A DNA stretch of 64,000 bases, taken from positions 196,916-260,915 of the forward strand of contig JBBRSP010000005.1 of the NCBI GenBank assembly GCA_038245295.1, given 5' to 3'. This DNA is from Candidatus Binatia bacterium. GTDB taxonomy: Bacteria > Desulfobacterota > Binatia > HRBIN30. Below the pieces are notes generated by a model that was given only the letters and a program-made list of their open reading frames with translations, was not told the DNA's origin and made no database searches. Position 1 is the first letter of the stretch; each line of letters begins with the position of its first letter. The position numbers and the translations under genes were made by a program. This document shows, piece after piece, positions 1 through 64,000 of the stretch.

Positions 1-171
1 GGTTCGAAAAGCCCGAACGATCGATCCGTCATAGACGACTCCCCCACCACGACACCTTGCGTTCGCCACCTCCGCTACCCATGACGAGGGAAACAGAGAA
101 GTGGGCACGAAACGTCATCGATTCCTGCCCTGGCAACCTGAGGCGGGTGCCCGAGCCGGGAATGGCAGTGG

Positions 172-456
172 TTACTTCTTGCCCCCGAGAACCGCTTCCT
201 TGAACGTCTTCGCGACGGTGAACCGAACCTTCTTGCGAGCCGGGATCTTGATCGCTTCACCGGTCTGCGGGTTGCGCCCCATGCGTGCTTTCGTCTGCAC
301 TTTACGGAAGGTGCCGAGTCCTGGAATCTTGACCGGATCACCCTTCTTCACCGAACCCACGGTAACCTCAACCAGCGTCTGCAGAACGGCATCCGCCTGC
401 TTCTTCGACACTTCAGACGCATCCGCCAACTTCTGAACCAACTGCGACTTCGTCAT
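172..456 (-). CDS. hup: HU family DNA-binding protein
   Basis: MTKSQLVQKLA...VKIPGLGTF...ARMGRNPQTGEAIKIPARKKVRF; GGAGGA RBS just upstream of ATG at 456. Confidence 0.95.
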   Translation of the reverse strand: MTKSQLVQKLADASEVSKKQADAVLQTLVEVTVGSVKKGDPVKIPGLGTFRKVQTKARMGRNPQTGEAIKIPARKKVRFTVAKTFKEAVLGGKK

Positions 457-617
457 GGTTCCTCCTCCCCTCAGGTTTTGAGCTCGGTTGTCAGAGAACC
501 GCTCGACCACCGAGCAGTCTTCAACCGCGCGTATAACTGCACCGACAATGCACTTCCTGTCAAGATTTTTTTCGGCGCCTCACGTCGACACCGAAGCATC
601 GCACACGCCTGCCCGCC

Positions 618-1934
618 TCAATCGTAGTACTCAAGCCCGAGGTGGGTAATCAGCTCTTCCCCGCGCAAATGCCGCAGGGTGTTCTTCAGTTTCATCAATT
701 GGATGAAGAGATCATGCTCCGGGTAGAGGCCGGGCGCCGTCTGCGGGCTTTTGAAGTAGAACGACAACCATTCCTGAATCCCCTTCATGCCGGCGCGTTG
801 TGCCAGGTCGAGCAGCAGCACGAGATCCAATGCCAGGGGGGCCGCGAGGATCGAATCACGGCACAGAAAGTTGATTTTGATTTGCATCGGGTATCCCAGC
901 CACCCGAAGATATCGATGTTGTCCCAACCCTCTTTGTTGTCGCCACGCGGCGGGTAGTAGTGGATGTTCACCTTGTGGACATAGTCGCCGTACAGGTCGG
1001 GGTAGAGGTCCTTTTGCAAGATGGCCTCGAGAACCGACAGCTTGCTCTCTTCCTTGGTCTTGAACGACGATGGCTCATCGAGCACCTCGCCGTCGCGATT
1101 GCCCAAGATGTTGGTCGAGAACCAACCCTCCAAGCCGAGCATGCGCGCCTTCAATCCGGGAGCGAGGATTGTCTTCATGAGCGTTTGCCCGGTCTTAAAA
1201 TCCTTGCCGCATACCGGGACGCAGTTCTTGTCGGCCAATTCGGTTAAGGCCGGGATGTCCACCGTAAGGTTGGGTGCGCCGTTGGCAAACGGGATATGCT
1301 GCGAGAGCGCCGCATAGGCGTACAGCATACTCGGCGCAATCTCGGGGTCGTTGCGTCGCAGTGCCTCTTCGAAATCAGCTAACGTCGCGTGCACGGCACC
1401 GGGTTTGAGGAACCCTTCGGTACTGCCGCACCACAGCATCACGATCCGACTGACGCCCTTGTCACGACGAAACTTCTCGATGTCCGCAATGAGGAGTTGA
1501 GCCAAATCCCACTTGGTCGGCGCCGTCTTGACGTGAGTGCCCTCGAGTCGCTTCACAAAGGTTTGATCGAACACAGCCGGCCACGGCTTGAGGTTGGACA
1601 GAGGTTCTTGGACGCGATCCAGGAGGTCTCGCTCCAGAACCTTGGCGCGCACGGCCGCCTGGTATGCGTCGTCGGGGAATATATCCCAGGCCCCGAAGAC
1701 CAGATCCTGCAAATCGGCCAAAGGTACAAAATCGCGGATCAACGGGGCGCGCTTCTCGGTCCGCTTGCCGAGCCGAATCGTCCCCAACTGCGTCAGAGAG
1801 CCGATCGGACGGCCGAGTCCGCGGCGAATCAGCTCGACCCCAGCAACAAAGGTACTGCTCACGGCACCCAGGCCCACCAGAAGGACTCCCAGTTTGCCTG
1901 TTGCCGGTTCAATCTCGCTTCCAGGCGCTCGCAT
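618..1934 (-). CDS. ino1: myo-inositol-1-phosphate (inositol-3-phosphate) synthase
   Basis: VGLGAV Rossmann motif, WCGSTE, FANGAP, GKDFKTGQT, NILGNRDG, GDNKEGWD, CRDSILAAP motifs. Confidence 0.93.
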   Translation of the reverse strand: MRAPGSEIEPATGKLGVLLVGLGAVSSTFVAGVELIRRGLGRPIGSLTQLGTIRLGKRTEKRAPLIRDFVPLADLQDLVFGAWDIFPDDAYQAAVRAKVLERDLLDRVQEPLSNLKPWPAVFDQTFVKRLEGTHVKTAPTKWDLAQLLIADIEKFRRDKGVSRIVMLWCGSTEGFLKPGAVHATLADFEEALRRNDPEIAPSMLYAYAALSQHIPFANGAPNLTVDIPALTELADKNCVPVCGKDFKTGQTLMKTILAPGLKARMLGLEGWFSTNILGNRDGEVLDEPSSFKTKEESKLSVLEAILQKDLYPDLYGDYVHKVNIHYYPPRGDNKEGWDNIDIFGWLGYPMQIKINFLCRDSILAAPLALDLVLLLDLAQRAGMKGIQEWLSFYFKSPQTAPGLYPEHDLFIQLMKLKNTLRHLRGEELITHLGLEYYD

Positions 1935-2047
1935 AGGCGGACCCCTTAGTGCACGGCTTACCCACGAGCAAGCTCAATGGTTTGCCTCCGCCTGCTTCCC
2001 TGCCAACGCGTGCTTGTGTTAGAGAGCCGCGACTCGGAGACAAAACG

Positions 2048-2716
2048 ATGGCGCGAATTGCATTCCTTGGAGGTACCGGCGAGGAGGGTCTTGGCCTCGC
2101 TCTACGCTTCGCCCTGGCAGGGCAAGACGTAATCATTGGCTCACGTCAGAACGACAGAGCTCGTGATGCCGCGGCGTCATTGCGGACGACGTTGCGCGCT
2201 GCCGGCTCCTCGGCGTCCGTCGAAGGCGAAGACAACAGGAGTGCGATCGGTGACGCCGACATCATCGTCTTCACCTTCCCGTTCAAAGCGGTGGAGTCTT
2301 TGGTGACGGAGATGCACGACGGCCTCGACGGCAAGATCATCCTGGATGTCGTAAACCCTTTGGTCCTGCGAGCCGGAGTCTTCCATTCGATCCCGGTTGC
2401 CCAGGGCTCGGCGGGCCAACTGATTCAGCACCTGCTCCCGAACGCCAAGGTGGTCAGCGGCTTCAAGAACCTCAGCGCCAAGGAGCTCATCGATCCGCAT
2501 CACGCTCTACAAGGCGATGTGTTGATGTGTGGCGATCACCCCGACGCGACAGCTTTTTTCGTCGACCTCGTCGGGCGTATCCCGTCCTTGCGAGCCGTGG
2601 ACTGCGGCACGCTGGCGAACGCCGGCCACCTCGAAGGCATCACGACACTGCTGCTCAACCTCAACCGACGCTACAAGGCGATCACCTCAATTGAGGTCCT
2701 CGGCTTACGGCACTGA
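2048..2716 (+). CDS. npdG: NADPH-dependent F420 reductase
   Basis: IAFLGGTGEEGLGLALRFALAG-IIGSR, DVVNPL, VVSGFKNLSA, LEGITTLLLNLNRRYK; start moved to ATG 2048. Confidence 0.88.
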   Translation: MARIAFLGGTGEEGLGLALRFALAGQDVIIGSRQNDRARDAAASLRTTLRAAGSSASVEGEDNRSAIGDADIIVFTFPFKAVESLVTEMHDGLDGKIILDVVNPLVLRAGVFHSIPVAQGSAGQLIQHLLPNAKVVSGFKNLSAKELIDPHHALQGDVLMCGDHPDATAFFVDLVGRIPSLRAVDCGTLANAGHLEGITTLLLNLNRRYKAITSIEVLGLRH

Positions 2717-2798
2717 CCCGCCGCCCGCTCGCCAAACGAAACGGGCGCGCCGCCGGATGGCAGCACGCCCGTGATCGAGGAACATTCGGCCCGTAACG

Positions 2799-4793
2799 TT
2801 AGGGTAAGCAGTTGAACTTGAGAATATCGCCGTCGTAGGGCCCCGGCTTCGGCTGATGCGCCCGGATACGGATCTCAGAGAAACCGGGAGCCAGACCACC
2901 GGCCGTTTGTCGCAACTGCACCTGGTATTCGAACAGCGGCGTACAAATATTCTTCGCCGTGATCGGTGGGTTGAAATCCACCGATCGATTCATACACCGC
3001 CCATCGGCAGCGCCCGGAGCCGTGTCGCACTGCGCGTCGGTATTGCAAGCAACTCCGCGCTTGCCATTGTTCCGGCACTTGCCGTTCACCTTGCCGCCGA
3101 TGGCGATCAGCGACGCCTCCATCGCATCGCGATTCTCACGATCGATCTGATGCACGGGATTGTCCTGATTCGGTCGACGGAACTTCACCTTGTTGACGTT
3201 GTCGAGCTTGACGCACGGGATACGTGCCTCGTCCATGTTGAAGCACAACGAAACCCGGAAGGCGCAGATCTTGTCTCCGGCGTGGGCGTCGCACGTAGGA
3301 TCTCCGGCGCGACAAGTCAGGACGTTTCCCGGCAGCCCACCCGGCCCGTCTTGTGGCGGTGGTGGGATGGTACAGAACTGCATCACACAATCGTCCGCTC
3401 GCGAACCACAGTATCCGGGGATTTGTCCGGGGCTGTTGGGTTGGCAAAGGGTAAACAGACAGTTGGTCTCGCAACCGTCGCCGGCCACCTGATTGCCGTC
3501 GTCGCATTGTTCGGGCGGCGTCACGATGCCATTGCCGCAACCGGTGCGCGTGCAGTTGTTGTCACAACCGTCCCCGTTAGTCTGATTGCCGTCATCGCAT
3601 TGCTCGCCGGTCGTCAGGATGCCGTTGCCGCAACCCGTGAACGTGCAGTTGTTGTCACAGCCGTCGCCATTCGTCTGATTGCCGTCGTCGCACTGCTCAC
3701 CCGGATTGGTGACACCGTTGCCGCATGGTGTCGGCGTAATGGTCGGCGTGGGTGTGATCGTCGGCGTCGGGGTCGACGTCGGCGTGTCGGTTGGCGTTGG
3801 CGTCGAGGTGAATGTCGACGTGGGCGTGTCGGTCGAGGTCGGCGTCGAAGTCCGGGTCGGCGTAATCGTCGGTGTATTCGACGCGACAGGTGCCGGCGGC
3901 GGGGCACTGGGGGCCTGGCCATCGGCGGTCAGCACACGATTGGCGAGTCCACACGTAGGGCTCACGTCAACGTCGATACCAAAGGCAGCGGCACCATACG
4001 TGAAGCCAGACATTCCGAGGCTGTGGTTGTAGATCATGACGACGATTTGCCCCTTCTGGAGGGTAAAACCGTCGGTGGGGGGCGCGGCGCACACAGTGGT
4101 ATTCGTCGTCGGTTGGCTGGTGCACATCGGTGGGTTACCCGACGAAGCGAGGCCGAACCCGAGAGTGGTCAACTGCGCCGCCCCTTGGCACTGGGCCGTT
4201 ACACCCGTCGCGATACACGCGGGCGGAACCCCGCCCCCAGAAGCAGACAACGCGAAGAGACTCGCATCCGGTGAGCCACCGACACAGTTGGTCGGGTCAC
4301 GACAAATCTCAATTGGGCTTGCCGTACCAATCGTCAGACGGCCACCGCCTGCGGGGTTGAACGAAATCGCAAACGTATCGGGGCTTAGGATCCCCGTGCG
4401 GATGGTCTCATTGTAGCCGTGAAGTACCTGCGGCATTGGGATGAACGTATTGGCGCCGGCAACAGCCGACGTTGTAGCGCTCGGCGAACCGCCACCGCTT
4501 GAACATGCCGAATAACCGTTCACGCCACCGCCCAGCGTCGTGACACGCAATCGATCGACACCACCTTGGAGCGGTTGGTTCGGCACGCTGATGACCTGGT
4601 ACACAGTACCGTCGGCGGCACGTTGCCCGAGGCTAAGATCGAGTTGTGCCGACGCGGAGGACGTGAAACCCGCAAACACCAACAGCGCCGCACAAATGCC
4701 CACGGCGGCCTGCCGATTTCGCGATCCAAGTTGTCTTCGGTCAGTGAACTGCATCGTACATCCTTCCGCTCCCCCTTCAACCGCTGGCTCCAT
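2799..4793 (-). CDS. Secreted Cys-rich surface protein with PT linker, three Myxococcus-type CGNG...EQCDDGN repeats (DUF4215-like) and a C-terminal Cys domain
   Basis: Signal-like hydrophobic segment, TPTSTPT linker, three CGNG-x-GEQCDDGNQ-x-GDGC repeats; start may be 4754. Confidence 0.8.
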   Translation of the reverse strand: MEPAVEGGAEGCTMQFTDRRQLGSRNRQAAVGICAALLVFAGFTSSASAQLDLSLGQRAADGTVYQVISVPNQPLQGGVDRLRVTTLGGGVNGYSACSSGGGSPSATTSAVAGANTFIPMPQVLHGYNETIRTGILSPDTFAISFNPAGGGRLTIGTASPIEICRDPTNCVGGSPDASLFALSASGGGVPPACIATGVTAQCQGAAQLTTLGFGLASSGNPPMCTSQPTTNTTVCAAPPTDGFTLQKGQIVVMIYNHSLGMSGFTYGAAAFGIDVDVSPTCGLANRVLTADGQAPSAPPPAPVASNTPTITPTRTSTPTSTDTPTSTFTSTPTPTDTPTSTPTPTITPTPTITPTPCGNGVTNPGEQCDDGNQTNGDGCDNNCTFTGCGNGILTTGEQCDDGNQTNGDGCDNNCTRTGCGNGIVTPPEQCDDGNQVAGDGCETNCLFTLCQPNSPGQIPGYCGSRADDCVMQFCTIPPPPQDGPGGLPGNVLTCRAGDPTCDAHAGDKICAFRVSLCFNMDEARIPCVKLDNVNKVKFRRPNQDNPVHQIDRENRDAMEASLIAIGGKVNGKCRNNGKRGVACNTDAQCDTAPGAADGRCMNRSVDFNPPITAKNICTPLFEYQVQLRQTAGGLAPGFSEIRIRAHQPKPGPYDGDILKFNCLP

Positions 4794-5029
4794 GCATTAC
4801 CCGCGGCGCAAAGGCCCGAGGGAGGTGAGGTCACGGTATCCTCATCGGATTCGCCATGCCCAGCCGCCTTCGAGAGAATGCGACTGGGACGCATAACCCA
4901 GAGTTCCGAGAGTGGTCAAGCAACAACGCCCAGTGTCTAAATTATTTTTCGCTCGACAAACTGCGGCTTTATGCTCGCCGAGAACCATTGCGCCCGACAC
5001 CAACCGGCTCTAACAGCGAAGCTATTCCC

Positions 5030-6247
5030 ATGAGTGAGTCGCGTCATTCCGTGGCCGTCGTTGGTGGCGGCATCGTTGGTCTGGCTACAGCGTATGCCCT
5101 TTCCCAGCGCTTCGCCGAACTGTCGATCGTGCTGTTGGAGAAGGAGTCCCGCCTGGCATCGCACCAGACGGGACACAATAGCGGCGTGATTCACGCCGGG
5201 ATCTACTACAAACCAGGCTCTTACAAGGCGCGGTTGTGTGTCGACGGCGTACACCTCATGAAAGAGTTCTGCGCCGCACACGCCATCCCTTTCGAGAATT
5301 GCGGCAAGATCATCGTCGCGACAACCGCGGACGAGTTGCCTCGATTGCAAACGCTGCTCGAACGCGGCATCGCCAACGGAGTTCCTGGACTACGTGTCGT
5401 CGAGCCGCAGGCCTTGCGGGAAATCGAACCCCATGCACGGGCCTTACGTGCGCTGCATTCGCCACAGACGGCGATCGTCGACTACAAGTTGGTGGCCGCG
5501 GCGATGGCCGCCGAGTTGCGCCAACGGGGCGTCGACATCCGCACCGCGTCGCGCGTCGACGCGGTGCGCAGCGTCGGCGACGAGTTGCTCGTCAAGACGT
5601 CGCACGGCGAACTGCGCGCTTCCCACTTGATCAACTGCGGCGGCCTGTGGGCCGATCGGGTGGCGCGTCTCACCGGCATCGAGCCGGATGTGCAGATCAT
5701 CCCGTTTCGCGGCGAATATTACTCCCTACGCCCGGAGCAGTCGGTCGTTCGCGGCTTGATTTACCCGGTGCCGGATCCGGAATTTCCGTTCCTCGGTGTT
5801 CATTTCACCAAACGTATTCAGGGCGACGTCGAAGCCGGCCCCAACGCCGTCCTGGCCTTCGCGCGCGAGGGCTACCGGCTCGGGATCATCCGCTTGTCGG
5901 AGTTTGCCGGCACTCTTGCCTACCGCGGTTTCTGGGCGATGGCGGCGCGCTACTGGCGTACCGGCATCTACGAAATGTACCGCTCGCTCAGCAAACGTAC
6001 GTTCCTACGCGACCTGCAGAAGCTGGTTCCCGATCTGCGCGCTACCGATATGATCCCTGGCGGCACCGGCGTGCGCGCCCAGGCGGTCAGTCCCGACGGT
6101 TCCCTGGTCGACGACTTTCGCATTCGCGAGTCACCCCGCGCCATCCACGTCCTCAACGCACCATCGCCGGCGGCAACCGCGTCGCTGTCGATCGGCAATC
6201 ATATTGCCGACCTCGCTGCCAAGTCGTTCGGTTACCGGCGCTCGTAG
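5030..6247 (+). CDS. lhgO: L-2-hydroxyglutarate oxidase (FAD-dependent)
   Basis: VVGGGIVGLATA, HQTGHNSGVIHAGIYYKPGS, LIYPVPDP-FPFLGVHFT, GVRAQAV, NAPSPAATASL. Confidence 0.93.
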   Translation: MSESRHSVAVVGGGIVGLATAYALSQRFAELSIVLLEKESRLASHQTGHNSGVIHAGIYYKPGSYKARLCVDGVHLMKEFCAAHAIPFENCGKIIVATTADELPRLQTLLERGIANGVPGLRVVEPQALREIEPHARALRALHSPQTAIVDYKLVAAAMAAELRQRGVDIRTASRVDAVRSVGDELLVKTSHGELRASHLINCGGLWADRVARLTGIEPDVQIIPFRGEYYSLRPEQSVVRGLIYPVPDPEFPFLGVHFTKRIQGDVEAGPNAVLAFAREGYRLGIIRLSEFAGTLAYRGFWAMAARYWRTGIYEMYRSLSKRTFLRDLQKLVPDLRATDMIPGGTGVRAQAVSPDGSLVDDFRIRESPRAIHVLNAPSPAATASLSIGNHIADLAAKSFGYRRS

Positions 6248-6253
6248 TCTAGC

Positions 6254-9200
6254 TCACGGCGTACACAGCAGCCGCAGCATCGTGCGCTTGCCCTTCGGCC
6301 TCGGGAAGGTGCCATCCTTCGACACCGTACGAATCGTCAACCGCCGCTTGGCCTTGTCCGACGGCTTGGCGATCGCCACGAGATCCATCGCCATCGGCGC
6401 ACTGCACAAGTTCGTCTGCGCGCCGGCGATAGGCACACCATTCGTATAGCCGGCATCCGGATTCTGCGGGTCGAGCAGGGCACTCAGGGCATTGTTCACC
6501 GCCGCGGTGTTCGTCAGCGCCAAAACACCCACGGTTGGTGCACTGGCAATCTTCAGCGGCACCGGTTTCACCAGGACCGAACTGATGCCGGTCCTGGGCT
6601 GAAGACACTCCAAACTCGCGTCGGTCGTATTGAGACACATCACGACCGTCATCCGACAACGTCCTGTCGTCGGATCGGCGTCGCATGTCGGATCGTTGTC
6701 CGCGCATGTCTGATCGCGATCGGGCAAGCTGAATTTGTCGAGGAGATTGCTTGGATTGACAACGAAGTACTCAAGCTGGCAACCGTTCTTGTCCTTCGCC
6801 GGCTTCGTACGCTCACCGCGAATGAAACCGCTGTACGTGCAATCATCGTTGCGGCTCGACGGACAGCCATCGATCGCCGTCGACTGATTGCCGTCGTCAC
6901 ACTGCTCGCCCGCGTCCGGCACACCGTTGCCGCAGCAATTCGGCACGAGCTCCGGCGCACAGACACCGCTGCGGCACGCGTTCTTGCAGAAGTTGTCATC
7001 ATTACCGGCACACCCGTCGCCTTCGGCGCGGAACATATCGGTGCGGCATGCCGCCGCGATGCCGTCGCAAGCTTCCGCCACATCACAAAACTCCGTCGCC
7101 GGACGGCAGACGACACCACTGGCGCGCAGGGCATCGGCCGGACAGTCCGTGCTGCTACCATCACACGTCTCCGCGACATCGCAGTCGCCGGCCGCGGCAC
7201 GGCAAACAGACCCGCTCGTGCGTAAAGCTTCGGCGGCGCAGCCGTTGCTCACTCCATCGCAGCTCTCAGCAACATCACACCCGCCGACGGCGGCGCGGCA
7301 AACATTCGTCAGCTTGGCATCCGGAGGGCAGGCCTTGCCGATGCCGTCGCAGAAGTCGACCGCATCGCAAACTCCAGCCGCGGCGCGGCACGGGGTCGTA
7401 TCAGGAGCAACAATGTCGTTCGGGCAATTGGGATCGAAGCCGTTGCAGTTCTCCACCAGATCACAGACACCCGCCGACATCCGGCAGGCCACCGTCGAGG
7501 GCTGCATCACATCGGCGGGACACTCATCGCTCACGCCGTCGCAGAAGTCGGCCACGTCGCAAACGCCGGCGCTGCCGCGACAAAGGATTGCCGTCGTCTT
7601 CTTCGCGTCCGCGGGGCATTGCGCTCCGCTGCCGCTGCACTTCTCCGTTTGGTCGCAGTCGCCGGCCAGCGCACGACACTCGAAGGTCGAGGGCTTGAAC
7701 CCATCGGGCGGACAGGTCGCGCTGCTTCCGCTGCACACCTCCGCGATGTCACAATCACCGTCGGCGGCGCGGCATTCGACACCGGAACCGACCAGAACGT
7801 CGCTTGGGCACTGCTTGCCGTTTCCGTCACAGTAGTCGGCCACGTCACACCCGCCGGTAACGTTGCGACACAAGACACCGGGCGGCTGAATCGAGTCGGT
7901 GGGGCATTGCGTGTTCCCACCCGTACAAGATTCCGCAATGTCGCACGCACCGGTCGAGGCGCGACACTCGACACCACTCGCCTTGAGCTGGTCCGCCGGG
8001 CAACTGGTGGCGCTGCCGCTACACACCTCGTCGACGTCGCACGTACCGGCCGCGACACGACACACGAACCCGCTGGCTCGTAGAGTATCGGCGGGGCAAC
8101 CATTCGAGGCGCCGTCACACACCTCGGCCACGTCACAAACATCGACCGCCAGCCGACAAACCGACCCACTCGGCCGCTTAGCATCGAACGCGGGACATGA
8201 GGCGCCGCTCCCCGAACACGTCTCCGCCTGATCGCAATCACCCACTGCCGCACGACACACAGTCGTATTCGGCTGGAACGCATTGGCCGGACAATCGTTT
8301 GTCGCCCCATCGCAAAGCTCAGCAACGTCGCAGACACCAACAGCGCCGCGGCACACAAACGTGTTCGGAACCTTCGCGTCGGGCGGACATTGTGCTCCCA
8401 ACCCGTCACAGAATTCCGTCGTGTCGCAGTCGCCACCGGAGACGCGACAGACGACGCTGGAAGTCAGGGCCTCATCCGACGGGCAAGCCGGATTGGCGCC
8501 GTCACAGAAGTCGGCCACGTCGCAATCGCCGGCGAGCGGACGACAGAGCGTCGCATGACTGAGAATCGGATGCGTGCAGGTATCCTGCAGTCCGTCACAT
8601 TGGTCGCTGGAGCACGGGAACCCGTCGTCGGTACACGCCGTCCCATTGGGCTTCTTACTGTCGCTCGGGCAGGTGACCGAGGCGCCGGTACAAGTCTCCG
8701 CCAGGTCACATTCGCCGCCCGCGGCACGACACTCGACGTTCGACGCCTTGAAGGAGCACGCGGAGCTGCAGCAATTCGGCGTCGTGCCGTTGGCGGCTCC
8801 CTGATCGCATTGTTCCTTTGTCTCGATCTGCGAATTGCCGCAGATGGGCAATGGCGCAACCGACCAGCCGGCGTCGGTACGGTTGTCGTCGAAGACCCAC
8901 GCATTGCAACCGATCGGCATCACCGTCGTCGCCGCCGCGCCACCGACACCCTGGAATCCGACTGTAGCGGTCTGACCGCTCGCGAAGCGCTGATTGGTCG
9001 GATACTTCACGGCAATTACGTTGGAGCCCTCGTGAACCAGGATCTCCATCTTCATATCGTCGTTGCCGTCATCGCTGCTGGTCACGGTATCGAGGAAGAA
9101 AAATGCCAGGAACGTGCGATTCGGCGCCGTCCCGACGGTACCATACTGAATCGTGCTGGCACCCGCCGTCTGCATGTCATCCCAAAAGCCGGCGATAAAC

Positions 9201-10734
9201 GGATTAGTATGCTTCGACGTCGGCAGGCAGTCATTGACCGGATCACTGTTCCCCGCGGTATTGGAACCGAACTCCATCCAGCCGTTGGTCGACAAAACAG
9301 CGGTGCTGTAATTTGTCCCTTCAATGTTCACGCTGAACGGCAAATTGACGATCTGCGTCGCGTCGTTGCCGGAGAAGAACAGCAGCCCCGGAATATTGGT
9401 GGCATTGATGTCGTCGGGGCTGAAGGCTGTCACCGCATGCAGAGACATCGCTCCGAGCGTCTTGGGATGGACCGACCATCCTTCGTGGGCTGCGTCGTTG
9501 TCGTCGAGGATCTTTCCATTACAGGTCAGCGGATACGCGGCGGCGCTCGCGCCACCCGCCCCCTGGAACCCGATCGTGGCTGCCTGGCCGTTGGCCGTCG
9601 CGCCCTTGTCACGATAGCGAACACTCATCAGGCTCGATCCTTCGTGGATCTCAACTTGAAAACTCAGGTCGTCGGCTGAATTGCCTTCGACGGCCGGGTC
9701 GACGTCGACCTGTACGTCGACGACGAACGTCCGGTTCGGGCTACTGCCGACGCTGCCGTAACGAATGTTGGTTCCAATGGTCTGGTCGTCGTCCCAATAC
9801 GCTGCCAGCAGCGGATTGGTGTGTGCGGCGCTGGGCAAACAGTCGTTGCTCGGATCGCTGTCGGCGGCGGTGTTGCCGCCAAACTCGAACCAGCCATTCG
9901 TTGAAATCGCCACGCTGTTGTAGGCGATTCCCTCAATCGTCACCGGGAACGGCAAACCGACGTTCGACACGGTGTCATTGCCCGAGATCGTCGCAAAGCC
10001 GGTGATGTCGTCCGGGCTCGATTGCGTCATGCCCGACAGCGTCACAAGGCCGGCGCGGCCGGCATCGACCGACCAGGCATCTTCGGGGCGGTTGTCATCC
10101 AAAATCTTACCGTTGCAGACCAACCCCTGCACGGTCGTCGCAGCACCGCCGCCGGCGCCCTGGAAACCAATGGTTGCGGTTTGGCCGTTCGCCAGGTTCT
10201 GCGAATTCCGATACCGCACGGTGATCAGATTCGACGTTTCGTGGAGTTGCACCTGGAAGCCAACGTCGTCGGCGCCGTCGTCGGAGCTAACCTTGGTGTC
10301 GAGAAAGAAATCGGCGAGGAAGACGCGGTTTGGGCTCGATCCCTCCGTGACGTAGCGGATGGCGCCGCCGTCGGCAAGCAGTCGTTGGTTGGATCACTAT
10401 CGCCCGACGTGTTGCCGCCGAACTCGATCCAACCATTCGTCGACAGGGTGAGCGTCGAGTAGTTCACTCCTTCGATCTTGAAGGAGAACGGCAGGGTGAC
10501 GTTCTGGGTAACGTCGTCGCCGCTGACGGTAAGCATGCCCGGCGCGTTGGTGGCGTTGAGGTCGTCCTCGCTGAACGCCATCCACCCGCCCATCGACATC
10601 GCTGCCTCGGCGCGAGACGGCGCGGAGGAGAGGCAGATGCACCACAAAAGAGACGTGACCGCGACGCACCATCGGGCCGAAGGTCCCGCGCTCTTCCCGA
10701 TACCGGCAATGCAACGCCGCAAGCGTTTCGCCAT
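6254..10734 (-). pseudogene. Large secreted protein (three NIDO-like domains, 17 disintegrin-like Cys repeats, C-terminal Cys domain) split by a deletion frameshift near 10362-10372
   Basis: ORF 10225..10785 (RBS plus ATG 10734, signal peptide) and ORF 6254..10252 are two frames of one repeat protein; repeat 1 lacks the HTNP..A.YWDD segment found in repeats 2 and 3. Confidence 0.8.
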
Positions 10735-10855
10735 GTTCAGCACCCTCCGCGAAGAAACAATTTCGGAACGGCCCTTCCCTTCCACAGCTGCGGGACTGCG
10801 GTCAACCAGAGTCGCCAGGCGGGTAGTGGGTCATTTTTCATTCACCCCGGTGAAG

Positions 10856-11015
10856 GAGACTGTCGATCTTCTCTGATTCATCGTTTGAAACTGCGCAAAC
10901 ACCTCCGTCATACCGGCGAAAGCCGTTATCTCCCCAGCATTTTTGGCCTTCCACTCGAGGAGATACCGGCTTTCGCCGGGATGACGTTGCTTCATTTTAG
11001 TTTATCGACAGTCTC
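10856..11015. mobile_element. 160-bp MITE, subfamily A, with an internal inverted REP-hairpin pair
   Basis: Perfect terminal inverted repeat GAGACTGTCGAT...ATCGACAGTCTC; internal CGTCATACCGGCGAAAGCCG.. and ..CCGGCTTTCGCCGGGATGACG. Confidence 0.85.
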
Positions 11016-11110
11016 CTGCGCCGGACGACGGAGGTGCTGCTCTCGTTTTCAAACTGCCCCTCTACCGCCAGACGGCGCGCCCGACACGTCGCGACACATC
11101 CCGATCTCGG

Positions 11111-14100
11111 TCAGCGGCACGTGACGCTGCCTCCGCTCGACGACGCCACACAATCAGGATTCGTACCGGCCGGATTGAACGTGAAGCTGGCGCATTGTCC
11201 CGACGCCTGCTGATCCAGCCCACCGAGGACCAGCGTCAGACGCAACGGCAGGAGCAACGGATCAACGTGGAAGTCAGCGTCACGAGCGCTCAGGGTCACA
11301 CGGAACAAGCCGGGCGTTGTTGCCGACTTGTCAGTAACGACGATCCGGCGAACACCGCCGCCGACCCGATTGCTCGGATCGCGATAGGTCCACTTGGTCT
11401 TCGCACCGTTCACCTTCCAACCCGGCGCTTTGCTGCTGATCGGTCCGCCGCGTGGGATGACGCGATCAAATACGGGAGCGCCGTTCTTGTCGTTGACGCG
11501 CAGACGCAAGCCGTTGGCGATCGGGTTGATGGCGGGTGTCGTTGGCGTCACCACCCACTCACCCTTCAGCGACAGGCGCTCGTCGCCGGCGGGGACGAGA
11601 TTCTTGCTGATCACCAGACTCGGCACACTGAGCATCGAAGCACCGGCGCAGGTGATCGAGCTCGCCGGCACACTGAGGTCACTGCCGGGATCAGTGCCGG
11701 CGTCACGCTCGTCGCCGTCGAAGACGGTATCGCCATCGCGGTCGACACCGATTTCCAGGCCGGAGCCCAATGGCACGGCGGTGAACGTCAGTTCCTGCCC
11801 CGCCGTCGCAGCGGCGGCGCGCAGACTTGCGTCACTGACGGGCGCTTCGGCGGCGCGATCCATCTGGAACAGCCCGGCCGCGGTTCGATATCCCCCGCGC
11901 ATCTCGCCCGACAAAGTTCCCTTCACCACCACATCGCACTCACCAACCGCTGCCCGCGCCAGGAAAAGATCGATGCGCGGATCGGCCACCGCCGAGTTGG
12001 TGCTGTCGAGTGTCACCTGTTGGCCAACGATCGGCGCCAGATTCGTGTCATACGCGAAGACGAAGTCTTCGACGTTTTGCCGCGTCGGGTTGTCGGGAAA
12101 GGAGAATACCGGCGAACGATAGAAGCGATTGGTTGTGTCGATACTACCATCGTGAAGAACGCCGTAGCCGCGGATCTGATCCCCCTGGAAGGTGTGATTA
12201 CCACTGCCGGCGCCCGTGTTGGGCATCCCGAACATACCGACCTTCGTATAGACGTTGCGCAAGTGCGGGATCTTGAAGTGTTGCGGTTCACCTTCGAACG
12301 TCGAAAACCCGTCGGTACCGAATTTGCCGGTAAGCGGGTCGAGCACATGGCAACCGTTGCAGGTGAGGCCACCATCGACGGGCGTATTGAAGTAGAAGTC
12401 GTGCCCGAGTTGCTGCTCAGGCGTCAGCGAATTATCGAGTTTGCGGATCGGATTGGGCGGCGGAATGACCTGCAGGATGAAGTCGGTAAATGCCTGCATC
12501 TCTTCATCGGTCAATGCCGTCTTGCGACCCAACAACCCACCAAACGCCGCGTTGAACTTCTTGAACGCCGCCACTTCGTCGAGCGGATCACCGCCGATAT
12601 CGTTTCCACCGGTGCGATCACCGCGCCAGTGCATCGGGCCATTGTTCGCCATGCCGCGCAAGGTCTGCGTCGTCATCGGGCCTTTCATCGGATGAAAGTC
12701 GGGATCGCCCAAGGGTCCGAGACGGAATGGATTTGGATTGTTCAGCACGCTGTCGTCAGGATTGCCCAGATCCCACGCCAGATTATCGAGGTCGCCAAAG
12801 GTGTGGCAGGACGAACACGACGCCTCGCCGTTACTCGATGTCAGGGTCGCATCGTAGAGGAACTTACGACCGTTGACGACACTGAAGGGTTCGGGATTCT
12901 GCAAGCTGACGTGTTGCGTCTCCTTGTGTTTGATCGGATCGAAGACGGAAATGCCATTGTCGAACCGCGTCAGGACGTAGAGGCGACCCACCGTCTCCTG
13001 CAGCACCAGGCCGGTCGGGCCGCCGCCCGGAATGGTGAGTTGCTTGGCGCTGCTCGGCACAAAGGTGTCGGCCTCGAGCTCCGTCGTGTTGAAGATGCCC
13101 ACCTTGCTTGACCCAAAGGCCGCAACGTACAGCGTCGCACCGTCGCTGGTGACGGCCATGCCAGTAGGCGTCGCCAGACTCTTGCCACGTACCGACGTCG
13201 ACGACGGCACCGTAGCGTAATTGATATGTTTGTTGAGATGCCGCGGCATTACCGACAAGCCGCTCAACACCGTGATGCGCGATTCGTGCAGATGTCCGCG
13301 CACCGTCGAGCCGCCGAACTCGCCCGGCCCCTCGAAACGAACTTCATTACGCGCCTCGGTGTTGCTGACGTAAACGCGACCACTCACCGGGTTGACGGCC
13401 ATATTGAAAAGCACCGTGCCGACGCCGCTGTAGGCCGAGCTCTGCGCCGGAATCGGCAGCGACGCGTCGATCACGAAAACGTCGTAGTCCGGCAAACTGA
13501 AATTGACCGCGTTGTCCCAATTGCGCGCCAGTCGGTCTTCCCAGTGGCCGCTGGTCGGGTTGAACTTGACGATCAAGCCGGTTTCCGGCGCCGGCGTGCC
13601 CTGGAAGTTTGTCGTCGGACCGGGCAAGCCGCCCGGCATCTGAACACCCTGCACCAGACACGGAGGCACCACTGGGCCGCCGTTGCAGACAAAGGTTTCG
13701 TTGATCGTCGTGGTTTGGTTGCCCGAGTGAAACACCGCTGCGTAGACGCTGTTGCCGTCTGGACTGACGGCCAGGGCTCGCGGCGTATCGCCAAACAAGT
13801 TCAGAACCACCAACGGTGTGCCGGTCAACGTTGTACCAAGGTTCGTCGTGTCGAAAACGAAGACACTGCTGCGCGGTGTGCTCGGGTTGCGCAGGCGCGG
13901 ATCGTTCGGATGATTCTGGCCACGCCGGGCCGTGGTGATGAAAGCGCGCGTCCCGCCGCTACCGGCGAAGACGATGTCGCGCGGCTCGTCGCCGACGAGC
14001 AGAGTCCGAGTTACGCGGGCCGGAGAGGTGCTCACATCCACGATGCTGACACTGTCGGACAGGTGGTTGACGACCCACACTTCCGTGTTGCTTGCCGCCG

Positions 14101-14365
14101 CAACGGCGACTGGCTCGAGCCCGACGGTGACGGCTCCTGTGTGCGTCAGGCTCCCATCAATACCGAGGGTGAAGATCTCGAGTTGGTTGTCCGGTGTATT
14201 CACGGCAAACAGCCGCGTTCCATCGGGAGACAGAGCAAGCGGCCGCACCTGGCCGCTTTCGAACGTCACAAATGCCAACGCCGGCGTCGGTAGCGCCATG
14301 ACGCCGCAAGCCAACACCATCAACCCAACCGAGACCAATCGATGAACCGTGAACCGAACCTTCAT
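11111..14365 (-). CDS. Secreted YVTN/YncE beta-propeller fused to a diheme cytochrome c peroxidase (bCcP/MauG-superfamily)-like domain
   Basis: Signal peptide; LALSPDG/VWVVNHLSDSVSIVD propeller blades; CSSCH and CNGCH; PMHWRGD, FKIPHLRN, LHDGS; GGGAGG RBS before ATG 14365. Confidence 0.82.
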   Translation of the reverse strand: MKVRFTVHRLVSVGLMVLACGVMALPTPALAFVTFESGQVRPLALSPDGTRLFAVNTPDNQLEIFTLGIDGSLTHTGAVTVGLEPVAVAAASNTEVWVVNHLSDSVSIVDVSTSPARVTRTLLVGDEPRDIVFAGSGGTRAFITTARRGQNHPNDPRLRNPSTPRSSVFVFDTTNLGTTLTGTPLVVLNLFGDTPRALAVSPDGNSVYAAVFHSGNQTTTINETFVCNGGPVVPPCLVQGVQMPGGLPGPTTNFQGTPAPETGLIVKFNPTSGHWEDRLARNWDNAVNFSLPDYDVFVIDASLPIPAQSSAYSGVGTVLFNMAVNPVSGRVYVSNTEARNEVRFEGPGEFGGSTVRGHLHESRITVLSGLSVMPRHLNKHINYATVPSSTSVRGKSLATPTGMAVTSDGATLYVAAFGSSKVGIFNTTELEADTFVPSSAKQLTIPGGGPTGLVLQETVGRLYVLTRFDNGISVFDPIKHKETQHVSLQNPEPFSVVNGRKFLYDATLTSSNGEASCSSCHTFGDLDNLAWDLGNPDDSVLNNPNPFRLGPLGDPDFHPMKGPMTTQTLRGMANNGPMHWRGDRTGGNDIGGDPLDEVAAFKKFNAAFGGLLGRKTALTDEEMQAFTDFILQVIPPPNPIRKLDNSLTPEQQLGHDFYFNTPVDGGLTCNGCHVLDPLTGKFGTDGFSTFEGEPQHFKIPHLRNVYTKVGMFGMPNTGAGSGNHTFQGDQIRGYGVLHDGSIDTTNRFYRSPVFSFPDNPTRQNVEDFVFAYDTNLAPIVGQQVTLDSTNSAVADPRIDLFLARAAVGECDVVVKGTLSGEMRGGYRTAAGLFQMDRAAEAPVSDASLRAAAATAGQELTFTAVPLGSGLEIGVDRDGDTVFDGDERDAGTDPGSDLSVPASSITCAGASMLSVPSLVISKNLVPAGDERLSLKGEWVVTPTTPAINPIANGLRLRVNDKNGAPVFDRVIPRGGPISSKAPGWKVNGAKTKWTYRDPSNRVGGGVRRIVVTDKSATTPGLFRVTLSARDADFHVDPLLLPLRLTLVLGGLDQQASGQCASFTFNPAGTNPDCVASSSGGSVTCR

Positions 14366-14454
14366 GCATGCCTCCCGCATCGAAGGCGCGACCGTATCGT
14401 AGCGCCAAGGCCTTACTCAATAATTTTTCTTCGTAAAAAATGCGTGCTTGGCGA

Positions 14455-15378
14455 CTAGGCGGCAAGACAGGCGTGTAGCGACTCGAGAACAAGTTCGACC
14501 GGCAAATTGTCCGTACAGATTCCCGCAGCTTCGCAGGCCACGCACATCGTCGCAGCCTGCGTGACGAGGATCGACTTGCCGCGTGGTGACCAAACATCGG
14601 GATCACTGGCGCCAAACAGCGCCACCCCAGGAGCGCCGATCGCTCCCGCCAGATGACTGATTCCCGAATCGTTGCCCACGTAGCCGCGGGTCCGTCCCAA
14701 TAGCGCCGCGATACGCGGCAACGACACGTCGGCAACGACGTGGTCGGCGCCGATCGGTGGCGCCGTCTCGGCCGGACCGCGCAGCTCGACAACCGGGCCG
14801 ATACGCCGCCACTGCCGCGTCAGGTCGGCGAACCCAAGCCAGTTCTTCTTCGGCGACCCGCTGCCCGCATGTATCGCCAGCCAGGCTGTCTCCTTCAGAC
14901 CTGCTTGCTCCACGAGCTCCTCGGCCCAGGCATCGTCGGTGTGCAGCCAGTTGGAGAGCGCCGGCGCCGGCCGCACGCCGACACAGCGCCCGTAATAGTC
15001 GACCGCGTGTTCGCCCGGGCGCATACCGCGGAACGGCAGGACCGCGACCGCGCCATCACACAGACTCGTCAAGCGCCGCGCCACCACGGGCTCGGAGGAC
15101 CCGGTCCACGAGAATATCTGTTTGACGTCGCGGAACAGTTCACGCGTTGCCGGCTTCGGTTCGGCCGTGTCATGGAACAGGTCGGCGATCTCGGCGCGAT
15201 CGATCGACACGACCCGTGTGTCGTCCATCTTCAGCAACTGGGCCGCGCTGTCCCGCGCAATGACCAAGAAGGGAGCACGCACCTGCCGGCGCAGCGCCGC
15301 CAACGCCGGCAGCCAGCACAAGAAATCCCCGAGCGCGCCTGGAAAGAGGAAGGCGATGGTTGTCGCGGTGGCTTCCAA
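14455..15378 (-). CDS. Glycosyltransferase family 9 (heptosyltransferase-like)
   Basis: PGALGDF, IHAGSGSPKKNW, YVGNDSGISHLAGAIG-VALFG-W.PRG. Confidence 0.88.
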   Translation of the reverse strand: MEATATTIAFLFPGALGDFLCWLPALAALRRQVRAPFLVIARDSAAQLLKMDDTRVVSIDRAEIADLFHDTAEPKPATRELFRDVKQIFSWTGSSEPVVARRLTSLCDGAVAVLPFRGMRPGEHAVDYYGRCVGVRPAPALSNWLHTDDAWAEELVEQAGLKETAWLAIHAGSGSPKKNWLGFADLTRQWRRIGPVVELRGPAETAPPIGADHVVADVSLPRIAALLGRTRGYVGNDSGISHLAGAIGAPGVALFGASDPDVWSPRGKSILVTQAATMCVACEAAGICTDNLPVELVLESLHACLAA

Positions 15379-15434
15379 TTGCCTACCTGATATCTCGCCG
15401 AGCCGTCATGAGGGTGCTATCGTCCCACGACGCG

Positions 15435-16367
15435 ATGGAAATCAAGGCTGCGAAATCCATTCTTGAACTGATCGGCAACACCCCGGCGGTGCGTCTCAAT
15501 CGCATAGCCCGTCCCGGCGGCGCCGAGATCTGGGCCAAGGTTGAGTCACTCAACCCCGGCGGCAGCGTCAAAGATCGTATCTGCCTCGGTATGCTCGAGG
15601 CGGCCGAACGCAGCGGCGAGTTGAAGCCGGGTGCGACATTGGTCGAGCCGACCAGCGGCAACACCGGCATCGGCCTGGCGCTGGTCGCGGCGATCAAGGG
15701 TTATCGCCTGATCCTGACCATGCCCGACACCATGAGCCAGGAGCGCCGCAGCCTGCTCACGGCGTACGGCGCTGAGCTGATTCTGACGCCAGACTCGAAA
15801 GGCATGCACTCGGCGGTCGAACGCGCCCAGGAGATTGGTGCCGAGCATCCCGAGTACTTCATGCCGCGCCAGTTCGACAATCCAGCCAACCCGGAAGCGC
15901 ACCGCGCAACCACGGCCAAGGAGTTGCTGCGCGACTTCGAGCAAATCGATGCGTTCGTTGCCGGCGTCGGCACCGGCGGCACGATTACCGGCGTCGGACA
16001 GGTGCTGCGCCAGCATATGCCCAACGTCAAGATCGTCGCCGTCGAGCCCAGCGCCTCGGCGGTGCTGTCGGGTGAGGAACCTGGCTTCCACGGCATTCAA
16101 GGCATCGGCGCCGGCTTTGTCCCCGGAACCCTCGACACGAAGATCTACGACGAAGTGATCCGTGTCAGCGACGATGAAGCAGCCGAATACACACGCCGCC
16201 TGGCGCGTGAAGAAGGAATTCTCGGCGGCATCTCGGCGGGAGCCAACGCCTTTGCTGCGGCACAGGTGGCCGAGCGATTGGGACCGGGCAAAGTTGTCAT
16301 CACGTTGATCTGCGACACCGGACAGCGCTACCTGACGACCAAGGCATTCCAGGCGGAAGGCATCTGA
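15435..16367 (+). CDS. cysK: Cysteine synthase A (O-acetylserine sulfhydrylase)
   Basis: LIGNTP, KVESLNPGGSVKDR (PLP Lys), EPTSGNTGIGLA, GVGTGGT, IQGIGAGFVP. Confidence 0.95.
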   Translation: MEIKAAKSILELIGNTPAVRLNRIARPGGAEIWAKVESLNPGGSVKDRICLGMLEAAERSGELKPGATLVEPTSGNTGIGLALVAAIKGYRLILTMPDTMSQERRSLLTAYGAELILTPDSKGMHSAVERAQEIGAEHPEYFMPRQFDNPANPEAHRATTAKELLRDFEQIDAFVAGVGTGGTITGVGQVLRQHMPNVKIVAVEPSASAVLSGEEPGFHGIQGIGAGFVPGTLDTKIYDEVIRVSDDEAAEYTRRLAREEGILGGISAGANAFAAAQVAERLGPGKVVITLICDTGQRYLTTKAFQAEGI

Positions 16368-17206
16368 TGGCCGACAAGCTCGAACACCTGCGACAGATCC
16401 TGCGCGACATGCGGCGTGTCCTCGTCGCCTATTCGGGTGGCGTCGACTCGACCTTCTTGCTGCGTGTCGCTGCCGACGAGCTGGGTGATCAGGTCATCGC
16501 GCTGACGACGAAATCACCAACCGGCGTCGACGAAGACCTCGAGCTAGCCGAGCGGATGGCCGTCGAGTTTGGCGTCCGCCATGTGCTCATTGATGCCGAC
16601 GAGTTGGAGATCCCCGGCTACGCCGCCAACCCGACCAACCGCTGCTTCTTCTGTAAGGACAACCTGTACAAGATCTGCCTCGTCGAAGCGCCAAAGCTCG
16701 GCATCGAACACATCGTCGATGGCGTCAACCTCGACGACCTCGGCGACTACCGCCCGGGGCTTAAGGCGGCCGAAGCCCATCTCGTGCGCCACCCGCTGGT
16801 GGAGGCGGCGATCAGCAAAGCGGAGGTGCGCGAGTTCAGTCGCGCCCTCGGGCTACCGACGTGGGACAAACCCGCCAGCCCGTGCCTATCGTCGCGTTTC
16901 CCGTACGGCACCGAGATCACCCGTGAAGGTCTGGAGAAGATCGCCCGCGCCGAACGTGTTTTACGTGAGCTCGGTTTTCCCGAATGCCGCGTGCGCTACC
17001 ACGACAAAGTCGCCCGCATCGAAGTGCCGGCGGCCCTGCTGCCCAGGCTGGTCGAAGCGCCGCTCCGGGAGACGATCCTCCAAGAACTGCGCGCCGCCGG
17101 CTTCCTGTACGTGACCCTCGACCTGCAAGGTTTCCGTAGCGGTAGTCTCAATGAGGCATTGCCGAAGGCAGCGCCCCTTCCGACCAGCATCAGTCGGCCG
17201 GAATAG
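16367..17206 (+). CDS. larE: LarE family ATP-dependent sulfur transferase
   Basis: PP-loop AYSGGVDS, NRCFFCK, DDLGDYRPGLKA, KPASPCLSSRFPYG, DLQGFRSGSLN; TGATG overlap with cysK. Confidence 0.9.
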   Translation: MADKLEHLRQILRDMRRVLVAYSGGVDSTFLLRVAADELGDQVIALTTKSPTGVDEDLELAERMAVEFGVRHVLIDADELEIPGYAANPTNRCFFCKDNLYKICLVEAPKLGIEHIVDGVNLDDLGDYRPGLKAAEAHLVRHPLVEAAISKAEVREFSRALGLPTWDKPASPCLSSRFPYGTEITREGLEKIARAERVLRELGFPECRVRYHDKVARIEVPAALLPRLVEAPLRETILQELRAAGFLYVTLDLQGFRSGSLNEALPKAAPLPTSISRPE

Positions 17207-17403
17207 AGGCGGCTCGCGCGAAAACCAGCCAGCGGAGTTTCCGGAAGGGTTGTAACGCTCGGTACACGGCAAAGTTTATTTTGGGGCTCCGTGCGCGATG
17301 CGCAGAGCTACGGTGGAGAGGCGGTTGTGCGCCGTACGTGCGTCACCCTGAGGGCCCGACCGGCGAGAGCCGGCTTGGCGAATCCATGAACGGCGGCGGG
17401 AGC

Positions 17404-17674
17404 ACACAGCCCGGCTTCCAGCCGGAACCAACTCAGGCCAACCATCGCTACCCCCGTCATTCCGGCGAAAGAGTGTGTCGATTTACTCGGAAACCATATT
17501 TGAAACCGAGCAGACCTATCCGTCATACCGGCGAAAGCCGGCATCTCGCCAGCTTTCGAGGCTTCCAGCACTGGGAGATCCCGGTTTTCACCGGGATGAC
17601 GTTGCTCCACTTTGGTTTTACGACAGTCTCGAAAGCCGGAATCTCCCAAGCATTCCGCGGTTTCCTATCGAGGA
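17404..17674 (+). repeat. Host REP-doublet repeat (element C), first hairpin interrupted by a MITE
   Basis: CACAGCCCGGC...GCCGGAACCAACTCAGGCCAACCA leader also at about 35051 and, inverted, at 28630-28678. Confidence 0.8.
17471..17630 (+). mobile_element. 160-bp MITE, subfamily B, inserted in a REP loop with GAAA duplication
   Basis: CCGGC-GAAA-[GAGTGTGTCGAT...CGACAGTCTC]-GAAA-GCCGG; removing it restores the hairpin. Confidence 0.88.
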
Positions 17675-17770
17675 AACGCGCCGCGGCGCCTAAGCCGGGG
17701 CATTCGCTAAGCCACGGCGGCGATGCCGGCACCGGCTAACTGAGTCGGTTATGGACAGCGCGCGGCAGCT

Positions 17771-18934
17771 TCATCGCGGCGAAAATCCTCCGGCATGCGG
17801 ATGACAGGTGAAGCAGGGAAACGAAACGTGCGTCTCGCCGCTGCCGTCGCTGCGATAAAAACGCGTCTGCGTATGGCAGGTCTCGCATAACCCCGTGCCG
17901 GGACGCGACGGGCTCGCTAACCCGCCCTCGGCCAGACCCGCCAGTTGTGTGAACTCCACCGGGCGTGCCGCGCCGCTCGGAAGCGTGACCGATTCCTGGA
18001 TCAGGAATAGATTGTCGCTGCCGTGCGGCGTGTGGCAACTCGTGCACTCTGCCGTTCCGGCAGGTAGATCGTGATGCGTACGCTGACTGGCGTGACAGCT
18101 CGCGCAAGTTGGCACGGTTTGGTGCCCCGGGCCCGTCTGCCCCGCCTCCCTCTCGGCGTGACAGTTCGCACACTCCAAGCCAAGACTGCCGTGCCCCGCC
18201 GATCGCGCCGCTTGCTGTGTCACCGACGCGTGGCAGTATCCACACGCGCCGAACTGCTGCCCGCTGGACAACCGATGCGACGGACCAACAAACGAGGGCA
18301 CGATCTCGGGCCCCGGGATTTCACGATGCTGCAAGCCATAGAATCCCGGCGCAGCATCGGCGTGGCAGCCAACACAGGGGAGCTCCGCCGCAAACGGTGC
18401 AACCGCCTTCGCCAGATCGTTGTGACACAGGGCGCAGGCGCCAAACGACGCCTCCGGGCCGGCCATGTGCGGCGTGGGCGCCGGCATCGGCACGACGCTG
18501 GAGTCCGGCAGACTGCGATGCCGCGATCCATACGGCAATGTCAGGCGGCTCACATGACACACTTCGCAGCTCAGCTCCGGAGCCAACACGTGGATCTCCG
18601 ACGCGCGGTCGCTGTGGCAATAGGCGCACGATCCCAAACTCTCGAGATCTCCGAGGCTGTGGCTGGCGCCAATGAACGACGGCACGAGGGTGCCGGACGG
18701 AATCATCCGATGCCCCGGCCCGACGAATCCGGGAATGCGGTCGGCATGACACTCCTCGCAACGCAACTGACGCCCAGTTGGCTCCATAGCGGCGCTTTGC
18801 GTCGGGTGACAAAAGGCGCACGTGCCGAACAATTGAGTGATTGGCGGTGGCTCGCCGGCATATTGTGGCGCCCCCTGCCCACCACCGCACGAGCTCAGCA
18901 CGGCGATAACGACGGCAAGCAGGGCGCGGTTCAT
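17771..18934 (-). CDS. 12-heme c-type cytochrome lipoprotein with internal ~64-aa diheme repeats
   Basis: MNRALLAVVIAVLSSC lipobox; 12 CxxCH; ATGA overlap with the upstream gene. Confidence 0.88.
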   Translation of the reverse strand: MNRALLAVVIAVLSSCGGGQGAPQYAGEPPPITQLFGTCAFCHPTQSAAMEPTGRQLRCEECHADRIPGFVGPGHRMIPSGTLVPSFIGASHSLGDLESLGSCAYCHSDRASEIHVLAPELSCEVCHVSRLTLPYGSRHRSLPDSSVVPMPAPTPHMAGPEASFGACALCHNDLAKAVAPFAAELPCVGCHADAAPGFYGLQHREIPGPEIVPSFVGPSHRLSSGQQFGACGYCHASVTQQAARSAGHGSLGLECANCHAEREAGQTGPGHQTVPTCASCHASQRTHHDLPAGTAECTSCHTPHGSDNLFLIQESVTLPSGAARPVEFTQLAGLAEGGLASPSRPGTGLCETCHTQTRFYRSDGSGETHVSFPCFTCHPHAGGFSPR

Positions 18935-19515
18935 TCTGCGCCTCGCGCGTGACAGTGTCGGCAAAGGCTGCCGTCGTCGACACTGGCTCGCAGTGCCCGG
19001 GTTGGCGATGCCGACAGCTCCGCCGTGGCCTTCTTTTCACCGGAGCTTTCTAGCTGCGCCGCCACTTCCTGACGGACAGCCTGCCGCACCGCCGCGGCGA
19101 CCGGATTGGAGCTTGGGGCCCGCGCCGCCGTCAACCAGGCGTCATCCATGACGCGCGGATCATGAAACAGATGGCAGGTGCCGCAGTAGATCTGCCCGGT
19201 GTCGGTCAACGGCCACTCGACGTGGCCTTTACGCGGCTCTCCCAGGAGCCGCCGCACTTTGTCCGCCGGCACGCCGAGATGTTCCGCCGCCCCGGCATGC
19301 AAGGTCGTTGAGTGACATAGGGTGCAGGTTTCTTCTTTCGAACGCGACAGCGTTAGATCGTCGGCGTGGCAAAAGCTGCACTGGCCGTCGTCTGTCTTGC
19401 CCTGCGCGTTCAGCATCATGTGCGGGCTTCCACTGTCATCGGCAAATACCGGCGCCGCGCTCAACACGACGATGGACAACACCACCATCTGCCGTGCCCA
19501 ACACAAACCGTTCAT
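18931..19515 (-). CDS. Tetraheme c-type cytochrome, secreted
   Basis: Signal peptide (..APVFA); CSFCH, CTLCH, CGTCH, CRHCH; ATGA overlap. Confidence 0.85.
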   Translation of the reverse strand: MNGLCWARQMVVLSIVVLSAAPVFADDSGSPHMMLNAQGKTDDGQCSFCHADDLTLSRSKEETCTLCHSTTLHAGAAEHLGVPADKVRRLLGEPRKGHVEWPLTDTGQIYCGTCHLFHDPRVMDDAWLTAARAPSSNPVAAAVRQAVRQEVAAQLESSGEKKATAELSASPTRALRASVDDGSLCRHCHARGAE

Positions 19516-19814
19516 CGCACCACCCCATTGTCTCCATGGCACATCGTACAACTGGCAATCCCCTGATTGCGGACGACGGTCCGTACTTCGGCGAGATCGA
19601 AATCGGCGATGCCGGTGCGATTGACGACGTGAATGCTGCGGATCTCATGGCAGGCGAAGCAGTCGGGCCGTGACCAACCCGTCGGATGTTCGCTGCGCTC
19701 GAGGATCAATCCTTGCGGCGAGTTGAGCAGGTTGCCGTAGTCTTCGGCGGGGCGCGACCCATCGCTACCGCAGCCAAACAAACCCACGAGCATCAAGATC
19801 ACCCACTGCCTCAT
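19512..19814 (-). CDS. Small diheme cytochrome c lipoprotein
   Basis: LVGLFGC lipobox; CFACH and CTMCH. Confidence 0.85.
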   Translation of the reverse strand: MRQWVILMLVGLFGCGSDGSRPAEDYGNLLNSPQGLILERSEHPTGWSRPDCFACHEIRSIHVVNRTGIADFDLAEVRTVVRNQGIASCTMCHGDNGVVR

Positions 19815-20452
19815 GGCGCCCCCTTCAGCCGACCCTGCTGGTGGCAGTTGGTGCAGTAGTCAGGCCGATGACAACTGCCGCAACGCGACGGGTCGGCACT
19901 GGCTTCGATAGAGTGGGTGAACCGAAAGTTACGATCGTGCATGCGCGTCTGGACCGTGTCGCGGCGCTCATGGCAATCGATGCAATACGTTTGTTGATGG
20001 CAATTTTCGCAGCGCGCCGGATTGCTACGCGCCATACTCGGGTGGACCTGCAACCAGGCGACCTGATGATCTTCCGGCAGCAGCGGGCGCATGTTTTCGT
20101 GACAACTGAGACAACGCTCCGGGGCCGCCGTGATCTTGCCCTCGCCGGCGAGATGACAGGTATGGCAGGCGACACTGCTCGGATGCATGGCATGCGCCGA
20201 CAAGGCGCGCCCCAGCGCCTCCTTGGCGTCGATCTTCAGATCGAAATGGTGGCAGTCGATACAGGTGAGATGCTGCTCTGCAAACACGGCGTCGTGTTTG
20301 TCATGACGAAAGGCGCGGCGCGCCTCGCGCGTGCTCTGCGAAACCGATCCGGTCCGCTGCCGCAGGTACTGGTTGTCCGGCAGAAACTGGCGGCACGCCG
20401 TAACGCCGAGCGCCAAGAACACCAGGACAAGGGCGATCGCACAACGCTTCAC
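19811..20452 (-). CDS. Heptaheme cytochrome c3-like lipoprotein
   Basis: LGVTAC lipobox; FRHDKH; 7 CxxCH. Confidence 0.87.
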   Translation of the reverse strand: MKRCAIALVLVFLALGVTACRQFLPDNQYLRQRTGSVSQSTREARRAFRHDKHDAVFAEQHLTCIDCHHFDLKIDAKEALGRALSAHAMHPSSVACHTCHLAGEGKITAAPERCLSCHENMRPLLPEDHQVAWLQVHPSMARSNPARCENCHQQTYCIDCHERRDTVQTRMHDRNFRFTHSIEASADPSRCGSCHRPDYCTNCHQQGRLKGAP

Positions 20453-21861
20453 GACGGTTGCCCTCCCGGCAACACTTGCTGCATCGCATCTCCGTGTTCG
20501 AGCGGCGCTCCTTTGCGATAGCGAAAGTCGTACGACACGTAGAACCCGACTCGCAGATCATCGGCGAAGCGCGCGTTGCGGTTGCCCTCGAGACTGATTT
20601 CAGCCAGCAGGCCGGGAGCGAGCTCGTACCCGAGGCCGACGCGGGTACCGACCGCCGTGGCGCTGCGGTTGGACCGTTTGCTGTAGGCCGCGATATCAAC
20701 CTTGGTGCGCAGCACGATGCGTTCATAGACGAAGTTGTCGTAGAGGAACCGCCCGCCGTCGACGTGGCCGAGCGAGCCTTCGAGGGAATAGTATTCGACG
20801 CGCACGCGTTCGAGACCGTCGCCCCCGGGTAGCCATGTCACACCGACGTCGCCGAGATGACCGTTGACGAAGGATGCATCCTGGCGCTCGTAGCGTTGAT
20901 ACGAATAGTCGGCGTAGGCGGAAATCGTCGCGCTGAGCGCCTGCCGGAGGCCGCCGCGAAAGCGTAGCATCTGACTCAAGGAGAATAGCTCGAAGATTGG
21001 ATCTTCGCGGCGCGCCGGATCGGCGGTCAGACGCTCGCCCTGGTCTTGCGGCTTGTAATACGTAGTCTCGAAATTCGCCGACAGACGCGCCTGGCGCAGG
21101 AACACCTGGGCGCCGAGATTGGCGAAATCGAAGTTCTGCGTCTTCGCATCGAGGGAGGCGGTACCGTAAAGCGACGGCGTGCCGACAACGTGAGCCAGCA
21201 CCTGATTGCCGGTCAGCGACAACAATTGACGCAGAGTTCTTTGATCGCGTTGGTGTTGCAGGAACCCAACACTGAAGGTGCCGTCGCGGAACGCTGTCGT
21301 GCGCATACTGGCGCCCACGATTTGTTCGTCTTGCGATACTTTCTCGGAGCCGTAGGTCGGCTCGTAGAATCGCGGCTGTCCGCCGAAAACGCTGAGCGCC
21401 ACCGGCCACGAACCTGGAGAAAAACGCAGACGACCGGCATCGGCGACGAAGGCGCCGCCGGGAACCTCGCTGATGAATTGGCGCCCCAACTTGGCTTCGA
21501 CACCGCTCACCGTGCCGCGGGCCGATGCTGCGTAAAGCTCGGTGGCGTCGTCATGGCCCGCGACGTCACGCTCCAACCGAAAGTAACTGTCGATCTCAGA
21601 GCCGTGCAGGAAGCGGTCGACGCCGAGCTTGCCGTAAAGGTTCACCGGCGCCTCCGTCCGGTTCGATTGATCGCCTTCACGCACCTGCCCAAGCACGGCA
21701 AAGCTGCCGTTGACGTCCTGCGCCGCGACCATGGCGGCACAGCTCCCCAGGCAGAGCACGGCTATGCACCCGCGCAGCCGCCAGCGGCCGGCCTGTAGGC
21801 GCGCCGCGATCGCGCTGAACCAGGCCGGCGGTGGTCGCCGCATGGGTCGCGGCTGCAACAT
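20449..21861 (-). CDS. Putative outer-membrane beta-barrel (porin) of a porin-cytochrome complex
   Basis: Signal peptide, alternating amphipathic strands, KLGRQF, near-terminal VGFYVSYDF; TGATG coupling to the decaheme gene gives start 21861. Confidence 0.72.
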   Translation of the reverse strand: MLQPRPMRRPPPAWFSAIAARLQAGRWRLRGCIAVLCLGSCAAMVAAQDVNGSFAVLGQVREGDQSNRTEAPVNLYGKLGVDRFLHGSEIDSYFRLERDVAGHDDATELYAASARGTVSGVEAKLGRQFISEVPGGAFVADAGRLRFSPGSWPVALSVFGGQPRFYEPTYGSEKVSQDEQIVGASMRTTAFRDGTFSVGFLQHQRDQRTLRQLLSLTGNQVLAHVVGTPSLYGTASLDAKTQNFDFANLGAQVFLRQARLSANFETTYYKPQDQGERLTADPARREDPIFELFSLSQMLRFRGGLRQALSATISAYADYSYQRYERQDASFVNGHLGDVGVTWLPGGDGLERVRVEYYSLEGSLGHVDGGRFLYDNFVYERIVLRTKVDIAAYSKRSNRSATAVGTRVGLGYELAPGLLAEISLEGNRNARFADDLRVGFYVSYDFRYRKGAPLEHGDAMQQVLPGGQPS

Positions 21862-24212
21862 CAGCGGGCGTGGGCGGACGAAACCGGTTCGGCGCGACCT
21901 TCTTGGTGGCACACGAGGCACGCCTCGCCGCCATTCGATGCCGTCTGGGTGTCGGCGTGCGCCAGGGCCTCGTCGCTGTCGTGACACGACGTACAGGCCG
22001 AGGTGATTGGTCCGGTGTGCCCGATCTCCACCTCGTTCCCGGTTGCCGGGTCGAGATGCGTGCGCCGCGTTGCCAGGGATGGGCCCGGGAACGGCGGCAG
22101 TAGGTAAGACGTGCCGACGTGGCAGGTCGAACAGTTGCGACGATCGCCGACGTAACGAACCTCACCGAAGTTGTTTACGGTATAGTTCGCCGGAGCCGCG
22201 CCGAAGCCGTAGATGAGGTACGGTTGCTGATTCAAATCTTCCCCAGTGTGGATCTTGTGGATCAGCACCTTGAAGTCGATCGTCGCGGTCTCCGCCGCGG
22301 CCGCTACGGCAGCGGGGTCGCGCCGGCGTCGCGCCGAATCATTCTGCGTCGGGTTGTGACACAAGACGCAGTACTCGGTCTGATTGCGCAGATTGCCGTG
22401 GATGCTGAAGTCCTTCGAGAACTGGCCGTGGCACTTGCCGCACTTGGCATCGTCAACCACGCTACGCCGCACTTCGGCCGTCGATCCATCGACGACGAAC
22501 GTCACAACCGAGTTGGTCGCCGCCTCCTCGACGGTCTTGGGCGAAATGCCTTCCTCGACACTGAGGTTGACCGTGCGTCGCGCTTCGACCCCGAGTGCCC
22601 ATGTGCCGGTGGCAGCGGCCGGGATGGCCGCCGCCGGAGTGTATGTGAAGATGCCGTCGCCATCTGGGCCGGCAAGCGTTCCCGTAGCCCCACCGCCGAC
22701 GGCCGTGGCCAAGAGCAGGCGCGAATAATCGGACGTCGGACCCGCAATCGTGAAGGCCAGGCGATTGAGCCCGGCAAGGCTCGGTAGCGGGCTCCCCGCG
22801 TTGCCCGAAACCTTGAACGAGATGGTCGGCGTTTCCCCACGCGCGTGTGAAGCGAGCCCGAGCAACTCGATGTTGAGACCGGCGAGTTGCCGCGAGCGCT
22901 CTGGAATCGTGTGGGCTCCGGCGATCGAGACGTCGAACTCCTTGTCGGTCGCGTTGGTATGACAGAAGGCACAGTCGCCATCGGCGAAGCCGCGACTCTG
23001 GAAGTGATTCGTACCTGGCGGCCCGACGGTCGTTGTCGCGAGCGACGGGTTGACGTCATCGTGGCAGCTGACACAAGCGCCTACCGACGGCTGCTCGCGA
23101 TACGCCGCGGCGGTCGGACCATCGGCGTGACAGACCTGGCAATCCAGCGTGGTGCGAGGGAATCCCACCCCGGTTACCGAACCGTCGGCCTTTTTTTCGG
23201 CGAAGATGGATTCACTGCGCCCGGTAATTGCGTACTTGGCGCCCGGGGCTCCGTTGACGATCGACGGCAGATCTTTGCCCTGGTGAATCTTGTGGATCAT
23301 GTTGCGGAAATCGATGCTGACACCGTTCGGGTCTTGCGCCGCTTCATTGTGGCACAAGGAGCACAGGCGTACCTCGCGCCGGTTACCGTGCAAGATCAAC
23401 GGATCGTGACAGCTGTTGCACCGGGCCGTGGTGGTCGCCATGCGGACCTCGGCGACACCGCCATTCGGCACAAAATCGAAAATCGGATTGGCACTGAGTT
23501 GTTTACCCTCAAACGTGCGATCCACCTGCATCCCAACCGCGAAGGTCTGGCTGCGGCTCACCGCGGCAGGAATTGTCGCCTTGAATACATAACGATAGAT
23601 CCCGCTCGTTGCGTCGATGATCTCGATGGTGCCGCCGCTGTCATAACGCGGCCTCACGGCGTCCAGATCGTTGACGTAACGGGTGAATTGCTTGTTGAAC
23701 TCGCCGCCACCCGAATAGTGTTCAAGATGAGCGATGGTCAGACGAACCCGTGCCTGTTGAGGGTTCTGTGCCGCGCTGAGCACGGCAGAGATCGGCTTGC
23801 CCTCGGCGTCCGTCAGCGAGAATATGACCCGCACTTCACCGGCGGCGGAAATTTCGGCGGTACTGATCGTACTCAGCAACCCGGCGCCGGCGGCGTCACC
23901 CGACGCCGGTGTCGTCGCCGTCGGTGCCACGGTTGGGCTGGCGGTCGGCGTCGGCCCACCCGGACAAACATCGAGAAGGTGATTGACGGCCTGAATGACA
24001 TCGCCGATTGTCGCGTTCAGGCCACCACAACTAGAACTCGGGGTGTTTCCGAGCGCGATGTTGACCAGCGTGACGACTTCCTCGACCGTCACGGCTTGGT
24101 CCGCATTGCAGTCCCCCGTGCAGGAAGACTGGCCGCGACTCGTTGAGGTCAGGAGTAACAGGACAACCAGACTTGCCAAGCCGACGGCTGGCACGTGTAC
24201 TCGTGTTCTCAT
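21861..24212 (-). CDS. OmcA/MtrC-family decaheme cytochrome with N-terminal dockerin-like domain
   Basis: 10 CxxCH in two 5-heme blocks, each with CxxCH-L-HGN-CxxCHN and IDF..MIHKIH/LIHKIH; CTGDCNADQAVTVEEVV after the signal peptide; no lipobox. Confidence 0.88.
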   Translation of the reverse strand: MRTRVHVPAVGLASLVVLLLLTSTSRGQSSCTGDCNADQAVTVEEVVTLVNIALGNTPSSSCGGLNATIGDVIQAVNHLLDVCPGGPTPTASPTVAPTATTPASGDAAGAGLLSTISTAEISAAGEVRVIFSLTDAEGKPISAVLSAAQNPQQARVRLTIAHLEHYSGGGEFNKQFTRYVNDLDAVRPRYDSGGTIEIIDATSGIYRYVFKATIPAAVSRSQTFAVGMQVDRTFEGKQLSANPIFDFVPNGGVAEVRMATTTARCNSCHDPLILHGNRREVRLCSLCHNEAAQDPNGVSIDFRNMIHKIHQGKDLPSIVNGAPGAKYAITGRSESIFAEKKADGSVTGVGFPRTTLDCQVCHADGPTAAAYREQPSVGACVSCHDDVNPSLATTTVGPPGTNHFQSRGFADGDCAFCHTNATDKEFDVSIAGAHTIPERSRQLAGLNIELLGLASHARGETPTISFKVSGNAGSPLPSLAGLNRLAFTIAGPTSDYSRLLLATAVGGGATGTLAGPDGDGIFTYTPAAAIPAAATGTWALGVEARRTVNLSVEEGISPKTVEEAATNSVVTFVVDGSTAEVRRSVVDDAKCGKCHGQFSKDFSIHGNLRNQTEYCVLCHNPTQNDSARRRRDPAAVAAAAETATIDFKVLIHKIHTGEDLNQQPYLIYGFGAAPANYTVNNFGEVRYVGDRRNCSTCHVGTSYLLPPFPGPSLATRRTHLDPATGNEVEIGHTGPITSACTSCHDSDEALAHADTQTASNGGEACLVCHQEGRAEPVSSAHAR

Positions 24213-24637
24213 TTTGGCGCCCCATTTCCGCTCCGCCCACAACCAAGGCGGCTCGTTGCTATTACTGCTGCGGCATCTAGGCGACGATGGCATGGCATCC
24301 CACTCGTCAAAGAGATCAACCGATGACGCGATGCTCCCACCGGCCGCCAATCCTGTCAATGGACCAAGATTGAGTTGGACCACACGTGAGCAGTTGGGCG
24401 CGCCGAACAAGCGCGGGGGGTTGGGGCCGGCGGCGCACCCTGAGTCAGGGCCGCTTCGAGATCGCCGCGAGCATGCTGGCAATGAGACCCACGGTGGTTT
24501 CAATCGCGCTGGATCGTCACGCGCCGCGACGATTTAGAACGTCAGCACTACGATGGACTGAGTAACGAGGAGACCCAACCGCAACATCTCTCGCTTCGTA
24601 TCACTGACGTTCGAATTCGTCGCAGGACGCGCATTTT

Positions 24638-24710
24638 GACAGGATGGACAGGATTAACACGACAAGAATGTGTTCCCCCCTTCCATCCTGTTTATCCTGT
24701 CCATCCTGTC
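24638..24710. repeat. Inverted repeat built of 9-bp ACAGGAT-NN units
   Basis: GACAGGATGGACAGGAT (24638-24654) is the perfect reverse complement of ATCCTGTCCATCCTGTC (24694-24710). Confidence 0.8.
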
Positions 24711-24857
24711 GAATTCGTTCTGCGGGGGGTGGGGTTGGGTTGCGGGCGGAGCCTTGATCCGGGCTGCCCTTGGTCCATTGACATGACTCCGACCGAGGCC
24801 CTTAGGTGAACTGTGAGCGGGGGTGCCGCCTCCGCCGCGGAAGGAAGGGCAGCTACC

Positions 24858-27422
24858 ATGAACGCCCAGCCAACATTCCCGGATGTCACGCATGTCGACG
24901 TTGCGCTTGATAATGTCCGACACCCTGCGGCCGGCCTTCATCCCAAAAACGCCGCCATGAAGGCACGACTGCTTGCGGCCGACCATTGGCTGTGTATCGA
25001 GCGCGCCCGCTACGCCACCGAGGTCTATGGCGAAACCGAAGGCATGCACCCGTCTCTCCGCGCCGCTCTCTGCCTCGAGCGTGTGCTGGAGAAGATGACG
25101 GTGCGTATCGACCCCGAAGAACTCCTCGTCGGCAACCGCTCCTCGCGCCCCATCGCTCCCCCCATTGCGCCGGAACGCGGCGACTTCACCTTCGTCTTCC
25201 GTTACCTCTTCGAAGACCTTGAAGCCTTTGGCTACCGCATCGCCCCGCAAGACAAGGCGCGGCTCTTCGACGACATCATCCCGGCATGGGAAGGCAAGAC
25301 CGTGCGTGATGCGAAGGTCACCGCGTTCGAGGCGCATGGGCTGAGCAGCAAGCTCAACACTTCACCGCGCGAGCTCCTGCACAAGCTGCGCTGCTTCGGG
25401 CCGCACACACTCAGCAAGCTGCTGGCCCCGCGCAACGGCAGCCGGGGGAATCGGCTGGCACGGCTGCCGCGCCTCCTGCGCGCCATACAGGCCGGCGCGA
25501 AGGACAACCTGAAGGGACGCGGGCGCTGCACCGACACGCAGGCGCACATCGTCCCAGGCCACAAGAACGTACTGGCTGTTGGCTTCTCTGGCATCCGCGA
25601 CGCCGCGCACGCACGCCTCACCGCGGCGCCGTGCAGCGACTCGCAGCGTGCCTTTCTCGACGGTGTGGTACGCAGCTGCGAGGCGATGCATGCCTTCTCG
25701 GGTCGCTTCGCAACCCTGGCGCGCGCCCAGGCGGAAGCGACAACCGACACGGCGCGGCGTTCGGAGTTGCTGGCCATCGCGGCCAGGTGCGAGCGTGTAC
25801 CCTGGCTACCGCCACGGAGCTTTGTCGAGGCCGTGCAAGCACTCTGGTTCACCCAGAACGCCGCAATCATCAGCTACGGCGCCGGCAGCGGCATCACGCC
25901 CGGTCGTGTCGACCAGCTCCTCTTTCCATTCTTTGAGGCCGATCTCGCCAGCCGTGCCATCACTCGCGAACATGCATTGCGCGTGCTCGAGGAGCTCGTC
26001 ATCAAACTCAACGACAACGTCGTCATCTGGCCCAACATCGGCGGCGTGGAACTCAACCATCTGGGGTCGGACGTCGAGAACATCACGATCGGCGGCGTCG
26101 ACGCGAAAGGCGACGACGCAACGAACGAGCTGTCGTGGCTCTTCATCGAAGCGATCGAGAACACCAACCTCGCGACAACGGCCTCGTTCCGCGTCTCACA
26201 CCGGAGCCCGCCCGACTTCGTGCGGCGGGTCGTCGAGATGCATCGGAAGACCAATTCGCCGGCGTTCCTGAACGACGAGACGGCGATCGCTGCCCTGGTG
26301 AACGACGGGTACTCGATCGAGGCGGCGCGCCAGTACTGCCTCGTGGGTTGCGTTGAGCCGAGCGGTAACGGCGACACCTTCGGCGCAACCGGCGGCACGA
26401 AAGTCTACTTCCCAACCGCGCTCGATCTCGTGTTCAATCGCGGCCGCACCTCGTTCTTCGGCAACCAGGATGGCCCGGACACCGGTGATCCGCTTGCCTT
26501 TCGCACCTTCGATGAGCTGCTCGCGGCGTTCTTCCGCCACCTCGAAGTAATGGTTGGACAAGTCACCGAAGCGACACGCCTGCGCGACCGCATCTGGGCG
26601 GAGCGCTTCCACAATCCGCTCATTTCCTGCACCATCGACGGTTGCATCGAGAAGGCGCAGGACATGACCGCCGGCGGCGCTCGCTACACATTCGGCGCCG
26701 TCGGTGGCGGCGGCCTCGCGACAGCCGTGGACTCGCTGGCAACGGTCCGCGCCCTGGTGTTCGAACAGCGCAAGGTATCGATGAAGGAACTGTTACGGGG
26801 CCTCGCCACCAACTTTCGCGGCCGTGAAGCGCTGCGGCAGCAGCTGCTCAACGGCCCGCGCTTCGGCAATGATGATCGCCGGGTCGACGAGCTGGCGCGC
26901 CTGATCGTCGACCGCTTTTGCCAGATGGTGCGTGCCGAGCCCACGGCGATAGGCGGGCACTATAAGGCGAGCCTGATCTCCTATGGGCTCAACGTCTACG
27001 AGGGCGCGCTCGAGCCGGCGACACCCGATGGGCGCCAAGCTGGAGAGCCGCTGTCGAACAGCATGTCACCAAGCAATGGCGCCGAACGGAAGGGCCCGAC
27101 CGCGGCGCTCAACTCCATGGCACGGATCGATCATACCAAGATCGGCTACGGCAACTCGCTCAACATGCGATTGCCCATCGGCCTGCTGCGCTCCGCGAAG
27201 GGCGTCGAGAGCGTGGCGAGTCTGGTCCGCACGTACTTCCGCAAGGGTGGCTTCCATGTGCAGTTCAACGCCGTTGATGCGGCGACCCTGCACGCGGCGC
27301 AAGAGCGACCGCAGGACTACGCCGACCTCATCGTACGCGTGTCCGGCTACTCGGCGTACTTCACGCGCCTGGGACGTCAGATCCAGGACGACATCATCGC
27401 CCGCACCGAGCTGTCGCCATGA
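24858..27422 (+). CDS. Glycyl radical enzyme (PFL2/eliminase-like), substrate unknown
   Basis: YCLVGCVEP Cys loop, ATPDGRQAGEPLSNS, HVQFN, C-terminal LIVRVSGYSAYF glycyl motif. Confidence 0.9.
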   Translation: MNAQPTFPDVTHVDVALDNVRHPAAGLHPKNAAMKARLLAADHWLCIERARYATEVYGETEGMHPSLRAALCLERVLEKMTVRIDPEELLVGNRSSRPIAPPIAPERGDFTFVFRYLFEDLEAFGYRIAPQDKARLFDDIIPAWEGKTVRDAKVTAFEAHGLSSKLNTSPRELLHKLRCFGPHTLSKLLAPRNGSRGNRLARLPRLLRAIQAGAKDNLKGRGRCTDTQAHIVPGHKNVLAVGFSGIRDAAHARLTAAPCSDSQRAFLDGVVRSCEAMHAFSGRFATLARAQAEATTDTARRSELLAIAARCERVPWLPPRSFVEAVQALWFTQNAAIISYGAGSGITPGRVDQLLFPFFEADLASRAITREHALRVLEELVIKLNDNVVIWPNIGGVELNHLGSDVENITIGGVDAKGDDATNELSWLFIEAIENTNLATTASFRVSHRSPPDFVRRVVEMHRKTNSPAFLNDETAIAALVNDGYSIEAARQYCLVGCVEPSGNGDTFGATGGTKVYFPTALDLVFNRGRTSFFGNQDGPDTGDPLAFRTFDELLAAFFRHLEVMVGQVTEATRLRDRIWAERFHNPLISCTIDGCIEKAQDMTAGGARYTFGAVGGGGLATAVDSLATVRALVFEQRKVSMKELLRGLATNFRGREALRQQLLNGPRFGNDDRRVDELARLIVDRFCQMVRAEPTAIGGHYKASLISYGLNVYEGALEPATPDGRQAGEPLSNSMSPSNGAERKGPTAALNSMARIDHTKIGYGNSLNMRLPIGLLRSAKGVESVASLVRTYFRKGGFHVQFNAVDAATLHAAQERPQDYADLIVRVSGYSAYFTRLGRQIQDDIIARTELSP

Positions 27423-28147
27423 ACGGACACGTCTTCGACATCCAACGCTTCAGTGTCCACGACGGCCCCGGCATCCGCACGACTGTATTCCTGGCCGGCT
27501 GCCCGCTGCGCTGTGTCTGGTGCCAGAATCCGGAAGCCTTCGCCGGCGCGACGGCCCCCTCGCTGGCGGCAGAGACGGTGATTTCGGAAGTTCTCGAAGA
27601 CCGCGAGTACTACGCGACGAGCGGCGGGGGCCTCACTCTGTCAGGCGGCGAGCCGCTGCTGCAGGTAGCGTTCGTGCACGCCCTCCTGAAACTTGCCAAG
27701 CGTCACGACCTCCATACATGTATCCAGACGGCGGGCGCGGTGCCAACGAGCGCGCTGCTCGACGTCCTCGATCTGGCAGACCTCGTCCAGTTTGACCTCA
27801 AGCACATGGATACCGCGCGCCATCGCGAGCTCACCGGCGTCGGCAACGAGCGGATCCTCGAAAACGCGGTAATCCTGGCGTCGAGCGGCGCGACGGCTGA
27901 GTTCCGTATGCCGCTTCTGCCAGGTTTCAACGACAACCAGGGCAATCTCGAGCATCTCGCTAGCTTCCTGTTGGCGCACGGTGTCTGCCAACTCCACCTC
28001 GTGCCGTACCAGCGTCTGTACCTCGCGAAGTACGACCTCCTCGGCATGGCGTCCTGTGCCGACATGGAAGTGCCCTCGGCAGAGCTGATGAACCGGGTAG
28101 TCGGGCAATTCCGTGAGTGTGGCCTCTCGGTCAGCGTCGACGAGTAG
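27419..28147 (+). CDS. Glycyl-radical activating enzyme (radical SAM, short form without ferredoxin insert)
   Basis: IQRFSVHDGPGIRTTVFLAGCPLRCVWCQNPE, GGLTLSGGEPLLQ; ATGA overlap with the GRE. Confidence 0.93.
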   Translation: MNGHVFDIQRFSVHDGPGIRTTVFLAGCPLRCVWCQNPEAFAGATAPSLAAETVISEVLEDREYYATSGGGLTLSGGEPLLQVAFVHALLKLAKRHDLHTCIQTAGAVPTSALLDVLDLADLVQFDLKHMDTARHRELTGVGNERILENAVILASSGATAEFRMPLLPGFNDNQGNLEHLASFLLAHGVCQLHLVPYQRLYLAKYDLLGMASCADMEVPSAELMNRVVGQFRECGLSVSVDE

Positions 28148-28275
28148 GCAGCCAGCCACTCCGCTTGGTTCCGGCTGGAAGCCGGGCTTGTGGAACAAGC
28201 GTTGCAAATCTTGTCGGTGCACGAAGATTTTCCCGGCGCCGCATTTTGTTAGCCTGACATGTCACCCCGGCGAAA

Positions 28276-28560
28276 GAGACTGTCCTTCGTCATACAGGCG
28301 AAAGCCGGTATCTCCCCAGCATTTTTGGCCTCCCACTCGAGGAAATCCCGGCTTTCGAGCCTGCCGTAAAACCAAAGTGGAGCAACGTCATCCCGGTGAA
28401 AACCGGGATCGCCGCCTGCTGGAAGCCTCGAGAGCTGGCGATATACCGGCTTTCGCCGGTATGACGGATCGGTCTGCTCGGTTTCAAATATGGTTTCCCA
28501 GTAAATCGACCTACTCTTTCGCCGGGATGACATTGCTTCATTTCAGTTATCGACAGGCTC
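28276..28560 (+). mobile_element. MITE subfamily A (short internal deletion), itself interrupted by a B copy
   Basis: GAAA-[GAGACTGTC...CGACAGGCTC]-GAAA; body matches 10856-11015. Confidence 0.85.
28357..28516 (-). mobile_element. 160-bp MITE subfamily B nested inside MITE A
   Basis: TTTC-[GAGCCTGCCGTAAAACC...ATCGACCTACTC]-TTTC; reverse complement of 17471-17630. Confidence 0.87.
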
Positions 28561-28722
28561 GAAAGCCGGTATCTCCTCGATTGGAAACTGCGGTATGCTC
28601 GGGAGATTCCGGCTTTCGCCGGAATGACGGAGGTGGGCTGGTTGGCCTGAGTTCGTTCCGGATGGAAGCCGGGCTGTGAGGTTCTCTAGATTCCTCGCGA
28701 TGGCCTGGGATAGAAGACACTC

Positions 28723-30942
28723 ATGCATCGACCACTTTCATGCGCACTCGCGGCAGCGTTGATCATCCTTTGCAGTCGCTCAACTCTGGCGCAGGGTTGC
28801 GTTGGTGATTGCAATGGCGACCACGTCGTCACCATCGACGAGATCGTCCGCGGCGTCGGCATCGCGTTGGATTTGAATCCGCTCACCGATTGCGCGGCGC
28901 TCGACGCCAACCGCGACGACACAATCGATATTGCCGAGATCGTCGCGGCGGTGGGCAATCTCGCCTCCAGCTGCCCGGCGGAGGATCCACGCCTTGTCCG
29001 CACGCAGTCGGGGCTCTTGCGCGGCAACCTCGCGAGTGGGGTGCGCAGCTTTCTCGGCATTCCCTACGCCGCGCCGCCGGTTGCCGATTTGCGCTGGCGC
29101 AACCCGCAGCCGCCGGCCGAGTGGTCCGGCACGCGTAGCGCCAACCAGGCGGGCTCCGTGTGTCCGCAAACCGTGCCGATCATCAACGCCGAGATGGGTG
29201 ACGAGGATTGTCTTTTCTTGAACGTCCAGACGCCCAATCCGCCGCCGGCACAACCTCTGCCGGTGATGGTGTGGATTCACGGCGGTGGTTTCACGTCGGG
29301 CGACGGATTGGAATTTGGTGGCACGGACGGCAGTGACATTGTGCGTCGGAGCGGTGTCATCGTGGTCACGCTGAACTATCGCCTCGGTGCGCTCGGGTTT
29401 CTTGCCCTGCAGGATTTCTCCGCAGACGCTGGTGCCTCCGAGATAACCGGAAATTACGGGCTGCTGGATCAGGTCGCCGCCCTCAAGTGGGTGCGGCGCA
29501 ACATCGGCGCATTCGGCGGTGATCCGCACAACGTCACACTCTTCGGCGAGTCGGCCGGCGGATTCAGTGTTTGCTTCCACCTCGTCTCGCCGCTGAGCGC
29601 CGGCCTCTTCCACAAGGCGATCAGCGAGTCAGGGGTCTGTACACCGACGTCGGCAAACCTCGCCGACGCACGCGAACAAGGGATCCGCTTTGCCAGAGCA
29701 CTCAACTGCGACCTGGGGCACAGTCTTGATCCTGCCGCCTGCTTGCGCGCCAAGCGCGCTGACGAGATTCGCCACACCCTGCCCCCGGATCCGAACTTCG
29801 CCTTCACCCCCGGCGAGTGGGGCACCTGGTCGCCCATCGTCGACGGCACAACGGTCACGGGACAGGTGCCTGACCTGATCGCGGCAGGGCAGTTCAATCG
29901 CGTCCCGGTAATGCTCGGATCAAACCGCGATGAAGGCACTCTCTTCGTGGCGCTGTCGCACGGCCAGGCAGGCATGCCCCTGACGGCCGACCAGTATTCC
30001 GGCGACCGCGGCCTGGGCTACTTTCTGCCCTCGCCGGACCTCGTAGCTGCGACGCAGCAGGAGTACCCGCTGAGCGGCTACGCGACACCTGGCGCAGCGT
30101 TGGCCGCCGCGTTCGGCGACGCGTTTCTCGGCTGTCCGGCGATCGATCTGGCGAGTAAGCTCAGCCCGTTCGTCTCCACCTATCTCTACCAGTTCAACTA
30201 CCCCGATGCGTCTTTCTCGCTGCCGCTCGACGTGCCGCTAGGCGCGTTTCACTCGGCGGATATTCAATTCGTCTTCGGCCGCCGGGCCGGTGGCGTGTTG
30301 AGCGCCGGGGAGCGCCAACTGAGTGACCTGATGATGGGCTACTGGACGCGCTTCGCCCGCACTGGCGACCCCAACGCAGCGACGGCGCCAACGTGGCCCT
30401 TACACGGCGATGCGGCGAACTATCTCGCCATCGATCGCGAAACGGTGGCGGCGCAAGCGCCGAAGGCCGGGCAGTGCGCCTTCTGGCGTGGCGTCGATTA
30501 CTTCCGAACGGAACTCGCCGATCCATGGGCAGAGGCGCGCCGGGTATTGGCGGAGAACCGCGCGAAATGGGCCGCGTCGCACATTTCAGCGTATACGATG
30601 CTGTTCCATCGCGGCTGCTTTTGCCCCGGGCCGGCGGATGTTGAGATCGCCGCGGACGGCCACGGTGGTTTGCAGATCAGGGATGCCCAAAGCGGCGAGC
30701 TGCTCAATTTGAGCGATCCGGCGTCGGCGGGATACTTATCGGTTGAGCAAACGTTCTCGCTGATCGAGCAAGCCATCGACGCCCCCGTCCCCATTTTGGA
30801 CGTCGCCTACGCTCCACTGCTCGGTTACCCCACCAGGATCTTCATTGATCACCAATACCAGGCCGTTGATGACGAAACCGAGATCGAGATCCGGGCTCTG
30901 CTGCCTTTTCCGGCACAGACACCGGTATCCACGGTGAATTGA
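28723..30942 (+). CDS. Secreted type-B carboxylesterase with N-terminal dockerin-like domain and C-terminal DUF6174-like domain
   Basis: FLGIPYAAPP, EDCLFLNV, WIHGGGF, NYRLG, FGESAGG, GAFHSADI; CVGDCNGD tag; C-terminal GCFCP...GYP...DDE. Confidence 0.88.
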   Translation: MHRPLSCALAAALIILCSRSTLAQGCVGDCNGDHVVTIDEIVRGVGIALDLNPLTDCAALDANRDDTIDIAEIVAAVGNLASSCPAEDPRLVRTQSGLLRGNLASGVRSFLGIPYAAPPVADLRWRNPQPPAEWSGTRSANQAGSVCPQTVPIINAEMGDEDCLFLNVQTPNPPPAQPLPVMVWIHGGGFTSGDGLEFGGTDGSDIVRRSGVIVVTLNYRLGALGFLALQDFSADAGASEITGNYGLLDQVAALKWVRRNIGAFGGDPHNVTLFGESAGGFSVCFHLVSPLSAGLFHKAISESGVCTPTSANLADAREQGIRFARALNCDLGHSLDPAACLRAKRADEIRHTLPPDPNFAFTPGEWGTWSPIVDGTTVTGQVPDLIAAGQFNRVPVMLGSNRDEGTLFVALSHGQAGMPLTADQYSGDRGLGYFLPSPDLVAATQQEYPLSGYATPGAALAAAFGDAFLGCPAIDLASKLSPFVSTYLYQFNYPDASFSLPLDVPLGAFHSADIQFVFGRRAGGVLSAGERQLSDLMMGYWTRFARTGDPNAATAPTWPLHGDAANYLAIDRETVAAQAPKAGQCAFWRGVDYFRTELADPWAEARRVLAENRAKWAASHISAYTMLFHRGCFCPGPADVEIAADGHGGLQIRDAQSGELLNLSDPASAGYLSVEQTFSLIEQAIDAPVPILDVAYAPLLGYPTRIFIDHQYQAVDDETEIEIRALLPFPAQTPVSTVN

Positions 30943-30960
30943 CGGCGGGCATTTTGGTGA

Positions 30961-31041
30961 GGTAGGCGCAGGTCTTTAGCCTGCGCCGGATTGTGCACTT
31001 CGGCATAGGCATTTCGCCGCAAGCTAAAGCTTGCGCCTACC
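30961..31041. repeat. GTAG-type REP doublet
   Basis: GGTAGGCGCAGG..TAGCCTGCG and inverted AAGCTTGCGCCTACC between convergent genes; same family at 44049 and 62545. Confidence 0.78.
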
Positions 31042-31086
31042 CCTGACGACCTACCCCTGACGCCCCGCATCGAGGCGGGGAGGGTC

Positions 31087-31770
31087 TCAACTGGGCGTCG
31101 CCGAACCCAACATCCACTCGGCCCAACGCCAATCGTCCGGCGTCGTGATCTTGCGGTTGCCGGCCTCGCCCGGCACGACGTGCACCGCAACGCCGGCGCG
31201 CTCGAGCAGGCTGGCTTCGTCGGTACCGAGGAACTCCTCCGTCCGGGCCGCGTCGATCGCCGCCCGCAGGAGATTCGTCCGCACTACCTGTGGCGTCTGT
31301 GCCAGCCAGATCTGCTGACGATCCACCGTCGCGACGATCTGCTGATCGACGACGCGTTTGAGTGTATCGAAAGCCGGCACCGCCGCGATCGCCGCGCCAT
31401 GTTGCTCGGCGGCGGCGATGCAGGCGCTCACCAGAGCCGGCGAAGCGAAAGGCCGCGCCGCATCGTGCACGGCGACGTAGTCGGCGGACGCCGCGGCGAC
31501 ACCGTTGGCGACGGAGTCCTGGCGTTCAGCGCCGCCATGCACCACACGTATGGCAAGCCCGGGAAGGTGTTGTTGCACGAGCTGGCGCGCCGCTTCGGCA
31601 AAGTCTGCGGCGACCACAAGCAACAGCTCCTCGACGGCGGGCACCGCGGCAAAGGTGAGGAGCGAGTGTGCGAACAGCGGCCGCCCGCCCAACAGGAGGA
31701 ATGCCTTTGGCGTTGGATTCCCGAGGCGGGTGCCACGACCGGCGGCGACGATGACAGCGGAGACAGACAT
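31087..31770 (-). CDS. ispD: 2-C-methyl-D-erythritol 4-phosphate cytidylyltransferase
   Basis: AVIVAAGRGTRLG-PKAF, GGAERQDSV, VHDAARPF, AQTPQ, GTDEASL, NRKITTPDD. Confidence 0.93.
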   Translation of the reverse strand: MSVSAVIVAAGRGTRLGNPTPKAFLLLGGRPLFAHSLLTFAAVPAVEELLLVVAADFAEAARQLVQQHLPGLAIRVVHGGAERQDSVANGVAAASADYVAVHDAARPFASPALVSACIAAAEQHGAAIAAVPAFDTLKRVVDQQIVATVDRQQIWLAQTPQVVRTNLLRAAIDAARTEEFLGTDEASLLERAGVAVHVVPGEAGNRKITTPDDWRWAEWMLGSATPS

Positions 31771-31809
31771 GCGGTGGATCTCGCGACGCGACACTGACGA
31801 AGCGCGCTG

Positions 31810-31850
31810 AAAAAAGAAAGGGCCACAAGCTCACCGCCTGCAGCCCTTCT
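31810..31850 (-). terminator. Rho-independent terminator after carD
   Basis: Minus strand AAGGGCTGCAGGC-GGTGA-GCTTGTGGCCCTT stem (with G-U pairs) followed by TCTTTTTT. Confidence 0.65.
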
Positions 31851-31868
31851 AAACCCAAACGGGTCTTT

Positions 31869-32351
31869 TTACTGGGCGAAGATATCGCTCAGTTCGGCAA
31901 TGATTTTTTCTTCTGGGTGCGCGCGGGCAATCGAGAGCTCTTTGACCAAGAGGTTGCGGGCCGTGTCGAGCATCTTACGCTCACCAAACGAGAGCTCCTT
32001 GTCTCCCTTGAGCACAAACAGATCGCGCAGCACCGTGGCAATCTCGAGCACCGAGCCGGTTTTGATCTTCTCGGTGTACTCTCGATAGCGACGATTCCAG
32101 GTTTGCTGGTCGATCTCGACACGACGTTCACGGAGTATCTTGTAGACCTTGGTCACCATGTCTTTGCCGATGACTCGGCGCAGCCCGACCGAAGCGACAT
32201 TCTCGGTCGGGATCATGATGGTCATGTCATTTTCGAGGATCCGCAGCATATAAAAGGTCTTCTCGCTTCCCGAGATGGCCCTCAACTGAATGCTTTGGAT
32301 AACTCCTACTCCGTGGGCCGGGTAAACAACTTTTTCCCCGACCTTGAACAT
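31869..32351 (-). CDS. carD: CarD/CdnL family RNA polymerase-binding regulator
   Basis: MFKVGEKVVYPAHGVG, TWNRRYRE, LSFGERKMLDTA; typical position upstream of ispD. Confidence 0.93.
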   Translation of the reverse strand: MFKVGEKVVYPAHGVGVIQSIQLRAISGSEKTFYMLRILENDMTIMIPTENVASVGLRRVIGKDMVTKVYKILRERRVEIDQQTWNRRYREYTEKIKTGSVLEIATVLRDLFVLKGDKELSFGERKMLDTARNLLVKELSIARAHPEEKIIAELSDIFAQ

Positions 32352-32623
32352 CCCCTTGGGCGCACGTTCGCTCTTGGGCGGACGATCACCCGTGGTTCTA
32401 GGTGTAGGCACAAATCTAATGATACCGCTGGAGATGCAGGCTCGCAACGGATACATGCCAAAAAGTCCGATTACAAGCCCCCAAAGTTTCGATAAGGCCA
32501 TCGCTTATCGCCATCAGCGGCACCCCCGTCGGGCCCCACCTCTCCCACACAAACCTTTATTTGTTGGCGAGTTGCCCACTTCCGTACTATAGGCCGCGCA
32601 TCACGCGTCGGCGGTTTGGTGGT

Positions 32624-34948
32624 GTGATCAAAAATTATATTCGTTTCGTGGTGCGACACCGGGTCGCGGTGCTGATTGGGGTCCTGATCGCCACCATCGG
32701 CCTCGCCAGCCAGCTGCGTCACCTGCACCTGGAGATCCGCCGCCGCACCAACCTGCCGAGCGGCCACCCCTACGTCCAGATCCAGAATCGTATCACCGAC
32801 CTCTTCGGCGGCGAGGCCATTGCGGTCATCGGCATTGTCGCCACCCAGGGCGATATCTTCACCCCCGCCATTCTCGCCAAAATCGATCGCATCACGCGCG
32901 GTCTGCGCGCCATCCACGGCATCGTCGAGAGCAACCTCTTCAGCCTGGCCTCCCCCTACGTGAAGGCCGTCAGCGGCGGCGACGACGACGTCATGGATGT
33001 CCATCCGCTCATGGAAACGCCGCCCCACACGGAGGCCGAAGCGGCGACGCTACGCGCTACGGTGAAAGCCGACCGCATGCTCAATGGCAGTCTGGTGTCG
33101 ACCGACGGCAGCGCCACGGCGATCATCGTCGAATTCGACGACTCGCTGACCGACGCCGTCATCGCCCAACGGATCAACGCCATCGTCGAACCGGAACGCG
33201 ACGCGACGGTGACGATCGCTCTTGCCGGTGCCCCGATCCTGCGCTCCTGGCTCGCCAAGTACACGGCGATGATCGGTATCCTGCTACCGATCGCCATCCT
33301 GGTCATCGGCATCGTTCACTTCGAAGCCTTCCGCACCTGGCAAGGTATGGTGCTGCCGCTCGTCACCGCCGTCCTCAGCGTCGTCTGGGCCTTGGGCATC
33401 ATGGGAATGAGCGGCTACCCGATGGACACCTGGAGCGCCATCACGCCGGTGGTCATCCTCGCCGTCGCCGCCGGACACGCCGTGCAGATCCTCAAACGGT
33501 ACTACGAAGAATACGCCATCGTGCACGATTCGAGCGAGGCTGTGGTGCGCTCGATCGTCGCCGTCGGCCCGGTGATGCTAACAGCCGGGGTCATTGCTTC
33601 GGCGGGCTTCGCTTCATTGATGACATTCAGCATCACCAGTGTACGCGTCTTCGGTCTCGTGCTCTCGTCAGGAATCCTGAGCGCCCTGGTGATCGAGATG
33701 ACCTTCACACCGGCCTGCCGCAGCTTGCTGCGCCCGCCGGGAGGCCGCGAGCTCGAGCGTGAGGCACAAGTCGGTTGGTTGGATCGCGTCCTCGAACGCC
33801 TCGCCGCCTTCGTCGTGGCGCGACCGCGGGCGGTGCTCGCCGCAGCGACGGTGATGCTCGCCATCGCCGTCACCGGTGCGTGGCGCATCCGCGTCGACAA
33901 CAGCTTCCGCTTTTGGTTCGCACCTTCGACGCAGCTGCGTATCGACGACGCGTTGCTCAACGAAAAGCTTCCCGGAACAGCCTCCTTGCGCCTGCTGATC
34001 GACGGCCAGGCGGAGGGTGTGCTGCAAAGGCCAGAGGTGTTGCGCGCCGTCAGCGACCTCGAAGACTTTCTGCGCCGGCAACCGGGTATCGGCGGCGTCC
34101 TGTCGATCGCCGCCAACGTCAAACGCATGCACCAGGCGATGCATCACAACGATCCAGCCTTCTACGTGATCCCCGACAACGAGCGCCTCATCGCGCAGTA
34201 TCTCCTGCTGTATGGGATGTCGGCCGGGCCCGACGGTTTGAGCGCCGTCGTCGACGCGTCGCTGCAGCACGGTGTTGTGCGCGCCCTTAGCAAGGACGAT
34301 AGCGCGACATTCTCACGCGAGCTGCTGGCGCGCATACAGCAATTCGTCGACGAACGCTTTGCCGGCCTACCGGCAACCATCGGCGTTGCCGGCGGAACAC
34401 TCGGCGTGCAGACGGCGATGAACGACATCGTCGTCAGCGAAAAAATTCGCAACGTCGTTCAGGTCAGTCTGATCATCTTCGTCTTGTCGGCAATCGTGTT
34501 CCGTTCGGTTGTCGGTGGGCTGATGGTGCTCGTGCCGCTCGGCCTGGCGTTGGTCGTCTGCCTGGCGCTGATGGGCTGGACCTCGACGTGGCTCGACATG
34601 ACAACGGCGGCGTTTACGGCGATGGGCATCAGCATCGGCGCCGACTTCGCCATCTACCTGCTGTTCCGCACGCGCGAGGAAATGGCGTCAGGCTCTCCGA
34701 TCGAGGCAGCGGTGCGACTCGCTCTGCGATCCTCCGGCAAGGCAATCTTCTTCGTCTCGTCGGCCGTAACGCTTGGCTATCTCGTGCTGCCGCTGTCGGG
34801 CTTCAGCTTATGGATCCGTCTCGGTGTGCTCACCGCCGTGATCGTTGCCGTCAGCGCCGCGGCGTCGCTCACAGTCATCCCGGCACTGGTGCTGACGTTC
34901 CGTCCGCGCTTCCTCGAGCCACGACAAGGCAGGGCACGTGCGGCCTAG
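32624..34948 (+). CDS. MMPL/RND family transporter
   Basis: Two repeats of 1 TM, a periplasmic loop and 5 TMs; GISIGADFAIY; GTG start assumed. Confidence 0.88.
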   Translation: MIKNYIRFVVRHRVAVLIGVLIATIGLASQLRHLHLEIRRRTNLPSGHPYVQIQNRITDLFGGEAIAVIGIVATQGDIFTPAILAKIDRITRGLRAIHGIVESNLFSLASPYVKAVSGGDDDVMDVHPLMETPPHTEAEAATLRATVKADRMLNGSLVSTDGSATAIIVEFDDSLTDAVIAQRINAIVEPERDATVTIALAGAPILRSWLAKYTAMIGILLPIAILVIGIVHFEAFRTWQGMVLPLVTAVLSVVWALGIMGMSGYPMDTWSAITPVVILAVAAGHAVQILKRYYEEYAIVHDSSEAVVRSIVAVGPVMLTAGVIASAGFASLMTFSITSVRVFGLVLSSGILSALVIEMTFTPACRSLLRPPGGRELEREAQVGWLDRVLERLAAFVVARPRAVLAAATVMLAIAVTGAWRIRVDNSFRFWFAPSTQLRIDDALLNEKLPGTASLRLLIDGQAEGVLQRPEVLRAVSDLEDFLRRQPGIGGVLSIAANVKRMHQAMHHNDPAFYVIPDNERLIAQYLLLYGMSAGPDGLSAVVDASLQHGVVRALSKDDSATFSRELLARIQQFVDERFAGLPATIGVAGGTLGVQTAMNDIVVSEKIRNVVQVSLIIFVLSAIVFRSVVGGLMVLVPLGLALVVCLALMGWTSTWLDMTTAAFTAMGISIGADFAIYLLFRTREEMASGSPIEAAVRLALRSSGKAIFFVSSAVTLGYLVLPLSGFSLWIRLGVLTAVIVAVSAAASLTVIPALVLTFRPRFLEPRQGRARAA

Positions 34949-35050
34949 CGGTCTGCATGCCCCGTCGAAGGGCGCCCTGACCTGACGGGCGCTACTCAGG
35001 GCAGGCTTGTGATAGCGGGAAAAGTTCCGCACGATCTGCTCCACGTACGA

Positions 35051-35348
35051 ACACAGCCCGGCCGTTGGCCGGAACCAACTCAGGCCAACCAGCCCTACTT
35101 CTGTCATTCCGACGAAAGCCGGAATCTCCCCAGCCTTCCGCAGTTTCCAATCGAGGAGATCCCGGCTTTTCGAGACTGTCGTAAAACCAAAGTGGAGCAA
35201 CGTCATCCCGGTGAAAACCGGGATCTCCCCCTGCTGGAAGCCTCGAAAGCTGGTGAGATACCGGCTTTCGCCCGTATGACGGCTAGGTCTGCACGGTTTC
35301 AAATATGGTTTCCGGGTAAATCGACACACCCTTTTCGCCGAGATGACA
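35051..35348 (+). repeat. Host REP-doublet repeat (element C), second hairpin interrupted by a MITE
   Basis: Same leader and REP doublet as 17404. Confidence 0.8.
35172..35331 (-). mobile_element. 160-bp MITE subfamily B with 5-bp loop duplication (TTTTC)
   Basis: CCGGC-TTTTC-[GAGACTGTCGTAAAACC...ATCGACACACCC]-TTTTC-GCCGA. Confidence 0.87.
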
Positions 35349-35688
35349 GGTCAGGGTTGGCCAGCCATCTGTGTTCATCCCATTTACCTGTGGGATTACC
35401 CGCCCCGCGCCATCCGGGGCAATCGGAAGGTCGTCGTGAGAAGTGGGGGCCGTGAGGGCCATCCTTCGCGCCGAGCGCTCCGGGCGGGAGCCATGCCGAC
35501 TCCGTTCACGAAGCTGATCTGCGCAGACCGCGGCATTCCTAATCGAGGCGAATCGTCGCCGCGGCCTTACGCAGCATCGAGAATTCATAGCCGAAGGCAT
35601 CCGAGGCGCGGCTGCGCATGACCATTCCTAAATTTCGGCACAGTCGTTGCACTCGAAGGGTGCAAGGCAGAAGGAGGGTTGGGGTAAT

Positions 35689-36747
35689 ATGGATGAGCTT
35701 CGCCGCGGCCCGAGCGCACCGCCAACCGGCGCCGGCCTGCACCTCGACCTGGTGGCCGGGATGTTCAGCGAAGTCGTGCAGTACCTCGGCTATCCAGCAT
35801 CCAACACGCTGGGCGATCTCGGCGTTTACGTCGGACGCCCGGTGAAACAACTGTTCCCGGCCCCGAAGCGGGTTCCCGAGATGATCGTCAGCCGGCGCTG
35901 GCGGCTACCCGGCCTGATCAGCGAGGACATCGAGTTTCGCTCCTTGCACGTGCCGCTCGAGCCAAAGTTTCGACGACGCTACCTCGAGCAAGACAGCGAA
36001 ACACACACAGTGTACGCGCGTCGCATCCGGCCTGCCGCGGCGCGTCGGCGTCCGCGTCTTCTCTACCTCCACGGCTATATGCAACCAGAGACATATCTCG
36101 AGGAGTTCACGCTACTGGTGACAATGGCGCTACGGCTCAATCTCGAAATCATCCAGATGCAGGTCCCCTACCATGGACGTCGCACCCCGGGGAGATCGCG
36201 CTTCAGTGGCGAGCTCTACTGGACGGCCGACGTGGTGCGCAGCTTCGAGGCCCTGCGACAGACACTGCTCGACGCGCGCACGCTCCTGAGTTGCTTGCTC
36301 GCGGAGGATGACCGACCCGTCGGCGTGTCGGGGCTGAGCCTGGGCGGCGCGTTGACCTTGTGCCTCACCTGCCTCGATGAACGCTTCGCCTTCTCCATAC
36401 CGCTGATCGCCCACATGGATCTGGCAGCCCTGGTGACCGACGCGCCCGTGCTCGGGCGGATGCGACGCGACCTTCGATCGTTTGGCTGGGGCCCCGAGGA
36501 CTTCGGTAGATTCGTCTCCGCTGTCGGCTTACACGAGCTGCGCCCCAAGTTACCCGCCGAGCGGATCCTCCTGATCGCCGCTTCCGATGACCGCTTCTTC
36601 GATCCGCGCGTAGTCGAGCAGATGTGGAAGCGCTGGGGTGAACCGGAGATCCGCTGGTACCCCGGCAGTCACATGGGCTTCCTCGTGCGCCTGCCGGAGG
36701 CGCTGAGCGCGATGCGAGAGTTCATCGACCGACACGCGGCCGAGTGA
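35689..36747 (+). CDS. Alpha/beta hydrolase
   Basis: YLHGY, PYHGRR, GLSLGG nucleophile elbow, DDRF, GSHMG. Confidence 0.85.
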   Translation: MDELRRGPSAPPTGAGLHLDLVAGMFSEVVQYLGYPASNTLGDLGVYVGRPVKQLFPAPKRVPEMIVSRRWRLPGLISEDIEFRSLHVPLEPKFRRRYLEQDSETHTVYARRIRPAAARRRPRLLYLHGYMQPETYLEEFTLLVTMALRLNLEIIQMQVPYHGRRTPGRSRFSGELYWTADVVRSFEALRQTLLDARTLLSCLLAEDDRPVGVSGLSLGGALTLCLTCLDERFAFSIPLIAHMDLAALVTDAPVLGRMRRDLRSFGWGPEDFGRFVSAVGLHELRPKLPAERILLIAASDDRFFDPRVVEQMWKRWGEPEIRWYPGSHMGFLVRLPEALSAMREFIDRHAAE

Positions 36748-36867
36748 ACCGGCCAAACTGCCGGACCGGGGGCGCGGCTATCACACCCGCGAGAACCGCG
36801 GGTAAGCGCCCGCCCAACCCTCCGGAAGGTAGTTATCCGCCTGGCGGCTGTTTCAGGTCTGGCCCCG

Positions 36868-38567
36868 TTAGTAAACCTGTGTCGCTCCGCGCCGCACTGC
36901 CACCTTGCCGGAACCGGTCTCGACTAGCACAACCGCGGTATCTAGCTGGATGCCCGCGGCAACGTCGCTCCGGATTCGTACCTTCACCTTCAACGCACCA
37001 CTGCCGACACCTGGGTTGAGCCACACCAGGCGTCCGCCCTGCTGGACCGTCACTGCGGCTTGGTACAGACCGGGACGCACATAGGTATGCGACGGCGTCG
37101 CACCGAGACCGCTGCCACCGTCGCCAAAATCCCATGTAAACTGGAGCGTATCACCATCCGGGTCGGAGCTCGCCGACGCATCGAAGCTGAGCGGCCGGTT
37201 CACCCGGGCGGCCTGGTTCGCCGCACCGGCGCTCGCCGTCGGCGGATGATCTACGGCGATCTTGTCGCTCTCGACGGCGCCGATATCGGGCCGGGCGCCG
37301 CGCGTGCGACCGAAGAAATCGTCTACTGGTGCGCGTGCCGGGTCGGCGCGATTCACCGCTGGACTGAGTGCCTCGGGCGTCAGATCGCCAGCAGCGGATC
37401 GACGCTAAGCGTGCCTGCGCCTTGGCCAAGATATTTGGTCCACGTCCCATCGTTGACCTGCTGTCCGTCGAACGGCGTGCGTTGTGGGTTGATCAGGATC
37501 AACGTGTTGAATTGGTCACCGCGCCAGAAGATGTTGTGGCCCTCACTGAGATCGACCACCTGATTGACATCCAGCGCACGCGCGTCGGTAACAACAATTG
37601 TATTAAACAGGTTCGCGGCATAGGCGGTTGCCGGAGCGGTTGGTGCGGCAACGATTATCGGGAAGACGTTACCGATCAGCGTACAGTTAACGATCGACTA
37701 CTGCGTATCGTTACGGAAGGCGGTGGTCTCGATCCCCGTCCGGTTGCCACTGACGATGCAATTGGTCAGTGTGCTTGTATCGCGTAGCTTGAATCCGGCG
37801 CAGGCATTGCGGCTCTCGACACGGTCGAAGACGAGATTGCTGCCGAACATGTCGAAATCGTCTTCCGAGTTGTTGTAGGACCGCACGCGCTCGAAGGTCA
37901 CATTGAACACCTCGGCGCTGTCACTCACGAAGCCGTCCGACTCGCCGCTGCAGCCAAGCCCATCGGTTTGATTGAAGCTTGCGGTATCGGTGACTGTCAC
38001 GTCGTGCGTGGCGCCGGTGATACGCAAACCGGCGCGATGGTTGTCGTGCTGCTGACACTGGCTCACGGCGATTTGACTCACGCCGTTCAGGGTCATGCCG
38101 ACCCGGTTCTGCGACAGGTCACACGCATCGACACTGACGTCGTGTGCCCCGACGCGCAGCGATACGGCGACGCCGTAACCATGCGCCACGATACCGCTCA
38201 GATGAATGTACGAGCTGCTACCGCCGACGGTGATGCCTTCGGGGTTCTGCGTTGCGTCTACACTTTCGAACACGGCGCCCGGCTCGCCGCGAAACGTGAT
38301 TGCTGCGGTGCTCGTGCCGGCGCGGCTAATGAAGACCCGCTGGCGATAGGTTCCGGGGCCGATGCTGACGACGTCTCCGGGATTCACCACATCGGCGGCC
38401 CGCTGTACGGTCGCCCACGGCGCCGGCGCGGTTCCTGCCGCCGTATCGCTGCCGCCGGCGGCAACGAAGTATTCGCGCGCCGCCACGCGGCCAACCATGC
38501 ACAGGCTGATGATGATGATTCCCAGCCCTTGCTGGCAGGACGTTGGCACGCGTCGTTTGTGAAGCAT
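36868..38567 (-). pseudogene. Disrupted secreted right-handed beta-helix (DUF1565-like) plus PKD-domain protein
   Basis: YFVAAGGSD...PWATVQRAA..GDVV.I.PGTY; in-frame TAG at 37698-37700 after which the frame stays open (SIVNCTLIGN...SVDPLL); frameshift near 37387 into LTPEALSPAVN..PDIGAVE; PKD FDASASSDPDG..WDFGDG. Confidence 0.78.
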
Positions 38568-38689
38568 AGATTATCCCATACACGGACTGGGAAATCCGGG
38601 AACGGCCAATCGCAGTTCGTTGAAATGGTCGGGGCTTCGAAGTTCCCATCTTGGAGCCCTTGTCCGACAAGAGCCCCAGAAAGGGTTCT

Positions 38690-38793
38690 GGCACAGCCGT
38701 CGGAACGTCGCTCGGCAGGCCAAGGTGACGCGGGAGCTTCTCAATGACGGCGCGGTGCTCGATCGTCGCGAGACATCGCAAGCGGCCGCCGCA
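38690..38793 (-). mobile_element. Remnant of IS91-family transposase C-terminus
   Basis: Translates CGGRLRCLATIEHRAVIEKLPRHLGLP, resembling the C..CGG.M...A.I.D..VI..IL.HLGLP tail of IS91-type transposases. Confidence 0.55.
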
Positions 38794-38920
38794 GTCGGCC
38801 ATGCGCCCGGAAGCGGGATGCAAGAGGCAAGGATGCCCCCACAAGTGCTCCCCATTATGCTTCCGCGCAGCGATCGACGTTCCTTACGAATGCGGCAGTC
38901 GGCGCTTCAGAACTCAAAGC

Positions 38921-39643
38921 CTAGTCAATCCGGTTGTCGGGCCGCGCAAATAGTGTGACGGCGTACCCACCCGTCCCATCCGAAAAGCTCTCGCAGGTTA
39001 TGCTTCCATCCAGCGAACCGCAGATTCGGGCGTTCTCGATTGGCGGGGGGGCGGTCAAATTACCGTACGGACCGGAATAGGGTGCGCTTCCTGCCAGCTG
39101 GATCAATTGATCATCGATTCGCACGACGACAGAAACGGACATATGGAATCGTGACAAGGTCCGCAACGTGATACAGCCCACGCCAAATGACCCACCACAA
39201 CCGAGTCCTTCGGCCGCGGCGCCTGTGATGACCTTGCCGTCCGTCGTGCGCAGTTCCAAAGCGGCGACCGAATAAGAGAAAAGCGCGTTCGGGTCGCTTG
39301 GTGCGCCCCGAACAACAGTCAAGGTTCCGGTGACCTGCGCTACCCCTGTTGCCCCAGTCAGGGTGCTACCGTCGGTCAGTTGGTAGATCGTTGGACAATC
39401 GTACAACGCGTTGTTTACAGCGCCGATGGTATCATCGATTGCGGGCGGGTTGGCGAGGTTGGGGCAAGCTGCCATCGGCTCAGCGCCGAGGGCGATCCGG
39501 GTGATCGAAAGGATTTCGTCGACCGTCACCTTACCATCGCCATCGCAGTCGCCCACGCAACTCACTTGCGACGCGGCCCGTGCCGATGCTGGGATGAGAA
39601 TAACAACGAGGCACAAGCGATAGAAAGCTGAACTCTTCGCCAC
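38921..39643 (-). CDS. Secreted protein with N-terminal dockerin-like domain
   Basis: Signal peptide then CVGDCDGDGKVTVDEIL...IDDTIGAVNNALYDC. Confidence 0.78.
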   Translation of the reverse strand: MAKSSAFYRLCLVVILIPASARAASQVSCVGDCDGDGKVTVDEILSITRIALGAEPMAACPNLANPPAIDDTIGAVNNALYDCPTIYQLTDGSTLTGATGVAQVTGTLTVVRGAPSDPNALFSYSVAALELRTTDGKVITGAAAEGLGCGGSFGVGCITLRTLSRFHMSVSVVVRIDDQLIQLAGSAPYSGPYGNLTAPPPIENARICGSLDGSITCESFSDGTGGYAVTLFARPDNRID

Positions 39644-39730
39644 AGGTCACGCTGTCGTGCTACCCGCCCGCAGTCAACCACAATCCTCGTACCGGCCGCC
39701 GACCCGCCGCGCAAGTAATCCTTTAGCCCT

Positions 39731-41350
39731 TCACCGCAGGCCGGGCGCTTCGTGGCCGCTGGCGGCAACGTATTCGAGATACCCACCACCGTACGGAATT
39801 GGCCCGTCGGGTGTCAGCTCAAGAATGCGGTTCGACAACTGCGCCAGGAAGCGGCGATCGTGTGAGACGAAGATCATTGTCCCTTCGTAGTCGGCGAGAG
39901 CCCGCACCAGCATGTCCTTGGTCGCCATGTCGAGGTGGTTGGTCGGTTCGTCGAGCACCAGGAAGTTCGGTTGGTCGTAGAGGATTCGCGCCAGCACCAG
40001 GCGCGCCTTCTCGCCGCCCGATAGGACCCGACACGTCTTGTCGATATCGTCGCCCGAGAAGCCGAAGCAGCCGGCCAGGTTGCGCAGCGAACCGCCGTGG
40101 GCCATCGGGAAAGCCTGCTCCAACGTCTCCAACACACTCAGTTCCGGCACCAACACTTCCATCGCGTGCTGCGCAAAGTAACCGAGCTTGACGCTGGCGC
40201 CGATCGTCACCGTGCCGCTGTCAGGCTGGCTGTCGCCGGCGATGAGCTTGAGCAGCGTCGACTTGCCGACACCGTTCACACCCATCACCGCCCAGCGCTC
40301 GCCACGGCGGATCATAAGATCGAAATTGTCGTAGATGATCTTCTGGCCGTAGCGCTTGCTCATCGACTCGATCTTGACGACCGAATCACCGGAACGCGGG
40401 CACGGCGGGAATTCGAAGACCAGCGTGCTGCGACGCTTCGGCGGTTCGAGCATCTCGACCTTGTCGAGTTGCTTGATGCGCGACTGCACCTGCGCCGCCT
40501 TCGCCGCCTGCGCCTTGAAGCGTTCGATGAAACGCATCTCCTTGGCCAGCTTGGCTTGCTGACGCTGATACGCCGCCTCGGCCTGCGCCTCACCCTGGGC
40601 GCGCTGAGCTTCGTAGAAGTCGTAGTTGCCCGAGTAGGTGCTCAGATCACCGCCGTCGATCTCGACAATACGATTGACGATGCGGTTGAGGAACTCGCGA
40701 TCGTGCGAGGTCATGAGCAACGCGCCTTCGTAGGTCCTGAGAAAGTTCTCCAGCCAGATCAGCGACTCGAGATCCAGGTGGTTCGATGGTTCGTCGAGCA
40801 GCATCGCGTTGGGGCGCATGAGAAGGATGCGAGCCAAGGCGACACGCATCTTCCAGCCGCCCGATAGCTTGCCGACGTCGCCGTCCATCATCTCCTGGGA
40901 GAATCCGAGCCCGGCGAGAATCTCGCGGCTCTTGGCTTCGAGCTCGTAGCCACCGAGATCCTCGAAGCGTCCCTGTGCATGACCAAAGCGGTCGACGAGC
41001 TTCTCGATCTCATCGGCGCGCTCCGGATCGGCCATGGCGTGCTCTAGCTCGCGTAGCTCGGCGGCAACTTCGGAGACCGGGCCGGCGCCGTCCATGACTT
41101 CGGCGACCACGGGACGTCCCGTCATCTCGCCAACGTCCTGACTGAAGTATCCAATGGTAACTCCGCGATCGATCGACACCTGACCCTCGTCGGGTGTCTC
41201 CTCACGCGTGATCATGCGGAAGACGGTCGATTTGCCGGCGCCGTTGGGTCCAACCAGACCCACCTTCTCGCCACGATGGATCGCCGCCGCCGCTTCCACG
41301 AAAAGAACCTGGCGGCCATGCCGCTTGCTGATTTGATCAAGCCGAATCAT
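39731..41350 (-). CDS. ABC-F family ATP-binding protein
   Basis: Two NBDs (GPNGAGKS, GVNGVGKS; LSGG; LLDEPSNHLD, VLDEPTNHLD), no TM segments. Confidence 0.93.
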   Translation of the reverse strand: MIRLDQISKRHGRQVLFVEAAAAIHRGEKVGLVGPNGAGKSTVFRMITREETPDEGQVSIDRGVTIGYFSQDVGEMTGRPVVAEVMDGAGPVSEVAAELRELEHAMADPERADEIEKLVDRFGHAQGRFEDLGGYELEAKSREILAGLGFSQEMMDGDVGKLSGGWKMRVALARILLMRPNAMLLDEPSNHLDLESLIWLENFLRTYEGALLMTSHDREFLNRIVNRIVEIDGGDLSTYSGNYDFYEAQRAQGEAQAEAAYQRQQAKLAKEMRFIERFKAQAAKAAQVQSRIKQLDKVEMLEPPKRRSTLVFEFPPCPRSGDSVVKIESMSKRYGQKIIYDNFDLMIRRGERWAVMGVNGVGKSTLLKLIAGDSQPDSGTVTIGASVKLGYFAQHAMEVLVPELSVLETLEQAFPMAHGGSLRNLAGCFGFSGDDIDKTCRVLSGGEKARLVLARILYDQPNFLVLDEPTNHLDMATKDMLVRALADYEGTMIFVSHDRRFLAQLSNRILELTPDGPIPYGGGYLEYVAASGHEAPGLR

Positions 41351-41370
41351 AGGGAGCGGGCGTCTCTAGC

Positions 41371-43638
41371 TCACGCCGGACAGCCGCTCAACGCGTTGCT
41401 CACCGCGGCGATGATTTCGTCGATCGTGATCGTCCCGTCGCCGTTCTGGTCCCCGGCCAGACAAGGCGCCACCGACGAATTCTCGAGGTCCACCTTCACC
41501 ATCGTGATCAGCTCGTCGACAGTGACCTGCTTGTTGCCGTCACAATCACCGACACATGCCGGCGCGCTCGTCGGCGTCGGCGATGGAACAACCGTCTCGC
41601 CTGGCGACGGCGTCAAGGTCGCCGGCACCAGGGTTTCGGTGAACGACGCCGTCGGCACCGGCGTCGCCGTCTCGGTTGGTGAGTGCGACGGTGCCTCGGT
41701 TGGCACCTGAGTGTGTGTCGGCGTCGCGCTGTGAATCGGCGTTGCCGTATGCGTCGGTGTCTCGGGACTCGCAGCAGTTGCCGTCGGAACACCAGTCTCG
41801 GTAGGCGTGGCGACCTCCGTCGTCGTAGTCGTCGGCGTAGCCGTTTTCGTTGTGGTCGATGACGTTGTTGGCGTCGCGTGCGCCGCCGCCGTCTCGGTTG
41901 GTGTCAGCGTCGCCGTACGGGTTCGAGAGGCCGTTGGCGCCAGCGAGGGTGTCAATCTTGGTGTCAAGCTCGGCACAGCGCTGTGGGTTGCTGATGGTGT
42001 CGCCGTAATCGAGGCACTGCGTGTCGCCGTCGACGTTGCCGTAATCGAAGCGCTGCGCGTCGGTGAGGCGGTCGGCTTGGCGCTCGCCGACGCTGTCGCC
42101 GTCAATGCTGGCGAGGCACTGCGTGTCGAGGACGACGTCGGGGTCGATGTTGGTGTTGCCGTCGCCGTGCCGCTCGGCGACGCGCTGCGTGTCACCGTCG
42201 AACTCGCTGTCGACGACGCGGTGCGCGTCAACGACGGAGTCGCCGTCGAGCTCGGCGTCGTGGTCGACGTCAACGATGGTGTCGCAGTCGCGGTTGGCAA
42301 GGCACTGCGTGTGAAGGAGGCGCTTGGAGTTGGCGTCGACGTGCGCGTCGACGTCCGCGTCACAGTTGATGTAGGCGACGCTGTGAAGGTTCGCGACGCG
42401 GTTGGTGTTTGGGTGATGGTGGCGGTGGCGGTAATCGTCGCGGTCGCGGTGCACGGTGGCTTGGTTGGCAGTGGTGTGAGCGTCGCGCCGGGCGGCGTGA
42501 TAGCCGGTGGGTTGGCCGGTCCGATGCCGACAAACACGCCGTTGATCACACTCTGCGTCGGCGCGTCGGCGGTCACACTCACCAGGGCGGCGCCATCGGT
42601 GTTGGGCGACGGCATTTCGAGAGCGCTGCACAGAAACGGCGCGCCGCTCACCGACGCGGTTACCGTGTTGGCGCCGCTGCCGATGATGCCGCTGGCTGTA
42701 CCCGTGACCAGGGCTGTCGTCTCCACCAGACCGCGCACGGCCGGCGGATCGTCGTCGGTGCAGAACTGTTGGTCGGGTCCGAACTCCGAGCCGATGCACG
42801 AGCCGGCAACCGCCGACACCGAAGGCGAAACTAGAAGCGTCGCCGAGCCGGGGCCGGCCTGGCCGCTAAGCTCGAACGGCGGCGAGATGTTGTCCAGGCA
42901 CGGTGCATCGAGGCGCACGTCGACGCCGTCGAGAAAACCGTCGCAAGCAATGACGCCGGCACCGGCATTGTCAGGGCCGTGAACGAAAGCGCAGGGCTTG
43001 TCGGCCGCACAAGCGCCCGGGTCGAGCGTGCAGTCGATACTCGGCGTTGCCCCACCAAGCTCGAAGACACTGCCGCCGCAGGTTTTGGCCGCGACCAAGC
43101 GCGGACAGGCGCAGATCAGCGTGCCGATGGAAACCGCCGGGAACTGCTTGGCCTTGGCCACTACCGGAATGATGCCGTTGCGCTGTTTGCCGATGGCCAG
43201 GGTAAGATCGCCGGAGATCGGAAAGCCGATCTGGAAAAGTCCGTTGAGCGCAAAGCCACTCGTCCCCGGCGAAAGCGCGCCGTTGCCTTCGAGAGCTCCC
43301 GCGATCAATGGCATCGGCACCGCGGTTTCAAACGTACAGTTGGCGGCGCAGCCGCTGCCGCCGAAGGTTTGACAATGAGCGCAGCGCCCGCGAGCACAGT
43401 CGCCAGCGCCGGCGCACGCCGTGCCCGAGTGCAGGCCACCCTCGCACACACCGTCGCCCAAGCATTGCGCGTCGCCGCTGCACAGCGCGCCGGCATTGGC
43501 GCCGCCGATGCATAGACCACCGATATCGCAATCTTCACCGGCGTCGAGTTGACCGTCGCCGCAGAGAGCCATGGCCGGCAGCGGCGAAAGGAAACACAGC
43601 TCTAAGGCGGCGCAGAGGACGATACGCAACAATCTCAT
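41371..43638 (-). CDS. Secreted Cys-rich protein with long S/T/P-rich stalk and C-terminal dockerin-like domain
   Basis: Signal peptide, CGDG..GEDCD, about 300-aa T/S/A/P tract, CVGDCDGNKQVTVDELI...GDQNGDGTITIDEIIAAV. Confidence 0.82.
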   Translation of the reverse strand: MRLLRIVLCAALELCFLSPLPAMALCGDGQLDAGEDCDIGGLCIGGANAGALCSGDAQCLGDGVCEGGLHSGTACAGAGDCARGRCAHCQTFGGSGCAANCTFETAVPMPLIAGALEGNGALSPGTSGFALNGLFQIGFPISGDLTLAIGKQRNGIIPVVAKAKQFPAVSIGTLICACPRLVAAKTCGGSVFELGGATPSIDCTLDPGACAADKPCAFVHGPDNAGAGVIACDGFLDGVDVRLDAPCLDNISPPFELSGQAGPGSATLLVSPSVSAVAGSCIGSEFGPDQQFCTDDDPPAVRGLVETTALVTGTASGIIGSGANTVTASVSGAPFLCSALEMPSPNTDGAALVSVTADAPTQSVINGVFVGIGPANPPAITPPGATLTPLPTKPPCTATATITATATITQTPTASRTFTASPTSTVTRTSTRTSTPTPSASFTRSALPTATATPSLTSTTTPSSTATPSLTRTASSTASSTVTRSASPSGTATATPTSTPTSSSTRSASPALTATASASAKPTASPTRSASITATSTATRSASITATPSATHSAVPSLTPRLTPSLAPTASRTRTATLTPTETAAAHATPTTSSTTTKTATPTTTTTEVATPTETGVPTATAASPETPTHTATPIHSATPTHTQVPTEAPSHSPTETATPVPTASFTETLVPATLTPSPGETVVPSPTPTSAPACVGDCDGNKQVTVDELITMVKVDLENSSVAPCLAGDQNGDGTITIDEIIAAVSNALSGCPA

Positions 43639-44048
43639 CGGGCAAACCTTCGTGGCGGCGCTCTTACACATCCAGCAGGGTTACGAGCATGGACGCCGCC
43701 GTGTCAACATTGCGAATTTAAGGAGGAGAGACTGGGGGCACCGCCGGCTCCTGGCGGAGCCGGCGGGAGACGCACACCATTTACTTGGGGGCAAAGCAGC
43801 GTACGTCCACCACCCTTGTCGCCAATTTGAGGGATCAAGGCAACGGGGCAAATCAAATTTCGATGGCGAATTCGTATATCAGCTCAGACTACTCACCGTG
43901 CCCGAGGCGACGCCTCCAAACCCGTCGGCCTGGAACCACCTGATGCTGGAACCAGAGTCGGCCGCCCGGCCGATCTCAAGCCAAGTACTCGGTTTCATAA
44001 GTTCGGCGACGCAATTCGCGGCTGTTCAGGAGCATTGGGCTCACGTGC

Positions 44049-44125
44049 CGCAGGCTGAAGCCTGCGCCTACCAGACTGAGTACGCACCTTAAAGCGGACC
44101 GGTGGGCGCAGGCTTTAGACTGCGG
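44049..44125. repeat. GTAG-type REP doublet
   Basis: CGCAGGCTGAAGCCTGCGCCTACC and GGTGGGCGCAGGCTTTAGACTGCG. Confidence 0.78.
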
Positions 44126-44316
44126 CGGGCGGTTGCGGATACGTGACCGTACCTGCGCCGAAGAGAACCTAAGGCTGGGGCAAAGCTTAGGCTGGCTTCG
44201 GCTCAGGGTTCCGGAAGACGTTTGCTGGCGGATGCGGATGTGTTATCGGCGGCGCCGCAAGGACGCGCTACGCCTCAACGGGAGCGCGCCGGCGGTGGAC
44301 GGCACCGGATAAGAGT

Positions 44317-47190
44317 ATGACCAGCGCGATTCAATTCGGCGGATTTTTCCTCGACCTGCGCGGCGAGCAGCTCCGCTGTGGCGCGGCGAACATTGCCCTG
44401 CGTCCGAAAGCGTTTTTGGTCTTGCGGCGTCTGGTCGAAAACGCCGGCACCCTGGTGACCATCGATCAACTGCTCGATCACGCCTGGCCCGGGCTTGCGG
44501 TAACGCCGAGCACATTGACCAACGTCATCGTCGAGCTGCGCCTGGCGCTTGCGGACGATCGCGCGGCGCCGCGCTTCATCGAGACCGTGCATCGTCGTGG
44601 CTATCGGTTCATTGCCAACGTGAATGCAGACCACCAAGAGGCAGCGGCCGCGATTCACGTTGGCCGCCGTGCTGAATTGGCGGCATTGACCCGTGCCTGG
44701 CAGCAAGCGGGGCGTGGCGAGCGCCAGGTCGTGCTCATCCGCGGAGAACCGGGGATCGGCAAGACCTCACTGATCGACGCCTTCCTGGCCACGCTTGGCA
44801 CCCCGCCCGATCGCAACGCGGCGAACTTCCTGTGGGCGCGATCACATTGCATCGAGCAGGAGGCGGGGCGCGAGCCCTACATGCCGATCCTCGAGGCGCT
44901 GGAGCAGCTGTGTCGCGGCGCGCAAGGGGAGCGTTTGATCGCGTTGTTGCGGCAATACGCACCGACATGGCTGGTGCAATTTCCGTGGCTGTTGTCGGGC
45001 GAAGAGCGAGCCGCGCTGCAGAGTCGCATGCCGGGTACCGGTCCAGCCCGGATGTTGCGCGAAGGCGCGGCGCTACTCGACGCGTTGACGCAAGATACGC
45101 CGTTGCTGTTGGTGATCGAGGATTTGCATTGGGCCGATTCGGGGACGACCGATTGGCTGGCGACGATCGCCCTGCGTACCGGCCACGCGCGTCTCCTGGT
45201 GATCGGCACCTTTCGCCCGATCGATGCCGTGGTTCATTCGCACCGCATCGCGACAGTCGCTCGTCGATTGCGCCAAGAGGGGCGTTGCGTCGACCTACCG
45301 TTGGCACCGTTCAGTGCCGCCGAGGTACAAACCTACCTCGAGGAACGACTGTCAGATTCGAGCCTGCCGTTGCCGCTTGGTGCGCAGATCATTCATCACT
45401 CGGGCGGCAACCCACTCTTCGTGAGCACTCTCGTAAGCCACCTGGTCGACAAGGGTTGGCTGGTGAAACACGAGCACGGTTGGGAGATGGTTTACGACCT
45501 CGATCACCGGGCGGTCGGTCTCCCCGAAGACCTACGGGCCTTGATCGATAGTCAGCTGCGCGGCTTATCGCCCCGCTTACTCGAAATTCTCGAGGCCGGC
45601 AGCGTCGAGGGCCCGGAATTCTCGGCGGGTATCGTGGCGAGCGCGATCGCTTGCCGTGTCGAGGAGGTCGAGGAAGCGTGCCACGACGCGATCGCGCCGG
45701 GAAATCTGATTCGTGAGGCGTCGCCGCACTCGAGTCGTTACGGCTTCGTGCATGCCCTGTACGAACGCGCCGTCTACGAGCGCATCGCACCGGCGCGGCG
45801 GCGGCGTTTGCACCAACGCATCGGTGAGGCGTTGGAGCACAGCTCCGGCGCGGGAGTGCACGACATTGCCGTTCCGTTGGCCGTGCACTTCGAAGCGGCG
45901 GAGGATATCCCGCGCAGCGAACGCTACCGCACCCTTGCCGCCCGTCTCGCCGGTGAACGTTTCTCGTATCGCGATGCGGCCGGCCACCTCGAACGTGCGC
46001 TGACGTATCTCGCGCAACAGCCGGAGGGGCACGAACGCGATCGCCGCGAGGCAACGCTGCAAATTGCGCTGGCCAACTCTCGCCTTGGGTATGGTGCTGG
46101 CCCCGCTATCCTCGACGCGATGTGGGAGGGCTACGAGCGTGCGGAGCTCACCGCCCGTCGCGCCGCGGCGCACCACGAACGTTTTCGTGCCCTGATGGGG
46201 CTGGGAAGTGTGCACCGAATTCGTGGCGATGTGCAAAGCCTGCGTGCGAGCGCCGAGCAACTCGTAGAGATGACCACGAGCGTCGTCCCTGAGCTTACGG
46301 CGCAAGCATACTGGCGCCTCGGCGATGCACATTTGTCCGCCGGCCAATTCCCGCAGGCACGCGCCGCCTTGGAGCGCGCGGCGCAGGCGGATCCGTATCC
46401 GCAGATTCCGGTGCTCCATGATGTGCACTCGGCGGTCTGGAGTTTATTGGCCGCGGTACATTCGTATCTGGGGAATTTCAAAGACGCGACGACGCAGCGA
46501 GCGCGCGCTCTCGACCGCGCCGAGGCGGTGGGCCTGCCCTTTGGTCGATGCCTGACCGCGATGTTTCTGCTCGAATCCGATGTGGTGCGGTGTGATGCGA
46601 AGGCCGCCTTGACAATGGCCGAGGAGGTCGTGTTGGTCACCGAGCAGCATGCGATCGAAGGCTTCCGTCAAGCGGCGCTTCTGCACCGGGAGTGGGCGCG
46701 GTCGCGCACCGACGCCAACCTCGAACGTGCCGAGACGATGCGGGCCTACCTTGCACGCCACGGTGCCAACACCGAGGCCTGGAGTACGCCGCGCCTTTGT
46801 GCCGAGATCGCCGATGCGTACTGGCGTGCCGGCGATGCCAGTGTTGCTCTCGACCATGTGTCGCTGGGGATATCGAGCGCCGAACGCAACTTCGAGAAAC
46901 GCGATCTGGCCGATCTGTGGCGACTGCGTGGCGAGATCCGCTGGCAGCAGGGCGACACCAAAGCGGCCACGGACCACATCGATCACGCTATCAGCCTGGC
47001 GCGCGAACAAGGATGTCTGCTCTACGAGTTGCGCGCCACCATCGTTCTCTGCCGCCTGCTGGCACCCCACAAGAAGACCTCCCAGGCCCGGACTCGCTTG
47101 CGCGAGATTCATGACCGCTTCGACGCCGACGACGAGTCGTTCGATCTGCAAGAAGCCCGCGCCCTCCTCGCCCAACTCAAGCCCCGCTGA
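44317..47190 (+). CDS. Transcriptional regulator: OmpR/CadC-type wHTH, AAA (STAND) ATPase and TPR-like tail
   Basis: LRPKAF..L..LV, IETVHRRGYRF, GEPGIGKT, LVIEDLHWAD, GGNPLF, YGFVHAL, ELRAT...DLQEARALL. Confidence 0.9.
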   Translation: MTSAIQFGGFFLDLRGEQLRCGAANIALRPKAFLVLRRLVENAGTLVTIDQLLDHAWPGLAVTPSTLTNVIVELRLALADDRAAPRFIETVHRRGYRFIANVNADHQEAAAAIHVGRRAELAALTRAWQQAGRGERQVVLIRGEPGIGKTSLIDAFLATLGTPPDRNAANFLWARSHCIEQEAGREPYMPILEALEQLCRGAQGERLIALLRQYAPTWLVQFPWLLSGEERAALQSRMPGTGPARMLREGAALLDALTQDTPLLLVIEDLHWADSGTTDWLATIALRTGHARLLVIGTFRPIDAVVHSHRIATVARRLRQEGRCVDLPLAPFSAAEVQTYLEERLSDSSLPLPLGAQIIHHSGGNPLFVSTLVSHLVDKGWLVKHEHGWEMVYDLDHRAVGLPEDLRALIDSQLRGLSPRLLEILEAGSVEGPEFSAGIVASAIACRVEEVEEACHDAIAPGNLIREASPHSSRYGFVHALYERAVYERIAPARRRRLHQRIGEALEHSSGAGVHDIAVPLAVHFEAAEDIPRSERYRTLAARLAGERFSYRDAAGHLERALTYLAQQPEGHERDRREATLQIALANSRLGYGAGPAILDAMWEGYERAELTARRAAAHHERFRALMGLGSVHRIRGDVQSLRASAEQLVEMTTSVVPELTAQAYWRLGDAHLSAGQFPQARAALERAAQADPYPQIPVLHDVHSAVWSLLAAVHSYLGNFKDATTQRARALDRAEAVGLPFGRCLTAMFLLESDVVRCDAKAALTMAEEVVLVTEQHAIEGFRQAALLHREWARSRTDANLERAETMRAYLARHGANTEAWSTPRLCAEIADAYWRAGDASVALDHVSLGISSAERNFEKRDLADLWRLRGEIRWQQGDTKAATDHIDHAISLAREQGCLLYELRATIVLCRLLAPHKKTSQARTRLREIHDRFDADDESFDLQEARALLAQLKPR

Positions 47191-47344
47191 GCATCTACCC
47201 GTTTGCGGCGCCCCACCGTGCGCGCCGCGATGTGTGTAAAATGTGTGATCTCTGTGGGGACTTCGCCCGCGTCGTCGCGTTAAGTCGTGGCTTCTTCGAA
47301 CCATGAGTGAGAGAGCAAAAATATCCGATCGCGCTTCTGGGCAG

Positions 47345-47605
47345 ATGTCCGACGATCCGAGTCAGCCGCTGCTTCCACCGCAGCGCGCCTTTGTCGTGCA
47401 GTTCTCGCAAGGCACCGACCCTGTCCAAGGACATTTCACCGGGCGTGTCGAGCACGTCATCTCCGGTCATGTGGGCCGGTTCTCGAGTGCTCAGGAGTTG
47501 ATGCAAATCATCACCTTGGAGCTGACCAAGCTCCAGGCAGGTGCCGCGGAGACGCCGGGATCGCCGCGCGGGTATCAGGAAGGGGACGACCATGAAGGGG
47601 ATTAG
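47345..47605 (+). CDS. Small conserved hypothetical protein
   Basis: RAFVVQF...FTGRVEHVISG...FSSAQEL, a pattern I associate with genes downstream of wHTH-STAND regulators; start could be 47303. Confidence 0.65.
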   Translation: MSDDPSQPLLPPQRAFVVQFSQGTDPVQGHFTGRVEHVISGHVGRFSSAQELMQIITLELTKLQAGAAETPGSPRGYQEGDDHEGD

Positions 47606-50600
47606 TCGGTTGCTGGGTGGCGTGCCGTTGTTGGCGATACTCGCCTGCGGTGCTCTCAGCGGGTGCGGGGATGATGGCGATTCGAGATCGACGCCGACGC
47701 CAACCGCGACGGCGCTGCCGCGCCGTTATGACGTCACCGCGGATCATGCCGGCGATGCGACCGCCTATGTGCCCACCGTCGACCAGCTCACCATCCTCAA
47801 TCTCACCGTCGATACCGACCACGGCGGCTCCCTGGCGATCGGTCACCCGGTGCAATTGCATGCCGAGATCGACGTCCAAGCCGAGCCGTTCCGCAGTTTG
47901 ATCTGGTACGGTCTGCAGAGCGGTGACGGCAAGTACTGCATCATCGACCACGTGCCGCTCGATCACCTCGGTGGGATGTTCGAGGCGGCCGACAAAGCCA
48001 ACCTGGCGGTCTCGACGCATGACGACGGCATCCCACAGCCGTCGCTGACCGACTGCAGCGGCGGTACGGCCTGCGCCGAAGACGAGGAATGCCTGGCGTT
48101 CCAAGAGCAGGTGCCGACGACGTACAATCCACTGCCCACCAATGGCAGCGATCCGAACAGTAACATCCCAGACGTGCCGGAGAACGGTCCGGCACCGACG
48201 CAAGTCGACGTGAAGACCCAGACGACATACAAGTGCGCCACCGCCACATATGGCGCAGCGGAAGTGACGCGCGCCAAGGCGGCGCCGCTGCGCTTGAGCC
48301 CGGCAGATCTCGTGGGCAGCGTCGAGCAGCGTCACCTGCTCGGCTCGGTCGACGAGTTGCCGAAGGCCTGTGAGGTGCTCATCGGGGCGAGCGACGTCAG
48401 TGCCTGGCTCTCGTTTGATCCGGAAGACGAGACCCACTTCGTTCAGCGCCCGGAATTTCAATGGCCGGAAAGCGAGACTCCGACAACGCTCGACGAGACC
48501 CAGGAGGAATATATCCAGGGGCTGACCGCGTACCTGCAACGCCTTCCCGAGACGATGCCCGTGGCCGGTGTCGTCGCGGATCCGGGTCTTGATGTGGATC
48601 TACGCCACATCAATGTCGGCTCGGCGGTGACGCTCATCGACAAGGACGATCATCCGGGCGGTGATCTCCACATCGACGTCGACTACAGCCTCGACGGTGC
48701 GTTGACGGCCGGGCAGCAGGCGGCCATGCGCAATGCCGAAATCAAATTTCACTTCACTCTCCAGCCGGTCGGCGAGCCGCGTCAGGGCTGCACCCCGCCG
48801 ACGCCCTATCCGTCCCTCGCGGCCGAGCCGTTGATGATTGTCCACACCAACACCGATCATACCGGCAGCGGCGTCGAGGAAGAGCCGGTGACGAACATGA
48901 CGACCGGTAGTGACATCGACAAGTCATTCCCGCTGAGTCTGCCGTCCGGACTGCGCGCCAAGGTCTACGGCGAGTGGTCCTGCTGGGACGAGTTCGAGAT
49001 CAACGGTTGCCTGACGACCAACATGACGCAGGCCTCGATGGCGCAAATGGGCACCAGCGACGACTGCGCCAGCACCTCGGTGATGGTCTTGCGTGATCAG
49101 CCACCCGAAGGGGCGGTCCTCGAACCGGAGCCGTCGATCCAGCATGCGAACCTCATCAAGCACATCGGTAACCCTGGGTGCAGCGATCAGCTGTTCAAGG
49201 ACTACGCCGAGAACATGCGCAAATACTTCGAGCTCTCGAACGCCGTCCAGGTAACCGACTATTACACCTACGACATCATGCAATGGATTTGGGGGACGCT
49301 GACGCCCGGATCGAAGGGTGACGGGCTGCAGTACATCACCGACGCGGCGCGGCAAAACGGATACTTCGGTCACGTCAAGTCGTTCATCACGGAATGCGAG
49401 CAGTTGGGCGGCAACGGCTGTACGAATACCTGGGGCTTCAAGAATAGCCCCTGGAACATCGACATTCGCTCGTACCAGACCCAGCTGCTGCCCTACTTCT
49501 GGAATGCCTATGGACGTTCGGGCGCGGAGAATTACCTCGGGTTCAAGAACAACCCCGAAAATTTCACGCGCCTCGGTTTCAACTACGAATGCGCCGGTAT
49601 TGCCAACGGCTCGGTTTGTTCCGAAATCAGCTACGACCTGAACCGCGTCCCCGAGCTTGCCAACCGAGTCCGCGACGTTCTGGTCAATCGTAAGCGGAAC
49701 GATCCCCTGGCCGCCAAGATCAGCCCGAACGGCGTCGGGCGCTGCCTTGACCGTTCCTACCCGTCCCTGCAGCGCACCAACATCGACCAGAACGGCAAGT
49801 TAACGATCGTTCCGGACGACAACGCGTTCTATACGGCGTACCTGAACCAGGTCTGCGAGAAGGGCAAGTACAAGGCGACGGCGGACGCGATCTGGAATCA
49901 GATTTCGTCGAGCTGCAGTTACGTTGCCAAGCCGTTTGCCGACACGGGCGTCGGCATCTACGCCGGACGCTTCGTGCCCGAGCTCTACAAGTCCTATGAC
50001 ACCGGCTTCAAAGCCGGCCTCAAGGGTGTGGCCGAGGGTGGTGTGATCAATGACTACATCGTCGCCACACAGATCGGGCAGTTCAAATTGATCTTCGGTG
50101 CCCAGGGGCGGATCTACCTCGAATCGGATCCGAGCAACGACATCGTCGGCGGCTGGCTGAACGTCTACGACATCTTCAAGGCCTGGCTGCTCGGCAACTT
50201 CTATAACGACGTCCTCAGCAGCAATGTCGAAGCCGGCTTCCATGTCATGACCAACGACATCTGGAAGATCTCCTTTAAGATCCCGCAGGGCGAGTTTGCC
50301 CTGCCCGATCCGCCGGAGCTCTCCAAGGAAGTCGAGAAGTGCCGGTATCTCTGGAAGCCGCCGATGCCGTTCCGCATCGAGCTGTGCGGTGCGATCGGTG
50401 GTAAGGCGGATCTGACGGTCGATGCACGTATCCTGAAGACCGGCATCGCCGGCGCCGATCCCACGAAGGCGGACTGGCCCGGCGTGGCGGGTCGCATCAC
50501 CCCCGGAATCGCCGTCACCAACAAAGGCCGTGCGGGTCTCGATGTGTTTGTCGCTTCGGCGGGTATCGTCATCGTCATCGACCCGACGATCGGGGTGTTC

Positions 50601-50876
50601 ATCCCGGTGGAGATCGGCGCGAAGTGGAATCTCGCCATGCCGAACCTGCGCCAGCTGAACTACACCCTGGCGCCGTACGTCAAGACGACCCTCGAGCTAC
50701 GCGCCCTAGGCGGCTCGGTGAACGGCTACACGCGCTGGAAGATTCCGTCGTCGGACGAGAAGGTCTATCCAATCCCCGGCGCGCAGTGGGATCCGCTCGA
50801 CATCGGCAACCTTGTCGGCCAGGAGTGGGTGTTGGCCAAACACACCTGGGACATCAGCGGCAGCAAGTCGTTCTGA
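47592..50876 (+). CDS. Large lipoprotein with C-terminal amphipathic beta-sheet region (possible LLTP beta-sheet half)
   Basis: GGAAGGGG RBS; lipobox LSGC; long open frame; C-terminal ~300 aa of alternating hydrophobic strands. Confidence 0.78.
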   Translation: MKGISRLLGGVPLLAILACGALSGCGDDGDSRSTPTPTATALPRRYDVTADHAGDATAYVPTVDQLTILNLTVDTDHGGSLAIGHPVQLHAEIDVQAEPFRSLIWYGLQSGDGKYCIIDHVPLDHLGGMFEAADKANLAVSTHDDGIPQPSLTDCSGGTACAEDEECLAFQEQVPTTYNPLPTNGSDPNSNIPDVPENGPAPTQVDVKTQTTYKCATATYGAAEVTRAKAAPLRLSPADLVGSVEQRHLLGSVDELPKACEVLIGASDVSAWLSFDPEDETHFVQRPEFQWPESETPTTLDETQEEYIQGLTAYLQRLPETMPVAGVVADPGLDVDLRHINVGSAVTLIDKDDHPGGDLHIDVDYSLDGALTAGQQAAMRNAEIKFHFTLQPVGEPRQGCTPPTPYPSLAAEPLMIVHTNTDHTGSGVEEEPVTNMTTGSDIDKSFPLSLPSGLRAKVYGEWSCWDEFEINGCLTTNMTQASMAQMGTSDDCASTSVMVLRDQPPEGAVLEPEPSIQHANLIKHIGNPGCSDQLFKDYAENMRKYFELSNAVQVTDYYTYDIMQWIWGTLTPGSKGDGLQYITDAARQNGYFGHVKSFITECEQLGGNGCTNTWGFKNSPWNIDIRSYQTQLLPYFWNAYGRSGAENYLGFKNNPENFTRLGFNYECAGIANGSVCSEISYDLNRVPELANRVRDVLVNRKRNDPLAAKISPNGVGRCLDRSYPSLQRTNIDQNGKLTIVPDDNAFYTAYLNQVCEKGKYKATADAIWNQISSSCSYVAKPFADTGVGIYAGRFVPELYKSYDTGFKAGLKGVAEGGVINDYIVATQIGQFKLIFGAQGRIYLESDPSNDIVGGWLNVYDIFKAWLLGNFYNDVLSSNVEAGFHVMTNDIWKISFKIPQGEFALPDPPELSKEVEKCRYLWKPPMPFRIELCGAIGGKADLTVDARILKTGIAGADPTKADWPGVAGRITPGIAVTNKGRAGLDVFVASAGIVIVIDPTIGVFIPVEIGAKWNLAMPNLRQLNYTLAPYVKTTLELRALGGSVNGYTRWKIPSSDEKVYPIPGAQWDPLDIGNLVGQEWVLAKHTWDISGSKSF

Positions 50877-50878
50877 CC

Positions 50879-52795
50879 ATGCGACGATCGACTGTCATAG
50901 CGGTTGTCGTCGGCTTGGCGGTAACCGCGACGGTGACGACGTGGCGACACACGTCGCCACCGTCGCGGCTCGCGCCTGTGCCTAACATTCCGAGTGTCAT
51001 TGAGTGCCGGTGGGAGCCGGAGCAAGGCTTTGCCTTCGATGTTTCCATCGACTCCGATCTGACCTTCAATGAAGCGGCACTGGCGCCGCTTCTGCCGGGT
51101 CAGGCCAACCTGAACGTGACATCGCAGAGCCAGAAGGGCACGGCCACCGGCTGGCTCGATGCGAAGGTCTTGTCCGTAACCTCGAGCGGAGAAGCGATCT
51201 TGGCGGCGCGTCTGGCGTCGTGGAAAACAGATGCTCCCGGTGCCGGCGCCTTCGCCGAGCTCGATCGCGACATGATGCGCCCGTACCTGCTGCGCATCGA
51301 CTCGCGTTGCCACATCCTCGCCAGCGCGCGACCGAAAGATGCGAATGTCATCGCTTATCGACGTGTGCTCGGTGTCACCGATCGAATGGATTTCAGCCTG
51401 CCTCCGGTGGGTATCGATCCGACGCGGTCTTACACCAGCCGGCAGGTCGACGACTTCGGTACCTATAACTCGAGCAATCAATACCGCCGCGACAGCGGCC
51501 GCGGCGCCATCGAGCGCAAGCGCCTGGCGTACGAAGCTGGTGCGGCGGAAAAGAACGCCTTGCCGATGCGGATTCGCATCCACTCGGCGGGCGGCTCGGT
51601 TAGCCTCGGCAACTCGGCTTGGTTTACTCAAATCAGCGACAGCGAGGACATCGACACGGTATCGAACGGAAAGGTTCCCTTCCGCAGCCGTTCGAGCAGC
51701 AAGCTGGTGGCGCAAACGCCCGCCCCGGCTGCCTTCGATGGCGTGCCGATTGTGCTGTCGGACTATGTCTGGGGCCGTCCGAGCGAGGCCGAGATGGAGT
51801 TGGCGCACGAAGCGCTACGCGGTAGCGACATGAAAGAGCTGGCGGCCGCCGATGCGGTCGCGAAGTTCCTGGCGCAGCGTGACAGCGGTGTGCCCGGCTC
51901 GTGGCATGACGCGCAACGTATGCTGCGCGATTGGATGCGCGCCAATCCGGACGGCGTGCGCGAGCTTGCCAGGGAAATGGTGCAGCACAAATACAGCCGC
52001 TCCGATCAAGCCGACATCGTCCTGGCGATGGCGAAGAGCGGCTCGACGGCGGCGCGGCATGAGCTGGAACAGTTGGTGAAAGACACCGGCGCCGGCACCG
52101 ACTTGCGCGTGCAGGCGGCGAGCGCCTGCGGCGACTTGAAGCAGCCGACGGTGGAGACGGTATCGGTGCTCAAGGACATTGGCAGTGTCGACCGCAGTGG
52201 CACCCCGGAAGATATCCTGCCGAGTGCGGCGACGATGGCGCTCGGCTCGATCATCGATACCGCGCCGTCCGCCGATGCGGCGATCGAAGCGCGCAAGGTA
52301 CTGCACGACATGCTGCAACAGGGGCAGACGGGGAAGACGGTCGAGGCCTTCTATGCGGCAAGCAACTCCGGCGACGCGAGCTTCCTGCCGCAGGCCAATA
52401 CCTACGCGAAGAGTGAGCAGCCGGAAGAGCGCGCCGCGGCCGCACACTTCGTGCGCAAGGTGCAGCCTTCGCCCGAGACTCAGCAGATGCTCAACAGCCT
52501 GATGCGCGAGGACATGCAACCGGAGGTGGTGAAGCAGGTCGCCGAATCACGCCGCGAGCAGCTGCAAACCTATGGCGGCGAGCTCGGAAACGGCGAGCTC
52601 GCGTTGTACGCAACCAAGCTCGCCTCGGCCCCCGAGGGTGTGCGCTGGGAGATCCTGCGCACCCTGGGCGCGGCATCGCGCCTGCAGCCGGAGGCCAAAG
52701 GCCTGCTCGTCGATTGGTACGGCAGTGAGACGGTGGGCGCGTTGAAGGTGCTCATCGGGCAGTACGTCTCGGCGAGCGAGCTGCGCCGGCACTGA
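50879..52795 (+). CDS. Membrane-anchored vitellogenin-N/LLT-like beta domain plus HEAT-like helical domain
   Basis: N-terminal TM; starts 2 bp after the upstream stop; RPYLLRID, VDDFGTY, LAMAKSGST, ATMALGS, AASNSGD, ERAAAAHFVR in LLT-like order. Confidence 0.7.
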   Translation: MRRSTVIAVVVGLAVTATVTTWRHTSPPSRLAPVPNIPSVIECRWEPEQGFAFDVSIDSDLTFNEAALAPLLPGQANLNVTSQSQKGTATGWLDAKVLSVTSSGEAILAARLASWKTDAPGAGAFAELDRDMMRPYLLRIDSRCHILASARPKDANVIAYRRVLGVTDRMDFSLPPVGIDPTRSYTSRQVDDFGTYNSSNQYRRDSGRGAIERKRLAYEAGAAEKNALPMRIRIHSAGGSVSLGNSAWFTQISDSEDIDTVSNGKVPFRSRSSSKLVAQTPAPAAFDGVPIVLSDYVWGRPSEAEMELAHEALRGSDMKELAAADAVAKFLAQRDSGVPGSWHDAQRMLRDWMRANPDGVRELAREMVQHKYSRSDQADIVLAMAKSGSTAARHELEQLVKDTGAGTDLRVQAASACGDLKQPTVETVSVLKDIGSVDRSGTPEDILPSAATMALGSIIDTAPSADAAIEARKVLHDMLQQGQTGKTVEAFYAASNSGDASFLPQANTYAKSEQPEERAAAAHFVRKVQPSPETQQMLNSLMREDMQPEVVKQVAESRREQLQTYGGELGNGELALYATKLASAPEGVRWEILRTLGAASRLQPEAKGLLVDWYGSETVGALKVLIGQYVSASELRRH

Positions 52796-52995
52796 CGGGA
52801 AGCCCGCCGGTATGACGGAGACGCGGTAATCGCCGTCTAGGGAAAATAGACAGTCGCGGATGCCGGGGTCTGGCCTTCGCCGCAATATGGATGAGTTCCT
52901 CGGCATCGACTTCCCGGTCGACTGAGTTGCTAGATCACCGAGTCAGCGCGGACGTGCGCCCGCTACCACGGTGCACTCGGTCGATCCGCGCCGCA

Positions 52996-53430
52996 TCAGA
53001 GCGGCTCTTCGGCGTCGGCGAGGATTTCAGTTCGGGAAAGCCTTCGCGACGGCGCGCCGGACCGCTTCCTGGGCGCCTGTCTTGGGTCGATCGCGGGCTC
53101 AGGATAACGCTGACCGCCCTCCTGGGCCCAGAGCAGGGCCCGGTAACGATCCACGTAGAACGGATCGTCGCTGCCGTGTCCCCCGCCCAAGCGGACGATG
53201 TGCTTCACGACGCCCAGCGCATCGAGATCGCGTAGCCCGCGTTCGTTGAGGCGTATCGGGTCGATCAGCGTGAGCTCGTTTCCCGATCGGACGATCGCCA
53301 TGTTGCGGGACAACCGGACGAACCGATTGAAGCCGATGCTGCCGCGGGCCATGAAGAGGTCGTCGGCGATCGCCTGTATGGCCTGGTGGGGAAATACAGG
53401 CGGAAAGGTTTTGTTCGTCGTTTCGGCCAT
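52996..53430 (-). pseudogene. DUF4336/metallo-beta-lactamase-like protein with probable internal deletion
   Basis: SRNMAIVR.G.ELTLIDPIRL...LG.VKHIVRLG..HG.DD; a plausible C-terminus (GAQEAVRRAVAKAFPN*, stop 53027-53029) follows directly in another frame. Confidence 0.6.
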
Positions 53431-53543
53431 CGGACTCCGACCTCCAGCGGGTGCCCCGCTTACGTGCTGTGCCTGCCCAACACAATGGGGCGATTCGGGT
53501 GATTCTCTGACGAATCGGCCCTACGTCCGCTTGGATAACCCGA

Positions 53544-54053
53544 CTAACAGCCGCAATTGGGCAATTCGCAGGCGCCGTTGTTGTTGAGGATCAAGCCGAC
53601 GTAACACGCCGGCACCGGTACAAAGGCCACGTCTGGCGCCGTCTGGTCGCACGCGACTTGGGCGTTTCCGCAGGCGTCGAGCGCGGTGATCTGAATCGGA
53701 CCCGGACAATGGCTTGTCAGTGAGCCGCCGTTATCACCGTCATAGTTTTGCGTCGTCACCTTGTTGCAGTCCGCTCCCTGCACGACGATGTTACTGGGAA
53801 TCGCATACACGAACCCGGCACAAGCAACGATTGCCGCCACCAGAGCCACCCGGGGCACCGAGCGTGTCCTCAATCGATATACCGCGAAGCCAATCAGGAG
53901 GGTCGCCAGGACCCCGATCATCGACACCGACAGCGCCGGCGCGGCTTGGCCAATCGGAGCCGTGGTTGCTGAGCCGATCGTTTGCGCCCACGCGCTCAAC
54001 GGGATCAGGCTGCATAGACAAAGCGCCACAGTTGGAAGTGATCGACGAAGCAT
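53544..54053 (-). CDS. Small exported protein with an internal IPTL-CTERM-like segment (midcut-by-XrtH-like)
   Basis: Signal peptide, then APALSVSMIGVLATLLIGFAVYRLRTR, a second hydrophobic segment and a Cys-rich tail. Confidence 0.65.
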   Translation of the reverse strand: MLRRSLPTVALCLCSLIPLSAWAQTIGSATTAPIGQAAPALSVSMIGVLATLLIGFAVYRLRTRSVPRVALVAAIVACAGFVYAIPSNIVVQGADCNKVTTQNYDGDNGGSLTSHCPGPIQITALDACGNAQVACDQTAPDVAFVPVPACYVGLILNNNGACELPNCGC

Positions 54054-54371
54054 CGGTTATCGCCTTTCTTTGGCCTCTGTTTCGCGCCTGCCCGCCACTC
54101 GGGATAATGCCCAGTCCAGGATCGCGACAGAGAACCGTCGCAGCCTATAGTGGCATGCAGATTCTGTCAAAGCCTCGCTTCTCCGAGGAGTGTCTCAATT
54201 TGGGATCCACGCCCGCCGATAATCTCTAATCGGAGCGCGCCACTCCGTGGCGTCCGGAGACGGAACCTTACCCGCAACCGGTTTGCATTCCAGCGATGGG
54301 CGCCACGGAGTGGCGCGCTCCGCGATGGGATCCATCTCCCGCGCCCACCGATGGGGTCGACACCACGGTGC

Positions 54372-55001
54372 TCAGCGACGCGGCCGCCGCGGTGCCAACG
54401 AAAGCTTCGGCTCGAAGCTCGACGAATTGCCCCGGCTCACCACACCGCCCGCCTCGCCGCGCGTGCTGATCCATTGTTCGTAGGTCTCACCCAACTCGGT
54501 GAGGAACTCGATGTCGGCCGCCATGTGTTTCAGACGGCGCGCCAGCAGCAGCGAACGCACCGGAAACGGCACCTCGTCCTCGGCCGTCAGCACCGCGTCG
54601 CGACTACGCTCGGTGTCCTTGGTTTTGTACCACAGCTCTTCGACCCAGTGGTTGATCAGGCCGCGCACCGTATTGGGATCGGCGACGCCGAAGAACATGG
54701 CGCGCCCGACGACGTCGTCGCAGGCCTCGGGCCCCACTCGTATACGATCGAGATCCGCCAGCCATTCGTCGAACGCCGCTTTGCCCTCGTCGGTGATCAC
54801 GTAGGGCGCGCGTCGTGGATCGGAATCCGACGGATTCTCGGTAAAGCGCACCATGCCATCAATGGTCAGGCGGATGAGCTCGCGATAGAAATTCCCCGAG
54901 CTCATCTTCACGCCCGTGCGCTCCTCATAACCCTTCATGATCGAGTAACCATGTTGGGGTTCACCGCTGCGCAACAAGCCGAGCACCAGGTAACGAAACA
55001 T
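54372..55001 (-). CDS. PadR family transcriptional regulator
   Basis: YLVLGLL..G.PQHGYSIMK, SGNFYREL, RRAPYVITDEGKAAF.EWL; GGAGG RBS. Confidence 0.88.
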   Translation of the reverse strand: MFRYLVLGLLRSGEPQHGYSIMKGYEERTGVKMSSGNFYRELIRLTIDGMVRFTENPSDSDPRRAPYVITDEGKAAFDEWLADLDRIRVGPEACDDVVGRAMFFGVADPNTVRGLINHWVEELWYKTKDTERSRDAVLTAEDEVPFPVRSLLLARRLKHMAADIEFLTELGETYEQWISTRGEAGGVVSRGNSSSFEPKLSLAPRRPRR

Positions 55002-55157
55002 GTCGTCGTCCTCCTATCCCCGAGCGACGTTGTGCGCCGCTCTTACCTGACCTGGCGCGAAAGGGTCAATGCGGCAAACGCATAGCTGCAATGCAGCTAT
55101 TGACTGCTCTCGGCTCTCCCTCTGTGCCAGTTCGATCAACGTCTCCGCCTTTTCACA

Positions 55158-55213
55158 CCCTCACCCCGACCCTCTCTCGCCCTCGGTATTTTCGTTCGAA
55201 GCGGGAGAGGGAG
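55158..55213. repeat. CCCTCACCCCGACCCTCTC...GGGAGAGGG palindromic intergenic repeat
   Basis: CCCTCTC / GAGAGGG stem right after the RHS stop. Confidence 0.55.
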
Positions 55214-55217
55214 CGCT

Positions 55218-58200
55218 TCAGTACCGGGGCTCCAGACGCACTCCCAGAGCTGACGACGAACGATACAACTCGCCGAGCTCACCGGTCATGCTGTAGTGGA
55301 TCTGCGCCGGCACGATGCGCGAGTACTCGAGGCCCATCGATAGGGTGCCCAATGTCTGGGCCTGGGCGACGTGGCGCAGCTCGTGGGCGAGTGTCCGCAG
55401 ATCGAGACTACCTCCAGCGCTGCTGACGTTGGCGCCCAGTGTCATGGCGTTGCGATCGCCCAATCGCGGTAGCAACGCTCCGACGCGGAACTGAAAGGAT
55501 CCGAAGACCGGCATAGTCAGCAGCAACCCCGAGCGGTCGTACCAGGACTGTTGATTGAACTCCTGATGCAGCGCCTGCTCGCCGTGTGGCACCGGCGCCT
55601 TGGCGCCAAGGGCCAACACTTCCAGACTGGTCCCGGTAGCCCCGAAAGCTGCTCCTTCGGCAGCGCCACCACCGAAGCCGGCACCCGCCGCGAGACCGCT
55701 CAAGCCGCCGCCGACCGCACCCACCGTCGCCTGCGCGCCAATCTCGAGCGCCGCATTACTGAGGTATCCCGCAGCACCGTCACCAGCGACCGGTCCTAGT
55801 TCGCCCCCGAAGAAACCCAGAGCTCCCGTCGCCGCGCCAATCAATGCCGCCGTCAGTGGGTTCTGATTCTGCAACACCGCGCGGACAGCGCTCACTCCGG
55901 CCCCGACCGCCACGGCCGCACCCACACCGCCGGCACCTCCCGCACCTCCCGTGAGGGCACCCAACCCAGCCCCCAGGCCGATCCCGCGCAAGACTGGTCC
56001 GCCGGTCGCCGCAGCATGAATTCCGCCAATCGCCGCGCCAACCAGCGCACCTTGCGCGGCTCCCCCGACGACGGCGACAACGGTCGGATTGCCGACCACC
56101 GCCAACACCACCGCGAAGATCGCGTCGTCGATCCCGAAGAAGGCGCCGCTCGGATCGGTGGCACTGATCGGGTTGCCACCCGCATAACTGTAGGGGCTGG
56201 GGAACTGGCGCGCCGGGTCGGCGGTCAAGAAGAGCCCGAGCTGCGGATCGTAAACGCGCGCGCCGGCATCTTGCAGAGGCGCTGCCGGATCAGAGGCGAA
56301 GCCGGTGAACGACCGACACGACTGGCCACCAACACACGGAGGCGACGGCAATGGCTCGGCGTTCGCACCGAAACGCGCCCACACCTCGCCATAGGGCGTG
56401 TAACGCACCTGCTCGACAACTCGCCCGCGGCGATCGGTCACCAGATGCGTCGAGTTGAGATGATCCAGATGATAGTGCTGCACAACGCCGGTCGGCAGCG
56501 CTCCGCCAATCCACGATGGCGATCGGACCGCCGCCGCACGTTCCAGCGGACGCGACTGTTGCGAGGCGATCAGAAGATCGCCGACGTAGTAGAACTTTGA
56601 GAGAAGACCGTCTTCGATCTTAGCGATGCGACCGAAATAGAACGTCGTCGAGCCGTCCGCCGACACACGCAGGACCCGCCGGCCCTCATTGTTGTAGGCG
56701 TAGCGCACCGCGTCGTTGTTGATCGACACCAGACGATCCTCGGCGTCGAAGCTAAGCGATGTCCCCGCCCTCATCACGCGGTTGCCATTTGCGTCGTGCT
56801 CGATGTCGCCGACTACCCCGTCGACCGCGGCGAGCACGTGTGGTCTCGCCGTCTCATAGGTCAGCGTGTGGCCCTCCTTGAAGACGAGATTCCCGAGCCC
56901 GTCGTGGCGATACGTCAACGGCCTCTGATCACCTCCTGTGCGACACGATGTCAGACGCCCGAGGCCATCGTACCCAAGCTCCATGCTGTTGGACGTTTCC
57001 GGATTGCCGCCGGTCGGTCCGACGTCCTCGACCGAAGAGAGTTGCCCGGTCAGCGAGTAGTCGCCGTAACGATAAGCCAAGAGAAGGTTGGTGCCGCGCC
57101 GCGTCTCGATCGCCGCCAGTCGGTTACGCTCCGCCACACCGCCATAGTCGCGGCGATCCGCGGTGTGGTTACCGTGCTCGATCAGACGTGGCCGGCCGAA
57201 GACATCGTACTTCATCCGACGTAGGTACACCTTTTTGCCTTTGACCGACTGGACCTGGCCGGAAGCGTCGTAGCGGTATCGCACACGCTCGCCGTCCGGG
57301 TATGTCATGAGGGTAACGCGATCGCGGTTGTCGTACACGTAGCCCACGCGCGCCGTCGACGGCCCACCGTCGGGAGAGTTGATGGTCGTCATGACGTCGA
57401 TGCTCCGACCCAGGCGATCGTAATGAGTGCTCGTCGTGCCGCTCTCATCGACGACAGACGTCAGTCGCCCCAGCGCCGTATTCCCGTCGCTGAAGTCATA
57501 GAAGCCGTCGGCGTATGAGTCGTAGCGATACGACACGTCACCCGGCAGTTGGGTCGCACACCGGCCGGTGAAGCTGTCGGTCACCACATAGAATCTCTGG
57601 GTTGGCCGTTTGAGCGCATCAAAACAGCTCTCGGTGTGGCGCCCGACCTGCGGATCGTCCTGGAAGATCAGATTGCCGGCCAGATCGTACCCATACTGCC
57701 ACAGCCCTGAATCGGGATCTGTCAGACGGATCTTGCGCCCCAGGGAGTCGTACTCCATCGTTACCGTCGTCGCCGCGTTCCAGGCGCGTGGCATTGTCCC
57801 CTGCGTCGTCGACAGCAACCGGCCAAGACCGTCGTAGGCGAAGCGCAACCCCGAAACGAAGCGACTGCCGTCGTAGGTTTGCTTTTCGACGACGCGCCCG
57901 AACGCATCCGCTACCACGATGGTTTTGGCGCCGGCGCATCGCCCGTCATTGAAACATTCATCGGTCGTCGTGGTCGACCAGCCATCATACCGCACGCGGC
58001 GAAGAGACTGATCGGGATGCTGGACATAGATCTGGCGTCCCGCCGCATCGTAGCCAAATGACTCGGCGCCGCCCGCCGACGGCGGCGAAATGTAGGCTCC
58101 AACGCCCGGACGCGCCGCGGTGAATGGCGCATAGGAGCGCGCCACCCGCCCCATCACATCGAGATCGACCGTGTCGGAAACGATCGCCGTCGCCAAGCCA

Positions 58201-61200
58201 TCGACAACGGCGTCACGTTGCACCTGACGGCGCCGGCCCAATGCATCGTACAGAGCGTGCGCGCTCACCAGACGCAACGACGACGACGGCTCCTCCTGCG
58301 TCGACACCACGTCGCTCAACAGACCCGGCCCACCGATCACGTAGCGATACTGCGTATGCGGCGCGGCCAGGGTGTTTCCTGGACGCAATGTCGCCGCCGG
58401 TCGACAGAAGCTGTCGTGCAGATACTGAATCAGCGGCTGACGGGTGACGTCCTGGTCGGAACGATAGGGGAAGGTTTCCGCGCGCCTCATGCCACACGCC
58501 GGATCGTACTGTGTCGTCACTTGAAACTGCAGGGCATTGAACACGGTCTCCGGATAAAGGTGCGTATCGGCGTCATAGGTCGTGCGTGTTTCTGCGCCGG
58601 CCGGATCGCGCAGCAGGGTCAGATTGCCAAAGCCCGGCCGATTGTCGTTGTCGTAGTAGGACAACGTGCGCACGCAGTAGCCCTGCCCTTCCGGGCACGG
58701 TCCGCCGATGGGCAGACCTGGCTTCGCCGTCCGATCGAGCCAGACCCAAATGGACGAGACGTTGCCACGCAGCGGAGGGCTGCCAAACGGGGATTGGTCG
58801 TAAGCCAGCCACTTGGCTTCGAGGGTTGGCGCCGCCGCGGTCGTGCCAGCGACGGTGCGCGCGTGCAGCGGGCGATCGACGAGGTAAAGACTCGCATCGT
58901 CGCGCTGTAGATAGTCGGTAAACGCGTCGACCGGCGACGTCGCCGTGCCGAACGAGCGCGAGTGGATGACGTTGCCGAAGCGATCCCACGCCAGATTGCG
59001 CTGCGCCATGCCGTGACTGATTTGGCCGTTCGACGTGGCGAACCGCTGCGTCTCCGCAAGTCGCACCCAGGCATGTTGGTCCGCCGTTGCCTGCGCCGGA
59101 CAGCTGTTCAGCGCAGGGCAACGAGCTGCATCTTGCCGACAACTGGGATCGTCGAGGTCGATGCAACTCCAGTCATAGTAGCTGTAGCTCAGCAACTCGT
59201 CCTTCGAGTCGTCCAAGACAGCCTCACTCTCGGTGCGACCACGCCGCAACGCGTCCTGATGGAAGAAGGTGTCGTGGCGACTACCTGCGTTCGAGCTGCG
59301 CACGGTGCGAAAGCCGCGGAACTCGCGCGCCGCCGCATCATACAGTCCGTAGGCGTATTCGATGTCGGTGCGCAGCCAATGCTCGCCGCCACCGAGGCAG
59401 GCCGTTGCCGTGCACATACCGTCGTCGCGTTCGATGCTCGAAAGTGTCCACGTTAGAAACGGCAGGCGTGGTGTCCCCTGCGCATCCGTATTGTCCCATT
59501 CGGTCGACGGGCGATAGGTCAGGTACGTCGAGCCGCCGATGCCGTTCTCCATCTGGGTCATCAAGTCAGGCCGCCCATACTCCGGAACCGCGGCTACTAC
59601 GGCGCCGTGCTCCACACAGCGACCGTCAGCGCCGCTGGCGCACCAGGCACCGGCCGCGTTGCGGGCGATGGCCAGCGGCGCCGTCGTGAAATCAACTTGA
59701 TCGACCATGCCGTCGCCGTCGATGTCGAAGACGTCGGTGAAGGTCTTGCCGCCGCCGTTGCGCTGATGATCGTCGAGATCACGGATCCAGGCCCGCGCCG
59801 CCGGCCAGACCTGCGGCGCAGAAAAGCCACCGCCGCGATTGAGGTACACCTGCCAATTGGGATGGGTATTGCTGTAACCGCAACTGTCGACGACGTCGGG
59901 CAGGCCGTCGCCATTGATATCGAAGAAGTCGCGGACGACGTCGGTGCCGTCGTACACCGCCTGCCGCAGGCCGTTCCAGCGGTCCTTGCTGCCCCACACA
60001 CAGGCGCTCGAGGGCAGCGGCCACAGTTCCTCCGATCCCATTCCGAAACCACTGTGCAATCGCACCCGCCACGCGCCGCTGTAGGCGCCACCGCCGGAGC
60101 GGTTCCAGGTCATGACCTGATCCGGCAAGGCGTCGCCGTTTACATCGACGAGCCCGAGCACCTGAAGGCCGGAGTCGGTCGTAAAGCGCAAGGGGCTATA
60201 GGCGGTGCCGAAGCTGTAGGCGTCGACATCGAAACCGTTGCCGGTGTTACGCCACACATGCCAGGGGGCACCGCTCTGCACGAGATCGGGTAATCCGTCG
60301 CCGCTCATGTCGATCAAATCAACGTCATCGGAGGTGCCGTCCCAACCGAGGAAATGTTGTCGCGATTGCGTCAGTCGCAATTCATTGATCGGCGCGTACC
60401 AGAATATCGCGGGGCCAAAACCGCCGTTGCTGGTGCTGGTCGCCGGGTAGCCAGGGTAGACCCTCCAGTAGGGCGATTGCCGCGACCATGCGGACACGTC
60501 GATGAAGTCGGGGATGCCGTCACCGGTAAGATCCATCGTGTCATAGACGAATCGCGCCTCGGCATCGTCGACGTCATAGGCCCGGATATGGCAGGGGTCA
60601 GCGAGACGCGCGGTGTCCCAGGCGGTGGCCGTCGTCGCAAACCCGGCTGGCGAGCCGCGGTAGACTTGCCAAGCCGTGGTGCACGTTGTCGTGTCGATGA
60701 GATCAGCGAAGCCATCACCGTCGATATCGAAGATCTCGCGCACCGTCGGGTGCCAGGCGCCGAACTGCTGTGTCCAACGTCCAACGCCATCGCTCAGCAC
60801 AGTCGGGCGCGTCGCGTCTTGCACACGGCCGAAGCCCAGGCCGTCGGCCGAGTCGCGATAGAGGAACGTTGTCGAGGCGGGCTCGCCATCGGCGCGCGCC
60901 AACGCCTCGCCGTTGGCGTCGAACAAGGTTACGGCCGTGAGGTACGACCGGCGCGCCAGGTGTTCCGCGCCTTCGACTTCGAAGTCGTACTGGAGCTGAT
61001 ACGAGCGCACCACGGCAGCGTTGAACGACACCTCGACACTCGCGAGCAGGCGCGTCAGCCGCGCCGGGAAACTGCCGCTACTGTTCAACACCAGATCGTC
61101 GCACGGTCGCGATGCGGTAATTCCACCCGGACAAGGGTGTGCCGTGCCCCAGACGAAACGCACTTCGAACGGCGGAGCAAAGCCCGTGGCACTGTTCCCC

Positions 61201-61889
61201 CCATAGAGGATGCGATCCGGATAGGAGACGTTGTGGTCGCTGTCGTAGAGTACCTGGAGGTAGTTGCCGTTGGGATCTTCGACGCGTGTCAGGGCCCATA
61301 CGAACGGCAGGCAACCGTCATCCGGGTAGATCGGCGCGCGCGCCGTCTGCACGTCGCCGAACCAGTACCGCAGGCCACTCTTGTCGCGCACCTCCCAATG
61401 CGGCGTCGCCGCGTGCCATTCGATGCGCAGGAACTCCGATTCGATCAGCGGCACACAGCGTTGCGTCGTGGCATCGAGGCGACATTCGATGCTGCGATCC
61501 GGCAGGACCAGAACAAAGTCGCGCTGGCTGCGCGGATCGTCGCACGCCAGGATACCGTTCTTGCTCTGGCGCTGGATGCGGCCGAGCGGCAGGTCCCAGC
61601 CGAAGCCGTACGGACTCGTGGCGCCGCTGCTCGAGTACGTAAGCGCCAAACTCGGAGTCAGGCCCCTGCGCCCAGGCGGCACTTCGATCGGCACGGCGCT
61701 GGTCGCCGCGCCGACGAAGAGATTCGCCTCCGGGGCGCGCGCCAGACCGGTGAACGGCGTCGAGCCGTCGCCGGTGTTCGAACCGCTGGCGCGCAGTGGT
61801 TGCGCGTTGGCGACAGTGATCGATACGGCAACGACGGTGCTGCACAATGCCGCGCGACCAACACTTCTCAATCCTCGCCTGCTGCTCAT
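55218..61889 (-). CDS. SpvB / FG-GAP / TcB-mid / RHS-YD (TcB-TcC-like fusion) protein with glycine-zipper and HExxH C-terminal cargo
   Basis: Signal peptide; VPPGRRGLTPSLALTYSS..GFGWDL; D.DGDG.PD repeats; REFRGF; YD repeats; HLDHLNST; ARVYDP..G.FLTADP; NPISATDPSG; HELRH. Confidence 0.9.
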   Translation of the reverse strand: MSSRRGLRSVGRAALCSTVVAVSITVANAQPLRASGSNTGDGSTPFTGLARAPEANLFVGAATSAVPIEVPPGRRGLTPSLALTYSSSGATSPYGFGWDLPLGRIQRQSKNGILACDDPRSQRDFVLVLPDRSIECRLDATTQRCVPLIESEFLRIEWHAATPHWEVRDKSGLRYWFGDVQTARAPIYPDDGCLPFVWALTRVEDPNGNYLQVLYDSDHNVSYPDRILYGGNSATGFAPPFEVRFVWGTAHPCPGGITASRPCDDLVLNSSGSFPARLTRLLASVEVSFNAAVVRSYQLQYDFEVEGAEHLARRSYLTAVTLFDANGEALARADGEPASTTFLYRDSADGLGFGRVQDATRPTVLSDGVGRWTQQFGAWHPTVREIFDIDGDGFADLIDTTTCTTAWQVYRGSPAGFATTATAWDTARLADPCHIRAYDVDDAEARFVYDTMDLTGDGIPDFIDVSAWSRQSPYWRVYPGYPATSTSNGGFGPAIFWYAPINELRLTQSRQHFLGWDGTSDDVDLIDMSGDGLPDLVQSGAPWHVWRNTGNGFDVDAYSFGTAYSPLRFTTDSGLQVLGLVDVNGDALPDQVMTWNRSGGGAYSGAWRVRLHSGFGMGSEELWPLPSSACVWGSKDRWNGLRQAVYDGTDVVRDFFDINGDGLPDVVDSCGYSNTHPNWQVYLNRGGGFSAPQVWPAARAWIRDLDDHQRNGGGKTFTDVFDIDGDGMVDQVDFTTAPLAIARNAAGAWCASGADGRCVEHGAVVAAVPEYGRPDLMTQMENGIGGSTYLTYRPSTEWDNTDAQGTPRLPFLTWTLSSIERDDGMCTATACLGGGEHWLRTDIEYAYGLYDAAAREFRGFRTVRSSNAGSRHDTFFHQDALRRGRTESEAVLDDSKDELLSYSYYDWSCIDLDDPSCRQDAARCPALNSCPAQATADQHAWVRLAETQRFATSNGQISHGMAQRNLAWDRFGNVIHSRSFGTATSPVDAFTDYLQRDDASLYLVDRPLHARTVAGTTAAAPTLEAKWLAYDQSPFGSPPLRGNVSSIWVWLDRTAKPGLPIGGPCPEGQGYCVRTLSYYDNDNRPGFGNLTLLRDPAGAETRTTYDADTHLYPETVFNALQFQVTTQYDPACGMRRAETFPYRSDQDVTRQPLIQYLHDSFCRPAATLRPGNTLAAPHTQYRYVIGGPGLLSDVVSTQEEPSSSLRLVSAHALYDALGRRRQVQRDAVVDGLATAIVSDTVDLDVMGRVARSYAPFTAARPGVGAYISPPSAGGAESFGYDAAGRQIYVQHPDQSLRRVRYDGWSTTTTDECFNDGRCAGAKTIVVADAFGRVVEKQTYDGSRFVSGLRFAYDGLGRLLSTTQGTMPRAWNAATTVTMEYDSLGRKIRLTDPDSGLWQYGYDLAGNLIFQDDPQVGRHTESCFDALKRPTQRFYVVTDSFTGRCATQLPGDVSYRYDSYADGFYDFSDGNTALGRLTSVVDESGTTSTHYDRLGRSIDVMTTINSPDGGPSTARVGYVYDNRDRVTLMTYPDGERVRYRYDASGQVQSVKGKKVYLRRMKYDVFGRPRLIEHGNHTADRRDYGGVAERNRLAAIETRRGTNLLLAYRYGDYSLTGQLSSVEDVGPTGGNPETSNSMELGYDGLGRLTSCRTGGDQRPLTYRHDGLGNLVFKEGHTLTYETARPHVLAAVDGVVGDIEHDANGNRVMRAGTSLSFDAEDRLVSINNDAVRYAYNNEGRRVLRVSADGSTTFYFGRIAKIEDGLLSKFYYVGDLLIASQQSRPLERAAAVRSPSWIGGALPTGVVQHYHLDHLNSTHLVTDRRGRVVEQVRYTPYGEVWARFGANAEPLPSPPCVGGQSCRSFTGFASDPAAPLQDAGARVYDPQLGLFLTADPARQFPSPYSYAGGNPISATDPSGAFFGIDDAIFAVVLAVVGNPTVVAVVGGAAQGALVGAAIGGIHAAATGGPVLRGIGLGAGLGALTGGAGGAGGVGAAVAVGAGVSAVRAVLQNQNPLTAALIGAATGALGFFGGELGPVAGDGAAGYLSNAALEIGAQATVGAVGGGLSGLAAGAGFGGGAAEGAAFGATGTSLEVLALGAKAPVPHGEQALHQEFNQQSWYDRSGLLLTMPVFGSFQFRVGALLPRLGDRNAMTLGANVSSAGGSLDLRTLAHELRHVAQAQTLGTLSMGLEYSRIVPAQIHYSMTGELGELYRSSSALGVRLEPRY

Positions 61890-62010
61890 GGCATGACTCC
61901 CCGACTGCTTCCTGGGCTCCCGGTCGTGCCGGAGAGGGGAAGCGTATCGATTTCCACTGGCGCCGGGTTCGTCATCCCCGCGAAGCCCCGTCGTCCCGGC
62001 GCACCAGTTG

Positions 62011-62334
62011 TCAGTTCAGAAGATCGCCGCCCGGACGCGGCAGCGGATCACGTGGCGGTGGGGTCGTAGTGTGCCCCGCCGCGCCGCCGCTGCGGCCGCG
62101 CAGACCGCCACGTTCGCTGTACGAGCGATTGCGGCCGCGCATCTGCTCGACGCGCGACCCGAGCGCCGAGCGCACTTGCTCGTGAGTCAGACCCGGAGCA
62201 CGCAGCGGCACCAAACGCGTGCTCGGGCCGCCATAGGCCGCTGCCACCGCCGGGAGCGCCACGACGCATACAGCCGGCAGCAACCGGCGCAGCTGGGTTG
62301 AGATCGCGCTGCGATGTTTCATCCCTTGTTCCAT
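62011..62334 (-). CDS. Small putative exported protein upstream of the RHS gene
   Basis: GGAGG RBS at 62341-62345; signal-like VCVVALPAVAAA. Confidence 0.45.
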   Translation of the reverse strand: MEQGMKHRSAISTQLRRLLPAVCVVALPAVAAAYGGPSTRLVPLRAPGLTHEQVRSALGSRVEQMRGRNRSYSERGGLRGRSGGAAGHTTTPPPRDPLPRPGGDLLN

Positions 62335-62544
62335 CTCGAACCTCCTTTGGCGGGCGGCATCACCGCCACCCGCGGTTGATGCAGGAGGAAGAAGGCAATT
62401 GGCGCGCCAACGCGGCAGTGCAGAGGAGTAATACGCGGCGCGGCGCAGGCGTACTCAGCGCGATGGGCGAGGCGGCCTCAGGTAGATGACGGCTTTGCAG
62501 CGAGTGGCAGCGGCCTGTGGGCGCGGGTTTTAGAACTCAGTTGA

Positions 62545-62622
62545 CCGCAGGCTGAAGCCTGCGCCTACCACGCTGAATGGGCAGGGGAATCGAAACCGGT
62601 AGGCGCAGGCTTCAGCCTGCGG
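62545..62622. repeat. GTAG-type REP doublet
   Basis: CCGCAGGCTGAAGCCTGCGCCTACC and its perfect inverse GGTAGGCGCAGGCTTCAGCCTGCGG. Confidence 0.82.
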
Positions 62623-62713
62623 AGTGCGGCGACGCGAAGTGTTGGGGAAAGCCAGTCAAGGATGAGCCTAGAGACGGCTAACCAGTGGCATCGTTTTCCG
62701 ATTTACGACCAAC

Positions 62714-63610
62714 TCAGTCGGCCATCACCTCGGGCAGCAGAAACCGTCGTATCGCCGTCACCAGCTCGCGCGGCCGATCGAAGTGCACCATGTGACCGGC
62801 GCCGGGAATTTCGACGAACTGGTGATCGCGGAAACAGCCGAGGCGGCGGTGCAGATCGTCGGGCTCGAGGTAGATGGCGCCGGCCTTGGAGCGCCAGAAC
62901 TCACCCGACTCGCCGCCATGAACGATGAGTGTCGGCGTCGCGATGCGGCGCCACAGGGCCATGCTGTAGTCGAGGTTGTAGGGACCGTTGAGCGACATGG
63001 TGCTGAGCATGGCGTCGAACTTCCATTCGAGCGTGCCGTCTTCGCGGGCCCGCGTGCCGACCAGGGCAAGCTCGCGGGCGCGGTTCTCCGGCAGACGCGG
63101 GTTACGTTCGCGCAAGCGCTGGTAGGCGGCCTCGAGGTCCTTCAAGCCGGGATGCCCATTGAGGGCGCGATCGATGCGCGCGAAGCCGTCGATCGTCCAC
63201 TTCACTTCCTCGTTCATGTCGACCGGCGGCGGCCCGAGACCTTCGATGATCACCAGGCGCGAGGCGATCTCCGGGAAGCAGCCGGAGAAGTGGCCGACGA
63301 CTTCGCCACCCATCGAGTGGCCGATGAGCACCGGCTTCTCGAGACGCAGGGCGCGGATGAGATTGTGCACATCGAGCTCGAAGTGACCGAACGAGTAGTA
63401 GGGTGTGGTCTCGGAATCGCCGTGACCGCGCAGGTCGAGAGCGATCACATGGAAACGATCGAGCAGACTGCGCGCCAGGTCGTCGAAGGAATGCGAGTGG
63501 TCGCGCAGACCATGGACAATCACCAGCGGCGGTGCGCCGGCGTTGCCCCAGTCGCGGAAGTGGACCCGCAAGGTACCGCTACGAAAGAAGCGCTCGCTAT
63601 ATTCCGGCAT
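62714..63610 (-). CDS. Alpha/beta fold hydrolase
   Basis: VIVHGLRDH, DLRGHGDS, IGHSMGG, IPGAGHMVH. Confidence 0.92.
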   Translation of the reverse strand: MPEYSERFFRSGTLRVHFRDWGNAGAPPLVIVHGLRDHSHSFDDLARSLLDRFHVIALDLRGHGDSETTPYYSFGHFELDVHNLIRALRLEKPVLIGHSMGGEVVGHFSGCFPEIASRLVIIEGLGPPPVDMNEEVKWTIDGFARIDRALNGHPGLKDLEAAYQRLRERNPRLPENRARELALVGTRAREDGTLEWKFDAMLSTMSLNGPYNLDYSMALWRRIATPTLIVHGGESGEFWRSKAGAIYLEPDDLHRRLGCFRDHQFVEIPGAGHMVHFDRPRELVTAIRRFLLPEVMAD

Positions 63611-64000
63611 GCGGGCTGGTTAGCAGTATCGGCCGGTGTGGTCTCCCCTCCCTTGGCCCCTGCGGGCCTGGGCGGGGGCACGGGCGCGGGCGGGGATGTC
63701 TCATAATGTACACCACGTAAGCCCAAAGCGGACCCGCTTCAGAGGTCTCAGCCGGACAGCCTCATCGCCGAGTGAAAACCCCTTATATTTCAATGCCCCT
63801 CGACGGATTTCGCCGAAAAACGTTGAGTTGAACTAAGCCGCTACGCGGCAGCTCGTTCGGTCCCTGTTGTGGCCACTGCCCACCGTCTGCAGTTCGATCA
63901 GTAATAACGCTGCCTGCGGCTTTCGCGCTCGACGCGCGCCGTTCCAGACTCTGGCAGCGCACCCGATGGCCGGGTGCCTCAACCAGAGGAGGAACGCAAT

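What the first reader, a model, noticed from the sequence alone, without database searches (positions are those of the whole stretch)
28257..28678. Self-targeting 160-bp MITE forming three-level nested insertions in REP hairpin loops
Seen: host hairpin CCGGC-GAAA-GCCGG is split by MITE A (28276-28560, GAAA duplicated at 28272-28275 and 28561-28564). One hairpin inside A is in turn split by inverted MITE B (28357-28516, TTTC duplicated). Each MITE carries two copies of the same CGTCAT.CCGG.GAAA.CCGG hairpin it inserts into, so every insertion supplies new targets. Known: some IS1182-family elements target stem-loops and duplicate only the loop. Inference: a non-autonomous derivative that captured its own REP target, giving it a self-made safe haven and spreading REPs.
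Basis: partly seen in the sequence, partly recalled or inferred. Interest (0 to 1): 0.8.

Follow-up and report, generated by a model that had tools for sequence, protein, structure and literature searches.

The report
Small transposons nested in repeat hairpins
Two copies of a tiny gene-less transposon sit one inside the other in the hairpin loops of a bacterial repeat, and because this transposon carries the same kind of hairpin that it lands in, it partly builds its own landing sites.

Summary
MITE A (28276-28560) splits a REP hairpin of a host repeat and duplicates its GAAA loop. MITE B (28357-28516) splits a hairpin of A and duplicates TTTC. Cutting each out in silico restores sequences that align colinearly with intact copies elsewhere in the genome.

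Genome-wide I found 273 element ends. Of these, 242 abut a CCGGY stem half plus 4 bases, against 0.6% of random positions. 41 of 99 paired ends have an exact 4-bp direct duplication, against 12.3 after shuffling.

The ends are identical to those of 1.7-kb IS1182-family insertion sequences in related genomes, which also sit in hairpin loops with 4-bp duplications. No matching transposase was found in this assembly.

The hairpins are CGTC-tagged REPs. 182 of 261 lie inside the element's arms. Only one of the four hairpin kinds carried is a frequent target, so "every insertion supplies new targets" is overstated.

Public contigs do not bridge the array. Earlier notes of this scan report similar elements in other genomes. 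This is a new variant of a known kind, of moderate interest.

The parts
28196..28275 (+). Left part of the host repeat ('type C', at least 18 copies). It ends with the tag TGTCAC (28260-28265), the stem half CCCGGC (28266-28271) and the first GAAA copy (28272-28275).
28276..28560 (-). MITE A, LB...RB type, lying reversed. It spans 285 bp including B; its own sequence is 121 bp, with a 38-bp deletion in the right arm. Its ends are GAGACTGTCC (28276-28285) and CGACAGGCTC (28551-28560).
28288..28312 (+). Intact REP hairpin of A on its right-arm side. The tag is CGTCAT and the stem is degenerate (CAGGC/GCCGG).
28345..28356 (-). One half of A's LB hairpin (ATCCCGGC) plus the first TTTC copy (28353-28356).
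28357..28516 (+). MITE B, LA...RA type, 160 bp. Its ends are GAGCCTGCCG and CGACCTACTC. It carries two intact CGTCAT-tagged REP hairpins at 28386-28410 and 28442-28466.
28517..28560 (-). Second TTTC copy (28517-28520), the other half of A's LB hairpin (GCCGGGAT, 28521-28528), and A's LB arm up to its end.
28561..28678 (+). Right part of the host repeat. It holds the second GAAA copy (28561-28564), the stem half GCCGGTAT, a spacer, the host's second intact REP (28605-28629), and an arm ending in the hairpin CCGGATGGAAGCCGG (28658-28672).
17471..17630 (-). Another 160-bp copy in the window (RA...LA), in a REP loop with an exact GAAA duplication.
10856..11015 (-). Another 160-bp copy in the window (RB...LB). 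The flanks are REP halves with no exact duplication.
35172..35331 (+). Another 160-bp copy in the window (LA...RA). The flanks are GGAGATCCCGGCTTTTC and TTTTCGCCGAGATGAC.

Best explanation
A and B are non-autonomous derivatives (MITEs) of an IS1182-family insertion sequence. They keep only the IS's two unlike ends, 16-18 bp beginning GAGACTGTCG. Between those ends they carry a head-to-head pair of CGTC-tagged REP hairpins.

Inferred mechanism: an IS1182-family DDE transposase supplied in trans recognises a short G+C-rich hairpin or palindrome. It joins the element's ends across the dyad axis with a 4-bp stagger, so the 4-base loop is duplicated and the two stem halves end up on either side.

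Shown by sequence: A landed in a REP of a host repeat, and B landed in the one REP of A that is a good target.

Inferred: because the element carries REPs, transposition multiplies REPs. It creates some new landing sites, which yields nested arrays confined to non-coding repeat DNA. Later homologous recombination and deletion between the many copies produce mosaic arms, mismatched or inverted loop copies, and stacks of arms.
For: Local anatomy and in-silico excision.

Genome census. 273 ends were found. 193 have an exact CCGGY+4 flank and 242 have it with at most 1 mismatch, against 1184 of 200000 random positions. There are 99 end pairs, 74 of them 140-170 bp long. 41 of 99 have an exact direct 4-bp duplication and 18 more are one mismatch off; shuffling gives 12.3 +/- 3.0, maximum 23 in 2000. 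The duplicated 4-mers vary (TTTC 13, GAAA 8, GGAG 6, CTTC 5, CTCC 3, GCAG 2, and four singles). 20 of the 55 pairs whose left 4-mer is not GAAA or TTTC still match exactly. The repeat is therefore target DNA and not part of the element.

Non-REP hairpins are also hit, at C25:15547 (ATCT), C50:221 (AGTC) and C3:378272 (TAAA). 11 further pairs are enclosed in another pair.

Autonomous relatives. G036:C403:104-1837 is a 1734-bp element with the same ends and a 531-aa transposase carrying DDE_Tnp_1_6 and DUF772; it lies in CCTTCCCCC-CTTG-CGGGGGAAGG with CTTG duplicated. Homologues occur in 10 of 52 genomes of the order. 5 of 12 loci inspected show both ends with identical 4-bp flanks inside a palindrome: L014, L018, L025, L019 and L022.

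End identity of 16/16 and 18/18. The end pattern occurs 133 times in G000 and 15-158 times in 8 relatives, against 0-1 for the reversed control.

Published context. IS1182-family members target stem-loops, and loop-only duplication is one proposed outcome (PMC5678879, sections 22 and 29 read). ISPse1 (IS1182 family) makes 4-bp repeats (PMC3281130, passages). MITEPye1 is an IS1182-derived MITE with 4-bp repeats (PMC11578231, passages).
Against: No cognate transposase was found in this genome. The best match to the G036 protein has 27% identity and belongs to a different IS1182-like element with other ends. Mobilisation here is therefore not shown and may be extinct.

58 of 99 pairs lack an exact duplication. 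20 of them carry the loop inverted on one side, exactly or with one mismatch. I explain this by recombination between copies but did not test it.

2 of the 12 full-length loci (L017, L024) have both ends but no matching 4-mers.

The copies are 5-13% diverged from their nearest neighbour (median identity 0.95, maximum 0.988), so there is no sign of very recent activity.

The locus itself is not bridged by any independent contig.
Confidence: 0.8

Rival explanations
1. The nested order at this locus is an assembly chimera. The short-read assembler of a metagenome bin threaded through several near-identical copies, so A-in-host and B-in-A may not lie together at this place.
For: All three public runs are held as contigs, and none spans the array. 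The flanking contigs stop at 28317 and start at 28608. At 28411, 28432 and 28470 every laid contig shows another letter than the window. The genome has 129 contigs, and many of them end in repeats.
Against: One contig (X1 record 1) runs from unique DNA through the host/A junction to 28317 with one differing letter. The same kinds of junction recur at 11 other enclosed pairs. A chimera made by homology would still copy junctions that exist somewhere in the genome, so the phenomenon would stand even if this locus were mis-joined. B has private variants in both ends.
Confidence: 0.1
2. The A+B composite, or stacks of arms, moved as one unit using the outer ends, and B did not land in A at this place. 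This does not exclude the main reading.
For: Seven enclosed pairs have outer elements of 322-325 bp and 160-161-bp inner elements (C2:210068, C4:257576, C5:123566, C9:24276, C11:179365, C33:29287, C35:13272). In five of them the inner LA/RA element sits in the outer LB hairpin, as in the window. C33:29333-29610 matches the window's composite over 278 bp at 90%. There are peaks of end-to-end distance near 200-220 and 260 bp.
Against: The inner element occurs in both orientations relative to the outer one, so there were at least two independent nesting events. B is closer to C2:35817 and C5:29515 (93-94%) than to the inner copy of C33 (91%). Those two copies are themselves nested, so this does not settle the question. 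A carries a private 38-bp deletion.
Confidence: 0.15
3. The array is a BIME-like REP cluster, built by a REP-associated tyrosine transposase (RAYT) or by recombination between REPs, with no DDE transposon involved.
For: The hairpins are REPs arranged as head-to-head dimers, as in REPINs and BIMEs. Five Y1_Tnp-like genes exist in the genome.
Against: 0 of 5 Y1_Tnp loci has this REP within 1.5 kb. The units are bounded by the inverted ends of an IS1182-family element and by variable 4-bp duplications. Di Nocera et al. found no dedicated transposase for CGTC REPs (PMC3733652, abstract).
Confidence: 0.03

Closest known systems
IS1182-family insertion sequences and their MITEs (ISPse1 of Paracoccus, PMC3281130; MITEPye1/ISPye18, PMC11578231)
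   Same: They have terminal inverted repeats of about 16-18 bp and 4-bp direct repeats. The non-coding derivatives share only the ends with the IS, and the transposase family is the same.
   Different: The elements here carry a pair of REP hairpins of the kind they insert into. They occur at more than 130 ends per genome, against the 1-3 copies reported for MITEPye1. Nearly all lie in hairpin loops, many of them inside one another.
IS1272 / TnSha1 of staphylococci (IS1182 family), stem-loop-targeted transposition (PMC5678879 read; PMC4923244 seen in the search listing only)
   Same: The target is a short inverted repeat recognised as a structure. Tandem duplication of one end is reported for IS1272, and stacks of 45-bp left arms are seen here.
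   Different: IS1272 replaces the stem-loop and leaves no duplication. Here both stem halves stay and the loop is duplicated. That corresponds to pathway c in Fig. 13 of that paper, which is proposed there as a possibility.
REP-targeting insertion sequences: IS1397/ISKpn1 and ISPsy8 (IS3 family), IS621, ISPpu9, ISPpu10, ISPa11 (IS110 family), ISRm22 (IS4 family) (PMC1525189)
   Same: REPs act as hot spots, with insertion at the palindrome axis. Imperfect direct repeats are attributed to recombination between copies.
   Different: Those are autonomous elements of other families that do not carry REPs. The elements here are gene-less and bring REPs with them.
CGTC-tagged REPs, family CGTC-1 (Di Nocera et al. 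2013, PMC3733652)
   Same: There is an unpaired CGTC tag, an 8-bp stem starting with AT, a 4-base loop, and head-to-head dimers.
   Different: Here 182 of 261 hairpins are embedded in arms bounded by IS1182 ends. The tail is CTCC, not CCA.
REPIN-RAYT systems
   Same: A pair of inverted REPs serves as the unit that multiplies.
   Different: No RAYT is associated with these REPs. The unit has DDE-type inverted ends and target duplications.

Membership tests
MITE derived from an IS1182-family insertion sequence | Terminal inverted repeats that match those of an autonomous IS1182-family element | tested here: met
   The LA arm is 16/16 identical to one end of the G036 element. The RB arm is 18/18 identical to the other end of the G036, G022 and G001 elements. 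LB is 15/16 and RA is 15/18.
MITE derived from an IS1182-family insertion sequence | The autonomous relative encodes an IS1182-family transposase | tested here: met
   NF033551 scores are 311.6 bits (G001) and 278.4 bits (G013) against a cut-off of 270. G036 scores 264.2, just below. Pfam finds DDE_Tnp_1_6 and DUF772.
MITE derived from an IS1182-family insertion sequence | Small size and no transposase gene | tested here: met
   The unit length is 160 bp (peak). B is 160 bp and A's own sequence is 121 bp.
MITE derived from an IS1182-family insertion sequence | Short direct target duplication at the ends | tested here: met
   GAAA and TTTC are duplicated at this locus. 41 of 99 pairs match exactly, against 12.3 after shuffling.
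MITE derived from an IS1182-family insertion sequence | A cognate transposase in the same genome that could move it | tested here: not met
   It was not found with the G036 protein. The best match has 27% identity and lies on an element with other ends. The assembly is 96.6% complete and has 129 contigs, so absence is not proved.
CGTC-tagged REP, family CGTC-1 | Unpaired CGTC tag, 8-bp stem beginning AT, 4-base loop, mostly head-to-head dimers | tested here: met
   The consensus of the 261 hairpins is CGTCAT-aCCGGC-GAAA-GCCGGg-ATCTCC. The family definition was read in PMC3733652, section 6.
CGTC-tagged REP, family CGTC-1 | Short unpaired tail fitting CCA | tested here: not met
   The tail is CTCC.
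REPIN-RAYT system | A RAYT (Y1 transposase) gene flanked by the REPs that it moves | tested here: not met
   0 of 5 Y1_Tnp loci has this REP within 1.5 kb.
IS1272-type stem-loop-replacing transposition | The target stem-loop is removed and no duplication is left | tested here: not met
   Both stem halves are kept and the loop is duplicated.

The most novel reading that the evidence does not exclude
In this lineage, CGTC-type REP dimers multiply as cargo of a MITE that is moved in trans by an IS1182-family DDE transposase, not by a RAYT. The family has no known transposase, so this would supply one.

The element inserts into REP loops and so lays down its own landing pads. The hairpin variants it now mostly carries (stems ACCGGC and CCCGGT, hit at about 5-7%) may have been selected because they escape being split. 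The ancestral CCCGGC stem is hit at about 58%. That would make it a self-sustaining transposon-target system with evolving immunity.
Probability: 0.35. Interest if true: 0.7.

Novelty: new variant of a known kind. Interest (0 to 1): 0.5.

Why it matters
How REPs spread is only partly understood. [quoted passage not shown] Here 182 of 261 such hairpins ride inside a MITE with the ends of an IS1182-family element. This gives a concrete and testable vehicle for them.

The data also give a clean natural read-out of how an IS1182-type transposase chooses targets. The cut is a 4-bp stagger across a hairpin axis. One stem base makes a strong difference: CCCGGC is hit at about 58% and ACCGGC at about 7%. 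The biochemistry of this family has hardly been studied, so this difference could guide experiments.

For genome annotation, the result explains dense and confusing intergenic repeat arrays in these uncultured bacteria.

Tried and rejected
Full-length partner in the own genome. Pairing end motifs 400-4000 bp apart gave only chance pairs. Eight DDE_Tnp_1 loci were inspected; none has these ends. The multi-copy IS1182-like element at C18, C10 and C20 has ends GGGGTCGTA. C74 holds an IS3-family element. The end plus non-MITE sequence at the tip of C27 turned out to be an unrelated repeat abutting a truncated arm.

RAYT link: rejected.

Read support. One search found 3 runs of one study, all held as contigs. 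No contig bridges the array, so this gives neither support nor refutation of the nesting. Empty-site alleles could not be sought.

Relatives. The 160-bp element B was found only in G000 among the 31 genomes searched, so no orthologous empty sites were available. Paralogous intact copies were used instead.

Literature. Searches and 72 of the held library found no description of an IS1182-derived MITE that carries REPs and inserts into REP loops. Subscription journals are not covered. The bioRxiv paper 10.1101/2024.06.02.596822 (passages read) proved irrelevant.

Earlier notes of this scan describe similar elements in other genomes. They are unchecked leads and are not used as evidence.

Full report
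THE LOCUS

The array lies in the 575-bp gap between two ORFs on the + strand, 27419-28147 and 28723-30942. The window is G000:C5:196916-260915. The genome has 6.63 Mb, 129 contigs and 62.6% G+C.

- A host hairpin, tagged TGTCAC, is split after its loop.
- Element A (28276-28560) lies between two GAAA copies, at 28272-28275 and 28561-28564.
- One hairpin of A is split in the same way by element B (28357-28516), which lies between two TTTC copies, at 28353-28356 and 28517-28520.
- The elements start and end with imperfect inverted decamers: GAGACTGTCC/CGACAGGCTC for A and GAGCCTGCCG/CGACCTACTC for B.

EXCISION TEST

Deleting A and one GAAA by coordinates gives a host sequence that aligns through the hairpin with four uninterrupted paralogous copies. 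There is no gap in C13, C25 and C9; C3 has two extra bases there. The host is a repeat of about 195 bp with at least 18 copies.

Deleting B and one TTTC leaves a 121-bp A. It aligns with seven other copies and its hairpin is restored. The only difference is a private 38-bp deletion in its right arm. The restored sites fold as hairpins.

There are therefore two insertion events in three layers. I did not show that the bottom layer is itself mobile.

THE FAMILY IN THE GENOME

The strict pattern CCGGNGAAANCCGG occurs 261 times. Its consensus context is CGTCAT-hairpin-ATCTCC.

Listing the neighbourhoods of one hairpin variant showed a 160-bp unit. It begins GAGACTGTCG, ends CGACA(G/C)(T/A)CTC, and is nearly always flanked by half hairpins.

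I derived four arm consensus sequences: left arms LA and LB, right arms RA and RB. With them I found 273 ends. This is an undercount, because three of the four ends at the finding itself were too diverged to be caught.
- 193 of 273 ends are preceded by exactly CCGGY plus four bases.
- 242 of 273 are so preceded when one mismatch is allowed.
- 1184 of 200000 random positions (0.6%) show the same pattern.

Pairing ends like brackets gave 99 pairs and 75 unpaired ends. 74 of the pairs are 140-170 bp long. The 4-mers on the two sides of the 99 pairs compare as follows:

| Class | Pairs |
|---|---|
| Identical (direct) | 41 |
| One mismatch off direct | 18 |
| Inverted exactly | 11 |
| Inverted with one mismatch | 9 |
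| Neither | 20 |

Shuffling the right flanks gives 12.3 +/- 3.0 identical pairs, with a maximum of 23 in 2000 shuffles.

The duplicated 4-mers vary (TTTC, GAAA, GGAG, CTTC, CTCC, GCAG and others). 20 of the 55 pairs whose left 4-mer is neither GAAA nor TTTC still match exactly. The repeat is therefore duplicated target DNA, and the element starts at GAG.

A few copies lie in hairpins that are not REPs, for example C25:15547, C50:221 and C3:378272. I saw no clear bias of element orientation relative to the loop (13 against 8).

Eleven pairs are enclosed in another pair.

WHAT THE NON-MATCHING FLANKS MEAN

In many pairs without a duplication, the left flank is a GTCAT-side half with GAAA and the right flank is a GTCAT-side half with TTTC. 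An example is C9:19431-19590, whose flanks are inverted at 14 of 14 bases. The middle of the two-hairpin host is then missing.

There are also stacks of 45-bp left arms, for example four in a row at C10:213088-213221. The arms and middles are mosaic: 31 LA-RA, 20 LB-RB, 18 LA-RB and 3 LB-RA among 72 unit copies.

My reading is that two insertions went into the two hairpins of one host, or one element nested in another, and recombination or slippage between the 160-bp direct repeats followed. I did not test this. Tobes and Pareja explain imperfect repeats of ISRm22 in the same way (PMC1525189, passages). Tandem duplication of one end is also reported for IS1272 (PMC5678879, abstract and legend of Fig. 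5).

THE AUTONOMOUS RELATIVE

Nothing with these ends and a transposase gene was found in G000.

In the order to which the genome belongs, the pattern GAGACTGTCGDWWWW occurs in 23 of 52 genomes. The counts are 158 in G034, 133 in G000, 119 in G015, 45 in G006, and 15-26 in five others. The reversed control pattern occurs 0-1 times per genome.

In G036, two ends 1734 bp apart bound a 531-aa ORF. It carries DDE_Tnp_1_6, DUF772 and a weak DDE_Tnp_1 match. It scores 264.2 bits on NCBIfam 'IS1182 family transposase', whose cut-off is 270. The homologues in G001 and G013 score 311.6 and 278.4.

Homologues at E <= 1e-30 occur in 10 of the 52 genomes, with nine matches in G013 and none in G000.

Of 12 loci inspected:
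- Five show both ends with identical 4-bp flanks inside a palindrome: CTTG in L014, TTGG in L018, L025 and L019, and GACC in L022.
- L016 lies in a REP of the kind seen in G000. GAAA stands on both sides, offset by one base.
- L017 and L024 have both ends but no matching 4-mers.
- In L015, L020, L021 and L023 the two ends were not both found or are cut by a contig end.

The two ends of these elements differ from each other beyond the first decamer, and the MITE arms copy both. LA is 16 of 16 identical to one end of the G036 element. RB is 18 of 18 identical to the other end of the G036, G022 and G001 elements.

This makes A and B derivatives of an IS1182-family element that inserts at hairpin axes with a 4-bp stagger. 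The catalytic steps themselves are inferred from what is known of DDE transposases and from the model in PMC5678879 (section 29).

THE CARGO

The hairpins fit the CGTC-1 family of Di Nocera et al.: a CGTC tag, an 8-bp stem beginning with AT, a 4-base loop and head-to-head dimers. The tail differs (PMC3733652, section 6).

182 of the 261 strict hairpins lie in a recognised arm. Many of the other 79 lie in diverged or truncated arms, in the host repeat family, or in a further family (Y) that begins GGTAGTGGGTCC. By eye, Y shares the inner arm sequences but has other ends.

None of five Y1-transposase loci has these REPs nearby.

MITEs with the same ends but unrelated, REP-free cores occur in G000 (C5:75788-75979 and C6:1573-1764) and in relatives.

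In the one scan of the public genome collection, the REP-loop/end junction was found in 62 stretches. 14 are in one record set titled 'uncultured bacterium RBC016' and 9 are in one MAG titled Candidatus Binatia. The other 39 lie in other records, nearly all once per genome, as expected by chance.

REP hairpins occur in relatives that have none or very few of these ends (G019: 0 end patterns, G022: 6). The REP dimer thus looks like acquired cargo. That remains inference.

TARGET CHOICE

The element's own hairpins are not equally hit. Counts are intact / split by another end / unclear:

| Arm | Intact | Split | Unclear | Total |
|---|---|---|---|---|
| LB | 26 | 27 | 12 | 65 |
| LA | 64 | 6 | 9 | 79 |
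| RA | 36 | 3 | 7 | 46 |
| RB | 68 | 7 | 8 | 83 |

By stem type:

| Stem | Intact | Split halves | About hit |
|---|---|---|---|
| CCCGGC | 48 | 132 | 58% |
| TCCGGC | 26 | 33 | 39% |
| ACCGGC | 115 | 16 | 7% |
| CCCGGT | 67 | 7 | 5% |

One caveat applies. Intact hairpins were counted only with a GAAA loop, whereas split halves were counted with any loop. This inflates the higher fractions, and movement of composites would do the same.

Within LB-RB elements the two hairpins have the same age, so the difference is not one of time. Recognition therefore reads the stem sequence as well as the shape. It follows that B-type elements (LA-RA) add poor targets.

AGE AND ASSEMBLY

Unit copies are 87-99% identical to their nearest neighbour, with a median of 95% and 12 pairs at 97% or more. 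The family is not freshly expanded.

The complete B element was found only in G000 among 31 relatives.

Three runs of one study hold the region, but only as contigs, which break in the repeats. One contig carries unique DNA through the host/A junction to 28317. None bridges 28317-28608. The order at this single locus therefore rests on the assembly. The phenomenon itself rests on many loci.

WHAT IS KNOWN AND WHAT IS NEW

Already known:
- Hairpin targeting by IS1182-family elements (PMC5678879).
- 4-bp repeats and MITE derivatives in this family (PMC3281130, PMC11578231).
- REPs as IS targets (PMC1525189).
- CGTC REPs (PMC3733652).

My searches of the held library found no description of an IS1182-type MITE whose cargo is the REP dimer that it targets. 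Nor did they find its high copy number, routine nesting and unequal susceptibility of the carried hairpins.

Earlier, unchecked notes of this scan describe similar elements in other genomes. The arrangement is therefore probably widespread and under-described, not unique.

I class it as a new variant of a known kind.

Noticed in passing
window 28165-28188 and 28652-28675: A 24-base direct repeat, 92% identical, contains the hairpin CCGG(C/A)TGGAAGCCGG and brackets the whole array. The right copy belongs to the host repeat's right arm. Other copies of that arm have CCGGCCAACGGCCGG there instead. Its meaning is unknown.
   Followed up: partly
G000 C7:26070-26235, C5:64022, C9:19350-19700 (outside the window): A further repeat family (Y) begins GGTAGTGGGTCC at both ends. 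By eye, its inner arms and REP dimer resemble those of the 160-bp MITE. It may be the source of the MITE's cargo, or a sister element moved by another enzyme.
   Followed up: partly
G000 C10:213088-213221, C9:158020-158110, C11:67310-67400: Three or four 45-bp left arms stand in tandem, each consisting of the end, the arm and a half hairpin, without the matching remainders. This recalls the tandem duplication of the left side reported for IS1272.
   Followed up: no
G000 C18:1-1521, C10:118527-120128, C20:98751-99761 and several contig ends: A different multi-copy IS1182-like element of about 1.6 kb has ends GGGGTCGTA. Its 430-aa transposase (DUF772, DDE_Tnp_1, DDE_Tnp_1_6) is 27% identical to the G036 protein. 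It breaks the assembly at several places.
   Followed up: partly
G000 C5:75788-75979, C6:1573-1764, C45:22959: A 192-bp MITE family has the same GAGACTGTCG ends but a core without REPs. It is also inserted in REP loops.
   Followed up: no
G000 C19:83, C20:83, C43:93, C5:147687: The sequence CCCGCTCAGGCTGAGCCTGTCGAAGCCGGCTCCGCAAGG recurs near contig starts. It belongs to another abundant repeat that shares the GAGCCTGTCG decamer by chance or by descent.
   Followed up: no
G000 C63:6758, C5:43339, C2:296896, C53:8423: Four hairpins with the same CCGGCGAAAGCCGG core lie in a different, conserved context (…GAGAGCCCGA-hairpin-CTTGGCGAGTC…). They are not part of the MITE system and could be a structured RNA motif.
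   Followed up: no
G000 C27:83398-83538, C81:4924-5064, C48:1-217: An unrelated repeat begins AAACTAATAGAGG and lies at three contig ends. In C27 it abuts a truncated MITE left arm.
   Followed up: partly
G000 C74:281-1966: This is an IS3-family element with a two-ORF transposase of the rve type.
   Followed up: no
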